In this document: positions 1 to 64,000 of the stretch, piece after piece
Layout: each line of letters starts with the position of its first letter
How positions within the stretch are numbered: the stretch's first letter is position 1
Translations under genes and position numbers: made by a program
The notes under the pieces: generated by a model
Told to the model about the DNA's origin: nothing
Database searches by the model: none
What the model saw: only the letters and a program-made list of their open reading frames with translations
From: a virus
Lineage: Duplodnaviria > Caudoviricetes
IMG/VR virus record: IMGVR_UViG_3300037541_000451
Span: 1 to 64,000 of that record
Direction: 5' to 3' (one strand)
DNA: 64,000 bases

Positions 1-97
1 TGTCTTTTTCATAGATAAAGCTATCGCCAATCTTTAAAGAATTAAATGTAACTTTATTCTCGGTTGTCGCTTGTTCTTCATTACCTGAGGTTTTCAT
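1..97 (-). CDS. hypothetical protein, runs off the window edge
   Basis: ATG at 97, open frame MKTSGNEEQATTENKVTF... to position 1. Confidence 0.5.
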   Translation of the reverse strand, partial: MKTSGNEEQATTENKVTFNSLKIGDSFIYEKD

Positions 98-110
98 TTG
101 AGTTTTTTTC

Positions 111-149
111 AAAAAAAAAAAAAAAATAGGGTTACTCATAATAACCCTA
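111..149 (-). terminator. intrinsic terminator with 16-nt T tail
   Basis: 8-bp stem TAGGGTTA/TAACCCTA (127-149), then T16 on the minus strand (A run 111-126), just after the stop at 154. Confidence 0.75.
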
Positions 150-153
150 ATTT

Positions 154-378
154 TCAAGCCTTGATAAACTTCGTTTCTGCCACTTCAAACTTGATTGGTT
201 TGTTTTTGGCGATTTCGGGCAGAGCATTCATTTGAATGAGCTCTTTTCCGTTATCATCTAAAAATTCAATTTTCATACCTGAAAATTTCGAATGAGTTCC
301 GTCAGGATTGCTCAATTCGAATTCTTGAGGCGTAACGATAATTTTCGAGACGTATCCAAGAGAAATATTTGCAGCCAT
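154..378 (-). CDS. hypothetical protein
   Basis: ORF track 154-387; likely start is ATG 378, which overlaps the upstream TGA (TGATG). Confidence 0.65.
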   Translation of the reverse strand: MAANISLGYVSKIIVTPQEFELSNPDGTHSKFSGMKIEFLDDNGKELIQMNALPEIAKNKPIKFEVAETKFIKA

Positions 379-479
379 CAAATCCACCCTTTAAACATTG
401 CGAAGCAAGACACAAGAAACATAATGAGTGCGACATAGTCATACCCATTTTCCTTAATTTCTTTTTCGATGAAGTCCAT
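378..479 (-). CDS. small membrane protein (33 aa)
   Basis: MDFIEKEIKENGYDYVALIMFLVSCFAMFKGWI; fills the gap between neighbours, stop overlaps the next ATG. Confidence 0.5.
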   Translation of the reverse strand: MDFIEKEIKENGYDYVALIMFLVSCFAMFKGWI

Positions 480-490
480 TTAAAGTCCTT

Positions 491-685
491 TCAGATTGTT
501 GAAAGATTCACAAAAGCTTTCAGAGTCATCAGATCTTCTAATTCAAGCTTGGTTTGCTCCCAGGCCGAGTCAAATTTATCTAACCACTCCTTTAGGCTTA
601 CTCTTCGTTTTTGACGCTCTAACTGTGCTAAGTTTCGTTTTACACGGATGATAGCACGCTCTACAGACACAAGTTCATTGCTCAC
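491..685 (-). CDS. hypothetical coiled-coil protein
   Basis: ORF track; AAAGG upstream; same strand as neighbours. Confidence 0.6.
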   Translation of the reverse strand: MSNELVSVERAIIRVKRNLAQLERQKRRVSLKEWLDKFDSAWEQTKLELEDLMTLKAFVNLSTI

Positions 686-747
686 TTTAAAATACCTTTA
701 AACAGTGTTGTTGAAAAGCAGTTTAACGACATGCCTAGGTCTTGTCA

Positions 748-1044
748 TCAAAATTTCTTTTCTAGCATCTTTATTACTTCATCTTGTTTTTCAACAAGAT
801 GAAGCAATTCATTTCTCGTGCAATCTGTCACTGCTCTTTTCATGAAAGATCTAATAACTTGTTGTTGTTCTTCTACCAAGCGTAGAATTATATCTCCAGG
901 AAAATCTTCGGGATACGCATCAACCAAAGCAAAGAATTGCTTATAGTTGAAAATCCCAAGACCTGTCACTTCAACCATATTATCATGGTTGATAAAGATA
1001 TAATTCCACCTGCAGGAAACTTCATCTGATCTCACGAGCGCCAT
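748..1044 (-). CDS. hypothetical protein
   Basis: ORF track; strong SD AAAGGAG upstream. Confidence 0.7.
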   Translation of the reverse strand: MALVRSDEVSCRWNYIFINHDNMVEVTGLGIFNYKQFFALVDAYPEDFPGDIILRLVEEQQQVIRSFMKRAVTDCTRNELLHLVEKQDEVIKMLEKKF

Positions 1045-1071
1045 GTCAACTCCTTTGGTTGAGATTCAGTT

Positions 1072-1132
1072 GTGAAAGACCATCGGCCCCGAAGGGCCTA
1101 GGTTTCGGCTAGTTAAGCCTCGTCAGTTTCAC
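1072..1132 (-). ncRNA. hammerhead ribozyme (type I)
   Basis: Stem I GUGAAA/UUUCAC; core CUGACGA; stem II GGCU/AGCC; GAAA; stem III ACC/GGU capped by GGCCC-UUCG-GGGCC; GUC cleavage triplet (cut between 1078 and 1077). Confidence 0.85.
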
Positions 1133-1251
1133 TTGCAGTACCAAGCATTTCCTGTACACCACACACTCAAGTCAAACTTGGAAACAATCTCATCAAAGCA
1201 TGCTTCAGTAATTTCAACATGCTTGCCGTGTTGTATTCTGAAATACCTCAT
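1129..1251 (-). CDS. small hypothetical protein (40 aa)
   Basis: SD AAAGGAG then MRYFRIQHGKHVEITEACFDEIVSKFDLSVWCTGNAWYCK; the stop lies in hammerhead stem I. Confidence 0.55.
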   Translation of the reverse strand: MRYFRIQHGKHVEITEACFDEIVSKFDLSVWCTGNAWYCK

Positions 1252-1296
1252 TTGAAATCTCCTTTGGTTGAGGTTTGACTATAAGCTTTTGCTTAT

Positions 1297-1315
1297 CATA
1301 TAAGATACCGATTTT
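1297..1315 (-). promoter_or_regulatory. candidate phage-RNAP promoter, copy 1
   Basis: AAAATCGGTATCTTATATG; related copies at 1777-1795 and 60686-60704; intergenic and upstream of an SD. Confidence 0.55.
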
Positions 1316-1322
1316 TCCGCAA

Positions 1323-1763
1323 TTATTCTTTATAAAAATGATGATTGTTCCAAGACCCTAAGTAAGTAAGTTTCTTTCTCCAGTAGGGCTTCACATAATC
1401 AGCATGGAAGTGCGTAGCATTTTCGAATTTTAAAGGTATTCCGAGCAATCCATTATATTGATTTAAAGTTAACATCGCTAGATAATCATAAGTTTCTTTT
1501 GCAATTTTCTTTTCTTTGTACAGTGTCCAAGAAAATTGATTCTTTTTAAAGATAGTTGAACAATAATCTTCATCTTTAGTTCTATTAAACACTACTTGAT
1601 TTACAATCAAAATGCCAACAACGCCTTCGCCGATAGCTTCATGATATATATTTTTGACAAGACAATCAAGCTGGTTTTTAGGAATACCTTTAAGATCTTT
1701 AAAACTCTTTTGATAGTCTAAATCTAAAGGACACATCAAAAGCAATATGATAATAAATCTCAT
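1323..1763 (-). CDS. cell wall hydrolase, SleB/Hydrolase_2 family
   Basis: NIYHEAIGE, FSW and ATHFHADYVKPYW...HHFY motifs; hydrophobic N-terminus. Confidence 0.85.
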   Translation of the reverse strand: MRFIIILLLMCPLDLDYQKSFKDLKGIPKNQLDCLVKNIYHEAIGEGVVGILIVNQVVFNRTKDEDYCSTIFKKNQFSWTLYKEKKIAKETYDYLAMLTLNQYNGLLGIPLKFENATHFHADYVKPYWRKKLTYLGSWNNHHFYKE

Positions 1764-1776
1764 ACAGAGCTCCTTT

Positions 1777-1795
1777 CATATAAGATACTATTATT
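1777..1795 (-). promoter_or_regulatory. candidate phage-RNAP promoter, copy 2
   Basis: AATAATAGTATCTTATATG followed directly by SD AAAGGAG. Confidence 0.5.
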
Positions 1796-1816
1796 TTCGA
1801 AAGGACACCCGTTGAG

Positions 1817-2068
1817 TTATTTGCCGTTGTCAGACGAATTAAGTTTAGGGTCACGTAATCTCAAATTAGCTTTGACAGACTTTCCGCCTTTTCTTATAGG
1901 CACCTTATGATCGATATGCTTTCCCTCTCTTTTTATTTCAAGAGAGTCATAAAGACGCCTTGCCTTTTGTCTTTCATGTTGATTGCTGTCAGGACCAGAT
2001 TTACCTGTCTTTAAATCTTGTTGATACTCTTTTTTATAATCACGTTTTCTATTAGGATTATACGGCAT
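1817..2068 (-). CDS. small HNH-like nuclease
   Basis: HIDHKVPIRKGG...NLR motif. Confidence 0.6.
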   Translation of the reverse strand: MPYNPNRKRDYKKEYQQDLKTGKSGPDSNQHERQKARRLYDSLEIKREGKHIDHKVPIRKGGKSVKANLRLRDPKLNSSDNGK

Positions 2069-2077
2069 ACTTACTCC

Positions 2078-2104
2078 AAAATAAAACCCCGCATTAGCGG
2101 GGTT
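2078..2104 (-). terminator. intrinsic terminator after the lysis genes
   Basis: AACCCCGC/GCGGGGTT stem then TTATTTT on the minus strand. Confidence 0.75.
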
Positions 2105-2109
2105 AATTA

Positions 2110-2214
2110 TTACTTACTTTTAAGACATTTTCCAGCTGCTTTACACTTCGTCGGTGTAGGACAGCCCTTGCAAGGTTTAAAAGTTTCTTGCTTTTTGATA
2201 TGAATCATTATCAT
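2110..2214 (-). CDS. small Cys-rich protein (34 aa)
   Basis: MIMIHIKKQETFKPCKGCPTPTKCKAAGKCLKSK; TAATG overlap with the endolysin stop. Confidence 0.6.
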   Translation of the reverse strand: MIMIHIKKQETFKPCKGCPTPTKCKAAGKCLKSK

Positions 2215-2540
2215 TAACATTTCCTTTCGTAATGCGGAGCATCTTTAAATTTCTTCCAGAACATTCCTGCTCTGTTTAATGGACTAAGACTTTCCCAGAA
2301 TCTTCCGATCTCTTCTGGGTAAACAATCTTACCGTCTTTCGTAAAGTAAATATCAATGGCGCATTTCTTCAAATGCATTGAATCCATTGTTTTAGATCTT
2401 CCGGTTTTGATATAAATCTCTTGTTGTTCAGGAGTCCTTTGAAGCTCACCTAATCGAGCCTCATAGCCTAACTTAAAGGCTTCTTGAAGCAGCCTTGCTA
2501 AATCTTTTGCAAATGCTTCTTGATGTTGTCCTAGTGTCAT
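2214..2540 (-). CDS. endolysin, peptidase M15 (L-Ala-D-Glu peptidase-like)
   Basis: R-T-x-E-x-Q, SMH...AIDI and DAPHYE zinc-peptidase motifs. Confidence 0.85.
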   Translation of the reverse strand: MTLGQHQEAFAKDLARLLQEAFKLGYEARLGELQRTPEQQEIYIKTGRSKTMDSMHLKKCAIDIYFTKDGKIVYPEEIGRFWESLSPLNRAGMFWKKFKDAPHYERKC

Positions 2541-3073
2541 TCTTTCACCTTGTTAACGATAGTTTTAAACGTTTCGTCTTTGTTTTGAGAAGATCTACTA
2601 GAACCATAAAAGAACTGTAAGATTTGACTAATTATTGTACCTAACAAAAAACCCAATATTGTATCAGCAAATCTTATATTGTCTTGCGGAATAGTGCCAA
2701 ATGTAATGAATCCAATATAAATAGCACCGCACATAGACCAGAAGATTGCTAAATAGTAAATAAACCTTTTCGAGAAAACATCATATTGTGCTAATGCGGC
2801 AGCTTGTAAATTACGAGCATTTTGAACATCAGCTAAGTAGGCCTTTTCAAGTTCCGCATTAATTTTATTATCTTCTTGCTTTAATCTTAAGAGCTCTTCT
2901 TCGTGCTCCATTTCAAACTGTTGTAATTTTAAAAGATCTTCTTGGCTTAAAGAAGCTTTATCTACATCTACTCCAGTTTTCTCTTTTACCCAGTCCTTAC
3001 CTTTTGCAAGGACTGCGTTTCCGATTAAATTTAAACCAGCACCAATTAAGGGCTGCAGGATCGCTGGTAGCAT
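2537..3073 (-). CDS. holin-like protein (3TM, GTA-holin type)
   Basis: C-terminal hydrophobic helices ending FFYGSSRSS; directly upstream of the endolysin. Confidence 0.65.
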   Translation of the reverse strand: MLPAILQPLIGAGLNLIGNAVLAKGKDWVKEKTGVDVDKASLSQEDLLKLQQFEMEHEEELLRLKQEDNKINAELEKAYLADVQNARNLQAAALAQYDVFSKRFIYYLAIFWSMCGAIYIGFITFGTIPQDNIRFADTILGFLLGTIISQILQFFYGSSRSSQNKDETFKTIVNKVKE

Positions 3074-3143
3074 ATTTATCCTTATTAATGATTGTATAAC
3101 TAACTACATTTACCTAATGATACATTAAGAGGGGGGCGTCCTT

Positions 3144-3162
3144 GGGTTAATCTAACGGGTTT
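3144..3162 (-). promoter_or_regulatory. 19-bp boundary motif, copy 1 of 4
   Basis: minus strand AAACCCGTTAGATTAACCC; also at 22031, 48849 and 60731. Confidence 0.55.
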
Positions 3163-3177
3163 GCTAAACAAATATTT

Positions 3178-3432
3178 TCACGAATAATACACAAAGGGTT
3201 TCTTACGAGTATCTCTAAAATCAAAGTCTTCTAAATCTTTTAATCCAACAGCAAGCTTCTCGAGAATATGACTTTGTGCACGCTGAGGTCTATTCATTAT
3301 AAGTCTAACCCACCACATTGGTGTAGTCATCCAATGATACTCAGTATCTTTATGCTTCTTCAGTTTAGGTTTATTTCTTTCTTCTGTATTATAAAGCAAT
3401 GAACTTGGTTTGTCTTTAATTGTTCTTGACAT
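3178..3432 (-). CDS. hypothetical protein
   Basis: ORF track; SD GGAGG upstream. Confidence 0.7.
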   Translation of the reverse strand: MSRTIKDKPSSLLYNTEERNKPKLKKHKDTEYHWMTTPMWWVRLIMNRPQRAQSHILEKLAVGLKDLEDFDFRDTRKKPFVYYS

Positions 3433-3470
3433 TTCATTACCTCCAAAACTCTGAAAATAAATGCGAAAAA

Positions 3471-3623
3471 GCGGGCCGAGGTGACGCCACTGGTCACCCC
3501 ATGGCCCTGGTACTACTTGCTGAGAAAAGTGTCAAGGTGGTCCAACCTGCTACCCTGCCGGGGGAACCTGCTACCCTGCCGGGGGAGCCTGCGCATGGCA
3601 ACGTGGCCGCGTCTCTCCCACCC
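3471..3623 (+). repeat. GC-rich dispersed element A, with an internal 21-bp tandem duplication
   Basis: Aligns by eye with elements at 27546-27667 and 60761-60885; AACCTGCTACCCTGCCGGGGG at 3544-3564 and 3565-3585. Confidence 0.6.
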
Positions 3624-4034
3624 ATTATTTTCAAGGATTCTTGTAAAGATAAATTCAGGATCCATATGAGATCCTTGAGATAACACAAAATCAAGCTTTT
3701 GTTTAATGCCTTCTTTAATGAGTTCTTCATGAAGTTGAACAGCACATTTATATGCCGTAAAACCTTTTTCAGAGCAAGCATAATAGATTTGCACTAAACC
3801 AACTTCATTATTATGCAAGGGCTTGTCAATAACTGCAACTATAAATGCGATTATATTATCATTCTTTTTTAGAATTTTCATAAAAGATTTTCTAAAGTAT
3901 AAATCAGTCATACTTTTAAGACATTTATTTTTATCGACATTTACAAAAGAATGATCATTTAAGTTGTAATATAAATTAACACAAAAAGAAATATCTGTTA
4001 ATTTTAATTTTTCTATTGTGGTGGTATTGGCCAT
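3513..4034 (-). CDS. GNAT-like acetyltransferase-fold protein (tail-associated)
   Basis: Beta-alpha pattern and terminal ILENNGWERRG, typical of phage GNAT-like genes beside fibre genes; the C-terminus reads through element A. Confidence 0.45.
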   Translation of the reverse strand: MANTTTIEKLKLTDISFCVNLYYNLNDHSFVNVDKNKCLKSMTDLYFRKSFMKILKKNDNIIAFIVAVIDKPLHNNEVGLVQIYYACSEKGFTAYKCAVQLHEELIKEGIKQKLDFVLSQGSHMDPEFIFTRILENNGWERRGHVAMRRLPRQGSRFPRQGSRLDHLDTFLSK

Positions 4035-4396
4035 ACAATATTAAACGGATCTGATTGATTAGTAATATCACGAAGCTGTTGACGATAAATAACCCATTCT
4101 TGTTTACGTTCTAAACTTAAAGGTACATCTGATAAAAGTAACCAGTCGGACTTTTGTAGTAGCGCGTTTCTTTTTTGACGAACTATCAGCCATGCAATAG
4201 GTCCTTGCTCAGCGATTATTTCTTCAGCAGTCATGTCAACTACACTGTTGTTAGCTACTTTTTTGTTTAGAATTGCACCTGTATATGGCAGCCAACCTTG
4301 GCCCTCAACAATATTCAAAACAACATCTGTTGATAAACATTGAATTTGTTTTTCTATTCGCCCATCAGCTAGATTGTAAATTATAGCGCTAATCAT
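4013..4396 (-). CDS. tail fibre assembly chaperone
   Basis: RQKRNALLQKSDW...W..YRQQLRDIT...WP motif. Confidence 0.85.
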   Translation of the reverse strand: MISAIIYNLADGRIEKQIQCLSTDVVLNIVEGQGWLPYTGAILNKKVANNSVVDMTAEEIIAEQGPIAWLIVRQKRNALLQKSDWLLLSDVPLSLERKQEWVIYRQQLRDITNQSDPFNIVWPIPPQ

Positions 4397-7300
4397 CTTT
4401 TAACCTCAAGAGTTGTAAGAGACCTATTTGTGACAGTCATAGAGCCAAAGCTAGTTTGAACACTCAGTTGGACTTTATAAGTTCGAGAGCCTGTTGTTGT
4501 GTTAATATCGAGTACTGAAGCAGATAGCGGCAAGTTTTCACCAAGACTTACAGCCGCAAAATAAATTTCAGTCGTACCTCTAATTATTCTAACATTCATT
4601 AAACTGTTAGAGCCAGTTCCAGTGCCATTATAGGTAAATGAATAAGTAACAAGAGTTGGGGCTCCGCTAGATGTATATGTTAAAGTTTGAACATCATGCC
4701 ATACAGTACCTTGTGTAAATGTTGATGCTGATGTAGTATAAGAAGACGAAGGGATTGTAACTGCTTGATTTGCTATATTAATCGTATTAACTGCATTAAT
4801 TGCATCTGCAGTTAAAGATCCTGAAAAAGTACCTGTAGCCGCACTTAGAGAACCGCCAAAAGTACCTGAAGCTGCATCTAGAGTACCTGCAAAGTATGCA
4901 GCACCTGTAGTTGCATTTAAACTAAAAGTTACATTACCGTTCGCATTGTAAGCTGCAATACCGTTTTGAGTAAATCCAATACCAGAGCCTGAAGTACGAA
5001 TACCACTTGAATTCCAGTCTAAACTGCCTGCTGCAAAGCCGCCGCCGCCAGATAAAACAGTCCTTGCACTTGCTGAAATTGCATCAGTAGGAGGTTTAGT
5101 TCCACCAACTTGAGAATAAGATATAGGTGTTGCAGAACCTGCATTGAATAGTAAAGTTTGCCCATCTGCAGAATATATACTTAAACCATTTGAGTTAATT
5201 TTAGCAGCCGTGATTGAGTTTGCAGTAATTCTATCTACACTAATAAAACCAGATGTAATTTTGTCTGCTGATAAATTGCCAATTTTAGCATTTGCAATTG
5301 AACCATCTTGAATACGTGCTGTATCAATATATACAATGCCATCTGCAACAATAAATGGTTTTACTCTAGTATTTGTTGCAGTTGGATTTGCAATAAAAAA
5401 TTTATCAGCATTTACACCAAAAATAGACTGACTTGCACCCGTTTGAGTGTTAACTTCACTTTCGAGACCAAAGCCACTAAGGATACCATTATTATCAATA
5501 ACTAAAGAGTATGCTCCTATGAGATTTCCGTTTTCAGCTCTTGTTGTCATTTTCTGTTGTACAGAAACATTCATATCATTCAGGCTGCTTTGAATTGTTA
5601 CCACCTCAAGTGCTAAAGAGTTATCTGCTTCAGTTCTTGTAATTACTTCTTGATTGTATAAAGCTTGATAGATATTTACAGACTTAGTTCCAAAAGCAAT
5701 CCAATCAATATACCATGTGTTGCCAGCAGATTGGTATAAATATAGTGAAATTCCATAAATGTCACTATTAATCCAATCGGTACCTCCATTATTTAGCTGA
5801 GACATATCCCACTCAGCTATAAACCAATCAGTGACGCCAGAACTGTTCGTAACTACACCTGTAGGTAATGGTATAATTTTTCTATAAGCTGTAGAAGCTG
5901 AATGACTGTTTGTAGTGTATCTTAATTCGCCTAGCCAGCCAATATTTGAAGTTCCTGAAGCTTTCTTAATACGCATTCTCATTACAGGTGCGTATTGTCC
6001 ATCAAATCTCTCAGAAATTGTAAATGTTTTACTTAATATTATAGCAAGTCCAGATGTGTTAGAAATTTCTAATGAATTTACAGAGCCTCTCCAACTTAAC
6101 GTAGCATTGCTGATTGAAAAAGATTCAGTTGTAGAATCAAAGTTAAAAGTTCGATATGCTGAAAATCCTTCGCCGTACTGACCAACTGAATTTGTTCTAG
6201 CTGACAGTGTAGTTACAGAACTAGAAAGACTGGTTGTTGTATTTTCTAATGTCGATACTTTTGTAACTAAACCTGTTGTAGGGGCATCAATTAAATTAAC
6301 TCTAGAATTCAGAGTTGTGCTTAATTGAGTCGAATCTATTTTAGACGATAATGTTTCTAATAATTTTGTGCTATTAGGACTTGTTAACGCACCTAATCTA
6401 TTTGAGAAAGGTGTAGATTCTACACCTTCTTTATTCACTTCTTTTAATGCAAATAAATAATTAGTATTAGGGTCACCACTGAATATATAACTATTTGTAT
6501 TACCCTCGACTGAAGAGATCTTAATTAAAGAACTTAATAAAGTTGTCAATGCTGGTTGTGTATTATAATTAAAATAAGCGCTATATTTTCCAGTTATATC
6601 AGTTTGCAGTTGAGGTCTTAAAACTTGGTTTATATAAGTCTGTTGCGCTTCAGTAGCAGTTCCCGCTAGAAAATTCGTAATAATTGTTACGTCTGTACTT
6701 GTTACAGAATTCGAATTATCAATATCCCCGAGCATCCTACCATTAAAGACTTCTTTAAATATTGTACTACCAGGTGTCTGATTGTTTACCGCTTGTGTAA
6801 GACCTGTTTGAATCGCTGTCCAATTTTCAAAAGAATTGGTCATTGGAGCGTAGTAAACATCTGTATAACCATGTCCACCACCTTCAGTGTAAGTTGGTAT
6901 TGTCCAGGTCATCCTGATAGAATTATACAAAGCCGTAATATTAAAGTTAGTAGGCGGAGATGGTGGTAATGAAGGGTTGGTATTTATAGTAGCTCTAATA
7001 GATTCTTTTCTAGATTGAATTAATACAGTGTACTCTAATACTTCAGTAGCTGTTTCCACACCCGGCTTAAACTCTGAAACACGAGCTTTATAATATCTTG
7101 GAGCACCTAAATAAGGTTCAATTTGAAGCGTTTTAAGAGCGCTGCCAGATATTAATTGATCGTTTAAATACCATTGATAAGTAGGATTCGAAAAACCTCT
7201 AGCAACTGCTGTTAAAACAATTGAAGGAGTGGTAAAATTAGTTGTGTATGCTTCTTGAATAAACACTAAATGATTCGAAGAAATTGTTAAATCACGTTTA

Positions 7301-8661
7301 TAATTTTGAGTTACTTGTAAGATACCTGTACTCACAATATTTGATTTTTTACCTAATGTAGTATAAGATCTTACACCAAAAGCTACATTAATATAATTAA
7401 AAGGTGGTACTGAGAAGTAAGTATTATTTGTTCTACCAATCTCTTGATATTCGCCAATTTGGTTATTCACTACAGGTGCGATATATACAATATATCCAGT
7501 AACTTCACTAAATACACCACTCCAAGATAATTTACCAATTGTACCTTCTAATGTAGTGTCAGCGCTATTCAAAGTGACATTTGTAGGCGAATCAATTTCA
7601 AAATTATAAAGATTTTCAGGTAAAATTAGCTGGTCATCTTTAACATTCCAAGCTAACTGTGTCCAATCAAATCTCGTAGCATTTACAGTACAAATAGCGC
7701 TAGCTTCATATTTTATTTCATTAACCCTTAAGTATAAATCCTGAAGACTTAATCGTTCACTATTTATTTTTATATAGTCACCTGGTTCTAAGAAATTTTG
7801 CTTAACAATGTACTTAAAGTCTACTGTAAATGCTGTTCTACTGGTTCTAACAAGCTCTTCAGCCTTTGCTAAAGCATGGTAATAATCACATATACCTTCT
7901 GCATAAATATCTTCGGTAAGTTCTACACCACTGTCTTCAGCTAATAAAGCTTGATAAACAGCGTTTGAATTATTTATAATTAGAATATCAGTATAAGCTG
8001 GAGATCTGGTAGACCATACTTCTAAACTACTAGAATATAATCTAGCAGCTACGCCTTCAAGTGAGCCAGTATCATTTCCAGAAATACTTATTGTATATAC
8101 AGAATTAGAATCTAGATATATACTACTATTAACCTGACCTACATTAGGATATCCAACAGAACCTGAATATACAGTCCCAGCTGGCCCAGAAATAGAAATA
8201 GTTATACTATCATCACCAGTAAATGTTAAACTGTAATCACCCGATGCTTCTGGTGAAAATTTCCATGTAAAAGATCGAGTACCATCTGCGCCATCTCCGG
8301 CTTCACCTGACCAAATTGCAAGGGAATTTAATAATCTATTCGCTGAAGTATTGACAGCTTCATCCCAACCTGACTGTTGATTGTAATATGTTCCACCAAT
8401 GCCTTTTTTGATAACTCCATTAGCTTTTGGAGGCCATTCTGCAGAGTCTTCTACGAAATTTTCAGCTTCATTGCTAAATCTAATTACACAATGGTTTAGT
8501 CTTGAACTGCTATCAGGCCATGAAACATTAAATTGCTCTCCTGCAAATAAATCATCATCCGTAAAAGAAGCAGCTAAATTTAAGTTATTATTACTATAAG
8601 TAGTCGATCCTGTATTTAACCCAGTTAATAAAGCTAGGGCATTATTAATTAAATTAATCAT
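4393..8661 (-). CDS. central tail fibre / tip protein, lambda J-like (C-terminal part)
   Basis: FN3-like repeats, DUF1983-like segment (FGVNADKFFIANP...PFIVADGIVYIDTARIQDGSI), beta-rich C-terminus. Confidence 0.8.
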   Translation of the reverse strand: MINLINNALALLTGLNTGSTTYSNNNLNLAASFTDDDLFAGEQFNVSWPDSSSRLNHCVIRFSNEAENFVEDSAEWPPKANGVIKKGIGGTYYNQQSGWDEAVNTSANRLLNSLAIWSGEAGDGADGTRSFTWKFSPEASGDYSLTFTGDDSITISISGPAGTVYSGSVGYPNVGQVNSSIYLDSNSVYTISISGNDTGSLEGVAARLYSSSLEVWSTRSPAYTDILIINNSNAVYQALLAEDSGVELTEDIYAEGICDYYHALAKAEELVRTSRTAFTVDFKYIVKQNFLEPGDYIKINSERLSLQDLYLRVNEIKYEASAICTVNATRFDWTQLAWNVKDDQLILPENLYNFEIDSPTNVTLNSADTTLEGTIGKLSWSGVFSEVTGYIVYIAPVVNNQIGEYQEIGRTNNTYFSVPPFNYINVAFGVRSYTTLGKKSNIVSTGILQVTQNYKRDLTISSNHLVFIQEAYTTNFTTPSIVLTAVARGFSNPTYQWYLNDQLISGSALKTLQIEPYLGAPRYYKARVSEFKPGVETATEVLEYTVLIQSRKESIRATINTNPSLPPSPPTNFNITALYNSIRMTWTIPTYTEGGGHGYTDVYYAPMTNSFENWTAIQTGLTQAVNNQTPGSTIFKEVFNGRMLGDIDNSNSVTSTDVTIITNFLAGTATEAQQTYINQVLRPQLQTDITGKYSAYFNYNTQPALTTLLSSLIKISSVEGNTNSYIFSGDPNTNYLFALKEVNKEGVESTPFSNRLGALTSPNSTKLLETLSSKIDSTQLSTTLNSRVNLIDAPTTGLVTKVSTLENTTTSLSSSVTTLSARTNSVGQYGEGFSAYRTFNFDSTTESFSISNATLSWRGSVNSLEISNTSGLAIILSKTFTISERFDGQYAPVMRMRIKKASGTSNIGWLGELRYTTNSHSASTAYRKIIPLPTGVVTNSSGVTDWFIAEWDMSQLNNGGTDWINSDIYGISLYLYQSAGNTWYIDWIAFGTKSVNIYQALYNQEVITRTEADNSLALEVVTIQSSLNDMNVSVQQKMTTRAENGNLIGAYSLVIDNNGILSGFGLESEVNTQTGASQSIFGVNADKFFIANPTATNTRVKPFIVADGIVYIDTARIQDGSIANAKIGNLSADKITSGFISVDRITANSITAAKINSNGLSIYSADGQTLLFNAGSATPISYSQVGGTKPPTDAISASARTVLSGGGGFAAGSLDWNSSGIRTSGSGIGFTQNGIAAYNANGNVTFSLNATTGAAYFAGTLDAASGTFGGSLSAATGTFSGSLTADAINAVNTINIANQAVTIPSSSYTTSASTFTQGTVWHDVQTLTYTSSGAPTLVTYSFTYNGTGTGSNSLMNVRIIRGTTEIYFAAVSLGENLPLSASVLDINTTTGSRTYKVQLSVQTSFGSMTVTNRSLTTLEVKR

Positions 8662-9729
8662 TCAATTTGCTCCAGGGTATTGTAAGCTTAATTTATATTT
8701 ACCATTAGACCAAATAAGTCTAGCATCACCCATTGTAGAAAGTATTGATTCGATATTTTCTCTTATAGGTTTAGACGTATCTAAAATAATATTGCATTCA
8801 TATAATGGAATATTTCTTCGAGAAACATTTCTTATTTCGTTAGTTGGTCTCCAAATTTTACCTCCAACTAAAACATTTTGTTGTACAATTCTATCACACA
8901 CTAAAGATGCATTATAAAAAGATTCTAAATCGATCTCAGATATATCTAAAGCTTTTGTACTAGTGTTTAAAACAAAACTCGACGTATCTTCCAAAAGATA
9001 ATCTAATAGACATAGCGCCGGATTATTTGAGTAAGTCCTACTGGAATTTATAGCATAAGAATAATTATTAACAGATCCCGACCGTGTTATAGATCTAACT
9101 TTACGACCTTCTATAAAAAAACTAACGTTAGGTATTTCAGCTGGATTATCTCGATCTATCTTTGTAAAAATATTCGAATAAGCCACCCCTGTAAAGAGTG
9201 CCGAAGATCGCTCTGCAAAATTTTTAGTTACATTAGAATTAATTCCACCATTACCATGACATTCCGCATGAATATGTTTATAGTTGCTGTCATTGTAATG
9301 ATAATTACCGTCAATTACAAAATCATAAAATTTGTGTATTGGCCCTAAGCAAATTGCCTGCTGTATTAATAAATATTCATTTTTAGAACCTGTTTGAGTG
9401 CCATTTAAACCATTTCCTATAGTATCTACATCTTGAATCGTAGGTAGCATGTCATTTAAAGTACTGGCGGTTTGAGCCCATACACGGACACCTCCAACCT
9501 TTGCTCTACCATATATAATTGGCAATGATACCACCTCTGTTTCAGTAACTGTTTCAAAGCCTTTTCTAGCTTCTGCAGCTGCTCTTGCTTTAGCTCTTGC
9601 TTTTTTAGCTTGTGTAATTTGGTAAATAGTTGATGCTGCGGTTATTACTGCTGACAGCCCTGCCCAAAAGGCTGAGGCAGCGGCACCACCAGCTATAATT
9701 GCAGTTCCAATAGCCGTAAAAATCGCCAT
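8662..9729 (-). CDS. tail tip/hub protein (N-terminal part of a J-like protein)
   Basis: LPIIYGRAKVGG, FTGVAY, NNPALCLLDYL motifs; likely start is ATG 9729 (TAATG overlap) rather than 9744. Confidence 0.8.
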   Translation of the reverse strand: MAIFTAIGTAIIAGGAAASAFWAGLSAVITAASTIYQITQAKKARAKARAAAEARKGFETVTETEVVSLPIIYGRAKVGGVRVWAQTASTLNDMLPTIQDVDTIGNGLNGTQTGSKNEYLLIQQAICLGPIHKFYDFVIDGNYHYNDSNYKHIHAECHGNGGINSNVTKNFAERSSALFTGVAYSNIFTKIDRDNPAEIPNVSFFIEGRKVRSITRSGSVNNYSYAINSSRTYSNNPALCLLDYLLEDTSSFVLNTSTKALDISEIDLESFYNASLVCDRIVQQNVLVGGKIWRPTNEIRNVSRRNIPLYECNIILDTSKPIRENIESILSTMGDARLIWSNGKYKLSLQYPGAN

Positions 9730-10313
9730 TAGATTCTCCCCCATTTAAGTCTTATTTTTCCAGTACCTTGATAGACATGATCAAAAGCAGAATCCGATGG
9801 ATTTATATTATTTCTCATGAAACTTCTACTATTATAAAAAGCCTTAGTAGCTTCTAAGTTAGCAATAGGACTCGCACAATTTATTGTATACATTACTTCT
9901 CCTAATTCTTGAGTTTCAATTTGATATCTTGTAAAATCTATTTGGCCTCTGTACATTAATAGTACATCATTTATATTAGTGATAGGAAGATTCGTATCAG
10001 GGTTTATGAACACTAATAAAACTTCAATGGGACAGCCTACTAAACCTTGCTCAGATAAGAATCCAAATTCGAAATCTGGATCTGTTAATCCGATGCTATA
10101 CTGCTCGCGATCAACTTGTGTGGAAATCCTAGGTGGATCTAATATAGCTATTTTAGAATTCGCTGTAAATATTCTTCCATCACTTAAAGTAATATCTCTA
10201 AAGTAAGTTGAAAGTCTTTTAAATGTATTGCCCTTTTTAATTTGTAAACAATAGAAAGCTTCAATATTTGGTTTATTTAAAATATTTATTTGTGTTTGCG
10301 TTAATTTTATCAT
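9729..10313 (-). CDS. tail tip protein (minor tail / hub component)
   Basis: Lies between the distal tail and hub genes; ends in the KWG motif. Confidence 0.6.
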   Translation of the reverse strand: MIKLTQTQINILNKPNIEAFYCLQIKKGNTFKRLSTYFRDITLSDGRIFTANSKIAILDPPRISTQVDREQYSIGLTDPDFEFGFLSEQGLVGCPIEVLLVFINPDTNLPITNINDVLLMYRGQIDFTRYQIETQELGEVMYTINCASPIANLEATKAFYNSRSFMRNNINPSDSAFDHVYQGTGKIRLKWGRI

Positions 10314-10930
10314 AGACGTTCTAATAGTTTAATTCTGTCAATTGACATTAAAACACCATCAGTGTAATTCATACCAAGCGTACTTTCAGAATCAATTAAG
10401 CAAGGTATAATAACATCATTTCTAAAATTAAATGTTAAGCTAGACACACTTGTTCTAAGGCTTGGATAAATATTCATTGTATAAGTCGTATCTAAGTTCA
10501 TAGCATTGATTGTGTTTGTCACCATGTAAATTTTAGTAATATTACTACTGTTAAATTTAAAGAAACTTCCTTTTTGTATTAAACCTAAGAAATTTGTTAT
10601 ATTTATTTGAGTAGAACCAGCACTTCCTGATGCCAAAGGTAAACTTGTACTATTTAAAACATTTTTATTTTTCACAGAATAATTTTGAGGCATTAGTATA
10701 TTAACAGTTTCGGTAAGCCCTTTCAACATAAGCTCTACCATTAAATCTTCAGCGCCTTCAGATAACGGCTCTAAACCTGCTTCGATTTCCCATCGATGCG
10801 CTGTTGATTTGCTAGTAAATCTCTTTAGTGAAAGGGCATCCGAAACCGTCACAGGCTGATTTGAACGTACATTTAAAGGTACCGTAAATTTAGCTAGTAA
10901 ATTGCCTGATGAGTCTAGGATGCCATACAT
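10310..10930 (-). CDS. distal tail protein-like
   Basis: Immediately after the tape measure gene; size and RWEIEAGL pattern. Confidence 0.6.
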   Translation of the reverse strand: MYGILDSSGNLLAKFTVPLNVRSNQPVTVSDALSLKRFTSKSTAHRWEIEAGLEPLSEGAEDLMVELMLKGLTETVNILMPQNYSVKNKNVLNSTSLPLASGSAGSTQINITNFLGLIQKGSFFKFNSSNITKIYMVTNTINAMNLDTTYTMNIYPSLRTSVSSLTFNFRNDVIIPCLIDSESTLGMNYTDGVLMSIDRIKLLERL

Positions 10931-10932
10931 GA

Positions 10933-13900
10933 TTAAACTCTCAACCCTTTCTCTCTGTTGTAATAATTAACACCATCTGCAATAGATGGCAACATTTTAT
11001 AAATTTCTGCTTTAGTTTGCTTGCTTATATCACCAGTTATATTTATATTAATAATTTGATTTGAAGACTCTTTTAACATTGATGCAGGAGGTGTGGTTAA
11101 AGCAGGAGGTTGTGTGATAGTACTATTTACTAATCCACCTTCGGCTAGCTTTTTAATTTGACCTGAATTTATTGCATTTAATAATCCAAAATTTTGTCTG
11201 GTTGCATTTGCATTTACAACAAATTCTCCATTAGAAAGCATCGCTGGAATTGAATCAGATGTACCTGTTCCAGGACCTGATACAAAACCGCCAGATGCAA
11301 AATTAAGTCCAAACAAAGACGGTATAAATTTAATAGCTGATTTTGCTAAATCAAAAATCCCCTTGAATATGCTAGAAAATTCTTCTAATCTAAAATCTTT
11401 AAAGATAGATTTAATAATACCAAAAACACCAACGATGCCTTCTTTAAAAATATCTCCTATTGAAACGAATATTGAATTTAGAAATGTTTTTATATCTGTT
11501 CCTAAAAAATTAGAAATTACTTGAAGTGTCTCATCAAAAGTTCCAATTTCTTTTGACCAAATACTTGAAAATTCACTCCATTTAGCACCTATTTTAGAAA
11601 ACACACTTGCACCTAAATCAAATAATGATTCACCTAATTTTTCAATTCCGACTGAAGCCGTCAATTTACTAGTGAACCCTTTTATAAATGTATCAAGAAC
11701 ATTTTCTGTAGTCCTATCTAACATCCTTTTTAAGAATGTTTTCATTACTGACATATCATCTTCGGATTGACCTCTTAGCAATCCATTTAGAGCGTAAGAA
11801 AAATCTTGTGAGACTTTATTTCCAAAATCTTTACCCGCTTGTTTTAATTGATTTGGAATTTCCCTAGTAAGTATTTTAAGAAGTTCCTCCATTAGATTGC
11901 TTTTTCGAATTTGCTCTTCAATTCGTTTAGCTTCAGGCAAACTTTCGGGGTTAATACTAGAAATTTGATTTAATAATTCACGGGCTCTTTCTATTTCTGC
12001 ATCTTTTAATAAATTTAAAGAAGTTTTATCAAATGAAATTTGGGCTTTACTAAGTTCTGCGGCTAGCTTTGAAACTGCATTTGGATCAACACCTTGTCTA
12101 ATACTTTCAACAAATTCATTTAATCTTAAGTTAAATACTCTAAAAGCTTCTGCAATAATTTGTCTTTCTGGCCATTTGAGATTTGTATCTGACATTTTCT
12201 TCTGAAAATCTAGGGAAACTTCTGCAAAGGAAATTAATGTGCCCTGTATATTACTATCTAAAGTATCAAAGAAGTTTGCGCTTATATTTATATTAGCTTT
12301 TTCGAAAATATCTCTAAATTGTTCAAAAGGAACTTTATACTTATTTAAACGATCAATTAAAGATTTACCACCCCTTTCAGTAGCTAATTCCAAACTGTTT
12401 TTAATATTTGTCGAAAGTTTTTCGTAAGCTTCAGTAAGACCGGCTAGCACCCTCGGGTCAGACGCATTTTCAATGCTACCAGCTGTTTTATTGAGCAACT
12501 CTTTACGTTGTTTATTTATTTTTAAAGCAGAATCAAGTAAATCTTTTCTTAATTGGTCGTCTATCTTTTTAAATAAGTCTTCATTTATATCTAATTCAGG
12601 GAAAGCTTCTTTTATTATTGGTAAAATATCAGCAATTTTGAAAGGTGTCGATTCAGTTATGCTAGAAATTCCTGAGGGGCTTGTAAAAGTAACTCTAGAT
12701 TCTTTTAATGTTTTTGAAATTGCTGCAGCCGCATCTTGTTGTATGCTTTTTGCTAAAGCGGCTCCGAATGACTCTGGGCCTCTTTCCTTAGAAATTTTAG
12801 AAAGTTCCGCATCTGCCTCTTTAAACTTATCTATTAAATATGCAAGATTTTGTATACTTGTTGGCGTTAACTTCGATAATGCTTTAGCATCTATATTAGA
12901 AAATTTTGCTGATTCTAAGAAAGACACAATATCTTTAATTACATCCGCTTGATTTTTAGCCTTTGCTAATTCAGAAAAGGAGGTCGGGCTAGTACCTGTT
13001 TCAGTATTCGGAATTAGTTGTCCTTCTACATTTTTAACTGCGCCAGGTAGAATTTTTTGAATAGATTCAAAGAATTTTTTAAAATTCTTAATGATTTCAT
13101 TAAAGAAAGTCCCAACTTCCTCAGTATTTGCTACCGTAACTTCTTGTGCTTTTATAGTACCTTCGCTAAAGCTACCGATAGAATGTCCGCTATTAATTGC
13201 GGTTAAAATATTCCAGTTCTTTTGTGCATCTTTAGCATTTACAACAAATTCACCATTAGAAAGCATTGCAGGGATAGAGTCAGATGTACCTGTCCCAGGT
13301 CCTCTTATCCAACCACCAGTAGCTTTCCTTAAAGTAGCTGTTTTACTAAGATTATCAGCCCTTTTTGTAAGTTCATCTAAACTTTCTTTAACTTTATTAA
13401 GTACATTTTGCCAATGTGCGATAAGCCTAATAGAATCATCGAGCTCCTTTTGAGGAACTATGCGAGTTTTAGCTATAATTTCATATTGCAACTGCCAAAA
13501 TTTTATAATCTCTTCATTTCTTTCTTTAAGCACTTTCTGACTATGCTCAAAAAGTTTTTCTCGCTGTTCTTCTAAATTCTTTAATTCAGCAGCAGGTGCA
13601 GGTGTAACAACTGCTGAAGGTGTAGCAGATTGTGAACGAGGCGTAATATTTTCTTCAGGACTTAATATTTGAGTAGGCTCTACTTTTACTGAAGGACTCT
13701 TAAATAGTCTTTCAATCTTTTCCGTAAGTATTTTTAAACCAGTATAGATACCGCCAATAGCAGTAGGTTCGAAAGCCTCTTGTAAAGCTTTTAGTATATT
13801 AGTCTTAAAGTAAGTAAAAACAGCATCTTTAGTGCCTGTTCTTTTTTCAAATTCAGTCGATAAATTTTTTAAAGCAATATAAATACCTTCATTTAAAATA

Positions 13901-16869
13901 TCTGTCCAAGCTTTTTTGACTTGTTCGTCAAAAGTAATTGAAGTAACAACAGCTTGACCTTTTTTCGCAGCGTCGGCTGTAGTTTGACCGCCCATTTCGC
14001 TTGTCGTAGTAGGTCCACCGGGCCTGTTTGGACGATTGAATCCAAAAAAGTCCATTTGTCGTATTCTTTCCTTCCAGGATTCTGGTAAAAGTTTAAATAA
14101 CTCGAATCCAGAATACAACGCAGCAGCGAGTAATACACCACCAGCTGCTATTGGACCTAAAAAAGCTGCTACTATACCAGCGCCTCTTATTGCAAGTCCG
14201 AGAGCACTAGATAATAATTTACCTATACCAGATAATGCCGCAATAAATCCGAACCCAATTGCCGCGCCAATGCCTGAACCAACTGCTTGAGTAGCCATTG
14301 AACTAGCGATAACAACTCCGACACGTTGCCATGCAGGGGCATCTGTCATACCTCTTGCAATTTCAACGCCAACTTGGAAGCCAGCAAAACCACCTATTGT
14401 TCCACCGATACCTGCTGAGGTACTAACAACACCCTGTCTAAAAACGGTCCCTTGCTGTGCAAGTCTATTTCTAAGCTCTGTGATACGACCCGTAGATTCT
14501 GTTATATTCTGTTGTAAATTGGTTATTGCATTTCGTGTATTCTGCCTAGCTTGTACATCTAATTGACGTCCAGCATTTATTTGTTTTAACAAATTAGCTG
14601 TTTGCTGTGTGCCAAAAGCTTGAGTATCACGTGTTCTAACAGCTAAAACAGCTCTTTGATAACCCACTAAATTACCATTTAAATCGCGCATTTGCGCTAG
14701 TGTTTGTATTCTATTTATTCTCTCTTGGTTTCTCAAATTTTGATCAGCACGAGCTCTAACATTAGTTTCTGCAATAGATCTATTTAAATTATTAACGCTT
14801 CTTTCAAGAATTCTAGCTTGTATTCCACTCACAGTAGTCTCAGCTATTGTTGTAGGAGCTGTTAAGGCGCCAGTCGCGACTCGGCCTAAGTATTCTCTAC
14901 CCGCTTTAAACAATAGTGCAGTTTTTGCTAGTAAAGTGATAAGCCCAAAAGGATCATTTAAAACATTACCGGAAAATATTGCCGAAATACCTTTTTCAAG
15001 AACACTTAATACTTTGAATATACCGGACAAGAATGACTCTGTAATTAGTTTTGGATCAATCGATCTAGCCGCATAAATTGCTGCTGCACTAGTTGCCAAA
15101 CTAAAAACAATAGTTTTTACTGTAGGGTTATTAAATGCACTGGTAAGTGCAAATGTAAATAAGCCGGCGATAAGAGTAAATACAGGCACTCTTAAATTTT
15201 CTGGGAGAATATCAAGCACAGAATCCATAGTGCCATACTTAGGTACTTCTATTTTAGGTACTTGGGTTGCTTGAGTTTTCTGAACTCCAAATATAACTCG
15301 GATATTGTCTAATATTTTATTAAAATCTAAAAACTTTTTAGTATTTTCTGAAATCTTTTTCAGAATATCATTCGAATGTTTCGAAACAGTCTCACTAGCC
15401 TCAGATATTTTAGCATCTATATTTAATTTAGTAATGCCTTTTGAATCTGTAAAAGATAGAAGACCCAACACACCAGCTAACGTTCCAGCGATACCTAAAA
15501 CACTTAATAAAACGCCTTTATATTTTAACAAACCTGCTAATGCAATCGTAAACGGTAGTGTAGACTTTAAATTAGCAAATTGTAAATTAGCTTTAGTTAC
15601 AAATTCTTTTATGATATCTAACGGCTTTTTCGTAAGTTGACTTAACCACGCGGTAGTTTGCTTTACTAAGTCTGGTATCCAAGAGTTTCCAATAACTTTA
15701 TCATAAAGCCAATAAAACCATCTTTCAACTTTAATTACCCAAGACTTTACCGTGTTTAAAGCAGATTCTAGACTTGGAAAAATATTATTTACATCAATTT
15801 TAGGAAGTTTTATATATAATTTTTCAAAAATATTAATTAAATTATTCTTTACATTCGTAAAAATTGTATTGATAAAAACTATTGCAGCGCCTAATAAAGG
15901 CAACAAGTTTGAAAATAATTTTTCGAATGAATTTCCAACAATATCTTTCAGTTTCAAAAATTCATCTTGTAAATTATATAGCCCAATTAAAGTAGCCAAT
16001 GCAAAAGACTTAAATTCTAACTTTAATTTTAAAAACAGAAAATCAATATTAGAACTTAATTCAAATATATTTACTGCAATATTATTTATAAATTTAGAAA
16101 ATGAATTGCTTGAGCCTAATAAAGAAACTTTTATTTCATCAAACAGTATTGAAAAAGAAGTTTTGAGATTACCAATCGCAGAAGCAAATGTAATGTTAAC
16201 TTTTCCAAATTGCTTTTCAATGTCTGCTTGTCTTTTAATAACAGCTTGAAAAACCTTAGATGCGGAAAGCTGGCCTTGCTCCCCTAATTCTCTAAGTTTT
16301 CCAATACTAACATTTAACCCTTTTGCAATCTCATTTGCAAGCGGAGGTGCATTTTCTAATATAGATCTCAGTTCATCCCCAGCAAGTCTACCGGATGCAA
16401 GTGCTTGGCCTAGCTGCATTATTGCAGCGTTAGTTTCCTGAAGACTTCCACCAGAAGTCGCTACAGATTGTGAAACTAATCTCGTAAACTTAACTACATC
16501 TGCTTGACCTATACCTAACTCTTTGCTTGATCTTGCAACTTTAGAATATAAGCTTGCTATACTACTAAGATCAGATCTAGTTGATATTGCAATTGATTTT
16601 ACATCTTTTAGTGATTTATTAAATTCTTCTTGTGAATCAGTTACGAGTTGAATCTTAGTTCTAATATTGGTCAGTTCGTCAGAAAGCCTAATTAAACCGC
16701 CACCTGCACTTAATGCTGCAAACGTACCAGCAATTACTTTTGCAAAATTTGAAAATTTGCTTGTAGTATTTTCTATACTAGACTGTATACTTTCTACAGA
16801 ATCTTTCAATTTCTTCAGATCAGCTTGCGCTTGCTTACTATCTGATCTGGTTTCAACTAACAACGCCAT
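10933..16869 (-). CDS. tail tape measure protein
   Basis: 1978 aa, helical; tape-measure N-terminal domain (QLGQALASGRLAGDELRSILENAP); two GPGTGTSDSIPAMLSNGEFVVNA motifs. Confidence 0.92.
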   Translation of the reverse strand: MALLVETRSDSKQAQADLKKLKDSVESIQSSIENTTSKFSNFAKVIAGTFAALSAGGGLIRLSDELTNIRTKIQLVTDSQEEFNKSLKDVKSIAISTRSDLSSIASLYSKVARSSKELGIGQADVVKFTRLVSQSVATSGGSLQETNAAIMQLGQALASGRLAGDELRSILENAPPLANEIAKGLNVSIGKLRELGEQGQLSASKVFQAVIKRQADIEKQFGKVNITFASAIGNLKTSFSILFDEIKVSLLGSSNSFSKFINNIAVNIFELSSNIDFLFLKLKLEFKSFALATLIGLYNLQDEFLKLKDIVGNSFEKLFSNLLPLLGAAIVFINTIFTNVKNNLINIFEKLYIKLPKIDVNNIFPSLESALNTVKSWVIKVERWFYWLYDKVIGNSWIPDLVKQTTAWLSQLTKKPLDIIKEFVTKANLQFANLKSTLPFTIALAGLLKYKGVLLSVLGIAGTLAGVLGLLSFTDSKGITKLNIDAKISEASETVSKHSNDILKKISENTKKFLDFNKILDNIRVIFGVQKTQATQVPKIEVPKYGTMDSVLDILPENLRVPVFTLIAGLFTFALTSAFNNPTVKTIVFSLATSAAAIYAARSIDPKLITESFLSGIFKVLSVLEKGISAIFSGNVLNDPFGLITLLAKTALLFKAGREYLGRVATGALTAPTTIAETTVSGIQARILERSVNNLNRSIAETNVRARADQNLRNQERINRIQTLAQMRDLNGNLVGYQRAVLAVRTRDTQAFGTQQTANLLKQINAGRQLDVQARQNTRNAITNLQQNITESTGRITELRNRLAQQGTVFRQGVVSTSAGIGGTIGGFAGFQVGVEIARGMTDAPAWQRVGVVIASSMATQAVGSGIGAAIGFGFIAALSGIGKLLSSALGLAIRGAGIVAAFLGPIAAGGVLLAAALYSGFELFKLLPESWKERIRQMDFFGFNRPNRPGGPTTTSEMGGQTTADAAKKGQAVVTSITFDEQVKKAWTDILNEGIYIALKNLSTEFEKRTGTKDAVFTYFKTNILKALQEAFEPTAIGGIYTGLKILTEKIERLFKSPSVKVEPTQILSPEENITPRSQSATPSAVVTPAPAAELKNLEEQREKLFEHSQKVLKERNEEIIKFWQLQYEIIAKTRIVPQKELDDSIRLIAHWQNVLNKVKESLDELTKRADNLSKTATLRKATGGWIRGPGTGTSDSIPAMLSNGEFVVNAKDAQKNWNILTAINSGHSIGSFSEGTIKAQEVTVANTEEVGTFFNEIIKNFKKFFESIQKILPGAVKNVEGQLIPNTETGTSPTSFSELAKAKNQADVIKDIVSFLESAKFSNIDAKALSKLTPTSIQNLAYLIDKFKEADAELSKISKERGPESFGAALAKSIQQDAAAAISKTLKESRVTFTSPSGISSITESTPFKIADILPIIKEAFPELDINEDLFKKIDDQLRKDLLDSALKINKQRKELLNKTAGSIENASDPRVLAGLTEAYEKLSTNIKNSLELATERGGKSLIDRLNKYKVPFEQFRDIFEKANINISANFFDTLDSNIQGTLISFAEVSLDFQKKMSDTNLKWPERQIIAEAFRVFNLRLNEFVESIRQGVDPNAVSKLAAELSKAQISFDKTSLNLLKDAEIERARELLNQISSINPESLPEAKRIEEQIRKSNLMEELLKILTREIPNQLKQAGKDFGNKVSQDFSYALNGLLRGQSEDDMSVMKTFLKRMLDRTTENVLDTFIKGFTSKLTASVGIEKLGESLFDLGASVFSKIGAKWSEFSSIWSKEIGTFDETLQVISNFLGTDIKTFLNSIFVSIGDIFKEGIVGVFGIIKSIFKDFRLEEFSSIFKGIFDLAKSAIKFIPSLFGLNFASGGFVSGPGTGTSDSIPAMLSNGEFVVNANATRQNFGLLNAINSGQIKKLAEGGLVNSTITQPPALTTPPASMLKESSNQIININITGDISKQTKAEIYKMLPSIADGVNYYNREKGLRV

Positions 16870-16882
16870 TGTTTACCTCAAT

Positions 16883-16914
16883 AAAAAACCCAGAGTCCTT
16901 ATTAGGACTCTGGG
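16883..16914 (-). terminator. intrinsic terminator upstream of the tape measure gene
   Basis: 11-bp stem CCCAGAGTCCT/AGGACTCTGGG then T6. Confidence 0.75.
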
Positions 16915-16921
16915 TATAACC

Positions 16922-17245
16922 TTACGGTTTCTCCTGAACAATTGTTCCGAGTGGTTTTCCATATTTTAATGCTGTAGTTTCGATGAATCTTGCAGGAGCT
17001 TGCGTAGAAGTTCCTTCATTTAAATAATTTATATAAGGAGCATCATTAACTATTTCAGATTTATCTTTAAAATGCTGAATACTCCAACTAGATCTTGCAA
17101 ATCCAGTATCAATAGGGGTAACTTCAATTAAATCTGATTTTAATTTTTCGGATTCTTGTGCTCGGTTTTTTTCAATTAAATTTAAAGAATCTCTATTTAA
17201 TTTATCAAACACTGAATTTGTATTTTTAATAGAAATTTTTAACAT
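16922..17245 (-). CDS. HK97 gp10-like tail component
   Basis: TPIDTGFARSSW and YINYLNEGTS..APARF motifs. Confidence 0.8.
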   Translation of the reverse strand: MLKISIKNTNSVFDKLNRDSLNLIEKNRAQESEKLKSDLIEVTPIDTGFARSSWSIQHFKDKSEIVNDAPYINYLNEGTSTQAPARFIETTALKYGKPLGTIVQEKP

Positions 17246-17548
17246 TTAGAATTCCAAAAGTTTTCCACTTTTAGAAGACATTAATTTATTTAATAAAGCC
17301 GAACCTGCTAGATTTGCACCAACTGTTTCGTTTTTCTTACTAAATACAGCAGACAAGCTAGGAAAGATTTCAGTAGGCGATCTTTTATCACCAAAAGTTT
17401 TCATTACGTATGCCGTACGTAAATCAGAACGCCATTCATAAGGTCTGTTCTCAAAATAGTTAACCCACTTTAAAAACTCGTCATACGGCATTTCTTGAGT
17501 GAGCTGATAGACAGGGATCCTCAACGAAAAAGCAATCTCATAAAGCAA
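17246..17548 (-). CDS. tail assembly chaperone, -1 frame extension (lambda T-like)
   Basis: In the -1 frame of the upstream ORF and open from the GGGAAAG site. Confidence 0.8.
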   Translation of the reverse strand: MLYEIAFSLRIPVYQLTQEMPYDEFLKWVNYFENRPYEWRSDLRTAYVMKTFGDKRSPTEIFPSLSAVFSKKNETVGANLAGSALLNKLMSSKSGKLLEF

Positions 17549-17568
17549 TTGCTCTTCCGTTGACAGAA

Positions 17569-17874
17569 TTACTTTCCCTGTTCAGCCACCATTCCTGAAA
17601 ACTTCATTACTTCCTGCGAAAGCTTCGTCAATTCATCCATCGGAAATGTTGAGAAATCTTCATCAGAAAGCTCTGATGCACCTACAACAGACAGCCTGAT
17701 AACTTTCTTAAGAATTTCAAAGCCAGAATCATCATCCTCTTTTACATTCTTTGCGTCAGCTTGAATCTGCAAGACTTCCGAAACTGTTAGCTTACAGATC
17801 TTAATGTCTTGACCCATAAACTTTACAGAGCGATCTATACGACGCCCAACTAAGCTTTTAATGCCTTCAGCCAT
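17569..17874 (-). CDS. tail assembly chaperone (lambda G-like)
   Basis: Between the major tail and tape measure genes; ends in CAG GGA AAG TAA. Confidence 0.85.
   Translation of the reverse strand: MAEGIKSLVGRRIDRSVKFMGQDIKICKLTVSEVLQIQADAKNVKEDDDSGFEILKKVIRLSVVGASELSDEDFSTFPMDELTKLSQEVMKFSGMVAEQGK
17572..17578 (-). promoter_or_regulatory. programmed -1 frameshift site GGGAAAG
   Basis: Same heptamer as lambda G/T; the -1 frame reads GKVILSTEEQLLYEIAF into the next ORF. Confidence 0.85.
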
Positions 17875-18108
17875 TTAAATATCCTTAAACTCTTCTGAAT
17901 TTTTAGCTTGAAAATCATCAAGCTGTTTACGCATTGTGTGCAAAAATGCTAAGGTCTTGAAAACTTCCTGTGACTTTTCAGGATTACCTTCGAATTCTGC
18001 AACACGCTCAAATGTTTTTCTTATACTAATATCTATGCTTTTTCGCATGTGTTTGGCAGTTGTCCTTAGGACATAGCCCATACTAAAAGGTTTTTCGATT
18101 GTTACCAT
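17875..18108 (-). CDS. hypothetical protein in the tail operon
   Basis: ORF track; SD AAAGGA. Confidence 0.7.
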   Translation of the reverse strand: MVTIEKPFSMGYVLRTTAKHMRKSIDISIRKTFERVAEFEGNPEKSQEVFKTLAFLHTMRKQLDDFQAKNSEEFKDI

Positions 18109-18122
18109 ATGATCCTTTAATT

Positions 18123-18207
18123 AAGGGACATCTCCGCACGGCTATTTCAGTTACTACGTGCTGGTGGGAGATTATTTAAGTATTCTTCACCAAGGAATAC
18201 TCCCTTA
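18123..18207 (-). ncRNA. candidate structured RNA (multi-stem with pseudoknot)
   Basis: Four stems plus a 5-bp loop-bulge complementarity; see findings. Confidence 0.4.
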
Positions 18208-18215
18208 TAAAGTTA

Positions 18216-18797
18216 TTAAGCTGGATCGCTCGTAAATGCCCCGTAAAAGTCAGTCTGAGTAGAAAGAGTTAAAGTAGCAGTAATAGCATCAGTCAACTGA
18301 GGATTAACTACGAGAGCTTCGATACGTCCAATCCAGAACCACTGAGAATTGGCAACAGCACCAAGGCCGGCGGCATTTGAGTTATATGTCGCAGGCTTGT
18401 CGTTTAAGAGAGTAAATCGGAAAGCATACTGAGTATTCTTACCGACTAAGTTACCTAAGTAGTTAGCTGCATCTCGCCACTCTGAAGGGACGTAGTTTAA
18501 TGTAATTTCAATCGTAGGCGCATCGGCCTGACCTTGCACTTGTACTGAGATGTCTTGACCATAAACAGGCACATTGACGATATTAGCAGGTGTACCCAGA
18601 GAAGGAAACTCTCGAACGTTTTTAATACGTCTGTATTCACCTGTTGCCGATGTTACAGCAGAGCCTAAAGCAAGCTCAGTGGTAAACAGAGCAGACCATG
18701 CTGTAAAATCCGCAGGAATGCTGGCAGAACTAACGCTTTCAACCGAAAACGCTAAATCAGAATAAACGCCAGCACTAATTGCCGCTAAGTGTGTCAT
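18216..18797 (-). CDS. major tail (tube) protein
   Basis: VREFPSLGTPANIVNVP, QGQADAP..EITLNY pattern; siphovirus tail-tube position. Confidence 0.85.
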   Translation of the reverse strand: MTHLAAISAGVYSDLAFSVESVSSASIPADFTAWSALFTTELALGSAVTSATGEYRRIKNVREFPSLGTPANIVNVPVYGQDISVQVQGQADAPTIEITLNYVPSEWRDAANYLGNLVGKNTQYAFRFTLLNDKPATYNSNAAGLGAVANSQWFWIGRIEALVVNPQLTDAITATLTLSTQTDFYGAFTSDPA

Positions 18798-19204
18798 TAC
18801 ATGACTCCATAGTAATTGAACGGTATACTGTAGACAGATCTGTATAATGCAGGATTTACAGCATCATTACCACGTGGCTGTAATGTACTGCTTAAAAACT
18901 GTGTTAAAGTACCTTCAACAGTTTTTATACTTTTACCTACAAGATACTGATCCAATTTGTCTGCAATAAGTGCTGTTCGTGCTGAACCATCACCTGCAGA
19001 TGTAAAAATATCTATGATTAATAATCCTGAAACTGATTGCAGATTTACGCTAGAATTTCCTGCAACCACTGAAATTCTTATAAACTCGTTTCCTTGATTT
19101 GTACTAGTAAAGTTAGCTGGAAAGGTCTTTATATTTTCAGCTTTCCATGCATTACTGCCAAATATCGAGTACACATCATCTTGTAAATTTTTAAATTTAC
19201 CCAT
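18797..19204 (-). CDS. tail terminator protein
   Basis: Position and GLLIIDIFTSAG pattern; likely start ATG 19204. Confidence 0.65.
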   Translation of the reverse strand: MGKFKNLQDDVYSIFGSNAWKAENIKTFPANFTSTNQGNEFIRISVVAGNSSVNLQSVSGLLIIDIFTSAGDGSARTALIADKLDQYLVGKSIKTVEGTLTQFLSSTLQPRGNDAVNPALYRSVYSIPFNYYGVM

Positions 19205-19205
19205 T

Positions 19206-19559
19206 TTAGGCCTCTGAGTATATTTCAAGAATTAAAATAAAACCATCATTCTTTTGTATTTGAGATATATTCCAAGTCTTAGATTCTAAAAGTACAGTTG
19301 AATAGCTATTTAAATCTCCAACATCTTTAGACTTTACTAACATCTTTTTATTGATCGTATTACGATCTTTTGAATTCTTTTTAGTAGATACTACTACACA
19401 TTTAGCAGAAACGTTTGCCGTGCTGCCAAAGCTTGTAGCACTAGTAGTAAAATTAAAATCAGGGTTAGTCTTTTTAACAAAAGTTACATCAACAGCTAAA
19501 TCTTTTAGATTTGTAAAAGATTTAACTAATACATTATCGATTAATGTTTTATAAGACAT
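19206..19559 (-). CDS. head-closure (stopper) protein
   Basis: Position after the adaptor; likely start ATG 19559 (TAATG overlap). Confidence 0.6.
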   Translation of the reverse strand: MSYKTLIDNVLVKSFTNLKDLAVDVTFVKKTNPDFNFTTSATSFGSTANVSAKCVVVSTKKNSKDRNTINKKMLVKSKDVGDLNSYSTVLLESKTWNISQIQKNDGFILILEIYSEA

Positions 19560-20038
19560 TAATTTGCTCTCCACCAAAGATTAGCACCGCTATTTACTCT
19601 GAGAGGGGCAATTAAATCACGAATAAATGATGGTATTTTATTAGCTGATAAGACGTTTGTTAGATTTACTTCGCCAATGGATATATTTTTTACAAGACCA
19701 GTGTCGTCTAGCAAGCCATCGTTATTTAACAGATGATAAGCTAACTCATAAGTTGCTGTTGAAATACGGCTCGGAATTACTGCACTGTTAAGTTCAACAG
19801 TTCTCCCGAGCCGAGGGTCAAAGTAACTTCCCAGTCGCGGAAACGCGAGTGTTTGAGAATCACTTACAGCAACTCCAATCCAACTTAAATTATCTAGCAT
19901 TGACGTGGCTGTGACAAGTGCTTGAGACTTTTGAGTGTCATTCGCAGAAGTCCACGCAGCTACGTCAATTCTGTCTAAAAAGTATGAATTAGCTTCTTTA
20001 AGAGTAACGTAGGAGTTGACTCCTTTGGTAAGTGCCAT
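19559..20038 (-). CDS. head-tail adaptor
   Basis: NSYVTLKEANSYF...QTLAFPR pattern; directly after the major capsid gene. Confidence 0.75.
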   Translation of the reverse strand: MALTKGVNSYVTLKEANSYFLDRIDVAAWTSANDTQKSQALVTATSMLDNLSWIGVAVSDSQTLAFPRLGSYFDPRLGRTVELNSAVIPSRISTATYELAYHLLNNDGLLDDTGLVKNISIGEVNLTNVLSANKIPSFIRDLIAPLRVNSGANLWWRAN

Positions 20039-20055
20039 AAGTGATCTCCATTAGA

Positions 20056-21243
20056 TTAGGAATGGAATACCGGCAGGATACCTAAGGAAAGCGCCGATGT
20101 AGCCTTACGAGCCCAAGTGCCGGAAGTAGATGCCAAGGTAGCTGATGCTACAGCGGTAAGAGCCTTTAAATCAGAACCTTCTTGGACCTTCAGATAGTCA
20201 GCGTCAGCAGGGAATGCATCTTGCGAACCAGACCAGTTGTAACCGGCGGGATGCAGCACATAGCCCCAACGATACCACACTGAAGTCGTACCACCACCCT
20301 TATAAGCAGCAGCCTTGCGCTCAATTTCGACAGAATCAGGAACCATGAGAGGCTCCATTGCGAGCGAACCCGGAAGAACAATGAAAGAAGTCTTTGTACC
20401 AACAATATCAACACCAGCACCAGTATTCAGCTTTGTGAGCTCAGCTGTGCTAAAACCTTGTGAAGCTCTTGTTTGAATAAGTCTAAACTTACCCTGGAAG
20501 ATGGTATTGAAAGTCACATTACCATCAACAACAGTGGTGCTATCAACAAGATTGGCTGAACGAAGTGAAGCAACAGTTTCCGGCGAGCAGATCAGATAGG
20601 CAAACTCAGGCTCATAGTCCTTGTAGGCCATGCCAAAGGCACGAAGGAAGCCTTCAGCTCGAGCAGCGCCTTGAACTGCAGCAGTAGCGTCGATAACAGG
20701 CTTGCTTGAGCCAAGATCCACATAGAAACCGTGACGACGGCTTGTAGGATCATTCTCAAAGCTCTGACCGCCAAGACCAGTTTGACCTGAACCAGCAGCG
20801 CAACCATTTAAGGCTTCAGAGATAGCAACACCGCGAAGCACCGAAAGGATGGCATTGTGCTCGTCTTGCGCACGTGTTTCACCGAAATCACGGCCAATCT
20901 TAGCTAAACCATCGACCTGGGTAACAACTTGCTGCATGTTAACCTTTGTCGCACCATGCGTACGCACGGTCTTGACATAATTAACGTACTCAGACGAATA
21001 AGTCGTACCAGCACCATCACTTGCATCTGTGAGAGACGCAACGTTGATCGTGGGATTCAAAGGCTTGTACCAACGAACCTGACCAACGAAGGTTTCGGTA
21101 GAAGTGTCGATAAGAGGATTGCTACCAACGATACCAGTGCCCGAAAGCTTCTTGGCAGTTGTGTAAGCTTCGTCAGAATAGGCGCTAATTGCTTCTTGTA
21201 AAACAAAATTGTCGGCACCTGCGACATTAGTACGAACTGTCAT
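20056..21243 (-). CDS. major capsid protein
   Basis: 395 aa, follows the scaffold, higher GC and biased codons; HK97-type pattern (YRWGYVLHPAGYNW). Confidence 0.85.
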   Translation of the reverse strand: MTVRTNVAGADNFVLQEAISAYSDEAYTTAKKLSGTGIVGSNPLIDTSTETFVGQVRWYKPLNPTINVASLTDASDGAGTTYSSEYVNYVKTVRTHGATKVNMQQVVTQVDGLAKIGRDFGETRAQDEHNAILSVLRGVAISEALNGCAAGSGQTGLGGQSFENDPTSRRHGFYVDLGSSKPVIDATAAVQGAARAEGFLRAFGMAYKDYEPEFAYLICSPETVASLRSANLVDSTTVVDGNVTFNTIFQGKFRLIQTRASQGFSTAELTKLNTGAGVDIVGTKTSFIVLPGSLAMEPLMVPDSVEIERKAAAYKGGGTTSVWYRWGYVLHPAGYNWSGSQDAFPADADYLKVQEGSDLKALTAVASATLASTSGTWARKATSALSLGILPVFHS

Positions 21244-21253
21244 TTATTTATTC

Positions 21254-21949
21254 CTAACGTTTGGCGAGTCTTCCTTCTCTCGCCATTTTTAAAACTTCGT
21301 CCTGTGGTAAAGAAAAGATAGATTTACCTTCTAGACCACTTGACACACTTTGATTAGGCTTAGCTGGGGAGCCACCAGAACCGCTTGAAATCTTTGGCTT
21401 TAAAAGAAATGCATTTTCTTCAGCTTCTGCAAACTGACGTACAAAATCTCTTAAAGACACGCCAGACTTGTGTCTCCAGATACCTTTGTCGTCTTGTGCG
21501 AGCTGTTCTACAATTTCACGATATGCCATATTAAAAGCATTATCATTTTTGAAGGTGTAGCTAGATAACGCACCACGAAGTTCCATGTCACGAGTCAGCT
21601 CAATAACACGTTTTTCGTATGCAGCCTTCTGTGCTCTTTCCTCAGCAAGCTGCATTTCTAAAGCTTCTTTGTGTTTACCTTCTTCCTGAAGGCGCTTTAC
21701 CTCTTCTTGCTTCCGAAAAGATTCAATTTCAGCTAACTTTTTTAAAGCTTCGTCACGAGCACCGTAAGCTTTTTCAAGCTTTACCTTAATATCTTTTACA
21801 GCGTCTTTGACCTTTTCATCTACAAGCTTCTTAATCGGTTCTGCAGTTTCATCAGCATTTAAATTTAGATTAGTCTCATTTTCAACTTTGGTTTCGGCAC
21901 TGCCACCTTCGTTGTTGTTACCATCCAAATTTGAATTTTCGCCACTCAT
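21254..21949 (-). CDS. capsid scaffolding protein
   Basis: Charged coiled coil with a GSGG-rich C-terminal linker; SD AAGGA before ATG 21949. Confidence 0.75.
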   Translation of the reverse strand: MSGENSNLDGNNNEGGSAETKVENETNLNLNADETAEPIKKLVDEKVKDAVKDIKVKLEKAYGARDEALKKLAEIESFRKQEEVKRLQEEGKHKEALEMQLAEERAQKAAYEKRVIELTRDMELRGALSSYTFKNDNAFNMAYREIVEQLAQDDKGIWRHKSGVSLRDFVRQFAEAEENAFLLKPKISSGSGGSPAKPNQSVSSGLEGKSIFSLPQDEVLKMAREGRLAKR

Positions 21950-22030
21950 TTTTAAATCCTTTGAGTACAACTCATTTAGTAGAAATACAATTTCTACCTA
22001 AAAAGGTTACACCAAGACGGTGTAGCACCT

Positions 22031-22049
22031 GGGTTAATTTAACGGGTTT
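22031..22049 (-). promoter_or_regulatory. 19-bp boundary motif, copy 2 of 4
   Basis: AAACCCGTTAAATTAACCC 3 nt after the RNAP stop, followed by hairpin TACACC/GGTGTA and a T run. Confidence 0.55.
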
Positions 22050-22052
22050 GAG

Positions 22053-25000
22053 TTAGCCGACTCCATACCAGCTAAAATCATTTGAAAAACCATCTGGTAT
22101 TTTCTTTAGGATATCATCTCTATTTAAAATATCAGATTCCTTAAGTACCTTTCCACCTACACGTGACTTTCCTGGAATAGGTATTAACCCTAACTCAATT
22201 GCTTCATTTAAATATTTATCATACAGTTCTTTCGAGAGGCCTCTCGCGCGCATTTCTTCTAGAGTTAAAACAATTACATTATTTTTAAGCATTTCAGCAT
22301 ATAGCTGTCTCAAGCCTTTTCTGGCTTCAACCATGTCAGATGCATTCGCGAAGAAAGCATCGTGAATAGTAGAAGTTGGAATTTTATTTTCTTTACCCCA
22401 TAAATGAAATCTTTTTACAATCACAGCATCATTAGAATGGTTTCCGTTAACGGCATAAGCTGTTCTAGCTTTACCTATATCAGCAATATCATTAATCTTT
22501 CCAGACTTATTTATAACTTGTTGCCACCAAGTTGCTTCTGTTTTCTGAGGTATTTGTAAGATATTTGTAGTCCAGTTTCCATATTTGTCCTTGTAAATTA
22601 GTTTTTCTTCGAATGTTTGTGTGAAGTTCTGCTCAATTGTTTTGCCATCAAAGTTTACCCAAGGTACATTAGTCCAACTCTTAGGTAGCTTGTTAGCATA
22701 TAGCACTTCAAATTCTGTAATAGTCTTTAATTCTAAAAACTCTGTTTTTAAATACTTAGCACCTACTCGTCTTGTTTCGGGAGTTTCTACACCATAAATG
22801 ATTTCACTAAGAGTCCCATTAGGCTTCCAAAAACCAAACCTTTTTAATATCTTTTCACTAAGTGGCTCACCAGCTTTTAAGCCAAAAAGTTTGCTAACAC
22901 TATCAGGTAAAACATAACCTTTCTTTTTGGTGCCTAAAAGCTTAATTTTGCTTATTGTTTTCCAATCAAAATCACTATTTGATGGTTTTGCATTGGCTAA
23001 ATAATCTTGTGCTAATCTACCGAAGTATCTGGTAAAATCCTTTAAAATTGGAACTTGTTCACCAAGATACTCACTCATTATTTTTGCGATAGCTTTGAAG
23101 TCCTCTGGAGTAATTACTTTATCATAAGATTTAGTCATTTTTTCAACAAAGTCACGAGTCTTAGGATCTAAGAAATAAAGTTGTTCTAAGATGTCATCTC
23201 CGGGGTCTAAACCTTTATTAAAGATATCTTTTACATTTTGTCTTAATTGCCGTAATTCTTCTGCTGTTTCTTCGTCAAACTTTTCGTATCTTGCTATTCT
23301 AGCAGATATTTCATTTAAAACTTGATCTCTTTCTGATGCTTTTACTACAAGAACATTTTCTTGTTTGTCAAGTATTTTTGCAAGTTTACCTTCAACATTT
23401 AATGCGCCTGTTCTTTCACCAGCGCCATAGAACGTCCATTAAAGATAGGAGTAGCCTTGATCACCACGTTTAATACGTTTAGTGATAGTAGAATGATTAA
23501 TGCCAAGCATTCTACCGGCTTCACGCGTTGATTCAAATATGCCAAACGGAGTGGAAACTGCTTTTCGTAAATGATGTGCGTTTCTTCCATCTGCCTCTTT
23601 ACCTTGAATTACTTCATCTTTCCAGTAATAACCTTTATGTAATATACTCTTGCTACCAGCTTTTCTAGAAATGACTGCTTTAACAACTTTATGTGCTTTT
23701 GCCGCAGCCGCAACAGTCGGGAATTCACCTAAAGGAGTAATTACAGCTCTTGCTAGTAATGAGTTATCACCACTAACAGCTTCTTTAGCTAATTGATACA
23801 TTAATGGTGATAGTTTAACGCCATCTCTAGAGCACATTGTTGCATATGCTACTTTTAAACCTTTTACTTCTGGGAAAGCTTTCATTAATAACCAATGAGC
23901 AAGTAAGTGACATCTCGCGTTCAGATAAATTAAGTTTGATGAATCGTCACCGCCATCCATACATTTTGGAATAATATGATGACGCTCATAATAACTTTTT
24001 AATGGCTTTAGTTGGAAGCCGTGTTTTTCAATTAAAGCCAAATAATGCTTTTCGTAATCCATTTTAACTCCTAATGTATATTACTATACAGATCAGACTA
24101 TATCTTACGTCGTCACCTTTTCAGGATAGTACGTCACCGCGCTTCGGAATTAGCATAATTCCTACGAACTTCATCATCTGGTCTAGATGGTATGTTCTAG
24201 TCGTTGCACCTTCAAAGGTATCCCTACCTAAGCTTGGCTCAGGATTGCCCTTTAAGAAGGGTTTCCCTGAATTCACGGTGTTTATACATGGCAACATTCT
24301 ACCATGTTTTGAGCTTTAGCAGCTTTTCGTAAATCTTTTTCCGAAAGTCCTAATTTTTGATTCAAAAGTCTAAATCTAGGATCGTTGTAAGTTGCAGCTG
24401 CGATTTCGTCGTAAAGTCTTTTCTTTTGATTGGTTGGAATGACATTTGACAGTTCCGCCAATTGTTTATTTCTAGTTGTTAAAGCAATAATCTGAGCACC
24501 AGATGAAGAAGCATCTTGCTCGAGTGCTAATGAAATATCATAATCTTTAAGTCTAGCAAGAGAGTTTCTGCTATAAGAGCCTTCCAGGTAATTATCAATT
24601 TTGGCAGTTTCTAGAGCTAATCTTAAGAATTTATTAAGATCTTCTCCATCGATTTTTTGAAAAATCTCTGATTCTAAAATAGCTCTAATGTCATTAGGCT
24701 TACTTTTAAGCATATGATTTCCAAGTTTTATCATTTCTGGACGCCATTTTGCTGCAATTTTTTGTCTTCCAGTTAAAGTCAATGAGTTATAGTTACCTTC
24801 AAAGTAATCACTTAGTCCACCTAAAAAAGATCCAATTTGATCTTGCAAATTATAAAAACCTTCTTCACTAAATTTACGTGAAATTTCAGTATTTAAAAAT
24901 GGTCTAAAAGTTTCACCTGATTGAGGACCAATTAAACCACGATCATATATTCTAGCCCGATGGTCTATAAACGGATGGTTGCTAAAAGCTTTATTTTCGG

Positions 25001-27545
25001 CTGTAAGCCACTCCATAGCTTTAATCCGTTCATATGAGTCACCTCTAGAAGCCATATATTTACGATATTCATTTAAGTCATTATACTTCTTAGCCTGACC
25101 TTTATCGTCCTCAAAATATAAAATCTTTTTTACAAAATTAAGATAATCTTTATCAATCTTATATTTACTTTTAGCTGCCCAATTTAAAGCCTCCACAAAG
25201 TCTTTATCAATAAATTCTTCTGGAAAATCACTGAAACTAGAAGTCGATGTTATTGGTATTCTAGTGTCTTCGTAACCTAAAATACCACGATCGATAAAAT
25301 ACGTTTTATAACCTTCTCTAAACACTAATCTATTTTTGTCTTCAGTTACAGAAACACGTAATCCTAATTCAACTTTTCTTACTAATTTAGCGTATTCTTG
25401 TATTCTTGGATCTACAATTCGAATATTATAAGATAATGTATCATAATATGGCCCAAAATAAGCACCACTCATCATACTTTTCATTCTTCTTTTTTGAACA
25501 CCAAAAGTTTCAATTTCAAAGAACTTTTTAACGTTCTTAGCCTCTAAAAGACTCATCCCTAGCTCGTACCATTTACGTCTATTACCATTTATATTAGCAA
25601 GATTATATAAATCACGTCCTAAAGCAACAGCAAATTGATCGCGATCTGGGCTATCAGCAAGGCTTAGCCTGTGAGCAAACTTTAAATAAAATTGTTGTAG
25701 ATCTCTGTCAGAGACTCTGTTTCGAATTATTAAAGGAATTTTGTAATCGAAAACATTGCGTAATTCATTAGCAATTCCAGGGGCTATTTTGTCTTCCCAT
25801 CTGTTTTTCTTTAAAATATTTTCAATAAATTCGTCATGTAATTCTTGCAGTTGAGTGCTTCCCAAAACAGGATCTATGTAATTATCTTGTAAAAGCTTTT
25901 TAAGAAAATCAGAGTCTTTTCGCAGCTGTGTTTCTACGAAATCAGAAACGTTCATAACATCAAACTTGATTTGGCCTTGAACAACTGCTTTAAAGTTAGA
26001 CCAAATTTGATTATTAGATCTGTATCTGCCAAAAATGATTCTTAAGTTATCAGCAACTACGGCACGTTCGTTTATACTCATACGATCTGCTAAAGATTCA
26101 ACAATATCTTTAATAAAGGCTTTATCTCTATCTAATAGTTTTTCACTTTCATCAATGAGTCTAATATTATTTGCTAAAACAGCTGGATTTGGTTGATACA
26201 AACGCACATCTTCGTATCTACCAGTTATAGGGTTAAATTTGAGTTGGTCCTCACGAGGAGGACTAGCTAGAACTCTATTTTTTACACCTCTTTTTACATT
26301 TAATAGAGTACCTCTATAGTTGGTCAAAGACAATGTTCCATTAAGCTCACCAGATTGTAATAAATAATAATCTATTAAGCGTTTCTTTAATTCATCATTT
26401 CCAATAAAATCATCCGGTGTTGATGCACCTAGCTGTAATGCATCTAACTTTTCTTTAGCTAAAGCAAACTTTTTAGTGTCATTTGGTAAGGTGTATCCAC
26501 TATCACTTAAAGCTCTGAGCTCCTTGATTCCAACAGATGCACCGTCTGGTGCTGTAAACCTATCTACAGTAAGCTCTCCGCTACGAAGGAGTTCAACCTT
26601 TTGATAATCACCAAGATGTTTTAATTGGATCTCTTTGGATTGTCTGCTTAACCATGTATTATAAGACTCTCTTAAAGGTGTCTGACCGTCATAATATACA
26701 ATCTGTTCTTTAGTCAAGTTTTCAATATTGCGTTTGCGGACTTGAGCTGCACCTTCTAATTTAGAGATATCATTCCAGTTCTTAAAAACAGGTATTGTTG
26801 TAGATCTACAATGAAAGTGCGCAGGTGGTAAGTGTTTTCTATCATCTATCGGATAAATATTTCCATCACGATGTGCACATAAAGGAGTGGTTCTAGAATC
26901 TAAAACAGCTACATATTGCCAGCCTTGTAAAGCTTTTTCGTTAGCTTTATAGACTTCTTGATCTGTTTGTGCAGTAACGGATGTAACTGCTGTTACAACT
27001 AAAGCTCTAGACTGAGATCTGGTAATGCTGTGAATATTATTCTTACGAACATCTAAAGCAATTTCATCAATTGTTTTATTATCTGCAATACCTTTTCTAA
27101 TTACTGCTTCTAGTCTCTTTCTTTCACTTTCACCAACTCCACCCCAACCTTGTAACAAAGTTCTATCGTTAAAAAGCGGTCTTTCTAAAACAATTTCTTC
27201 AGCAACTCTTTTGGCAGGTCGTTCTGCTCTCCAAATCTTACCCATAGATGTTTCTATGGTTTGATAGGTATAAGAGAGCTGATCTGATACTAAGTCTAGT
27301 AAAGATCTTTTTGAAATGCTATAAGCTTCTCTATAAGTTTTTTGTAGTTCTTGATCAATAGCTTCACGAAGTTTTTCAAAGCCTTTTTGAGATAAACTTG
27401 CTTCTCTTATTAGCTTATCCACTCTTACTTCGTGGCCGTCAATTACAAGTGATACTTTGTTATTTAATCTTTTTTCGTACAAGCGGATCATTGCCGCTCG
27501 ATCAATGGTTCTATCATATATGTCTGTATTCGCATTGTTAGCCAT
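22053..27545 (-). CDS. MuF/gp7 head-morphogenesis domain fused to a T7-like RNA polymerase; exons 27545-24301 and 23436-22053, 1542 aa after splicing
   Basis: MuF: WQYVAVLDSRTTPLC...PPAHFHCRST. RNAP: DHRARIY, motif A QDASSSGAQII, motif B RKAAKAQNMV|TFYG across the intron, motif C HSND...IHDAF. Confidence 0.9.
23437..24300 (-). mobile_element. group I intron (864 nt) in RNAP motif B
   Basis: 5' exon ends in U and pairs with the IGS (ACAUGGU/GCCAUGU); P10 AGAAUGUU/GACGUUCU; core strings AATTCAGGGAAAC, GGCAATCCTGAGCCAAG, GTGCAACGACTA, AAGATATAGTCT; terminal G; removal restores the frame. Confidence 0.9.
23439..24062 (-). CDS. intron-encoded HNH homing endonuclease
   Basis: ERHHIIPKCMDGGDDSSNL...H...H; two C-terminal NUMOD1-like repeats (TPLGEFPTV, TPFGIFEST). 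Confidence 0.88.
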   Translation of the reverse strand: MDYEKHYLALIEKHGFQLKPLKSYYERHHIIPKCMDGGDDSSNLIYLNARCHLLAHWLLMKAFPEVKGLKVAYATMCSRDGVKLSPLMYQLAKEAVSGDNSLLARAVITPLGEFPTVAAAAKAHKVVKAVISRKAGSKSILHKGYYWKDEVIQGKEADGRNAHHLRKAVSTPFGIFESTREAGRMLGINHSTITKRIKRGDQGYSYL

Positions 27546-27667
27546 CCATTGCTCCGTACGTGCGCGGAAAGGTACCGGCTAGGTACTAGGTTGGACCAGA
27601 GTGTCACGATTTTCGTGAGGGTATACCCCAGGGTATATCTTGACCCTCGCGTGGCACCTGCGCCCGC
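27546..27667 (-). repeat. GC-rich dispersed element B
   Basis: Fills the whole spacer upstream of the RNAP gene; shares its 5' end and TGGTCCAACCT with element A. Confidence 0.6.
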
Positions 27668-27820
27668 TTAACTTTGTTTATTTTCAGACGTTTTCTTTTT
27701 AACTCTTTTTGCAACATCTAAAGCAATAGCAACTGCTTGCTTTTGAGGTTTTCCTTCTTTCACAAGAGTGGATATGTTTTTAGATATTGATTTTTGAGTT
27801 TTCCCTTTAGATAAAGGCAT
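27668..27820 (-). CDS. small basic phage protein (50 aa)
   Basis: [34 protein letters not shown], a pattern common in phage head regions. Confidence 0.75.
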
Positions 27821-27834
27821 TAGCGCGCTTTCAA

Positions 27835-28524
27835 TTAATCGCCCCACATGCGTTTACGAATTTTTTCAGCCGTTTGTTTAACATCTGAACCACTTTGATT
27901 AATTAGATTTTTACTATAAGATCTAATATCGCTGACTTTTTCATAGTCTCTAGCTTGCTTAACAATTGCATCTTCGTTAGCCTTAGCTTTTGTTGCAACA
28001 TTAATCTTATTAGCGATAGAATCTTGTTTAATTGTTTTTTCGTAAATTCTAGAATCGATTTCTCTTCGCAAAGCACTGTTGGTACGCTCAGCTTCATTAA
28101 TTTTTCTTTTACTGTTTTTGTTAAGAATTGCATCAGCAGCCAAAAAAGTCATTGCTGCACCAATTGCAGCAGGAGGCGATATTACTGACATGGGCGCTGT
28201 CATAATTACCCCATCTTTTACATAAGATTTTAATTCCTTATCTTTATAATTTGAAATTAAATCCTCATTTACAATATTTTTGATTTTTACTCTATTCAAT
28301 TGATTAAGCTCATCACGAGTTTTATTAAGCTCTTTAGAATCAGATTCAATGTTTCGGTTATAAAGCGTAGAAAACGCCTTTGAAAAAGCAGCTTTCTGAT
28401 TCAATTTTTGCTGTTTTTCTCTAGTTGCGAAATAACCACCAATACTATAACGGTATCCAGGCGAAGAACCATCTTTTGTGTATTGGTTTACACCTTCTGG
28501 ATTATTTGTTTTTCCGGTTGCCAT
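27835..28524 (-). CDS. hypothetical protein with [11 protein letters not shown] leader
   Basis: ORF track; SD AAGGAG. Confidence 0.75.
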
Positions 28525-28576
28525 TATTACTCCTTAATTTGGTTATAATCTAGTAAGCGTAAATTAAACAATTTAT

Positions 28577-29143
28577 TTAAGTTTGCTTAAACTGCCTTTG
28601 ATGGCCTGTCGCTTTTCTAACAGCTTCTTCCTCTCTGTCAATCTTGTAACCTAAATATCCACCAGTAACGGCACCGCCCACAGTATTTATGCCTATTTTG
28701 AGTGCAGGATTCATCTTAGCAACCATCTGAGCAGATTTGAATACAAGAGCTCCAATGCCGGCTCCCATCGCAGCTGTTGGAATACCTAAAGATGCAGCAC
28801 CTATTGCTTTTCCCTTAGGAGTAGAACCAATTGATGCGCCTGATGTACCGCCCGCAATTGCACCTGCAGCTCCATAGAGTTTTGCTGCATTCGAAGTATT
28901 TTTTACCTTATCTAGAAAAATTCGAGTAGTAGCATTGCCTATAACACCGCTTGCCGCGCCTATAGCTGCTCCGGCCGCAGCATATTTAACGGTTTTATCG
29001 ACTGCTTCCCAATTTTCTTTAGTTCTTTCTTTTGCACTTGCAAATGCGCCTCCAACTCTTGTTTTAGCAGCTTCGAATGTAGATTTAGGCTTGCCAGTGT
29101 ATTGATTTATACCTTCTGGGTTGTTAGTTTTACCAGTTGCCAT
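28577..29143 (-). CDS. Gly/Ala-rich membrane-like protein with [11 protein letters not shown] leader
   Basis: ORF track; glycine-zipper-like GAAIGAASG repeats. Confidence 0.75.
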   Translation of the reverse strand: MATGKTNNPEGINQYTGKPKSTFEAAKTRVGGAFASAKERTKENWEAVDKTVKYAAAGAAIGAASGVIGNATTRIFLDKVKNTSNAAKLYGAAGAIAGGTSGASIGSTPKGKAIGAASLGIPTAAMGAGIGALVFKSAQMVAKMNPALKIGINTVGGAVTGGYLGYKIDREEEAVRKATGHQRQFKQT

Positions 29144-29152
29144 TATTACTCC

Positions 29153-30733
29153 TTAAGCTACTCCATCACCATTTGCAATACCTTCAAGAACCCGATTTGG
29201 TGCTTGAGCCTTCATTACAGCTTCCATATCAGCTGTTATCTCCTGTTTACCAGCTTCATCGTCATAATCGGGCGGCATTAAGTCATTTTGTTTGAGTAAC
29301 ATAATCCAAATAGATCTAGGAATTAAGCCTTGTTGATACCATTCTGTGGCAAGTCTCAACCAATCAGCACCAAGAGGTACTGGATTAAAATCATCAGATA
29401 AACTAAACTTCACATCTGATGCTTTAATACCAATCGAATAACGCCAGCTTATCATAAACGCAATCACTTGAGACATTATAGAGCTAATCTTGCTATTTAA
29501 TGTACCAAGTCTGGCTGTTTGAGCAGCGTTTCTAATTTCTAATGCAATGCCTGATTGAGATGTTTCAGGGCTCAGCATTCTAATGCCAAGCTTTGCCATT
29601 TCTTCAATGCCGCTGGCAATAGCTTTTTCCATGTCAGATAGAGCATCTGTAGGAGTCTCTAGTACTTTTGCATCATCGCCTTGTCTAAGGCGTAACCAAG
29701 TGCCTAAACCGCTATTGACTAACTTATCAAAGTCATCATCAGACATGTCTGAAATGATGACCGGAGTATATGTTGAAGCACCATAAAGTAAATGATTTCT
29801 TCGGCTTATTTTATTATACAAGCTTAATTCTTTATCAATAATTTGAGAAAGCATTGGTTCTACTGGATCAATAGAACCATTAAGAGGCCATGCTGGAATA
29901 AATCTTAGACGTTCGCCTTCTAAAAGAATATTAGTCTTTGTCTCAACAAGATCAAAAATATCTTTATGTTCAGAAGGCCTTAAAACTTGTTGCCCTGCAA
30001 CGACAGGCAGTTGAGTCGTATCAGCCTTCTTTTGAAAAATACGTATTTGATAGTAGCCATCTTTATCTAATTCATGAACCCATACTGTATCACGGTAAGT
30101 AGGATGAAATTCATATTGAGAATAGTCTTCTTTAAAACCACGAATAATTACCCTGTTAAGTATTGATTTACCGTATTCATTTTCACTAATTCTCCAATTT
30201 ATAATTGATTCTGCTTTTTGTAGTATAGGGTAAGGTTTGTAATTTAGTTTATCATCTGCACTTAGATTATTTTCATCAGGAATATTAGGATAATCAACAA
30301 AGATCCATGCTCTGCTTGTTTGAACTTCTTCCCACAATGCTAAGTCAAGAAAAGCTGTCAAAGATGAGTCATCTTTTCCAAACTCATTCATGATCCAATT
30401 ATAAGCGTCTGCAGGAACTGATGCGGGTAATTCGAGTAAGGGCTTCTTTCTAAGAAGCCCACCTACAATCATTTTAGCAAATTCAGAGGTTATCCCAGGA
30501 AGTTCTGCTTCTGCCTTATAGAACTCATACTGTTCCTGGGACATTTTGGGAGAGAATGGTATTAAGAAATTAGTAAAAGAAAGTCTATCAAGATAGTTAT
30601 CATATGCTTTTACATACCGTTCACCGCTACAAACCGCTCTGCTCCTGTTCCAGAGCGGTTTTAAGGACTCAAAAGAGGCATTTGGATCCGCTACGGTTTT
30701 TACAGGAGCTTGTGCTGCATTTATAATGGCCAC
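29153..30733 (-). CDS. portal protein
   Basis: 526 aa, DUF4055-like C-terminal half (PAWPLNG...LYNKISRRNHLLY); upstream of the MuF gene. Confidence 0.85.
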   Translation of the reverse strand: MAIINAAQAPVKTVADPNASFESLKPLWNRSRAVCSGERYVKAYDNYLDRLSFTNFLIPFSPKMSQEQYEFYKAEAELPGITSEFAKMIVGGLLRKKPLLELPASVPADAYNWIMNEFGKDDSSLTAFLDLALWEEVQTSRAWIFVDYPNIPDENNLSADDKLNYKPYPILQKAESIINWRISENEYGKSILNRVIIRGFKEDYSQYEFHPTYRDTVWVHELDKDGYYQIRIFQKKADTTQLPVVAGQQVLRPSEHKDIFDLVETKTNILLEGERLRFIPAWPLNGSIDPVEPMLSQIIDKELSLYNKISRRNHLLYGASTYTPVIISDMSDDDFDKLVNSGLGTWLRLRQGDDAKVLETPTDALSDMEKAIASGIEEMAKLGIRMLSPETSQSGIALEIRNAAQTARLGTLNSKISSIMSQVIAFMISWRYSIGIKASDVKFSLSDDFNPVPLGADWLRLATEWYQQGLIPRSIWIMLLKQNDLMPPDYDDEAGKQEITADMEAVMKAQAPNRVLEGIANGDGVA

Positions 30734-30735
30734 AA

Positions 30736-30942
30736 TTAGCCTCGCAGTCTGAGATTGAACTCCTCAATTGTACCTGAAAAATGCTCACGAGAAGCATTGT
30801 TGTAAGCTGTGATACCATCGTCCGTAGGATGAATTTGCCAATTTGAAGGTATCCTATTTTCAAAAGGAATTACCACCACTTTAGGCTGTTCTTGATCATC
30901 TACAGGCGGATCAACAATATTGTTAATTTTAATATCTACCAT
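30736..30942 (-). CDS. hypothetical protein (stand-alone PSNW domain)
   Basis: ORF track; similar to the N-terminus of 43515-44408. Confidence 0.65.
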   Translation of the reverse strand: MVDIKINNIVDPPVDDQEQPKVVVIPFENRIPSNWQIHPTDDGITAYNNASREHFSGTIEEFNLRLRG

Positions 30943-30943
30943 T

Positions 30944-31255
30944 TTAAACTAATCCTGATCTTTTTAAAACAAACATTACAATTAAGCCAAGTGCAGCCCA
31001 AGTAACTCTATCATACCATAGGGCAAGCTTCTTGGTTGTAGGAGCTTGTAATTCTAGCTTAGACAACCTCTCCTCAATTTTGGATATGCTATTAAATGCT
31101 TTTTCTATAGACAAAGTAATTTGAAGTTGTCTCTCTTCAATTAATGTTAATTTTGTAATAGCAACGGTAAGCTCCTTAATACTTTGTTTCATATCGCTAA
31201 CAGCTTCATTTAAGCTATCAACTTTATGGTTTAACAATGGGATATCCTCCAACAT
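30944..31255 (-). CDS. coiled-coil protein with C-terminal membrane anchor
   Basis: Heptad pattern then VTWAALGLIVMFVL. Confidence 0.7.
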   Translation of the reverse strand: MLEDIPLLNHKVDSLNEAVSDMKQSIKELTVAITKLTLIEERQLQITLSIEKAFNSISKIEERLSKLELQAPTTKKLALWYDRVTWAALGLIVMFVLKRSGLV

Positions 31256-31524
31256 TTAAAACTCCAAACTTGATCGACGAGCGTCTATTTCGTAAGGGTT
31301 GTTTTTGTAGCCATATCTTAAAGTATAGTATAAATATTTTAAGTAAAACTTTATAACGCCTTCCTCTTTTATTTGCCTAGCGTGTGCAAGTTCATGTTTT
31401 ACTAAAACTTTATTATTCAAATGTTCTTCAAGAATATAAATACCCCATGGCAAAGTTATTCCAACGAAACGTCTAGAAGTTTAAAAAAGAATTTTATTAA
31501 GCCTGTAGCTTTATTTATCTTCAA
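31256..31524 (-). pseudogene. HExxH metallopeptidase-like protein, apparent 1-nt deletion near 31480
   Basis: KHELAHARQ...NPYEIDAR; the upstream KINKATGLIKFFFK joins only with one extra base. Confidence 0.45.
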
Positions 31525-31743
31525 TTCTATCAAGCTTTTTAAATATAGCTTCACTTAGCTTGTCAAAATCTTCTTTTTTGACATAAGTACCTGCAACTAA
31601 TATTTCTATGCTTGATACTTCTCAGCAAGCTTAGTATCTGATTTTTGTAAATCTCGTAAAGCTATCCACATGATACGTAATATCCATCCAAACAAGATTA
31701 ACACTAAGCTAATTAATGTGTCAATTAGCCTTACTTCATTCAT
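31511..31743 (-). pseudogene. membrane/coiled-coil protein, apparent 1-nt deletion near 31620
   Basis: ...LRDLQKSDTKLAE then, in the -1 frame, VSSIEILVAGTYVKKEDFDKL... Confidence 0.5.
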
Positions 31744-31753
31744 TTTTTCATCT

Positions 31754-34700
31754 TTAATTGTAAAACATTAAAAAATTTCCAAAAGATGTGATAACTGATA
31801 CAGGTGGAGTTTTAAATGTCCACCCTAAAGTGCCATTATTAGTTGAATTAGTGCCTGCATACCACTTATCTGTTGGAGGATATGCACGGATCCCAGTAAT
31901 TGTTAAGAAATCTGAAGACACCGGACCTAAACCAGTAAGGATTAGTGTTGCTGGTGATGTTGCTGAGGTACCTGTGATTGTTAAAGCCCGGCTAGAATCA
32001 ATACCCGTGGCAGTAAACGTACCGACTTTTTGTGTTGTATTCCCCAGTGAAAGGGCTTTGAGTCCACTTAAATTGCTACTGATCCTAGTGAATGTATTGT
32101 TACCAGTTAGATATATTACACCTCCACCACCGCCATTATTAAGACCACCACCCTCAATAATTAATTCATTGAATATATTATTACCGGTTACTACAATGGG
32201 TCCTGTGTTACCAAATTTGAGATTAATATTAGAATAATCTAGATTATTTCCAGCGAAAGTATTTGTTGTAAATGCAAAACTTGCTGTGCTAAGTTGAATG
32301 GTTCCACCATTTCCAATTACTGATACATTTGAACCTGTTATATTCCAACGTGTCCCACCAATTTGCGTAAATATTGAAAAGGTTCCTGATCCGATATTAA
32401 TAGTTCTTGCAACGTCTCCTGTGGAAGTGAAATTTCCACTGGTGAATGAAACGTTGTAACCATTACAATTCAAAGTCCCTGCAGTTAGTGTAATACCGGA
32501 AGATCCGACAGTACCTATAGAAAGGGCATCCTGCAATACAACTGATCCGCCAGGAGAATTAATAATAACACCAAACGTGCTAAAGGGAACGCCTGAAGTT
32601 CGAATGCTTTGCGTTGTTCTGCCAGCAAAAGTTACGTTTATACTTGAACTTGTATAAGATATTCTAGAACTTGTAATCCAATCGCCATGTATTGTGAATT
32701 GTGGAGCAATAGTCAAACTGCTATTTGTTCGTGCAGAAGCGTCAAAAGTTCCAATGTTATACGAAGTTCCTGAAGCTATTACCGCTTCACCTCCTGAATT
32801 ATTATCAATAATTGCTGTATCTTGGGCAAGAGGAAAATTAACAAGATTTGCTGTTCCACCGCTCATAGTGGCCCAATAATTTCCATTCCAAGACACAAAA
32901 TCGCTCGGTCCAACCCAATATACTGTCTTTGGTGCGGTAAATGTAATTCCAGAGTTGCCTTTGCAGTTCCCAATGCGCGTACCAGATGCAGGCGCAGCAG
33001 CACCAGCAATGGTGATGTCGCAGAAGTCAACGTCGGTCATTGATACAGCAGCGGCTGTAATGGTACGGGTGGTGCCGATGGTGTCGCTGCGGCAAAAATG
33101 CCGCATAGTAGCGTCAGTTCCTGCGGAGAAAGTGAGCGTACCTGTGACAGTTTGGTTGGCGGCAAGGACTATGTTCTTAAAGACAGCAGAGGTGATGCCG
33201 GTGAAGGACAGATTGTTAAAGCTGTTGGTTCCGTTAAGAGTTACAGTGCCTGTAGAGGTGCTTGTGAAGGCAACGTTGTAAAAGGTTTGATTGTTGCCGA
33301 AGAAAGTGGGGCTTGCGTTAGAGCAATTGATTTGAGCCGTGCCTGAAGCAAAAGTCAAATTTGCTCTAGAAATTTCACTTGTCCCAAAACTAAAAGCTGT
33401 TGCAAGTGACAACGTAATAGTCCCGGATCCGAAATTAACGTTCCTTGGATTTTCATTATCAGAACTAAAAGATCCAGCAGTGAGATTATATGTGTTGCAA
33501 TTAAATGTCCCATTTGCGACGCTAACTGCGGCTGCGCTGTTATTCAATGCACTACCAAGTGTCCACTCACATCCTACTCCGTTGATTCCAAGTGATGATG
33601 ATAAGGCAACACCATTCGTCGTTAGCGTCAACCCAGACGTAGATCCCGACAAAGTAATAGCGCCTGTGTACGTCCTTGTCAGCCCCGTCGCAGGCAGCGT
33701 CACGTTGCCGTAAATGCCGTCAATAGCAGTGCTGCCTGCCAATGTCACGTTGCCGCTCGCTGGTCCTGCAATGGTCAACGACTTCATCCTAATGCCACCA
33801 GTGACAGCATTCACCGTGGCTGTGTAGGCTGTGGTGTTGGACAAACTGTCAAAGACAACATCATCATGGCTGCGAGGTACAGAAGCGCCAGAAGCGCCAC
33901 CAGACACAGTAGACCAACGAGCGGTGTCGCTCCAGTTGCCTGTGCCGCCAACCCAGTAGCGTGTGCTGTCGGCTGGCTTGGCTGTGCGGTAGACAGGCGC
34001 TGCCGCCGTGCCTGTGCTGTTGGCACCGGCATAGAACTCACCTAGGCTAGTGGCAGCGAATCCAATCGAGCCCATAGCAAGGTAGTCAATGCCGCTGGTA
34101 CATGCTCCTGCGAGAACATGGCTGGTGCCTGTGCCAGTAAGAGTGACCACATTACCCACCGTCCCTGTGACAGTCCACTTGCCAAAAGTCTGGTTTGTAG
34201 TGCCTAACGCAATGGTATGCGCTACGGTCTTGGTGCTGGCGAGTTCGGTAAATTGATTGTTAGTGATGATTGTTGTTGTACTGGTGCCTGTAGTACCGCC
34301 GATGGTAAGTTTGTTGTAAGACTTAAATCCACCAATAAAAGTTCTTGAATCCGTAGTATTAGCTGATAAGAGTATATTTGCTGTACCTTTAATAAGTGTA
34401 AGACTCGTATTAACGTTCCATACGTTATTACCTTGCGCTGCTGTAAGTGTCCATAACCCCGTCCCCATTTTTAAGGTTCTTGTCGCAGAAAAAGAACTAA
34501 TGAAGACTCTTGTCGTGACATTGAATGTTACAGCATCAAAAGTCCCCGATTCTAGTGCCAATTCTGTGTTACCACCATTCAGTGTTATTGCATCAGCAAG
34601 TAACACTGTACCATTGATGCTATCAATGTATACATTGCAACTAAAAGCATTACCATTGCTAGTGATTGTCTGGCTGCCGCGCTTGGAAAACGTTATTTTG

Positions 34701-36985
34701 CTTGTCGTACTTGAGCTAATGTTTCCATGTTTCCAATCACCATGTATACGAGGTAAAACACCTCCAGTTACATTCAACGTCATCGCGCTGGTTCGCGCAG
34801 AAGCATCAAATGCGCCTATATTCCACGCCCGTTCTATTGTTACCGTCCCTGCACCACCCGTGTTGTCAAACACCGCCGTGTCCTGAGCCAGCGGGAAGTT
34901 GTTGATGTTAGGCGTGCCGCCAGAAGAAGGCGCCCATGCCGTAGCAGACCAGTTCTGCGTGCCGGCAAGATTCCAATAAACAGTCTTTGCCGCAGGAAAC
35001 GTGATGCCGCTGTTACCGCCACAGTTGCCTGCACGGGCAAGAGAAGACCCGGCAGCAGCCCCTGTGATGGCAATGTCTCTGAAGTCGCAGTCTGTGGCAC
35101 TGAGCGTGCCTACGCTGAGCGTGCGGGTGGTGCCAAGGGTGTTAGAGCAAACGAAGATGCGACGGACGGGAGAGGCTCCGGCAACGGTGAGGGTGCCGGT
35201 AATGGTTTGGTTTGCGCTAAGGGGCAACACAGTCAGACCCGCAGAAGAAGGCGCAGTTACTGACAGATTGTTGAATATATTTGACCCTGTTATAGTTATA
35301 GAGTTGACGAAAGCACTGGTAAATGAAAGATTGTAAAAAGTTTGATTAGCAAGATTGAGTTGTGGGGCATCAGCAGACGAAACAATTGTTGATGTGCCTG
35401 CATCAAATGTTAAATTTGTGCTGTCTAATGAAATTGTAGGATTTGGAAAATTACCAAGTGTCAATGTCACCGTACTCGAACCAAGCTTAATAGTTCTAAC
35501 GTTAGAATTATTAGACACCAGCCCCGCAGCCGTAACGTTGAAGTTCTTGGTATCGAAGGTGCCGTTGTTAATAAAAAGGCGAAAATTAGGAGGGGTAAAT
35601 ATCGAGAGCGCATCCGCAAGTTGAACAGTCCCTCCAAGGGTATCAATCACGATATTCCAAAACGTCTTTCCTGCGCTGGTGATGGTCTGAGTATTCCGTC
35701 CAGAGAACGTCAGCTCGGACGATCCGGACAGTGCCGTACCGGAGCCGTTCTTCCAATCTCCGTAGATTGTGAATCCGTTAATAGTCAGGTTCATGGCAGT
35801 AGTCCGACTGGACATATCCACTGTACCTGTATAAGGCACAGCAGAGTTCATCACTACTTGGCTAACCTCTCCTGCGTTAGTGAACGTGGCTGTGTCTTGT
35901 GCCAGCGGGAAAAAGTCGGTGCTGGGCGTGCCTGTGCTAGTATCAGACCAGCCATTGGCACTCCAGTTATTAGACCCGGCAAGATTCCAATACACCGTCT
36001 TGGGCGTGCTGAAGGTGATGCCTCTGCAGCCTCTCAAGTCGCCAACACGCGTGCCGCTGATGGGCGCGGCTGTGCCAATAACGTAGATGTCTCGGAAGTC
36101 TGCGTCGGTCAGGCTTGGGGCGCTGTTGATGGTGAGGGTTTGGGCTAGTCCGTAAGTTACACCACGGAACCAGACTCGGCGGTTACCTGCTGTGCCGGTG
36201 GTGGAGAGGGTGCCGTTGATGGTCTGGCGGGAGTCGAAGGTTATTTGACGGACTCCGGCAGAAGAAGGAGCGGTAATAGACAAATTATTGTAAGTAGCTA
36301 ATCCACCTATTGAGTGAGTATTTGCGCCGGTTGATGTATACGAAACATTATAGAATGTTTGATTGCCACAAGAATTAAAGGCACTCGCGGCAGTAAATAT
36401 AATTTGCGATGTTCCTGCATTAAATGTTAAATTAGTAGCGTTTGCAAAATCAATATTTAATGACAGTGTTACTGTGCTGCTGCCCAGATTTATTGTTCTA
36501 AGATTAACATTACTAGATTGAAAAGAAGCGGCCGTAACATTAAAATTTGCCGTAGTAAATGTTCCTTGAGTGACGGTTATCGCGCCTGAAGATGTCAAAG
36601 CATCACCAAGCGTCACAGTGATACCAGCCCCGTTGATCGTCAACGGTCCGATAGTTTTCCCTGCCGTGGTCAGCGTAGCCGTTGCATTCAACGTCAGCGT
36701 GCCGCTGTACGTCACCGTCATCCCCGCCACAAGCGTGATACTACCAGACACGGTAATGGCTGAGCTACCCGCCAACGTTCCCGTAAATCCTGTGCAGTTG
36801 ATGGACTTGGCACCAGTGTTGCCGGTAGAGATGGTGCAGGTGCCGGTGGACAGGTTCGTAAAGAACACATCATCAGCACTAGTAGGGACGCTTGCTCCTC
36901 CAGCGCCACCAGACGCAGTAGCCCACTTCGTCCCAGCAGTACCGTCCCAGTTTGCTGTGCCACCGACCCAATATCTATCTGCCAT
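31754..36985 (-). CDS. large repetitive beta-solenoid fibre/adhesin protein
   Basis: 1743 aa, G/T/S/A/N-rich; repeats RYWVGGTxNW (x2), FPLAQDTA (x3), DFxDI...KTVYW (x3). Confidence 0.75.
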   Translation of the reverse strand: MADRYWVGGTANWDGTAGTKWATASGGAGGASVPTSADDVFFTNLSTGTCTISTGNTGAKSINCTGFTGTLAGSSAITVSGSITLVAGMTVTYSGTLTLNATATLTTAGKTIGPLTINGAGITVTLGDALTSSGAITVTQGTFTTANFNVTAASFQSSNVNLRTINLGSSTVTLSLNIDFANATNLTFNAGTSQIIFTAASAFNSCGNQTFYNVSYTSTGANTHSIGGLATYNNLSITAPSSAGVRQITFDSRQTINGTLSTTGTAGNRRVWFRGVTYGLAQTLTINSAPSLTDADFRDIYVIGTAAPISGTRVGDLRGCRGITFSTPKTVYWNLAGSNNWSANGWSDTSTGTPSTDFFPLAQDTATFTNAGEVSQVVMNSAVPYTGTVDMSSRTTAMNLTINGFTIYGDWKNGSGTALSGSSELTFSGRNTQTITSAGKTFWNIVIDTLGGTVQLADALSIFTPPNFRLFINNGTFDTKNFNVTAAGLVSNNSNVRTIKLGSSTVTLTLGNFPNPTISLDSTNLTFDAGTSTIVSSADAPQLNLANQTFYNLSFTSAFVNSITITGSNIFNNLSVTAPSSAGLTVLPLSANQTITGTLTVAGASPVRRIFVCSNTLGTTRTLSVGTLSATDCDFRDIAITGAAAGSSLARAGNCGGNSGITFPAAKTVYWNLAGTQNWSATAWAPSSGGTPNINNFPLAQDTAVFDNTGGAGTVTIERAWNIGAFDASARTSAMTLNVTGGVLPRIHGDWKHGNISSSTTSKITFSKRGSQTITSNGNAFSCNVYIDSINGTVLLADAITLNGGNTELALESGTFDAVTFNVTTRVFISSFSATRTLKMGTGLWTLTAAQGNNVWNVNTSLTLIKGTANILLSANTTDSRTFIGGFKSYNKLTIGGTTGTSTTTIITNNQFTELASTKTVAHTIALGTTNQTFGKWTVTGTVGNVVTLTGTGTSHVLAGACTSGIDYLAMGSIGFAATSLGEFYAGANSTGTAAAPVYRTAKPADSTRYWVGGTGNWSDTARWSTVSGGASGASVPRSHDDVVFDSLSNTTAYTATVNAVTGGIRMKSLTIAGPASGNVTLAGSTAIDGIYGNVTLPATGLTRTYTGAITLSGSTSGLTLTTNGVALSSSLGINGVGCEWTLGSALNNSAAAVSVANGTFNCNTYNLTAGSFSSDNENPRNVNFGSGTITLSLATAFSFGTSEISRANLTFASGTAQINCSNASPTFFGNNQTFYNVAFTSTSTGTVTLNGTNSFNNLSFTGITSAVFKNIVLAANQTVTGTLTFSAGTDATMRHFCRSDTIGTTRTITAAAVSMTDVDFCDITIAGAAAPASGTRIGNCKGNSGITFTAPKTVYWVGPSDFVSWNGNYWATMSGGTANLVNFPLAQDTAIIDNNSGGEAVIASGTSYNIGTFDASARTNSSLTIAPQFTIHGDWITSSRISYTSSSINVTFAGRTTQSIRTSGVPFSTFGVIINSPGGSVVLQDALSIGTVGSSGITLTAGTLNCNGYNVSFTSGNFTSTGDVARTINIGSGTFSIFTQIGGTRWNITGSNVSVIGNGGTIQLSTASFAFTTNTFAGNNLDYSNINLKFGNTGPIVVTGNNIFNELIIEGGGLNNGGGGGVIYLTGNNTFTRISSNLSGLKALSLGNTTQKVGTFTATGIDSSRALTITGTSATSPATLILTGLGPVSSDFLTITGIRAYPPTDKWYAGTNSTNNGTLGWTFKTPPVSVITSFGNFLMFYN

Positions 36986-37278
36986 TATTGCACCTTAAAG
37001 TACCATGTACCGTTAACTTCTATTAATTTAGCTCCGGTTGGCGGAACACCTGTTAGTCTTTTATAAGCCTCGCCAGAAATTTCAATATCATCAGTAATTA
37101 AAGGAACTTCCGAGATTTGATTAATTGTTGGATTTTCTAAGACTGAAATCCAATTATCAAGTCTTTGCTGCTTCATTTGTTGGATTTCATCATTTGAAAA
37201 AGAATGATCATATGGTAAATATAATGCATCTTTAAATACACCATATTTAGTTTGAAATTCGAACTCAATTTTATACAT
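36985..37278 (-). CDS. hypothetical protein
   Basis: ORF track; coupled to its neighbours. Confidence 0.65.
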   Translation of the reverse strand: MYKIEFEFQTKYGVFKDALYLPYDHSFSNDEIQQMKQQRLDNWISVLENPTINQISEVPLITDDIEISGEAYKRLTGVPPTGAKLIEVNGTWYFKVQ

Positions 37279-37285
37279 TATATCC

Positions 37286-37771
37286 TCATACTTCTGTTGT
37301 TACAGCAATAACATCCCATCTGACATCATTTAAATTATAAATAACTCCGACATATAGAGTTTTATTTGGAGTTGTAGATGTTGGCAAAGTAACACCAATA
37401 GCTCTGAAAGATTTGCTAGAACCTGTTGTCCAAGTTAATGTCCTCGCAGTTCCATTATCTTTAAACCTAAATATAACCTTTTCGCCATTTGGAGGAGAAC
37501 CACTATCAGCAGATATTGTAATATTTTCAGCTAAAGCTGTTAAAATATAAGTATCATAATTATCGCTATTCCACGAGAATGGTGAACTACTAGATGTAGC
37601 AGAGCTTACTAGACTTCTTTGAGTATTTAATGTTTTTATAGTATTTACATTATCTTTATAATACAACAAACCATCAGTGTAGTTAAGGCCTAATTCACCA
37701 TAAGCTAATTCACCAGCGGTAGGAGAGTCTCCAGCAGTAGCCGATCTTTTCAAAAGTATTGTATTTGGCAT
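37286..37771 (-). CDS. fibre protein with Mtd-N-like anchor
   Basis: ILLKRSATAG...LAYGELGLNYTDGLLYYKD. Confidence 0.7.
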   Translation of the reverse strand: MPNTILLKRSATAGDSPTAGELAYGELGLNYTDGLLYYKDNVNTIKTLNTQRSLVSSATSSSSPFSWNSDNYDTYILTALAENITISADSGSPPNGEKVIFRFKDNGTARTLTWTTGSSKSFRAIGVTLPTSTTPNKTLYVGVIYNLNDVRWDVIAVTTEV

Positions 37772-37800
37772 GATCCACCTTTATACAGGTGATCTTGAAA

Positions 37801-39309
37801 TTAGAATGTACCGCCATCGATAGTAATACTATCGATAGTACCACCAGTAATTGAAACATTACTTGAAGCTTGAGTAGCCATTGTACCTAAGCCAAGAGTA
37901 GTTCTTGCAGCAGACGCATCAGCATCATCAATTAAAGACCGACCAAATGCAGAAAAATCTGTAGTAGATACAGCTGAAGAGCTTGAAAAATAAGGTAACT
38001 TATCTGCAGCTAACGTCACACCGCTAAATGCTGCAATAGAAGCATTTAAAGCTAAAGTAGGATCCCCAGAAACACCATTACCATTAGTAACTGTAATTCC
38101 ATTTCCAGTAACTGCAACTGATCTAGCTGAAACAGTTCCAGAACCTGTTCTTACAAAAATACCATTATCAGCTAAATTATGCAAAGCTAAAGCTTGACCT
38201 GTAAGACCGATACTATCTACACCAACGATAATACCTGTACCTGCGCCGACATCAAACGTATTTCCAGTTTTTGTTAAGCCAGCACCGGCTTCAATCTGCC
38301 CTGCTCCACTGAATTGAACAAATGTAAGACTTGTAGAACCTATAGATATAGTAGCATTGGTCGTGAGTACCCATCCACTATCAGCATTGACAGTCCCTTC
38401 TTCAACAAATGTAAATGCTCCAGGAGTCACTTCAGCATCGCTATCGAAGTCATTGGCTCTAACCCATGAGCCTGCTTGTACTAAATAAATACCATTTTGA
38501 GAAGCTGTGCTTTGATTTTTAACAAGTACGCGATCATCAGCTACAACAGCTATGTCGTCAATTGTTTGAGTGCCACTTAAAGTGATATTAGCTGTTGTTG
38601 CAGCTTTTACGCTTTGCTTAACATCAAGACCTGATCTAGCAGAATCAACATAATTTTTAGTAGCTGCATCAGTAGCCGCTGTAGGTTCTGCAAGTCCTGT
38701 AATTTTTTGGTTATTAAGGCTAACGGAAGCTGTAGGTACCGCCATTTGATCAAGACGGTTAGTCCTGACTTGTGTATCAAAGTTAGTAATTTTTGCAGCA
38801 GTTAAAGAAGGAATATCAGTATCTGCTAAAGTCGTACCAGCCGTTGCAAGACCTTTTGAATTAACTGTAAATTTTGTATAAGTGCCCGCAGAAATTCCAG
38901 TATTAGCTAGGGTTAAGACGATCGCAGTAGAACCACTACCTGTAGCGTCACCAGAAATTGTAATGTTTTGATTTGCTGTTAAATAACCTTGATTTTTTAC
39001 GAAAGCTGTAGTTGCAAGATTAGTACTATTATCAGAGTTACTAACAGTTGTAGCAGTAGCAGTACCTAAAGTTGTACTACCTAAAAATATTTTATTACCA
39101 GAAACTGTTTGACTACCAGTCAATGCAAGAAAAGCACCATTACCAGCAATTGCTTCTACTGTTGTTGCAGTGCCACCAGCCCCGCCTGTGCCTTTACCAT
39201 AATAAAGTACATTATCGACTTCATTAAAAGCTAATTCAGCATTTGCAAGTAAAGCCGGAGAGCCTGCTGCACCACTAGCTCTTCTTTTAATACGCAGAGT
39301 ATTTGCCAT
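37801..39309 (-). CDS. tail/head fibre protein with Mtd-N-like anchor
   Basis: LRIKRR...LANAELAFNEVDN; KQSVKAATTANITLSG...DRVLVKNQ...QNGIY fibre repeat. Confidence 0.8.
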   Translation of the reverse strand: MANTLRIKRRASGAAGSPALLANAELAFNEVDNVLYYGKGTGGAGGTATTVEAIAGNGAFLALTGSQTVSGNKIFLGSTTLGTATATTVSNSDNSTNLATTAFVKNQGYLTANQNITISGDATGSGSTAIVLTLANTGISAGTYTKFTVNSKGLATAGTTLADTDIPSLTAAKITNFDTQVRTNRLDQMAVPTASVSLNNQKITGLAEPTAATDAATKNYVDSARSGLDVKQSVKAATTANITLSGTQTIDDIAVVADDRVLVKNQSTASQNGIYLVQAGSWVRANDFDSDAEVTPGAFTFVEEGTVNADSGWVLTTNATISIGSTSLTFVQFSGAGQIEAGAGLTKTGNTFDVGAGTGIIVGVDSIGLTGQALALHNLADNGIFVRTGSGTVSARSVAVTGNGITVTNGNGVSGDPTLALNASIAAFSGVTLAADKLPYFSSSSAVSTTDFSAFGRSLIDDADASAARTTLGLGTMATQASSNVSITGGTIDSITIDGGTF

Positions 39310-39318
39310 TTTAACGCC

Positions 39319-39564
39319 TTAAAAATTTCCACCATCAGTTAAAAGCTCTTGAGCTCTATTTATCCATTTGTCTGTAGCAAAAACAAGTGTATCATTGTTT
39401 TGCAAAGTACTCAATTCAAAGGGATAACCACCAATATTGCTTTCGCCAGGCTCCCCTTGTGGACCTTGTATTCCAGGAATTCCACTATGTACAATGCTAG
39501 TTATCTTGGAATTAGTTTGTATAATATTGTTTACTTTATCGCTAATAACGACTAATTGTGTCAT
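39319..39564 (-). CDS. small collagen-motif virion protein
   Basis: GIPGIQGPQGEPG; ends in DGGNF like the neighbouring fibre. Confidence 0.65.
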   Translation of the reverse strand: MTQLVVISDKVNNIIQTNSKITSIVHSGIPGIQGPQGEPGESNIGGYPFELSTLQNNDTLVFATDKWINRAQELLTDGGNF

Positions 39565-40145
39565 CTTGTAACTTCTCTTTCTAATATAATATTACCATTT
39601 AATAAAGGGATGATATTATTATTAAGGACAACTTCTAAACTGTAAACAGCATTTGTAAAAGTAAAATTTTGAGTAACAGAGCTAGAAATTAAAAGATCAA
39701 TTGTTTTATTGATATTATCAACTGCAATGCCACCATTTTCAGTGGTCATGCTATGCAACACATTTGAATTATTAATAGTAGCTCTAATTTGCATTCTAGC
39801 AGTCATGCCTGACATATTAACAGGTTCATAATACTGAAGTATACCGCCAGATATATATGTAGCAAATTCAGTAGCATTAACTGCATTTATATTAATTAAG
39901 TCAGCATTTGAGTTAATAGCCGTTTGCCAGCCTAGCTTATTAACTTCTTCCATTCCTTTTACACCAGAGATATTAATTCTCCAGCCTTCAGGAACACCAT
40001 GACCAATTGCGGTAATACCAATCGGGGCTGTTTTGGCTATATTTGTAATAGTTTTGTAAATTAATTTATCGGATTCCCAACGAAGTGGATACTTAAAAGT
40101 AGATCCTTGATAAATTTTAAAATCAATTCTTGCAGGCTCTGACAT
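39561..40145 (-). CDS. fibre-attachment (BppU-like) protein
   Basis: IYQGSTF...GMTARMQIR pattern. Confidence 0.55.
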   Translation of the reverse strand: MSEPARIDFKIYQGSTFKYPLRWESDKLIYKTITNIAKTAPIGITAIGHGVPEGWRINISGVKGMEEVNKLGWQTAINSNADLININAVNATEFATYISGGILQYYEPVNMSGMTARMQIRATINNSNVLHSMTTENGGIAVDNINKTIDLLISSSVTQNFTFTNAVYSLEVVLNNNIIPLLNGNIILEREVTR

Positions 40146-40219
40146 ATTATCTCCTAAATTTATAATAAATTTCCCAGAATTTATCTTTTAAATATTGAAT
40201 TACTTTTTTCATTATTACC

Positions 40220-40813
40220 TCAAACATCAATTACCAAGTCAGTTGGGCTGAAAAGAAGTTCAACCATGCCTCTTATAGGTTTCCATGTGCTTCTGAAGCT
40301 ACTAGATACAGGCTCTGTGACTCGTAATTCAAAAAAGCCGTAGACAGCTTGTTCAACTGTTGGTTCTATTTCCCAAGTAGAACCTAAATTTGATAGGAAT
40401 TGAATGTAAATAATATTTAATGCTGTTTCTACCCAAGTACTATCTAATGACGGCACAGTAGAATTAACTCTACTTGTACCATTTAATAAGAAATAGTAAG
40501 TATCAGCATACTTTACGATTTGATTCTTACTATAAGCAGTTGCAGTATTCCAATTACCTACGAAATTAGGAGTCCTAACAGATAGTGTAGTTTGTGCACC
40601 ACTAGGCTTAATACTTACAGGTCTATCAAGAACACCAGGCTTATTTAAAGCTTCAAGTATAACAGCTTCAAATATGTAGCCGCTAGTAGCATCCTTAAGG
40701 AAATCAAGTGTAATAGGAAACTCTAGCTGTTCTCCTTTTACAAAAGACCAGAGAACTGCACCTGAGTCTGTAATCAAGTCATCTGTTGTATCAACTAACC
40801 TTGACCTTGCCAT
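40220..40813 (-). CDS. virion protein with a CBM5/12-like insert
   Basis: GNWNTATAYSKNQIVKY segment. Confidence 0.5.
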   Translation of the reverse strand: MARSRLVDTTDDLITDSGAVLWSFVKGEQLEFPITLDFLKDATSGYIFEAVILEALNKPGVLDRPVSIKPSGAQTTLSVRTPNFVGNWNTATAYSKNQIVKYADTYYFLLNGTSRVNSTVPSLDSTWVETALNIIYIQFLSNLGSTWEIEPTVEQAVYGFFELRVTEPVSSSFRSTWKPIRGMVELLFSPTDLVIDV

Positions 40814-40880
40814 ATTTTCTCCTAAAGTTGGCGGCCGACATTTCTATCGGCCGCCCTTTTGTTAAATCTGCGCTACCAAT

Positions 40881-41129
40881 TTAAGGAAACATTTCAGTTG
40901 CTGGCCACCAGCCCAGGTCCGCCTCGACGCCAACATCATCGGGGGATACAAACACCCATCGACCATCTGCGATCTCTTGCGGGATTGCCCAGCGCTCGGT
41001 GACTTGTGCGCTGGGGTCTGGCAAACCAGTGGCGGCGTTGGTGCCGATCTTTGAGTAGCCCATGTTGTTGGCGATCTGTGCTTCGGCCGTAAGGGCTTCT
41101 GCTTCGGTGTTGAATACTCTGTATTTCAT
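40881..41129 (-). CDS. hypothetical protein (GC-rich cassette)
   Basis: ORF track; SD AGGAG. Confidence 0.65.
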   Translation of the reverse strand: MKYRVFNTEAEALTAEAQIANNMGYSKIGTNAATGLPDPSAQVTERWAIPQEIADGRWVFVSPDDVGVEADLGWWPATEMFP

Positions 41130-41138
41130 GGTTGCTCC

Positions 41139-41942
41139 TCAAACCGTGGGCGGGGTTGACTTAAAGGGGTGATCGGCGGGCAGGTTGGCCTCAAGGCCCC
41201 ACTTCCACGCTAGGTAGCCTTCGAGTTTCTGGCGGTCAGCGGTCTGAGTACTGGTAGTGGTGACAACCAATTCGCTGAGATCAAACGCGCCACTGTTACT
41301 AGGTTCGCCTACTCGATATGGGCCAATCTCTGTTGTAGATGCCGTGTTTGTTGGTGCTACCGCCCCAGTATTAGAATTTACAACGGCGCCATTCATGGAA
41401 ATCGTGTGAATGTTATTGTCGGACTGCCCCGCCACTATTGACCAATTTGCTCCACTACCAGACGATAAAGCCGCGGGAGCTGACCCATAAGTATATTCGT
41501 AAGCGCGACTATCGTTTATATTAATAGCAACAGCCTGATCAGTGCCAGCAAGTTTGCTAGTAATGATGCCTCCGTACCCACCGCTATTTTCTTTCGCTAC
41601 CGCAATTATTATGCGGTTCGTGGAATCCAAGAACCTACTAGCGATTGACATAAGATCATTCACGCCATCAAATGTCAGTGCCGGCTTTCCTCCAAGGAGT
41701 GTGGCGTTATAAGCCGGCTGGTTGGCCGCGGTCGCTTGCGTAGCATTCCGAGAATTCCCAGACTTATCGTTCCACTGACTAACCGTGCTGCCGTTAAGAA
41801 TGATGCTCGCGGTATCTTCAGCATCCAACCACAGCGCCAGCGTCGAACCGAGTTGATCCGGACGCCACAAGCGCGGACCACCAAAGGGGCGACCGTCCCA
41901 CCGATAGGGATGCGTGTAAGGAAGGTTGCGTAAAAGACTCAT
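41139..41942 (-). CDS. LamG/concanavalin-like lectin-fold protein, 1 module
   Basis: LWLDAEDT...VSQWNDKSGN...QPAY; RQKLEGYLAWKWG. Confidence 0.7.
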   Translation of the reverse strand: MSLLRNLPYTHPYRWDGRPFGGPRLWRPDQLGSTLALWLDAEDTASIILNGSTVSQWNDKSGNSRNATQATAANQPAYNATLLGGKPALTFDGVNDLMSIASRFLDSTNRIIIAVAKENSGGYGGIITSKLAGTDQAVAININDSRAYEYTYGSAPAALSSGSGANWSIVAGQSDNNIHTISMNGAVVNSNTGAVAPTNTASTTEIGPYRVGEPSNSGAFDLSELVVTTTSTQTADRQKLEGYLAWKWGLEANLPADHPFKSTPPTV

Positions 41943-43510
41943 AACAAATTACTCCATTTCCAGGCGAGATAGCCTTCGAGTTTCTGGCGGTCGTTATCCG
42001 TTATTGCTGAATACAGCACAACAACTTCCTTGACAGCAATGTGCGAACAAAATTGACCTACTAATGACCCCCTAAGCGACCCCACGCTGAAACCATCAGC
42101 GGTGCTCCCCAGGCTGCCAGTTGTGCTATATGCTATTGGAGTTGCGCCATCGCGTGACAACCTAACATTGTTAGGTCCAGCCAACTGCGTGTTCCAGCCT
42201 GCGAAAATATGATAGCCACCACCTATGTCATAACTGATATCTGACGTACTGACATCGGTCGCCCACCCCGCAAAACCAACAGTGGTTCCACTAGCTTGTC
42301 GATAAAAACTACGAATAGTACCAGTGGTACCAGTTTCACCTACGCCCATTGGAAGGTCTTGGCTTACACTACCAGTAACCATCCTCATCACGGTGAGCAT
42401 AGAAACTGAGGTAGATCCCCCTGCCCCTGTAGTATTGTTGAACAAATAATCATCAGAACCATCAAAGGTAATAGTTCTATTGACTGCATCATAAGCAGGT
42501 TGTTGGGCTGCTACTGCTTGACTGATATTTCGTCCTTGCCCGCTTTTATCCGACCACTGCGAGACGTTTGAGCCGTTCAGCGCGATCGTGCTAGCGTCGT
42601 TTGCGTCTAGCCACAGGGCCAGCGAAGAACCCAAGCTAGATGGCGACCAGAACGCTGTGCCAAAACCAAAAGCACGACCGTCCCAGCGGTATGGGTGATC
42701 GGAGGGCAGATTGGCTTCAAGGCCCCACTTCCACGCTAGGTAGCCTTCGAGTTTCTGGCGATCAGTGGTTGATAGTGCGGTATTGGTATAGACGACTTCA
42801 CCAACAAAGCCGAGCATCTGGTTGGCGTTTAGCGTTACACCGTCATCGGTGGAAGTGCCTCCAATAACAAGCGTGCCGCTGTCGGTATCCGAATTGTTAC
42901 CAGAAGAGGGGAAAGAACCTGTTGCACCAGCAGCGCCGTTAATGAACTGGTCAAGTGCCCCTGCAGAGTATCTTGCAACGCCCACCTGAATTACGTTTGT
43001 GCCGTTTGTATATATAGGCGGGGTAGATACTAACATTGCCCCCTCTGCATCTAACCTTCTTGCTGCAATGCTTAACGTTCCTGCGGCTAGTAATATTGTT
43101 GCAAGCCTAACGCCTGTACCAGTGTTATTCATAGCTGCAATGGGAATGCGCTGGCTTGTGAAGTTTGTGTAGTTCAGCACTGCCGCCACAGTTGCACCCG
43201 GAACATTCCGCAACAGCGCACCGGGGTTGGCGTTGAACAGCCAGTCCGCGCCGTCAAACGTCACCACAGGCTTTCCGTTCAAACCAAACGCAGTCAACGT
43301 CGGTTGGTTCGCGGCTGTCGCCTGTGAGACGTGCCGAGCATTGCCACTCTTGTCTCTCCACTGGCTGACGGTCGATCCGTTGAGCGTGATCGTGCTTGCG
43401 TCGGCGGCATCCAGCCACAGGGCCAGCGGAGAACCTAATTGTGCGGGAGTCCAAAAACTTTTTTTATAAACACCAGAAATTGCATTTAATCTTGTGGCTC
43501 TAAGTCTCAT
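41939..43510 (-). CDS. LamG/concanavalin-like lectin-fold protein, 2 modules
   Basis: Two copies of the LWLDA...QKLEGYLAWKW module. Confidence 0.7.
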   Translation of the reverse strand: MRLRATRLNAISGVYKKSFWTPAQLGSPLALWLDAADASTITLNGSTVSQWRDKSGNARHVSQATAANQPTLTAFGLNGKPVVTFDGADWLFNANPGALLRNVPGATVAAVLNYTNFTSQRIPIAAMNNTGTGVRLATILLAAGTLSIAARRLDAEGAMLVSTPPIYTNGTNVIQVGVARYSAGALDQFINGAAGATGSFPSSGNNSDTDSGTLVIGGTSTDDGVTLNANQMLGFVGEVVYTNTALSTTDRQKLEGYLAWKWGLEANLPSDHPYRWDGRAFGFGTAFWSPSSLGSSLALWLDANDASTIALNGSNVSQWSDKSGQGRNISQAVAAQQPAYDAVNRTITFDGSDDYLFNNTTGAGGSTSVSMLTVMRMVTGSVSQDLPMGVGETGTTGTIRSFYRQASGTTVGFAGWATDVSTSDISYDIGGGYHIFAGWNTQLAGPNNVRLSRDGATPIAYSTTGSLGSTADGFSVGSLRGSLVGQFCSHIAVKEVVVLYSAITDNDRQKLEGYLAWKWSNLL

Positions 43511-43514
43511 AATA

Positions 43515-44408
43515 TTACGCGATTAAGAGTTCGGATAATTCCAGTACTCCGTCTGTAGTACCGGCGCGAATTACAGCAATTTGGGTGTTTGCGGCAACAT
43601 CAATGTCAAGTCTCTCACTCTGCCCAATAAAGTGCGAAGTTGCGCTTGCGGTTTGTGCCACGGTGCCAATAGCATACCGAATGTCAGCATTGCGAGCGTG
43701 AATGCTGATACGGCGGCAAGTAGTGGTAAGTGCGGTGTTGGCAGTAGCCGCTCCCGCTGCAAGTTGTCTAGCAACACCAACAGCAGCCAAAGTATCTACT
43801 GGCAAAAGCCCAGTAATTGTTGCTGTAGGTATCTTGTTATCAATGCTTGACAAACTGGTGTTACTGGTTGTTTGATTAGCGCTAGTAGCTGCTCCACTAG
43901 GAAGTGGTAAAGAAGCCGCACTAACAGGAACTGCTGTAGCTCTTAATTGAGCATCTGTTAATGCAGTACTACCAACTAATTCTAGATTAGTTGCGCTAGG
44001 TACAGAAGCTAGATCAGTAGCGGTAGTTTGATTACGCCAAATCGTAGTAACAGTCGACGGCGTTACACCTGAAACATCAATAACTTGTGTAGCAGTTATT
44101 GTATTTCCTACACTTGCTCCTGTAAAAGCTGTTTTTACAGTATATGTAGTAACAACAAATTCATGATCAGCATCGCCACCACTAGCAGCATAAGGCGCGC
44201 CTGTAGCGGGATCAACAAGAACTACAGGACTTGCATCGGCAACATCAAATGTAGGCCTTGCTTGTTTTAGCAAATTGTTAAAACCAGAAAGAGTACCATT
44301 ATAGGTCTCTTTCGTAACTGTATTAATTGCAACGACCGTTGTCCCATCATTCGTTTGAATGATCCAGTTACTGGGAGTAGTACGGTCTGCGCTATCTGTA
44401 AAAGCCAT
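43515..44408 (-). CDS. virion-associated protein with an N-terminal PSNW domain
   Basis: ORF track; T/A/S-rich. Confidence 0.65.
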   Translation of the reverse strand: MAFTDSADRTTPSNWIIQTNDGTTVVAINTVTKETYNGTLSGFNNLLKQARPTFDVADASPVVLVDPATGAPYAASGGDADHEFVVTTYTVKTAFTGASVGNTITATQVIDVSGVTPSTVTTIWRNQTTATDLASVPSATNLELVGSTALTDAQLRATAVPVSAASLPLPSGAATSANQTTSNTSLSSIDNKIPTATITGLLPVDTLAAVGVARQLAAGAATANTALTTTCRRISIHARNADIRYAIGTVAQTASATSHFIGQSERLDIDVAANTQIAVIRAGTTDGVLELSELLIA

Positions 44409-44464
44409 TTTGTTTCCTTAATACTAAGAGAAGGCATTTCCCACAATGTGTGGGGATTTTAACT

Positions 44465-45034
44465 CTAAACTACATGCCAATTTCCGCCTCTATAAATTAT
44501 TGTGAGGCTTTCATACGGCTGTTGAAGTACTTTGGTTGTGACACCATCAATCTTTTGAGAATTAGTAGCTTTAATAGTAACCTTTCGATTACCTATGGGC
44601 GCACCAATCTCGAGCTTTACTATTAGCTCAAACCCATCTATAACTGTATCTATCAATGAAACGATAACAGGCTTTTCGGAGTTAACTCCAATATACCAGT
44701 CATTTGTTTCAATAGTATAGTTTTTATCAATTAACAAAGTCTTTTTATCACACTTGCAACATTTTACAGATAATATACCATCTTCAGTGATTGATAAGCA
44801 TTCACCAACTTTGATAGCACCTAATGTAGTTTCTGTTGCAGGTTTAATTGTAGGCGCAAATCCTGGAGATCCTTGCGGGCCTTGTGGACCTGGAGGTCCA
44901 GGAGGACCAACACTTCCAGCAGGATTTATTGTAGTGTTTTTGATAAACACATCATTATCTTCTGCTGTAGTAAACATTACTGGCGGCGGAGGACACATCA
45001 TAAATGAGCTCCACCCAAATGGGTTATTTATCAT
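44465..45034 (-). CDS. collagen-like, Cys-containing protein
   Basis: GPPGPPGPQGPQG; KCCKC. Confidence 0.7.
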   Translation of the reverse strand: MINNPFGWSSFMMCPPPPVMFTTAEDNDVFIKNTTINPAGSVGPPGPPGPQGPQGSPGFAPTIKPATETTLGAIKVGECLSITEDGILSVKCCKCDKKTLLIDKNYTIETNDWYIGVNSEKPVIVSLIDTVIDGFELIVKLEIGAPIGNRKVTIKATNSQKIDGVTTKVLQQPYESLTIIYRGGNWHVV

Positions 45035-45046
45035 CAGATTTCCTTT

Positions 45047-45076
45047 AAAAGCCCCACAACTGTTTAGGTTGTGGGG
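45047..45076 (-). terminator. intrinsic terminator
   Basis: CCCCACAAC/GTTGTGGGG stem then CTTTT. Confidence 0.6.
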
Positions 45077-45086
45077 TACTTTAGAA

Positions 45087-46061
45087 TTACCTGATATTGG
45101 TATTCGTATTCGCAGGATTAGCGGTCAATGTACCGCTACCAACGTTGATTGCTTCGTTTGTAGAACGAATGCTTTGGGACAGACCCCAAAGAACATTATA
45201 GAGTTGCCCCCATTGCTGCTGTTGCTGTTGTTGTTGCTGCATTTGATTGATGTTATTGGTTGTAGTAACCTCAACACCACGGGTAACTGCTCCAGTATCT
45301 AACTTAGCTTGTAAGGCGATTACAGCTGCGTTAGCGTCAGAGAGCTGACGATTAAGAGTGGCTTCGTATTGGGACACAATGAGCGCACGAGTCTTTTCAC
45401 CATCATTCGAGACATCCTTAGACAGCTCATAACGGTTTTGAAGAACTTGTGTAGACAGACCATTCAGCTGCTGAGCAAGCACCATTGTGCCAGCATTTAC
45501 AGCTTCTTTAGTGCCATCGATGCGAGCAGCCAAAGAGGAAGTAACGTTATTCAGTTGGTTAGTGATACCGATAGTTTGGTTGGCTTGAGAAGCCTCCATG
45601 GCAGCTGTAGAGACTGCAACAGATTTATCAACAGCACCAACAGCTTGCATCAAGTCCATATTGGCTTGATTTTGCTCAGGAGGGTTGCGGAGGACAGCTC
45701 CACCAACAACACCAGCACCATCATTACCACCAAGCAAATTGCCGTTATTACGCAGCAGACTGCCAAGGATCAGGCCACCAATAAGGCCACCACCACCAGC
45801 ACCGCCACCAAACAGACCATCACCGCCGCCTCTTCCAGCAAGAGCAGCCATCATCATTGCCGCATTGTCCGTACCGCCTACATTGATCGTTTCGTTAGCC
45901 ATTTTATCCTCTTTTTCTTCGTGTTTTCGGATTTTTTCAACAGCTTTCCATAGAGCATCTGTAGATGCTTCTACTTCACCAAACTTAGATGCATTTTCCA
46001 TTGCATGCTTAAGTAAGGCATCCTTAAGACCCGGTAATGTTTCCGGGATATTCATATCCAT
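45087..46061 (-). CDS. Gly-rich / coiled-coil protein with poly-Q tract
   Basis: Likely start ATG 46061 (SD AAGGA); second in-frame SD+ATG at 45902; Q9 at 45213-45239. Confidence 0.7.
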   Translation of the reverse strand: MDMNIPETLPGLKDALLKHAMENASKFGEVEASTDALWKAVEKIRKHEEKEDKMANETINVGGTDNAAMMMAALAGRGGGDGLFGGGAGGGGLIGGLILGSLLRNNGNLLGGNDGAGVVGGAVLRNPPEQNQANMDLMQAVGAVDKSVAVSTAAMEASQANQTIGITNQLNNVTSSLAARIDGTKEAVNAGTMVLAQQLNGLSTQVLQNRYELSKDVSNDGEKTRALIVSQYEATLNRQLSDANAAVIALQAKLDTGAVTRGVEVTTTNNINQMQQQQQQQQQWGQLYNVLWGLSQSIRSTNEAINVGSGTLTANPANTNTNIR

Positions 46062-46110
46062 ACCAATTCCTTTATTATTGATTACGGATCTACGTCCGCT
46101 TAATCTATGA

Positions 46111-47457
46111 TTAGAACATAAAGCCTCTAGAGACACGCTTTGAACCTTGATTCACAGGGAACAAGTACTCAATACCATATCTAAGACCATCCGAGAAGTG
46201 TTCTATGCTTTCTGACTTGTCAATCGCAGCAACATCAGGGTTTTTGTCAGCCCAAATAGTCCTTTCTAAAGATGTGATAACACCTTTACAACGAGGGTGG
46301 ATGTACATGTCAACCACGCCTGCTGCATTAAGAAGTTTTCTATTAACAGCGTTTACAGAATCAATTATAGGAGGTGCTTTCGGATGTGAGAGACACGTTA
46401 TGCCGTGAGATTCTAATATGCTAAAATCTGTTCTACCCACTGGTGCAGATGTTTTCCTAGCCTTTCCTGAAGGATCAGGATAAGCATAGATCTTATGACC
46501 TTTATACTTTTGAGATATGACTTTTGCTAAAGTCTCAGTATCAGGATGTCCTTTAAACTCATCTAATACATGGATTTGTTTACCACGGATTGCCATTGCT
46601 GAGGAACACTGAAGACCTACGTTAAAGTCTATATTAACATGAACGTCTTCACCTTTTTCATCATCCCTAGGCGGTTCGAAGTAAGGTAAGTCGTTCTTAA
46701 CATGGAGATCTCTACTAAAGCAATAAAAGACTGTGTTACCAGACTCCTTAAAGCTTGCCAGATACTCCGAAGCAAATGTTATAGGATCTAATCTTTGCTT
46801 AAGCTTTTCAATTTCTTCAGGGTCTAAGAATGGAGAACTCTTATAATCAAAGTGATAAGACTTCCAATCATTATCTGAAGATTGATTTGTATACAACTCA
46901 TGAAAGTAGTTGTAGCCTTTGGGTGTGCTAATTATTAAAGCACGACCTGGTGATCTTGCTTTAAAGAACGCTGCACGTTGTTTAGACCATCTAGTGATGA
47001 TGGCTGGCTGAATAACACCTTCCCAAGCTTCCTTTGGTGCAATTCCTTTATGGCACGATGAAACTTCGTCCCACACTACAAGATAGGCGCCTTTACCACG
47101 AATTCTTTCAACTGATTCGTAAGATAAAAGCCTTAGCTCTACCTTGTTAGGAAAAACAAATCTGCCAAGATCACGTGAAGACTTAATGGCAAAATGCTCC
47201 AAGCCAATATCGTAATTGAGAAGAGGGTAATAAATATCAGTGACTTGATCATGTGTAGGTGCAATTATATAAACAACCTTATTGGGAACTGATTCGGGTA
47301 GTTCCATCAATTCAAACACAGCACTAGCTCCAGCAGTAGCGGCAGTAAAAGACTTACCCCAGCCACGAGAGCAGCACACTACACTGAATCTGCAAGCTTT
47401 GTCTACAAAAAGATCTCTGAATACCTTAGATTGACCTTCATGAAGATTTATTGGCAT
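46111..47457 (-). CDS. terL: terminase large subunit
   Basis: Walker A SRGWGKS, Walker B LVVWDE, nuclease IDFN, YPDPSG, HFSDGLRY. Confidence 0.93.
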   Translation of the reverse strand: MPINLHEGQSKVFRDLFVDKACRFSVVCCSRGWGKSFTAATAGASAVFELMELPESVPNKVVYIIAPTHDQVTDIYYPLLNYDIGLEHFAIKSSRDLGRFVFPNKVELRLLSYESVERIRGKGAYLVVWDEVSSCHKGIAPKEAWEGVIQPAIITRWSKQRAAFFKARSPGRALIISTPKGYNYFHELYTNQSSDNDWKSYHFDYKSSPFLDPEEIEKLKQRLDPITFASEYLASFKESGNTVFYCFSRDLHVKNDLPYFEPPRDDEKGEDVHVNIDFNVGLQCSSAMAIRGKQIHVLDEFKGHPDTETLAKVISQKYKGHKIYAYPDPSGKARKTSAPVGRTDFSILESHGITCLSHPKAPPIIDSVNAVNRKLLNAAGVVDMYIHPRCKGVITSLERTIWADKNPDVAAIDKSESIEHFSDGLRYGIEYLFPVNQGSKRVSRGFMF

Positions 47458-47610
47458 TCAAGGGAACCTCTTTAGACGGTATCTCTTCAACATTAAAGGA
47501 CACAATCCTGAATCCAGTATTGTTTTGAGGATTATTTCCAAACATTTTGAAGAGATATTGAAAAAGTTGCAAGTTATTCTGTGGTGTGCACACAGCAAAA
47601 GTCTTTTCCA

Positions 47611-47832
47611 CTATCCTTCCTTTCTAGAAGGGTAGTATACACATTCAACTTTGATTAAATCTTCAACTTTATAATGCAACTTAAACTCAATTACATTATC
47701 AGGAAGATTTAACTTATCTTTGATATACTCGAATAATTCAATAGCATCTTTGCTATTAGAATGTATCGGTGTCATCGTCTTGATCGACATTTGGGATACG
47801 CTCCGGTTCATTAACCACGTATGTTTCACCAT
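47611..47832 (-). CDS. hypothetical protein (start uncertain)
   Basis: ORF track. Confidence 0.5.
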   Translation of the reverse strand: MVKHTWLMNRSVSQMSIKTMTPIHSNSKDAIELFEYIKDKLNLPDNVIEFKLHYKVEDLIKVECVYYPSRKEG

Positions 47833-48202
47833 CTTTTGTGAGATTCACAATTAATGCTGGAAGCTTTTCTTTAACACCATCATCTAATTCAGGTACGCGA
47901 CCGTACTTATACCTTAACAGCTTCTCTGCAATTTGAATTTGCTTATCATAAACTGTCATCATGATCTCAGGATTGAATGAACGAGGTTTTCCAGAGGCAC
48001 CTAGTTCCACAATCTCTCTAGATCTGATCTTACGCTGTCTTACGAGTTCATTTTCAAGCTCATTATATTTCTTAACAAGCTCTCCAATAGGGTCGTAATT
48101 TAGATTTCTTAATCTAGCTACACTCCTATTGCTACCGGCATTGTACTTAGGTATCCCTGCAGTACTTCTAGGAGTATTGTAAGCATTTACAATTGATGTC
48201 AT
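47756..48202 (-). CDS. terS: terminase small subunit (putative)
   Basis: Upstream of terL; LNYDPIGELV...LLRYKYG pattern with an acidic tail. Confidence 0.6.
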   Translation of the reverse strand: MTSIVNAYNTPRSTAGIPKYNAGSNRSVARLRNLNYDPIGELVKKYNELENELVRQRKIRSREIVELGASGKPRSFNPEIMMTVYDKQIQIAEKLLRYKYGRVPELDDGVKEKLPALIVNLTKDGETYVVNEPERIPNVDQDDDTDTF

Positions 48203-48513
48203 TCTTGATCCTTTGATCTTAGCTCATTGATTTTACCGATACCTAAGAAACAAGATACCTTACCATTTGTTGCAATTATGAGCCAATCTTCATTTTTCTT
48301 TCTATATAATACAAAAGCTAGCTTATTAGATTCTATTAGGCCAATCCATTGTGCGTTTAATTTGTTTTTAACAGCAAAGTCTTCTACATCGACTGCACTT
48401 TCACAGAGGATAGGTAAGGATTGCTGACTGGGTTGTGCTATTACACCACGAGAGAGGGTGAGTATAGCGGACACTACGAGAAACTTTACACAAAAGCGAG
48501 TAAATGACTTCAT
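48199..48513 (-). CDS. exported hypothetical protein
   Basis: N-terminal signal-like segment. Confidence 0.6.
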   Translation of the reverse strand: MKSFTRFCVKFLVVSAILTLSRGVIAQPSQQSLPILCESAVDVEDFAVKNKLNAQWIGLIESNKLAFVLYRKKNEDWLIIATNGKVSCFLGIGKINELRSKDQE

Positions 48514-48614
48514 GATTCACCGTCCCTTTCCTGGTTTTTCGGATCCGTTAGACTAACCACAGAAAAATCATCATCTTACTGAAATTCCCGCCTAAGACGT
48601 CTTTATGATGTCAT

Positions 48615-48806
48615 TAAGAATATATAAGACAGAATATCATATTTAAAATTTATAAGAACGTTTAAGACAGAATCATCAGATAAAACATCTTGTTAGTTAG
48701 TTTATTTTTAATAAATTATAAATCAACTACAAACTAAATAAGTTATTTAAATTAATGAAAACTAACAACAAAACATATAATGTCTTTAAGAACGTTTAAG
48801 ACAGAA
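48615..48806. repeat. three direct repeats TAAGAA-N4-TAAGACAGAA in an AT-rich spacer
   Basis: Copies at 48615-48634, 48653-48672 and 48787-48806. Confidence 0.7.
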
Positions 48807-48848
48807 CTTTCAGATTATTTTCCTGTTACCCTAACAGGGTACATCTTT

Positions 48849-48867
48849 GGGTTAATTTAACGGGTTT
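48849..48867 (-). promoter_or_regulatory. 19-bp boundary motif, copy 3 of 4
   Basis: AAACCCGTTAAATTAACCC. Confidence 0.55.
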
Positions 48868-48890
48868 CTCTAAACGTTTATATATAATAT

Positions 48891-49195
<305 letters not shown>

Positions 49196-49202
49196 TTTAA
49201 TT

Positions 49203-49520
49203 TTATTTTTTCGATAAGAAAGAGAAGAGATTAGCCAAGCTTAATTTAACTTTAGGCTGATCTGGTGCATCAGAAACAGAACATTCCTGATAATAGTAAG
49301 CAATGTTTCCAAAATCTGGACAGTTCAAAAACTGCTCATTTATCTTATCAATATATTTCTTAGCTTCTTTTTCGCTTAAGAAACAAACTCCAAGAGGATG
49401 TCCTTGATAATAAGGATCTGCACAAGGTTTACAAGCTACATACACTTTCATCAGAATCTCCTTCGTCTTCTGGATGACGTGTTGAAGGACCGTTGTAAAA
49501 TGGATTCTTAATCCATACAT
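49203..49520 (-). CDS. hypothetical protein (true start probably near 49451)
   Basis: ORF track; MKVYVACKPC... Confidence 0.5.
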   Translation of the reverse strand: MYGLRIHFTTVLQHVIQKTKEILMKVYVACKPCADPYYQGHPLGVCFLSEKEAKKYIDKINEQFLNCPDFGNIAYYYQECSVSDAPDQPKVKLSLANLFSFLSKK

Positions 49521-49617
49521 CCCGTGGATCTAGAATCCAAGCACGATCTGGATTTTCTCTACCGACATTCCTTGCATACTCATACATCGCATCACTGTCT
49601 GTGGCTAGCATAATCAC
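49429..49617 (-). CDS. small conserved phage protein
   Basis: DRAWILDPRDVWIKNPFYNGP...HPED. Confidence 0.7.
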   Translation of the reverse strand: MIMLATDSDAMYEYARNVGRENPDRAWILDPRDVWIKNPFYNGPSTRHPEDEGDSDESVCSL

Positions 49618-50246
49618 CTTTTTGACACTTGAATATGATCCTTAAGAGAATCCCATTCTTTGTGTTTATATGACTTGTCAAACTTTACAGCTGTCTCGTG
49701 TGTAAGACTAGCTCTTGCTTTAGTCATATAGAACTGCAAGATAGGGTATGGATTAAATTTAATCCTTTTGAAATCACCGTTTATATTGAGTTTGAAAATC
49801 AACCTACAACTAGCGTCTACCGGTAATGCAAATTTTTCTTCATTTGGTGAGAATGAAGCTGTTTGAAGAAACACTGAATTCGTAGAGCTATAATGCATAT
49901 TAGCATATAGTAGCGAGCCCTGGAATGCAGCTTGAATTGCTGAATTATGCTCAAACCACTCTGGCAATTCACCTTCAAACCATTTATGTTCGATAAAAGT
50001 AAATCGAGTACCTACTTTTCTTACTTCATCGAAGCTATAATAAAATTTGCCGTATGGACGGCAAAATACGTCCTGCATTTCTACATACCTAGATTTAGTA
50101 TGTAGTGCTGCGAACTCATTACCTTTAATCTGATTTTCTGTTCCAGAACCTTTATTAAAGGTTTTACGTTTAACTGCTTGAGCTCTCAAATATTTAATTT
50201 GAGTAGCACTACGCTTAACTAATTCGGATGCGCTAAAAGTAATCAT
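49614..50246 (-). CDS. PD-(D/E)xK nuclease-like protein
   Basis: SFDEV...FIEHK motif. Confidence 0.4.
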   Translation of the reverse strand: MITFSASELVKRSATQIKYLRAQAVKRKTFNKGSGTENQIKGNEFAALHTKSRYVEMQDVFCRPYGKFYYSFDEVRKVGTRFTFIEHKWFEGELPEWFEHNSAIQAAFQGSLLYANMHYSSTNSVFLQTASFSPNEEKFALPVDASCRLIFKLNINGDFKRIKFNPYPILQFYMTKARASLTHETAVKFDKSYKHKEWDSLKDHIQVSKR

Positions 50247-50473
50247 TTACTTCTAAGAATGTGAATTAAAGTATAATTAATTTCGCAAAGAGCATCTGAA
50301 ACATTTTTATTAGATTTTGATGCTTCTCTTAAACAGTCTTCAACTACTGAAAAATGACTAATGGCTGCATCTGTTTGTTGTTGATAAGCAGGTTTCTTAT
50401 TACGTGCTCTATACTTCATTGTATAAAGTTTCTGAAGGGCTACTTCTTTAGAAAGATGGGTTTTCATATTCAT
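50243..50473 (-). CDS. hypothetical protein
   Basis: ORF track; overlap-coupled. Confidence 0.55.
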   Translation of the reverse strand: MNMKTHLSKEVALQKLYTMKYRARNKKPAYQQQTDAAISHFSVVEDCLREASKSNKNVSDALCEINYTLIHILRSK

Positions 50474-50957
50474 AAAATGAAAGCTTATCGACGCCTAAAC
50501 CACAAGTTGTCTCAATCTCATTTGCAATCAAAACTGCCTTTTCAGCATCAGCGCCCATTGCCATAGCACCATATGCAATATCTCGACCACTTCCAATTGC
50601 AAACTTAACTGCTTCAGTCAGTTTAGATGGAACAGGGCCACCTTCAAAGAGATAAATCTCTTCGCTTTTATGTGGAAATTCTCCTTCAACAATGACTAAA
50701 AGAAGAGGGTCTGCTTTGTTTTCACGTGCTTTTTCAGGGAAGGTGCTTGGAGTAGAATCTTCATTTAACCATTTTACTAATTCTAAAGCAAGTGGAAGAG
50801 TGCCTGCATATCCATAAAAATATTTCCTACTTCGAAAAATATGATTAGATTTATCAGAATATCCTATTCCAATTTTAGTTACTGGGGCCTTAATGCCGTT
50901 ATTTACACAAAGTTTATCTGCTGCTAGTGTTTTACCATCCCAGACAATAACAGTCAT
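50448..50957 (-). CDS. Ntn-hydrolase, proteasome-beta/HslV-like
   Basis: N-terminal MTVI..DG..LAAD and AIGSG motif. Confidence 0.6.
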   Translation of the reverse strand: MTVIVWDGKTLAADKLCVNNGIKAPVTKIGIGYSDKSNHIFRSRKYFYGYAGTLPLALELVKWLNEDSTPSTFPEKARENKADPLLLVIVEGEFPHKSEEIYLFEGGPVPSKLTEAVKFAIGSGRDIAYGAMAMGADAEKAVLIANEIETTCGLGVDKLSFYEYENPSF

Positions 50958-51157
50958 TGGCCTGATCCCTTTTCCACTTTATTGAGTTCAAATATTTCCG
51001 TGCTAATTTCCGGCAACTCGTACCACTTCTTAGAACCATAGAACTCATTAATATGCATATTCCTTGCTAACTGTCTTGCTATTGCAACATTATTAGCCTC
51101 GACAGTGTATTCACCACATTTTTTGTGAGCATCAAAAGTTTCGACGAGATACCTCAT
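50954..51157 (-). CDS. hypothetical protein
   Basis: ORF track; ATGA overlaps. Confidence 0.6.
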   Translation of the reverse strand: MRYLVETFDAHKKCGEYTVEANNVAIARQLARNMHINEFYGSKKWYELPEISTEIFELNKVEKGSGQ

Positions 51158-51429
51158 TTTATCTCCTCAATAAATTCTACATCACCAGACGCAATCCAAT
51201 GAATGTCTAAAATTACAGATTTTATAGAATTAGTAGAAATTAAAGCCCATTCACCTGGATATGGATCTTCTTCACTCATAAGCCATGATGGTACTACTTC
51301 TAGCACTGTTCCATCAAGTTCTTTTACGCCGGGTTTTAGAATTTTATACTCAAGCTTAAGTCTTGGTTTAAACCTTACTCTAACTTTTTTGAGATGATAT
51401 TGATACCAATCCATTGTTAGCCTTTCCAA
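51154..51429 (-). CDS. hypothetical protein
   Basis: ORF track; ATGA overlap. Confidence 0.6.
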   Translation of the reverse strand: MERLTMDWYQYHLKKVRVRFKPRLKLEYKILKPGVKELDGTVLEVVPSWLMSEEDPYPGEWALISTNSIKSVILDIHWIASGDVEFIEEIK

Positions 51430-51514
51430 AATATATTAGGATTAAAAATAACAGCAATAAATGCGATTACTAGGATTGTAAAAAGACCTGCTAGATACGA
51501 CAAAACAATGCAAG

Positions 51515-52339
51515 TCATCGAATTACCTCAATATTGGAGTAACTTCTAGGCTTAATGCCATGATATTTATAGCTACCCGACTCTGCTCCATAACGTTGAA
51601 AAGTTTCTACAGGATTCTCTTGATACTTAAGCGGAATACTATGTCCTAATATACCACCTTTCCAAGAACCTTTTTCGTATCCTGTTTCCTTGTCGTAGTC
51701 AACATATAAACGACAAATTCTAATAGGTTTGGTAAAGTACTTTAACCACCTGCACCAACTGACACCACGATGATACTTAGTCATCGTGATATAGCAAGTT
51801 GCAATTATTTTTTCACTATCGAAATCATCAAATTTAATATGAAACTTTGGTACATATTTTCGTATTAGCTCCATAGAGTCAAAATCTAAAGCTCCTTTTT
51901 GATTTAGAGGCTCTACAGTCCAATATTCGAACCATTCTGGTGTGAAATATGTTTCACCCATGAAAGTGTTATTAGACCATGGTATATAAAATACTTTAGT
52001 ATGATCGGAATTCTTTTTATCCTTAGAACTCCATGAACCCGGTTGGATACCGTAATGAAGATGTAAGTGACCTTCACTGACAGTAAATCCATACTCACGA
52101 GCGATATAATCCCAATATCCACCTTTGGGATTTGTAGACCATACTTCTTTACTCGTATCAACCCATTTCTTTACTGGTTTAATAATCGGTGGAATTTGCC
52201 ACCACCAAGAACGTTTTCCAAATTGGATATTCAATAAACAATAGTTGGTTCTTGAGTCTTCATCTTCCCATGGAGTCCTTACGTTAAAAGCGTAAGTCTT
52301 ATATGATTTTTCTTTATGATATTCTCTAAGCTTGAACAT
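51515..52339 (-). CDS. hypothetical protein (Trp/Tyr-rich)
   Basis: 274-aa ORF. Confidence 0.75.
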   Translation of the reverse strand: MFKLREYHKEKSYKTYAFNVRTPWEDEDSRTNYCLLNIQFGKRSWWWQIPPIIKPVKKWVDTSKEVWSTNPKGGYWDYIAREYGFTVSEGHLHLHYGIQPGSWSSKDKKNSDHTKVFYIPWSNNTFMGETYFTPEWFEYWTVEPLNQKGALDFDSMELIRKYVPKFHIKFDDFDSEKIIATCYITMTKYHRGVSWCRWLKYFTKPIRICRLYVDYDKETGYEKGSWKGGILGHSIPLKYQENPVETFQRYGAESGSYKYHGIKPRSYSNIEVIR

Positions 52340-52688
52340 CTAGTAGCTCCGCAATTTGAATATTCCAAATACATATGTTTAAATAGTCTCTATAGTCTCT
52401 GAAGATATCTTTGTTTTCCATATAATATTTGTCTCGAAGAATTTCTAGCTCTGACCTAGCTGTAGCTGCATCAGTTGTAACTACTTTCTTAATTACGTCA
52501 TTTAAGCAAATAACATATGCTTGTGGTTTTGGTCTTTGTAATTCTTTTAGAATTCGCCTGCATTCAATAACGGCTTTGATTTGAGCGTCATAGACAGCTT
52601 CAGGCGAACCGTGTCTGGTTGCAGTCGCTGTTAATACATCTTCCATTTGCTTAGCAAATTTTTCAACGAATTCAGCGTCAATATTCAT
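52326..52688 (-). CDS. hypothetical protein, paralog of 54889-55233
   Basis: Shared (V/L)ICxND...A...L...Y..Y...W.I C-terminal domain. Confidence 0.65.
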   Translation of the reverse strand: MNIDAEFVEKFAKQMEDVLTATATRHGSPEAVYDAQIKAVIECRRILKELQRPKPQAYVICLNDVIKKVVTTDAATARSELEILRDKYYMENKDIFRDYRDYLNICIWNIQIAELLDVQA

Positions 52689-52690
52689 GA

Positions 52691-53002
52691 TTAACCTTTA
52701 ACTTTTGAGTTTAGCAATAAACCTTTATAATGATCTCTTTCTTCAGATAAAGATACCACTTCTTGTTTAAGTTGTTCAAGTTCGTCTTCTTTTGATTCTA
52801 CATTCTCAAATTTGAGAATATGATCTGCAATATCTGCTGCACTTGTATACATTCCTTTGCGTTCAGATACAACAGCGAGAGCTGCCGCACTGATTAAAAG
52901 CTCTCGAATTGACACGGAGTGCGTCAATGCTTGTTTGAGATTTTTGATAAGATTAGGATGTACTACGAATGTTTTCATATTATGTGAACATTTGTTTTTC
53001 AA
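52691..53002 (-). CDS. hypothetical protein
   Basis: ORF track. Confidence 0.6.
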   Translation of the reverse strand: MKNKCSHNMKTFVVHPNLIKNLKQALTHSVSIRELLISAAALAVVSERKGMYTSAADIADHILKFENVESKEDELEQLKQEVVSLSEERDHYKGLLLNSKVKG

Positions 53003-53327
53003 GTTCTTCTAGCAAATCGCTAGCCTTTTTAAAATCTCGTTGATAAATCGCTTCCCAGAGTTTATGTATAATAGGTCTGAATTCACCAAATACTTCGTAA
53101 ATTATACTTTGCCTTAACTTTTCAGTAGCATGTTCTAATTGTTCTGGATTTTCTTCTGTCGCAATAAATGAATTTTGAATTTTAAGACCTAAAAGATACC
53201 TGATAGCACTTGGTTGAAAACTTTTAGTAACCTCAGTTGCTTCTAAGCTTGTAACAATACAAGAGTCATTTTCACAAAAACGTTCATTGATTTCAACTCT
53301 CCGCAAATTTCGACTTATTTTAGACAT
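52980..53327 (-). CDS. hypothetical protein
   Basis: ORF track. Confidence 0.65.
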   Translation of the reverse strand: MSKISRNLRRVEINERFCENDSCIVTSLEATEVTKSFQPSAIRYLLGLKIQNSFIATEENPEQLEHATEKLRQSIIYEVFGEFRPIIHKLWEAIYQRDFKKASDLLEELEKQMFT

Positions 53328-53571
53328 TTGTATTTTCCTTTAAACTATTTTCCTTTGGACTATTTTCTTCTAGACTATTTTCCTTTAAGCTATTTTCAAA
53401 CCATTCACGTAAATTAGAATTCAATGTAGCAATGTTATCTTCAGAGAATTCTTGTTTACAATTGTCATAAATCATTTTATACAAATTAGTAATTCGTTTA
53501 GGATGGTCAAACCCTTGACGAACCTCGCGTTGTATAATCTTGTTTAGAAACCACTTTTCAAACTTATTCAT
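53320..53571 (-). CDS. hypothetical protein with ENSLK repeat tail
   Basis: ORF track. Confidence 0.65.
   Translation of the reverse strand: MNKFEKWFLNKIIQREVRQGFDHPKRITNLYKMIYDNCKQEFSEDNIATLNSNLREWFENSLKENSLEENSPKENSLKENTNV
53331..53397. repeat. 15-bp tandem repeat, about 4.5 copies
   Basis: TATTTTCCTTTAAAC and variants. Confidence 0.85.
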
Positions 53572-54037
53572 TGGTTATTCCGAAATGCTTTTTAATTAAT
53601 TCTCTTGCTTGATTAAGTCCGCCAAGATTAGAGGTAACTCCTTCACTAAATTGTAGTTCACAATCAGCATCGATAACTTTAATAGCATCTTCTATGATTA
53701 ATTTAGCAAACGTGTTTGCAAATCTTTTGCTGACAAAATTAAGACCACTTCTATAAACACCACTATGCATCATTGAATTTTTAAGAGCTTCTTCAGCAAG
53801 CTCTTTAATTCGATCCGATTGTTCATCAAGGACCTCCACTCGATCTAACATATAATGTCGTTGCCTGCTGATATTACCATTATTCCACTCAATGTGAACA
53901 AAATAACCATCAATATCATCTTCTATATAGCGGGTGTCTCTATATGCTTCAGTCACTATGCCTTTGGCACCTGTACTACAGCTAATTACCTGCAAGCCTA
54001 TTACCTTATCGTGCGGAACATCTGAAAGTTTGGTCAT
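53564..54037 (-). CDS. two-domain hypothetical protein with a C-terminal RIKELAE...HFG domain
   Basis: ORF track. Confidence 0.7.
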   Translation of the reverse strand: MTKLSDVPHDKVIGLQVISCSTGAKGIVTEAYRDTRYIEDDIDGYFVHIEWNNGNISRQRHYMLDRVEVLDEQSDRIKELAEEALKNSMMHSGVYRSGLNFVSKRFANTFAKLIIEDAIKVIDADCELQFSEGVTSNLGGLNQARELIKKHFGITNE

Positions 54038-54286
54038 TCTTCAACTCCAAAATGTGTCTTAATCTGTTTAGCACATGCATCAATCGCACTATTGTGTGCG
54101 CTGGCATGAGTGCCCACCATACCTATAATGTTTAGGTAACACATTAGCACATTCCCTCACAACCAGTTCCACAAGCTTTGCCTGAAAAATTTCATCGTGA
54201 ACCCATGTATGCCAATCTTTTTCGGAAACTTCTTTATCAGCCTCTTCCCAAGCCTTGCCAACAAGTTCTGCCATTCGTTCGTTCAT
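54034..54286 (-). pseudogene. RIKELAE...HFGV family protein with a 1-nt insertion
   Basis: MNERMAELVG...VRECANV, then in the +1 frame ...IKTHFGVEE ending in an ATGA overlap; 253 nt = 84 codons + 1. Confidence 0.55.
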
Positions 54287-54287
54287 T

Positions 54288-54515
54288 TCAGACTCCGAAA
54301 TGTTTTTCAATATGCTCTGCCACTCTGTCAAGATAATATCCCTTACCTTTCAAGTCACCAACATCGGCATCATGAATTTCATTGATACATTCCTTGACAA
54401 TCAACTCTGCGAACTTTGCTGATTGTCTAGTGGGCATATCACATCCACAACCGCACATTTCTAATCCAGCCTCTACGGCAAGTTGTTTAATTCGTTTTGC
54501 TAGTTTGTTATTCAT
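54288..54515 (-). CDS. RIKELAE...HFGV family protein
   Basis: KRIKQLAVEAG...KFAELIVKEC...IEKHFGV. Confidence 0.7.
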   Translation of the reverse strand: MNNKLAKRIKQLAVEAGLEMCGCGCDMPTRQSAKFAELIVKECINEIHDADVGDLKGKGYYLDRVAEHIEKHFGV

Positions 54516-54534
54516 CTTAAAAACCTTTTAAAGA

Positions 54535-54611
54535 TGGTCTGCCCAAAGGGACTCGAACCCCTAACCTACTCCTTAGAAGGGAGTTGCTCTATCCAATTGA
54601 GCTATGGGCAG
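54535..54611 (-). tRNA. tRNA-Arg(TCT)
   Basis: Full cloverleaf; anticodon stem ACTCC/GGAGT, loop CTTCTAA; encoded CCA. Confidence 0.92.
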
Positions 54612-54626
54612 ATATATTAATTTTTA

Positions 54627-54896
54627 TTAAATTTCACGAGTATCTTTAGTTCTTGCTTTAATAAATTTTAAAATATCACCTCGATGTACTTTTCCTAAAT
54701 ACTGAAACTTTTTTCTACTAGGCCAGTAATCAAGACGTCTTTCATTAAGCATTCGCGACCAATGATACTCGGTATGTTTTGTCCATTTACCATCATCGTC
54801 TTGAATAGCTTGTTCTAAGAATTTCTTTCTATCGGCATCGAACTTTTCCTTGGAGTGTTCTTTCAAGATATCCCAAATAGGATCTTTATCATTCAT
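54627..54896 (-). CDS. hypothetical protein
   Basis: RLDYWPSRKKF pattern. Confidence 0.7.
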   Translation of the reverse strand: MNDKDPIWDILKEHSKEKFDADRKKFLEQAIQDDDGKWTKHTEYHWSRMLNERRLDYWPSRKKFQYLGKVHRGDILKFIKARTKDTREI

Positions 54897-55233
54897 GTAC
54901 AGAAACCTCTCGAATATGCCAATTAATTATACTCCAGTAGGATTCTAAAGATTGATACATTCCACTATATTGCTTACAATGTTCTTGGCTTAATGTTATC
55001 AAAATTTCCTGAGCATCTTCTTTACTTGTAAGAACAGCTGTCTTGACAAGATCATTAGTACAAATTAAGTATACTGTTTTAGTTTTATTCTGAGATGAAA
55101 AATTTTCAACCTTTCTTTCTAGATTGCGAACGCGATGTTCAAGCTTGTTAAAAACAGATAAAGGAACTTTTTGTTCCATAGACTGCACATGCTCAATATA
55201 TTCTTTAGTAGGAACTAAGCGAGTCATTACCAT
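54889..55233 (-). CDS. hypothetical protein, paralog of 52326-52688
   Basis: See the paralog entry. Confidence 0.65.
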   Translation of the reverse strand: MVMTRLVPTKEYIEHVQSMEQKVPLSVFNKLEHRVRNLERKVENFSSQNKTKTVYLICTNDLVKTAVLTSKEDAQEILITLSQEHCKQYSGMYQSLESYWSIINWHIREVSVHE

Positions 55234-55502
55234 TTCACCTTATCAGCCCAATATGCTGCACTCATTTTGCCCTTAGCAATGTTCTCAGCGTGGCGAGCTT
55301 TAAAAGATTCTCTACGAGCTTTGTAAGCTTCTGATTCACCTTCTTTAGGCGGTGAGCCTTTCACACCTTGAGCACCAAATCTGATAAGCTTTACTGCTTC
55401 ACCTTCCTTGGCTAATACAGCATGGCTTTTTGTTGGATGATCTGGAGTTCTTTTAGGATCGTTATAACCCTCAAAAGTTTCTCCTCGATATGTGATACTC
55501 AT
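55227..55502 (-). CDS. conserved phage protein (DUF6321-like)
   Basis: KLIRFGAQG...RRESFKARH...SAAYWADKVKW. Confidence 0.75.
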   Translation of the reverse strand: MSITYRGETFEGYNDPKRTPDHPTKSHAVLAKEGEAVKLIRFGAQGVKGSPPKEGESEAYKARRESFKARHAENIAKGKMSAAYWADKVKW

Positions 55503-55804
55503 AAAAACTCCTCACACTCAATTACTTTAATACCTGCTTCTTTGATTGCTAACAAACAAATACTGCAAGGTTTCATCAACTTTAATTCAGTACGATTTTG
55601 TTTTTCAATTCTAATCTTATGAATAGGTTTACCTTTTGCACGAATTATCGCCAATATCTCTGCATGAAGATATATACGATAGTCTTGGTCTGTTTTAGAC
55701 GCATGCCTTGCTTGAATAGGATGCGTTTTAGTGTATGAATTCTTAGCAATAGAAATCACTCTACCACGCTTATCGTAAGTAGTAGCTCTTATATCAGACT
55801 TCAT
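55499..55804 (-). CDS. zinc-dependent cytidine/dCMP deaminase-fold protein
   Basis: HAE...PCxxC. Confidence 0.8.
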   Translation of the reverse strand: MKSDIRATTYDKRGRVISIAKNSYTKTHPIQARHASKTDQDYRIYLHAEILAIIRAKGKPIHKIRIEKQNRTELKLMKPCSICLLAIKEAGIKVIECEEFL

Positions 55805-56312
55805 TGGCTTGGTCTTTAGCGAGCTTATAAAGTTTGTTAAATCGATTTGACAGGACTCTGATATTAGTCAAAGCAACCTTTGAATTTTCTGTATCATAAA
55901 AAGCCCAACGACCTGTTTCTAATTCGAATTCAACAGGAATTGCATTTGGTGATTTGTAATAAAAGAATTTAATTCGAAAGGTTTTGGCAAGTGTGTGATC
56001 TACAGAAATAGGGATAGAATTTACAATATCTTGAAATTCCAAAACTGTTATCAGCTTAGAATTCCATACCACTTCATTCTTTGAATCTAGAATTTCGAAA
56101 CAAACACGCAGTCTATCTTTAAAAAGTTCTTGAACTGTAGATTCTTCCGGCTTCCGTAAATTTACAATAGTCAGTTCACCCGTATTCATATCTACAGCGA
56201 ACGATCGGCCAGATGTAATTACATCGTGAACCATATCACTTTGAAATAGTTTCTTTACGGGCTTTACAATCATGAAAACACGATTGTTAATAGTCACAAA
56301 CTTTCGTTCCAT
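55794..56312 (-). CDS. hypothetical protein
   Basis: ORF track. Confidence 0.65.
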   Translation of the reverse strand: MERKFVTINNRVFMIVKPVKKLFQSDMVHDVITSGRSFAVDMNTGELTIVNLRKPEESTVQELFKDRLRVCFEILDSKNEVVWNSKLITVLEFQDIVNSIPISVDHTLAKTFRIKFFYYKSPNAIPVEFELETGRWAFYDTENSKVALTNIRVLSNRFNKLYKLAKDQANEV

Positions 56313-56347
56313 TTTAAGCTTTCTAAGATAAAATTATTTGCGTTTAA

Positions 56348-56473
56348 AACCGTACATATAAGTCAGCTGCCTTGTACTGTTTTGATAAGTCTTGTTGGCC
56401 AGACGACTTATCCTCAATCACGACTTGGTCCTTCGTCGCGAGCTTACAAAGCAGCTGAATTATATGTACGGTT
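56348..56473 (-). ncRNA. candidate three-way-junction RNA
   Basis: 29-nt inverted repeat enclosing two hairpins, 7 nt downstream of tRNA-Leu. Confidence 0.5.
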
Positions 56474-56480
56474 AAATAAA

Positions 56481-56569
56481 TGGTGCCCGGAGCGGGGATC
56501 GAACCCGCACGACGTTTTATTGCCGACGGATTTTAAGTCCGTTGTGTCTACCGATTTCACCATCCGGGC
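56481..56569 (-). tRNA. tRNA-Leu(TAA)
   Basis: Class II cloverleaf with long variable arm; anticodon loop CTTAAAA; CCA. Confidence 0.93.
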
Positions 56570-56577
56570 TAAGTTAA

Positions 56578-56949
56578 TTAATCGTTAATGATATATTCTT
56601 GAAATTCTTCTGGAATTATTACATTTGAAGGTGATCCTGCAAACATCGGACCAATTTGATCCGGAGTAAAACCAGCTAAACCACAGCCAATGGGAGTTAG
56701 TTTAAATTTGAGATGACTTCTTGACTTAGCAAATTCTTTGAATTTTTCAACATGTTGCGCAATTTCGTCTAACGTTAAACTTTTATACGGCGTTGATTTC
56801 GTAGGAATAGCATAAGAAGCACCTTGAAGTCCTTCTCCAACGCCTAACTTAGCTCCATATCTTTCCAAAGCTGTTTTAGCTGATCCAGCTCCGTGAATAC
56901 CTTGACGATTACTTCCAAATACAAAAATCGTATCGGTAAGTTTTTTCAT
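56578..56949 (-). CDS. FVFGSN-family protein (possibly macro-domain-like)
   Basis: FVFGSNRQGIHGAG...SYAIPTK...TPIGCGLAG; fold assignment from memory, uncertain. Confidence 0.55.
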   Translation of the reverse strand: MKKLTDTIFVFGSNRQGIHGAGSAKTALERYGAKLGVGEGLQGASYAIPTKSTPYKSLTLDEIAQHVEKFKEFAKSRSHLKFKLTPIGCGLAGFTPDQIGPMFAGSPSNVIIPEEFQEYIIND

Positions 56950-57120
56950 TTAGGTTGTAGCTAGCTCCAACTCGAGTTTGTCAAGTGTTTCCTTAAGCTC
57001 TTCTCGCGATTTTAAGAAAAGGTCGTAATTATGCCCCTTGAAATCAGTTGCAGCGACAGCCATTGCATCAGCTAATTCTAGGATATGTTGTTTTTCTTGT
57101 TTTAGTTGACCTGAATCCAT
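56950..57120 (-). CDS. small hypothetical protein (56 aa)
   Basis: SD AAAGGA; MDSGQLKQEKQHILELADAMAV... Confidence 0.6.
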   Translation of the reverse strand: MDSGQLKQEKQHILELADAMAVAATDFKGHNYDLFLKSREELKETLDKLELELATT

Positions 57121-57187
57121 ATTATCTTCCTTTATAGCTGAGATATATCAGCCACGCGTGCTACCCATTCAGCTTATAAAGGTAAAT

Positions 57188-57379
57188 TCAGTAGTCTACT
57201 TGAAAATCATCCATATCATCTTTTAGACAACTGTTACAAATACTATACTTATTTGTAATAGGGAGTTTAGCACCACAGACACAAATCATATTTAATTGTC
57301 TGCCGGTCTCTGAATCGTAGTCTGGGCAACAGCCCAACTCGTGTCCGCAACAAGGAAAATCTTCACATCTAGCGGCCAT
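57188..57379 (-). CDS. small Cys-rich (Zn-binding) protein
   Basis: CEDFPCCGH, CC, CxC, CxxC. Confidence 0.65.
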   Translation of the reverse strand: MAARCEDFPCCGHELGCCPDYDSETGRQLNMICVCGAKLPITNKYSICNSCLKDDMDDFQVDY

Positions 57380-57416
57380 AAGTGTCCTTAAATAAATTGT
57401 TTAAAAATCTATCATA

Positions 57417-57492
57417 TGGCTCCACGACCTGGATTCGAACCAGGGACCAACAAATTAACAGTCTGCTGCTCTACCGACTGAGCTATCGTGGA
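57417..57492 (-). tRNA. tRNA-Asn(GTT)
   Basis: Cloverleaf; anticodon loop CTGTTAA; CCA. Confidence 0.92.
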
Positions 57493-57668
57493 ACAGTTTC
57501 TAATAGTGCGCCTACAATTGTTCTTTCAATCTCAGCAAAAATTTTATGTTTGTTTACATTATCCTTAAGATTGTTTTCAAGTCTGAGACAAATGCATTCT
57601 GAATACATTATAGCTTTTCGATATAATATATAGTCTAATGTCTTAAGTTGTGAATGTAGATCTTGCAT
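57483..57668 (-). CDS. hypothetical protein
   Basis: ORF track; the 3' end overlaps tRNA-Asn. Confidence 0.4.
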   Translation of the reverse strand: MQDLHSQLKTLDYILYRKAIMYSECICLRLENNLKDNVNKHKIFAEIERTIVGALLETVPR

Positions 57669-57674
57669 AGTTAA

Positions 57675-57750
57675 TGGTGCCGCTTATCTGACTCGAACAG
57701 ATGACCTACCGATTACAAATCGGTTGCTCTACCAACTGAGCTAAAGCGGC
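57675..57750 (-). tRNA. tRNA-Thr(TGT)
   Basis: Cloverleaf; anticodon loop TTTGTAA; CCA. Confidence 0.93.
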
Positions 57751-57957
57751 TTAATTTGTTCTCTCAATCTTCCAAAAAGTTGTATTTATAGATTCGTTAA
57801 CTTCTAATGCAAGAACATAATTTTTCCAAAACCACCGATTATCCATCGTAGAACCTCTAACGGTATCTTTACAAGTCAACCAGTCCGGTGCATTAATTTC
57901 ATTAAATTCCAAGATTTTGTTAGAGAAGTATAGATGGGTTGCTTTAAATTCTTTCAT
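57751..57957 (-). CDS. hypothetical protein
   Basis: ORF track. Confidence 0.65.
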   Translation of the reverse strand: MKEFKATHLYFSNKILEFNEINAPDWLTCKDTVRGSTMDNRWFWKNYVLALEVNESINTTFWKIERTN

Positions 57958-57961
57958 ACTT

Positions 57962-58315
57962 TTAAGTCAACGAAATCCGAAGCTTCCGTTGAATTGCAGA
58001 AAGCCTTTTATAAGCATTTTGTAGCTTGTCACGCTTTGAAAAGAATCGATTTTTCTTAGTATTCGAATAGAACTTAATTGCTTCAGATCTTTCTGAATTA
58101 TATTCTTCAAGATCAAGTGTCATTAAATTTAATTGTCCACGAAGCACAGTACGTAGATATTGTGCTTCTTGCTGAGTTAAACTTATTAGAACTTCTGATG
58201 ATAGTTTTGACTCATTCGTTTCAGGTGAATTACGAAAGTTGTTAGCATCAGTAAAAGTCATTTTTTCAATCCATTTATTAAACCAATCGTTTAAAGTATT
58301 CATATTAACTCCCAT
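57962..58315 (-). CDS. hypothetical protein
   Basis: ORF track. Confidence 0.6.
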   Translation of the reverse strand: MGVNMNTLNDWFNKWIEKMTFTDANNFRNSPETNESKLSSEVLISLTQQEAQYLRTVLRGQLNLMTLDLEEYNSERSEAIKFYSNTKKNRFFSKRDKLQNAYKRLSAIQRKLRISLT

Positions 58316-58505
58316 TATAAACTCTATCAGAAATATCTACACCATGAAAATCGGTATAAAACTCTTCATATCTACCTTCGCTACTGCATGAACGCCTATG
58401 TGGACAATCTACATGAGAGCATTCCCATTGAGCAGTAGTTTCAATGTTACTTTTATGGTGAGTCTTTTTCTGACATATAACACAAATAGATTTTTCAGGC
58501 TTCAT
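58305..58505 (-). CDS. small Cys/His-rich protein
   Basis: CxxC...H, CxxxxC. Confidence 0.55.
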   Translation of the reverse strand: MKPEKSICVICQKKTHHKSNIETTAQWECSHVDCPHRRSCSSEGRYEEFYTDFHGVDISDRVYNGS

Positions 58506-58525
58506 TAAAGACTCCTGTAAAAGAA

Positions 58526-58798
58526 TTATTTGTTAAAGCCATTTCTAAGAATTTTTCGAATGCTTTTTTGAATTTTTTCTTTTCTTTTTATTTCTTCTGT
58601 TAAATCACGCTCATATTGTCTATAGTAATTTAGTAACTTAAAAGAATTTTGAACAGAGCTGTCATCTTTGTTTATATAGTCACATTTATGATAATAGTAT
58701 TTTGCCTTATCTCTGGCGCGCTCCTTTTCAATATGGAGCTCATTTAATTGATCTTTTAAGATAGACTCGAAAAATTGCAAAGAGGAATTGTCTAGCAT
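58526..58798 (-). CDS. hypothetical coiled-coil protein
   Basis: SD AGGAG. Confidence 0.65.
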   Translation of the reverse strand: MLDNSSLQFFESILKDQLNELHIEKERARDKAKYYYHKCDYINKDDSSVQNSFKLLNYYRQYERDLTEEIKRKEKIQKSIRKILRNGFNK

Positions 58799-58810
58799 TT
58801 TCGCTCCTAA

Positions 58811-58848
58811 TGGTAGGCCGGGTCGGATTCGAACCGACGGCTAAACGA
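58811..58848 (-). pseudogene. 3' half of a broken tRNA (positions about 39-76)
   Basis: TCGTT-TAGCC-GTCGG TTCGAAT CCGAC-CCGGCCT-A-CCA; its acceptor strand pairs with the 5' half at 59432-59458. Confidence 0.85.
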
Positions 58849-58925
58849 TGGTGAGACCGATGGGACTCGAACCCATAACCCGCATCTTATGAGGATGACG
58901 CTCTAACCGATTGAGCTACAGTCTC
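58849..58925 (-). tRNA. tRNA with CAT anticodon (probably elongator Met)
   Basis: Cloverleaf, loop CTCATAA, CCA; lacks the C4-G69 and C29-G41 pairs linked to TilS recognition in E. coli. Confidence 0.85.
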
Positions 58926-58931
58926 TGTCAC

Positions 58932-59408
58932 TTAACTTGAAAAATCTCTATGGATATTTCTTACAAATTCATTTCTAACCGCGACAGCTTCGTTTACAGT
59001 TTTAAATTTAGGAGTTCTATATTGCTTACCATTCAATCCGCATTCAACATAATACAAACCGGACTTCGTTTTATAAATATTTTTGATACCAGATGATGAA
59101 TTTGAAGATACCTTTCTATTTAAGTTGTTCTCAATATTTGAACACTTTCTTAAATTAGAGATCTTGTTGTTGACTCGATTTCTGTCGATATGATCAATAA
59201 GATCAAAATCGTTCAAAAATCCATATACATAAATCCAGATTAATCGATGAGCTTGATAAAATTTATTATCAATTCTGATATGGCGGTATCCTCTTGAATT
59301 CACAGTACCTGCAATAGTACCGATTTTAGCAATACCTCTGTTTTCTTTCCATATCAAATTTTCACCATCGTAATCAAATAATTGTTTTAAATACTTTTGT
59401 GTTATCAT
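58932..59408 (-). CDS. free-standing HNH homing endonuclease
   Basis: AHRLIW...IDHIDRNRVNNKISNLR; AP2-like C-terminus. Confidence 0.88.
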   Translation of the reverse strand: MITQKYLKQLFDYDGENLIWKENRGIAKIGTIAGTVNSRGYRHIRIDNKFYQAHRLIWIYVYGFLNDFDLIDHIDRNRVNNKISNLRKCSNIENNLNRKVSSNSSSGIKNIYKTKSGLYYVECGLNGKQYRTPKFKTVNEAVAVRNEFVRNIHRDFSS

Positions 59409-59431
59409 TTTTACTTTAAAGTAAATAGATA

Positions 59432-59458
59432 TTACTCTAACCGCTGAGTTACCGGCCC
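59432..59458 (-). pseudogene. 5' half of the broken tRNA (positions 1-27)
   Basis: GGGCCGG-TA-ACTC AGCGGTTA GAGT-AA. Confidence 0.85.
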
Positions 59459-59464
59459 TGTGTT

Positions 59465-59629
59465 TTAGAAACCTATATTCTCAATATAGGCAAGTTCTAT
59501 TCTGATTTTTGAATTTGCTGGAATATAATGTTGAACAATTAATACGCTAACCAGTTGTTCTGCCTGAGACTCGCTCTTTAATATGGCAAACAACCGATTG
59601 TTTATAAATAATCTAAAACAGTTTCCCAT
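59465..59629 (-). CDS. small hypothetical protein (54 aa)
   Basis: MGNCFRLFINNRLFAIL... Confidence 0.45.
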   Translation of the reverse strand: MGNCFRLFINNRLFAILKSESQAEQLVSVLIVQHYIPANSKIRIELAYIENIGF

Positions 59630-59643
59630 ATAATTACTGACCT

Positions 59644-59808
59644 CTATAAACTGACACTTATTTTAAGAACAGTAGCAATTGCTATAATCAAAACCATAAG
59701 AGAAAGTGTTCCTACGAGATATAAAAAAGAATCTTCAAGTGAGCCTGTAATATGATAAAAACAAAAGAAGGTGGCAACTAAAATCAATGTTACTACAATA
59801 AATTCCAT
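59644..59808 (-). CDS. small two-TM membrane protein (54 aa)
   Basis: SD AAAGGGA; MEFIVVTLILVATFFCF... Confidence 0.6.
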   Translation of the reverse strand: MEFIVVTLILVATFFCFYHITGSLEDSFLYLVGTLSLMVLIIAIATVLKISVSL

Positions 59809-59821
59809 TTCAATCCCTTTA

Positions 59822-59918
<97 letters not shown>

Positions 59919-60059
59919 ATAAAACTCTTAAAAAGCAGGGAGACAGGCTGCTGATTAAAAGTTTTTAAAGACAGTTTCCAGACGTGTCTAGGTCATGAGA
60001 CTGACTGCAGACTGAAACAGAGGGGCATCTGCAACTTACTGCAGCAATGTCTCTATTTC

Positions 60060-60638
60060 TCACGCAGGCGTAATTTCCGTTGAAGCGGTCTTGGCAGCCT
60101 TTTCAGCAGCCATCTTCGCACGGTAAGCAGCAAGACCTTCAGCGGCCTTAGGATTAAGTTCACGCTTGACTTCTCCAGCGCTATAAGCTGACATGACTTC
60201 ATCCTTGTTCGCGATGATCCAGTCAGAAAGATCAGTGTTATTCTCGCTAGCAGCCATCAGAGTGTTACGAGCAGCCGTCTTCTTCTCATCATCATTCATA
60301 CGCTTGACGCTAGGCCAGCGGAATGAATCAAGGATTGCAGCGGCGTTCTCTTGCAGGAACACCAGATCCTTGTCGTTGATGGTCTTAAGATGATCAAGAG
60401 CCTTATTAAGCTTCTTGTACTCAACCTTCGTAACACGGCGGATTTGACCGACCTCGAAAGCCATTTCAACTGTCTCTTGGTTTTCGATCAGCCAATTTAC
60501 AAGATCTTTATTGTTCTTAGTAAGACGCAGCAGCGCCTCTTCAATCTTAGGACGGCGAAGATAATCCAGAGCCTCCTTCTTGGTTTCGAACATCTTACCA
60601 TCGGGAGTCGTGAATACTTGCTTCAATTCCATTATCAT
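60060..60638 (-). CDS. conserved early protein, probably abundant
   Basis: Higher GC and biased codons like the capsid gene; directly behind promoter copy 3. Confidence 0.8.
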   Translation of the reverse strand: MIMELKQVFTTPDGKMFETKKEALDYLRRPKIEEALLRLTKNNKDLVNWLIENQETVEMAFEVGQIRRVTKVEYKKLNKALDHLKTINDKDLVFLQENAAAILDSFRWPSVKRMNDDEKKTAARNTLMAASENNTDLSDWIIANKDEVMSAYSAGEVKRELNPKAAEGLAAYRAKMAAEKAAKTASTEITPA

Positions 60639-60685
60639 TCCTTTAGCGCACAGCGCTATTGTTTAAGAAATCGTAGCACATGCTA

Positions 60686-60704
60686 CATATAAGATACCGC
60701 ATTT
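60686..60704 (-). promoter_or_regulatory. candidate phage-RNAP promoter, copy 3
   Basis: AAATGCGGTATCTTATATG. Confidence 0.55.
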
Positions 60705-60730
60705 TTCGTACGGCTACTTATTCAGAATAA

Positions 60731-60749
60731 GGGTTAAGTTAACGGGCTT
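60731..60749 (-). promoter_or_regulatory. 19-bp boundary motif, copy 4 of 4
   Basis: AAGCCCGTTAACTTAACCC. Confidence 0.5.
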
Positions 60750-60760
60750 ATCGTCAGTTT

Positions 60761-60885
60761 CGTCGCATGGTGTCTCCGTGCAGTTGAGAGCGCCCCACCT
60801 TGGGGCAGAATGGTACCGCCTTGCACCAGTCGCTGCGCGGCAGTACCTCGGTGATGTCGGAGCCGGTCGTTGCACCTGCGGCCCC
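60761..60885 (-). repeat. GC-rich dispersed element C
   Basis: Starts GGGGCCGCAGGTGCAACG; GTGCAAGGCGGTACCATTCTGC resembles GTGTCAAGGTGGTCCAACCTGC of element A. Confidence 0.5.
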
Positions 60886-60927
60886 TTTAAAGTATTTATT
60901 TTCAGTAGTTTCTAAACTATTAGTTTT

Positions 60928-61419
60928 CTAGGTTTCGATTAGTTCTTTAGTGATAGAATCTCGGTACTCGATCTTAGGCGTATACGGAAATGTTACAGGA
61001 ACCCTACTTTCATAACTTGTAAAAGCTGATCTAGTTTTCTTCTTGGTCTCTGGGTCTATAAACCATTCCATCCATACAATACCTTGAATGTCGTAGGCAC
61101 CAGTGTTATCTTTAAACACATGACCGCAACGTTTATTTTGATAAAGAGGACCACTATCTCGTCCACCGAATTCACTTACATTGCTCCACTCCCAATCTTC
61201 ACCTGTTAAAGGCACAATCGGTTCATATTTTGCAAGTGTTGAGAATAAGTTTATTGTATACAGTGCTGTAGTTCCTGAATGTCCTTCATCAGAAAATACT
61301 TTCAAAAGCTTTAAAATATGCTTACAAATAGCTTCCTGCATTTCGTCTTTGAACTTGTTGTTCTCATCACACCAACCTGCAGCACGAAACTCTGTCCAAG
61401 CATGAAATTCTAAACTCAT
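60928..61419 (-). CDS. conserved phage protein
   Basis: FSDEGHSG...PLTGEDWEW...QNKRC. Confidence 0.75.
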   Translation of the reverse strand: MSLEFHAWTEFRAAGWCDENNKFKDEMQEAICKHILKLLKVFSDEGHSGTTALYTINLFSTLAKYEPIVPLTGEDWEWSNVSEFGGRDSGPLYQNKRCGHVFKDNTGAYDIQGIVWMEWFIDPETKKKTRSAFTSYESRVPVTFPYTPKIEYRDSITKELIET

Positions 61420-61427
61420 TTTAACTC

Positions 61428-62357
61428 CTATGACTTTGCTAACAGGTGATCACGCGGAACTTTAAAACCTGAAGCATTAGTGTGTCCACCACCGCCATAA
61501 TATTCAGCAATCTTAGAAACGTCTAAACCGATACCAACGGTTGATCTGAGACTGAACGCACGATGTTCCTTTGTATCGTAATAAGTAGCAGCAAATGGAT
61601 GATCTTTGGCCATAATCTCTCCAGCATCGCTGGCCATTGTATATGGCAAAGATGCTGTTGGAACTTCCACTCCAGCAATAACCATTGGTCGTACACAAGA
61701 ACTAAGAAGTTCTTTAATATCTTTTTGATGTTTACGATGAATTGCTTGGCCTTCAACAATAAGATTTACGTAAGCTTGGGCATCCTTAGAAACATCGATA
61801 GACATCAACTTGTCCCAGTTTTCAAATGTGTATTCAAATGAAAACACAGAAGATTGAATCTCTCGAGTGTTGGGAAGTTTAAACTGCCACAAATCTCTGT
61901 CTTGAATATGCCCCAACAAAAGCGGGCGTGTATCTTTAGAATGAAACCAATCCCAAGCAATTACAGCACCACTACGCTCTAAATCTAAATCCATTGATAG
62001 ATTTTTATGGTATAAGCCCTCTAAATCATTTTTTGCTGAGATATGGTGATCTAAAATAATCACATAAAAAGCTTTTTCTAAGATCTTTTCGATAATACCG
62101 CGTTTGTAACTAAAATCAATTAAATATACAAAACCACTATCTGAAATATCAGGCGGAGGTTTTCCATACACTCCTGGATGGAAAGTCAATTTACCATTAT
62201 AGCTATTTTCAGTTAAACTATATTGAATACTTCCAGTCGTCTCATTTACTATTACTTCCTTTCGAAAGTCAATGAAAGGTTTAAAGTGTGTATAAGCACA
62301 CCATGCTCCTGTAAACCCATCAGCGCAATTGCCATGATAAATTATATCGATGTTCAT
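61428..62357 (-). CDS. DHH/DHHA1 phosphoesterase (NrnB-like)
   Basis: YHGNCADG, IDFS, LDHH, GGGGHTNASGF. Confidence 0.88.
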   Translation of the reverse strand: MNIDIIYHGNCADGFTGAWCAYTHFKPFIDFRKEVIVNETTGSIQYSLTENSYNGKLTFHPGVYGKPPPDISDSGFVYLIDFSYKRGIIEKILEKAFYVIILDHHISAKNDLEGLYHKNLSMDLDLERSGAVIAWDWFHSKDTRPLLLGHIQDRDLWQFKLPNTREIQSSVFSFEYTFENWDKLMSIDVSKDAQAYVNLIVEGQAIHRKHQKDIKELLSSCVRPMVIAGVEVPTASLPYTMASDAGEIMAKDHPFAATYYDTKEHRAFSLRSTVGIGLDVSKIAEYYGGGGHTNASGFKVPRDHLLAKS

Positions 62358-62581
62358 TTGTATTTCTTTTGAAGTTTTTCATGAACCTCTGTGGCTACTG
62401 CACGCCATAGTTTTGGACTAATAAGCTGATTATCTTCAACTGATGTAGGATTAGATTTGGCGACTTGCTCAGAATAATACCGAATTGCTTCGATAATAAA
62501 CACTTGAGCAAGGCCGCCGTACTTGGAATACTCCATCAACTCAGTGATGAATTCCGTATTAGTTTGCGGCCTTTCTGTCAT
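62354..62581 (-). CDS. hypothetical protein
   Basis: ORF track; ATGA overlap. Confidence 0.65.
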   Translation of the reverse strand: MTERPQTNTEFITELMEYSKYGGLAQVFIIEAIRYYSEQVAKSNPTSVEDNQLISPKLWRAVATEVHEKLQKKYK

Positions 62582-62769
62582 ACGTATTCCGTTAAATCAT
62601 TTTCATGGAAAAATTCTTTGTTAACGAAAAAGCCTTCCTTTGTGAATTTGAGCATTCTTGATTTTTCATCAAGAGCTACAATTGGGTACTCTGAGCCTTG
62701 ATTTACGAAAAGAACAGTGAAAAACTTGCCTGATCGACTCTTCCAAAGCTGCCCTACTTTGAATTGCAT
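62578..62769 (-). CDS. hypothetical protein
   Basis: FKVGQLWKSRSG pattern. Confidence 0.65.
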   Translation of the reverse strand: MQFKVGQLWKSRSGKFFTVLFVNQGSEYPIVALDEKSRMLKFTKEGFFVNKEFFHENDLTEYV

Positions 62770-62794
62770 TTTTATTCCTTATCTGGAAATTCCA

Positions 62795-63796
62795 TTATTC
62801 AAAAATCTCATCAACCAGCTTAGCAATATAAGCTGAATCGATTTTACCATCTTTTGATTTAAGTGCTTCGAGCAGCTGATACATATAAGCTTGATCGACA
62901 CCAATCAGTTGCTCTCTCAAAACACCTGGCTTATTAAAATCAATCTCTGTAATTTGCCAAATAATCTTCAGCAGCTGACCTGCTGTAATTCGCCAGCCTC
63001 TTTCGATAAATTTACGAATGCGAAAGATTGATGCAATAGGGTACAAACTACCCTTATAAACTAGTGCTTTACTCAATAATGATTCTAGTGCGACCGGCTC
63101 TAAATGCAATTCATTCTTTGCGTAATCATAATAATTCATTGTATGAGCAAAGTCGTAGTTATTCAGAATCTTATCAGGCTCTCCGTAGAACCTAATAATA
63201 AGCTGAATCTTATCCGACATTGTAATTGCATTATCAGAAAGAAATACAGGCCTGTACTTAGGCTTTGTTTTGTCCTTCAGATCTGTTACAAGAACTTCAA
63301 CAGTTCCGATAGGATCGTTATCCGGAATTTCGACTGATGAGATCAATTCAGTATTTGATAGACTATCAAAGAAATCTTCAGTATCTTGTTCTGGATGCCC
63401 TTCGAAATATTTATATTCACCTTGAGTTTCGGAAGCAACACCTGCACTCTTAATTCTAATAACAACTCGACGTTCAGTCTCGCCTTTGATATTTTGAATG
63501 TCTTCTTCCATTACAGTTGGAAGACTTCCATTCATTGTGATTTTTTTGTCTTTATTTAGAGTATTAAATACGCTCACGTAATACTCAGCTACGGCTTTGG
63601 TAGTACTGAGTGTTCTGAAGTAGATATCGTAATCGTTAATTGTTTCACCGAGCAACATAGAAGCAATTGCACCACCTGATACAATAGCATCTTTTTTGAT
63701 ATCGGCTACGAGTGTCTCATCGGTAATTGTTTTGAGCCAATCATCAATTCGGTTACGCAAAACTGTTTTGATTGTAGATGCTTTCATACCAGACAT
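62795..63796 (-). CDS. nucleotidyltransferase, CCA-adding/poly(A)-polymerase head-like
   Basis: SGGAIAS...INDYDIYF; later YDFAH and RIRKFIERGW. Confidence 0.65.
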   Translation of the reverse strand: MSGMKASTIKTVLRNRIDDWLKTITDETLVADIKKDAIVSGGAIASMLLGETINDYDIYFRTLSTTKAVAEYYVSVFNTLNKDKKITMNGSLPTVMEEDIQNIKGETERRVVIRIKSAGVASETQGEYKYFEGHPEQDTEDFFDSLSNTELISSVEIPDNDPIGTVEVLVTDLKDKTKPKYRPVFLSDNAITMSDKIQLIIRFYGEPDKILNNYDFAHTMNYYDYAKNELHLEPVALESLLSKALVYKGSLYPIASIFRIRKFIERGWRITAGQLLKIIWQITEIDFNKPGVLREQLIGVDQAYMYQLLEALKSKDGKIDSAYIAKLVDEIFE

Positions 63797-63798
63797 TT

Positions 63799-63960
63799 TT
63801 AATCTTCCTTTACTTTAAGATAGAGTTGAAAAGTTTTATTGTTTATCTTTACTTGACAATGACCTGTTTCAAATAATTCTGTAATTTCAGAAGAATAATC
63901 TGAAACAAAATCTTCTATTGCCGCGTAAGATAAATTTAGTTCATCAAGTAATATTTCCAT
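63799..63960 (-). CDS. small acidic hypothetical protein (53 aa)
   Basis: MEILLDELNLSYAAIEDF... Confidence 0.5.
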   Translation of the reverse strand: MEILLDELNLSYAAIEDFVSDYSSEITELFETGHCQVKINNKTFQLYLKVKED

Positions 63961-64000
63961 TTAAATATCAATCACTGAACGAAAACCTACTGCTCTTCCA

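Follow-up and report, generated by a model that had tools for sequence, protein, structure and literature searches.

The DNA analysed here, referred to as the window, is the 64,000 nt stretch from position 1 to position 64,000 of the IMG/VR record IMGVR_UViG_3300037541_000451, which belongs to a virus of the Caudoviricetes. On its minus strand, the two halves of a tRNA gene are separated by an HNH endonuclease gene and a second, complete tRNA gene with the anticodon CAT. The question raised by this locus is how a phage comes to carry a broken tRNA gene that encloses both a nuclease gene and a whole tRNA gene, and what became of the function of the gene that was broken. Each part of the layout had been claimed in an earlier sequence-only reading, and each was found in its place on the minus strand using ARAGORN, Rfam and the list of ORFs (Table 1).

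Table 1. Features of the split tRNA locus in the window
Feature	Position	Strand	Details
5′ remnant of the resident tRNA-Ile2(CAU) gene	59433–59458	-	tRNA positions 1–26: acceptor 5′ strand, D arm and position 26
Cassette leader, 24 nt	59409–59432	-	TATC box at 59431–59428; inner hairpin at 59425–59410
HNH homing endonuclease gene, 158 aa, I-HmuI-like (most likely assignment)	58932–59408	-	Pfam HNH_3; phrog_99
Passenger tRNA(CAU), probably tRNA-Ile2, CCA end encoded	58849–58925	-	ARAGORN; Rfam tRNA, 66 bits
3′ remnant of the resident tRNA-Ile2(CAU) gene	58811–58848	-	tRNA positions 39–76

The leader, the HNH gene and the complete tRNA gene, here called the passenger, make up a 584 bp cassette (58849–59432) that replaces positions 27–38 of the resident tRNA gene, base 59432 being assignable either to tRNA position 27 or to the cassette. 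Only 6 nt lie between the stop codon of the HNH gene and the passenger, and there is no gap at all between the passenger CCA (58849) and the 3′ remnant (58848). The 3′ remnant retains the 3′ strand of the anticodon stem, the variable loop, the T arm, the 3′ strand of the acceptor stem, A73 and CCA. Its acceptor strand (58815–58821) pairs with that of the 5′ remnant at 7 of 7 positions when a G-U pair at 1–72 is counted, in agreement with the 7 bp stem proposed previously.

The layout is not an assembly artefact, as the same HNH protein is found in the same arrangement in contigs from several other samples (L005–L008) and both junctions are bridged by independent lake-metagenome contigs. The phage is known from lake metagenomes only, and not from an isolate; its sequence occurs in 12 sequencing runs, all of which are lake-water DNA metagenomes, with no RNA run among them. 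When short contigs from four of the lake runs were aligned to the locus, no joint that skips the cassette was found, though contigs of this length are too short to judge cassette-free alleles. Near and distant searches with the DNA of the locus against 50,697 curated phage records returned short tRNA matches only, and a scan for sigma-70 promoters and terminators gave counts no higher than those in shuffled sequence.

An intact allele of the split gene was sought in IMG/VR with a gapped pattern built from both remnants, and a single contig, L001, was returned. In L001 (118–193, minus strand) the halves are joined as a normal 76 nt tRNA gene with the anticodon CAT, the same anticodon that had been deduced for the broken tRNA. 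The window remnants are identical to this allele at 64 of 64 bases (5′ remnant, 26/26 at 168–193; 3′ remnant, 38/38 at 118–155), and the segment absent from the window is thus positions 27–38, which take in the entire anticodon loop together with the 5′ strand of its stem. This amounts to 12 nt, or 11 if the ambiguous A is counted, and matches the prior estimate of about 11 missing nucleotides that include the anticodon.

The L001 locus is syntenic with that in the window. It encodes a homolog of the window's 192 aa protein (68% identity), with a small upstream ORF that has the same C-terminal motif and a small zinc-ribbon-like ORF downstream. An HNH homolog is absent from L001. The HNH gene is therefore present or absent at one locus between relatives, and the target is uninterrupted where it is absent, which shows that the cassette was inserted into a tRNA gene. 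A global alignment of the window and L001 across the insertion site is informative only inside the tRNA. The sequences surrounding the tRNA are mosaic between the two: L001 has an extra 45 aa ORF ahead of its intact tRNA gene, and a 90 aa ORF of no known family that directly follows the 3′ remnant in the window (58526–58798, minus strand) is absent from L001.

To find the arrangement elsewhere, HNH homologs were collected, of which there were 78 in a large protein collection; genomic contexts were taken for the closest, and metagenome contigs were scanned with a profile. The full split layout was found at six loci, the window and five others (L003, L004, L027, L108 and L111) in metagenomic phages, where the HNH proteins are 45–78% identical to that of the window in global alignment. 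All share the order of a 5′ remnant extending to approximately position 26, the leader, the HNH gene, a tRNA(CAT) gene and a 3′ remnant, and the passenger CCA abuts the 3′ remnant in 6/6. L004 has approximately 12 extra nucleotides ahead of the leader box and a longer 3′ remnant, and its junctions are not confidently placed on tRNA positions. These five additional split loci, each with diverged halves that pair with their own partner, bear out the view of the insertion as a cassette.

In the contexts examined, every HNH homolog with at least 45% identity adjoins a tRNA(CAT) gene, and homologs with less than 42% identity have no tRNA within 150 nt; in 20 of the loci of these more distant homologs, Rfam detected one tRNA and no intron. 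Partial layouts were also seen. L009 and L012 have 5′ stubs of 23 and 26 nt, respectively, and L110 has one of 9 nt, all without a 3′ remnant, while L109 has neither remnant. A variant layout is found in L010 (1882–2544), and also in L011, L029 and L030, in which an intact tRNA(CAT) gene directly follows a 26 nt tRNA 5′ half and is itself followed by the HNH gene and then tRNA-Arg(TCT). Here the half and the tRNA(CAT) gene lie upstream of the HNH gene, the product of which is 46% identical to that of the window. For the L003 and L004 targets, exact-pattern scans of IMG/VR returned no uninterrupted allele. A 26 nt pattern from the anticodon arm of the passenger also returned no match in IMG/VR to a passenger without the HNH gene, a weak result as the scans also missed the window's own phage.

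The HNH protein of the window matches Pfam HNH_3 (E = 8.8e-10) and phrog_99 (E = 1.8e-52). A SegB-type GIY-YIG endonuclease was rejected, as the Pfam and PHROGs matches are all to HNH families. The protein has the HNH catalytic motif, with Asp72, His73, Asn85 and Asn94/97 invariant across 15 homologs. A profile of the clade matches the structure of I-HmuI (1u3e; E = 6e-9), and I-HmuI is also the top Foldseek match (probability 1.00) to an AlphaFold model of the protein (mean pLDDT 84). I-HmuI is an intron-encoded endonuclease from a Bacillus phage and nicks one DNA strand. The nuclease in the window is most likely a free-standing, I-HmuI-like homing endonuclease, and its presumed activity is the nicking or cutting of DNA.

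As CAT is the anticodon of three kinds of tRNA gene considered here, namely Met, fMet and Ile2, other positions were used to identify the resident and passenger genes. Among bacterial tRNA genes, G3 and C70 occurred in 0/288 Met and 0/457 fMet genes and are thus markers of Ile(CAT), in which C4-G69 and C5-G68 are also frequent, while A11-T24 marks initiators (Silva et al. 2006; PMC1635315). The intact target in L001 has the CAT anticodon, G3-C70, C4-G69, C5-G68, C11-G24, U12-A23 and A73. Its best match in Escherichia coli is the CAT gene annotated as tRNA-Ile in RefSeq, and the anticodon arms are almost identical. By these features the resident split gene is tRNA-Ile2, as had been suspected from the remnants, and its product would be expected to carry lysidine.

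The passenger in the window has CAT, G3-C70, C5-G68 and A73, without initiator features. Of the 11 passengers, 10 share G3-C70, the exception being that of L109, the acceptor stem of which we take to be that of E. coli ileX. As both target and passenger have G3-C70, which is absent from bacterial Met and fMet genes, both are probably tRNA-Ile2; for the passenger we consider this likely, and lysidine would again be presumed. The alternative is that the passenger is an elongator tRNA-Met, in which case the decoding of AUA was destroyed and not replaced, and the passenger is hitch-hiking cargo or useful in some other way. ARAGORN calls the window passenger tRNA-Met, on the basis of the anticodon, and the gene has A4-U69 where E. 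coli TilS needs C4-G69, A-U rather than C29-G41 at 29–41, and a T27-C43 mismatch. Among E. coli tRNA genes it best matches a tRNA-Val, which is uninformative, and it does not specifically resemble tRNA-Ile2. Nonetheless, we regard this alternative as unlikely. In addition to G3-C70, found in 0/288 Met and 0/457 fMet genes, all passengers have CAT, the same anticodon as the gene replaced, and most keep the G27-U43 wobble pair of the intact targets and of the E. coli tRNA-Ile CAT gene. Cassette-free relatives carry a single CAT tRNA gene, which is of the Ile2 type. The passenger is also the sole CAT gene among the five tRNA genes of the window, where AUA accounts for 25% of Ile codons (17.8 per 1000 codons in the ORFs); the other four tRNAs read AGA, UUA, ACA and AAY, which are A-ending or AT-rich codons. 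An attempt to label both tRNAs via their neighbours in phage records failed, as CAT genes are called Met or Ile inconsistently there.

Target and passenger differ systematically in the anticodon stem. Intact alleles of the target type (L001, L019 and the E. coli tRNA-Ile CAT gene) have A31-U39 and G30-C40 beside the loop and a G27-U43 wobble pair, and the retained 3′ strands in the window, L003 and L111 begin in the same way. In contrast, 11 of 11 passengers have another pair at 31–39, mostly C-G. The passenger of L009 is of the target lineage, with an identical 5′ half, and 8 of its 12 differences from L001 are found in the 10 nt of the anticodon stem, a clustering with a binomial chance of approximately 2e-5 (a rough estimate). 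The segment deleted by the insertion is the same region of the anticodon arm in which target and passenger differ. If the nuclease reads the anticodon arm, an immune allele would be expected to differ in this way.

Overall, the locus is probably the product of a homing-endonuclease cassette, made up of the leader, the gene for the I-HmuI-like HNH protein and a whole tRNA(CAU) gene, that disrupts tRNA-Ile2 and brings an immune replacement with it. In a co-infected cell, a relative that lacks the cassette would have its intact tRNA gene nicked or cut by the HNH protein, at a site within or beside the anticodon arm. The break would be repaired from the cassette-bearing genome, with the tRNA remnants and flanks serving as homology arms, and the repair would copy the cassette in and split the recipient gene at the same place. 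Recutting would not be expected, as the split allele has lost the site and the anticodon stem of the passenger is of the C31-G39 type rather than A31-U39. The passenger would supply the AUA-decoding tRNA lost by the insertion, so that the cost to the phage would be small. Several findings are counted against homing. L001, the nearest cassette-free relative, is only approximately 68% identical in the neighbouring protein, and the contrast thus does not amount to a recent presence/absence polymorphism within one lineage; the layout is not uniform, with a 5′ stub only in L009, L012 and L110 and no remnant in L109; and the homology arms offered by the tRNA are short (26 and 38 nt), with flanks that are only approximately 52% identical between the window and L003.

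The remnants themselves bear on whether the cassette has moved. Across the six split loci, the acceptor strands of cognate halves pair at 7, 7, 7, 6, 7 and 6 of 7 positions. When halves from different loci are combined, 14 of 15 combinations pair at 4–6 of 7, and the exception, L004 with L108, pairs at 7 and involves the same acceptor sequence. The pairing of cognate halves is not chance. The remnants vary between loci, yet the acceptor, D and T stems stay paired via compensatory changes, which in the comparison of the window with L003 are found at 5–68, 7–66, 10–25 and 51–63. In that comparison, the HNH genes share 77.8% nucleotide identity with a dS of 1.43, the remnants are 70–74% identical and the outer flanks approximately 52%. 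The passengers are identical (77/77), and both the HNH gene (dN/dS 0.09) and the passenger are under purifying selection. Had the remnants been dead since one shared insertion, they would be expected to be near random, with broken stems, at such synonymous divergence. As the remnants are instead 70–74% identical with paired stems, the simplest reading of these sequences is that the cassette entered different functional alleles, and did so more than once.

The competing explanation is a one-off repair scar, in which an ordinary free-standing HNH gene, normally found upstream of tRNA(CAT), was placed together with that tRNA gene inside a neighbouring tRNA gene by a single illegitimate repair and has since been inherited vertically, without site-specific homing into tRNA-Ile2 genes. 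The ends of the cassette are nearly the same in all loci, each starting with the leader box and finishing with the passenger CCA, which fits a single origin, and the HNH gene and tRNA(CAT) occur without a 3′ remnant in L009, L012, L110 and L109. Under this explanation the remnants are neutral and should have decayed, but they remain tRNA-like, with compensatory changes, though the synonymous sites of the HNH gene are near saturation, and those in the window match the functional allele of a distant relative at every one of their 64 bases. We therefore consider a scar improbable. One further point counts against the homing cassette: over 11 cassettes, co-divergence of the HNH gene and its passenger was not significant (Spearman 0.19, Mantel p approximately 0.10), and it is clear only in the two closest pairs.

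Decay is visible in some remnants, as there is an acceptor mismatch in L027 and L111, only stubs persist in L009 and L110, and the 3′ remnant is missing from L009, L012 and L110, which argues against selection acting on the remnants themselves. That the interrupted tRNA is still functional, because the insert is removed as an intron or because the halves cooperate, for example as a tRNA-like bracket for RNase P, is highly improbable given this decay and the absence of 12 nt that include the anticodon, without which the exons cannot rejoin into a complete tRNA, even though the acceptor, D and T stems are intact in most loci and group I introns that encode endonucleases are known from bacterial tRNA anticodon loops (PMC3984707). 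A group I intron was rejected using Rfam, where no intron or ribozyme family was found in the window region (no family at E up to 1 in 54000–60500) or in 11 related HNH-homolog loci (none at the gathering score).

The leader has a conserved pattern in nine cassettes, consisting of a TATC box, a hairpin of 4–8 bp and then AAA-ATG-ATA. The stem sequences of the hairpins differ among these nine while pairing is kept, the Shine-Dalgarno sequence is usually in the loop or the 3′ arm, and the TATC box pairs with the GATA of the start region in most folds. The 16 nt palindrome pointed out in the sequence-only reading is present in the window, 1 nt short of the ATG, and is the inner hairpin of this leader. 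Structured leaders limit the translation of endonuclease genes in phage T4, and by analogy the cassette leader may limit translation of the nuclease. The end of the HNH ORF overlaps the passenger tRNA gene in six cassettes. For T4 segB and the adjacent tRNA-Arg, processing of the tRNA is thought to cut the mRNA (PMC2330249), and tRNA processing may limit nuclease expression here in the same way.

Free-standing endonucleases are known in phage tRNA clusters, where SegB of T4/T6 and F-TflI/II/IV of T5 cut the tRNA genes of relatives and cause neighbouring tRNA genes to be co-inherited (PMC2330249, PMC13096335). As with SegB and the T5 nucleases, the HNH gene lies among phage tRNA genes and its presumed target is a tRNA gene in relatives that lack it, and, as with segB and tRNA-Arg, the end of the ORF touches or overlaps the next tRNA gene. 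SegB is a GIY-YIG enzyme that recognises the T-arm motif with relaxed specificity, and its gene lies between genes. In contrast, the cassette described here encodes an HNH enzyme, is found inside a tRNA gene with both halves left, and always includes a whole tRNA gene with the same anticodon.

Endonuclease-encoding mobile group I introns are found in tRNA anticodon loops, for example in a cyanobacterial tRNA-fMet gene (PMC3984707). The cassette resembles these introns, and the I-HmuI system of Bacillus phage SPO1 (PDB 1u3e), in its position in the anticodon arm of a CAT tRNA, its precise ends, the removal of the presumed target site by the insertion and the relationship of its nuclease to I-HmuI. 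Unlike the introns, it has no ribozyme and its exons are not rejoinable, and function would be restored by a second copy of the gene and not by splicing. Genes split by free-standing endonuclease genes have also been described, as have fractured genes with split inteins (PMC2677866). Like the cassette, these combine an endonuclease inside an essential or useful gene with a device that keeps the host function, but in them both gene halves still work and their protein products are put back together, whereas the halves in the window are dead and a replacement gene is supplied.

A further parallel, in logic, is artificial. In synthetic home-and-rescue or cleave-and-rescue drives, a needed gene is attacked by a nuclease, and a version of that gene recoded to escape recognition is included in the element. 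The window cassette appears to follow the same logic, differing in that it is natural, protein-guided and found in phages, that the rescued gene is a tRNA gene, and that the recoding is a base-pair change in the anticodon stem. In full-text searches of the literature, we found no description of an endonuclease gene together with a spare tRNA gene of the same anticodon inside a tRNA gene. Two modes of persistence are usually considered for homing endonucleases, one within introns and inteins that repair the host product and the other between genes. The cassette would represent a third way, in which the element lands in a gene, lets that gene die and brings a replacement that differs where the nuclease is likely to act.

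The locus may be the tRNA-Ile2 member of a broad and so far undescribed class of phage elements that act as natural home-and-rescue drives with an immune spare and a rewritten anticodon stem, a suggestion we make tentatively and rate at somewhat under an even chance. If so, repeated rounds would lead to rapid turnover of phage tRNA anticodon-stem sequences, and rewriting of the stem could also allow the spare tRNA to escape the host anticodon-arm nucleases of anti-phage defence. Confirmation would provide a natural model for home-and-rescue gene drives and reveal what drives diversity in the anticodon stems of phage tRNAs, at least in part. It would also explain the orphan tRNA halves and duplicated tRNAs of the same anticodon in phage clusters that annotation pipelines miss or mislabel (here as tRNA-Met). 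The nucleases also form a compact family of enzymes with a probable recognition site in the anticodon arm of a tRNA gene.

Some further features were observed around the cassettes. A non-coding block of approximately 155 nt lies directly upstream of tRNA-Thr in L003 (3405–3560) and L009 (2526–2684), and is 89% identical between the two phages, in contrast to the approximately 50% flank identity seen between related phages (window versus L003). The block matches no Rfam family, and its conserved 10 nt core motif is absent from the window; it is a candidate for a small RNA processed together with tRNA-Thr. In L012, approximately 480 nt without an ORF or an Rfam match (2545–3022) separate the passenger tRNA(CAT) gene from tRNA-Arg. 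In the window, an unbroken run of approximately 43 T (59823–59865, minus strand), very long for a phage genome, is found just upstream of a 54 aa membrane-like ORF (59644–59808). Finally, a homolog of Tad3, an inhibitor of type I Thoeris defence (Pfam PF25185, E = 3.4e-31), is encoded 1.5 kb upstream of the cassette (60928–61419, minus strand).
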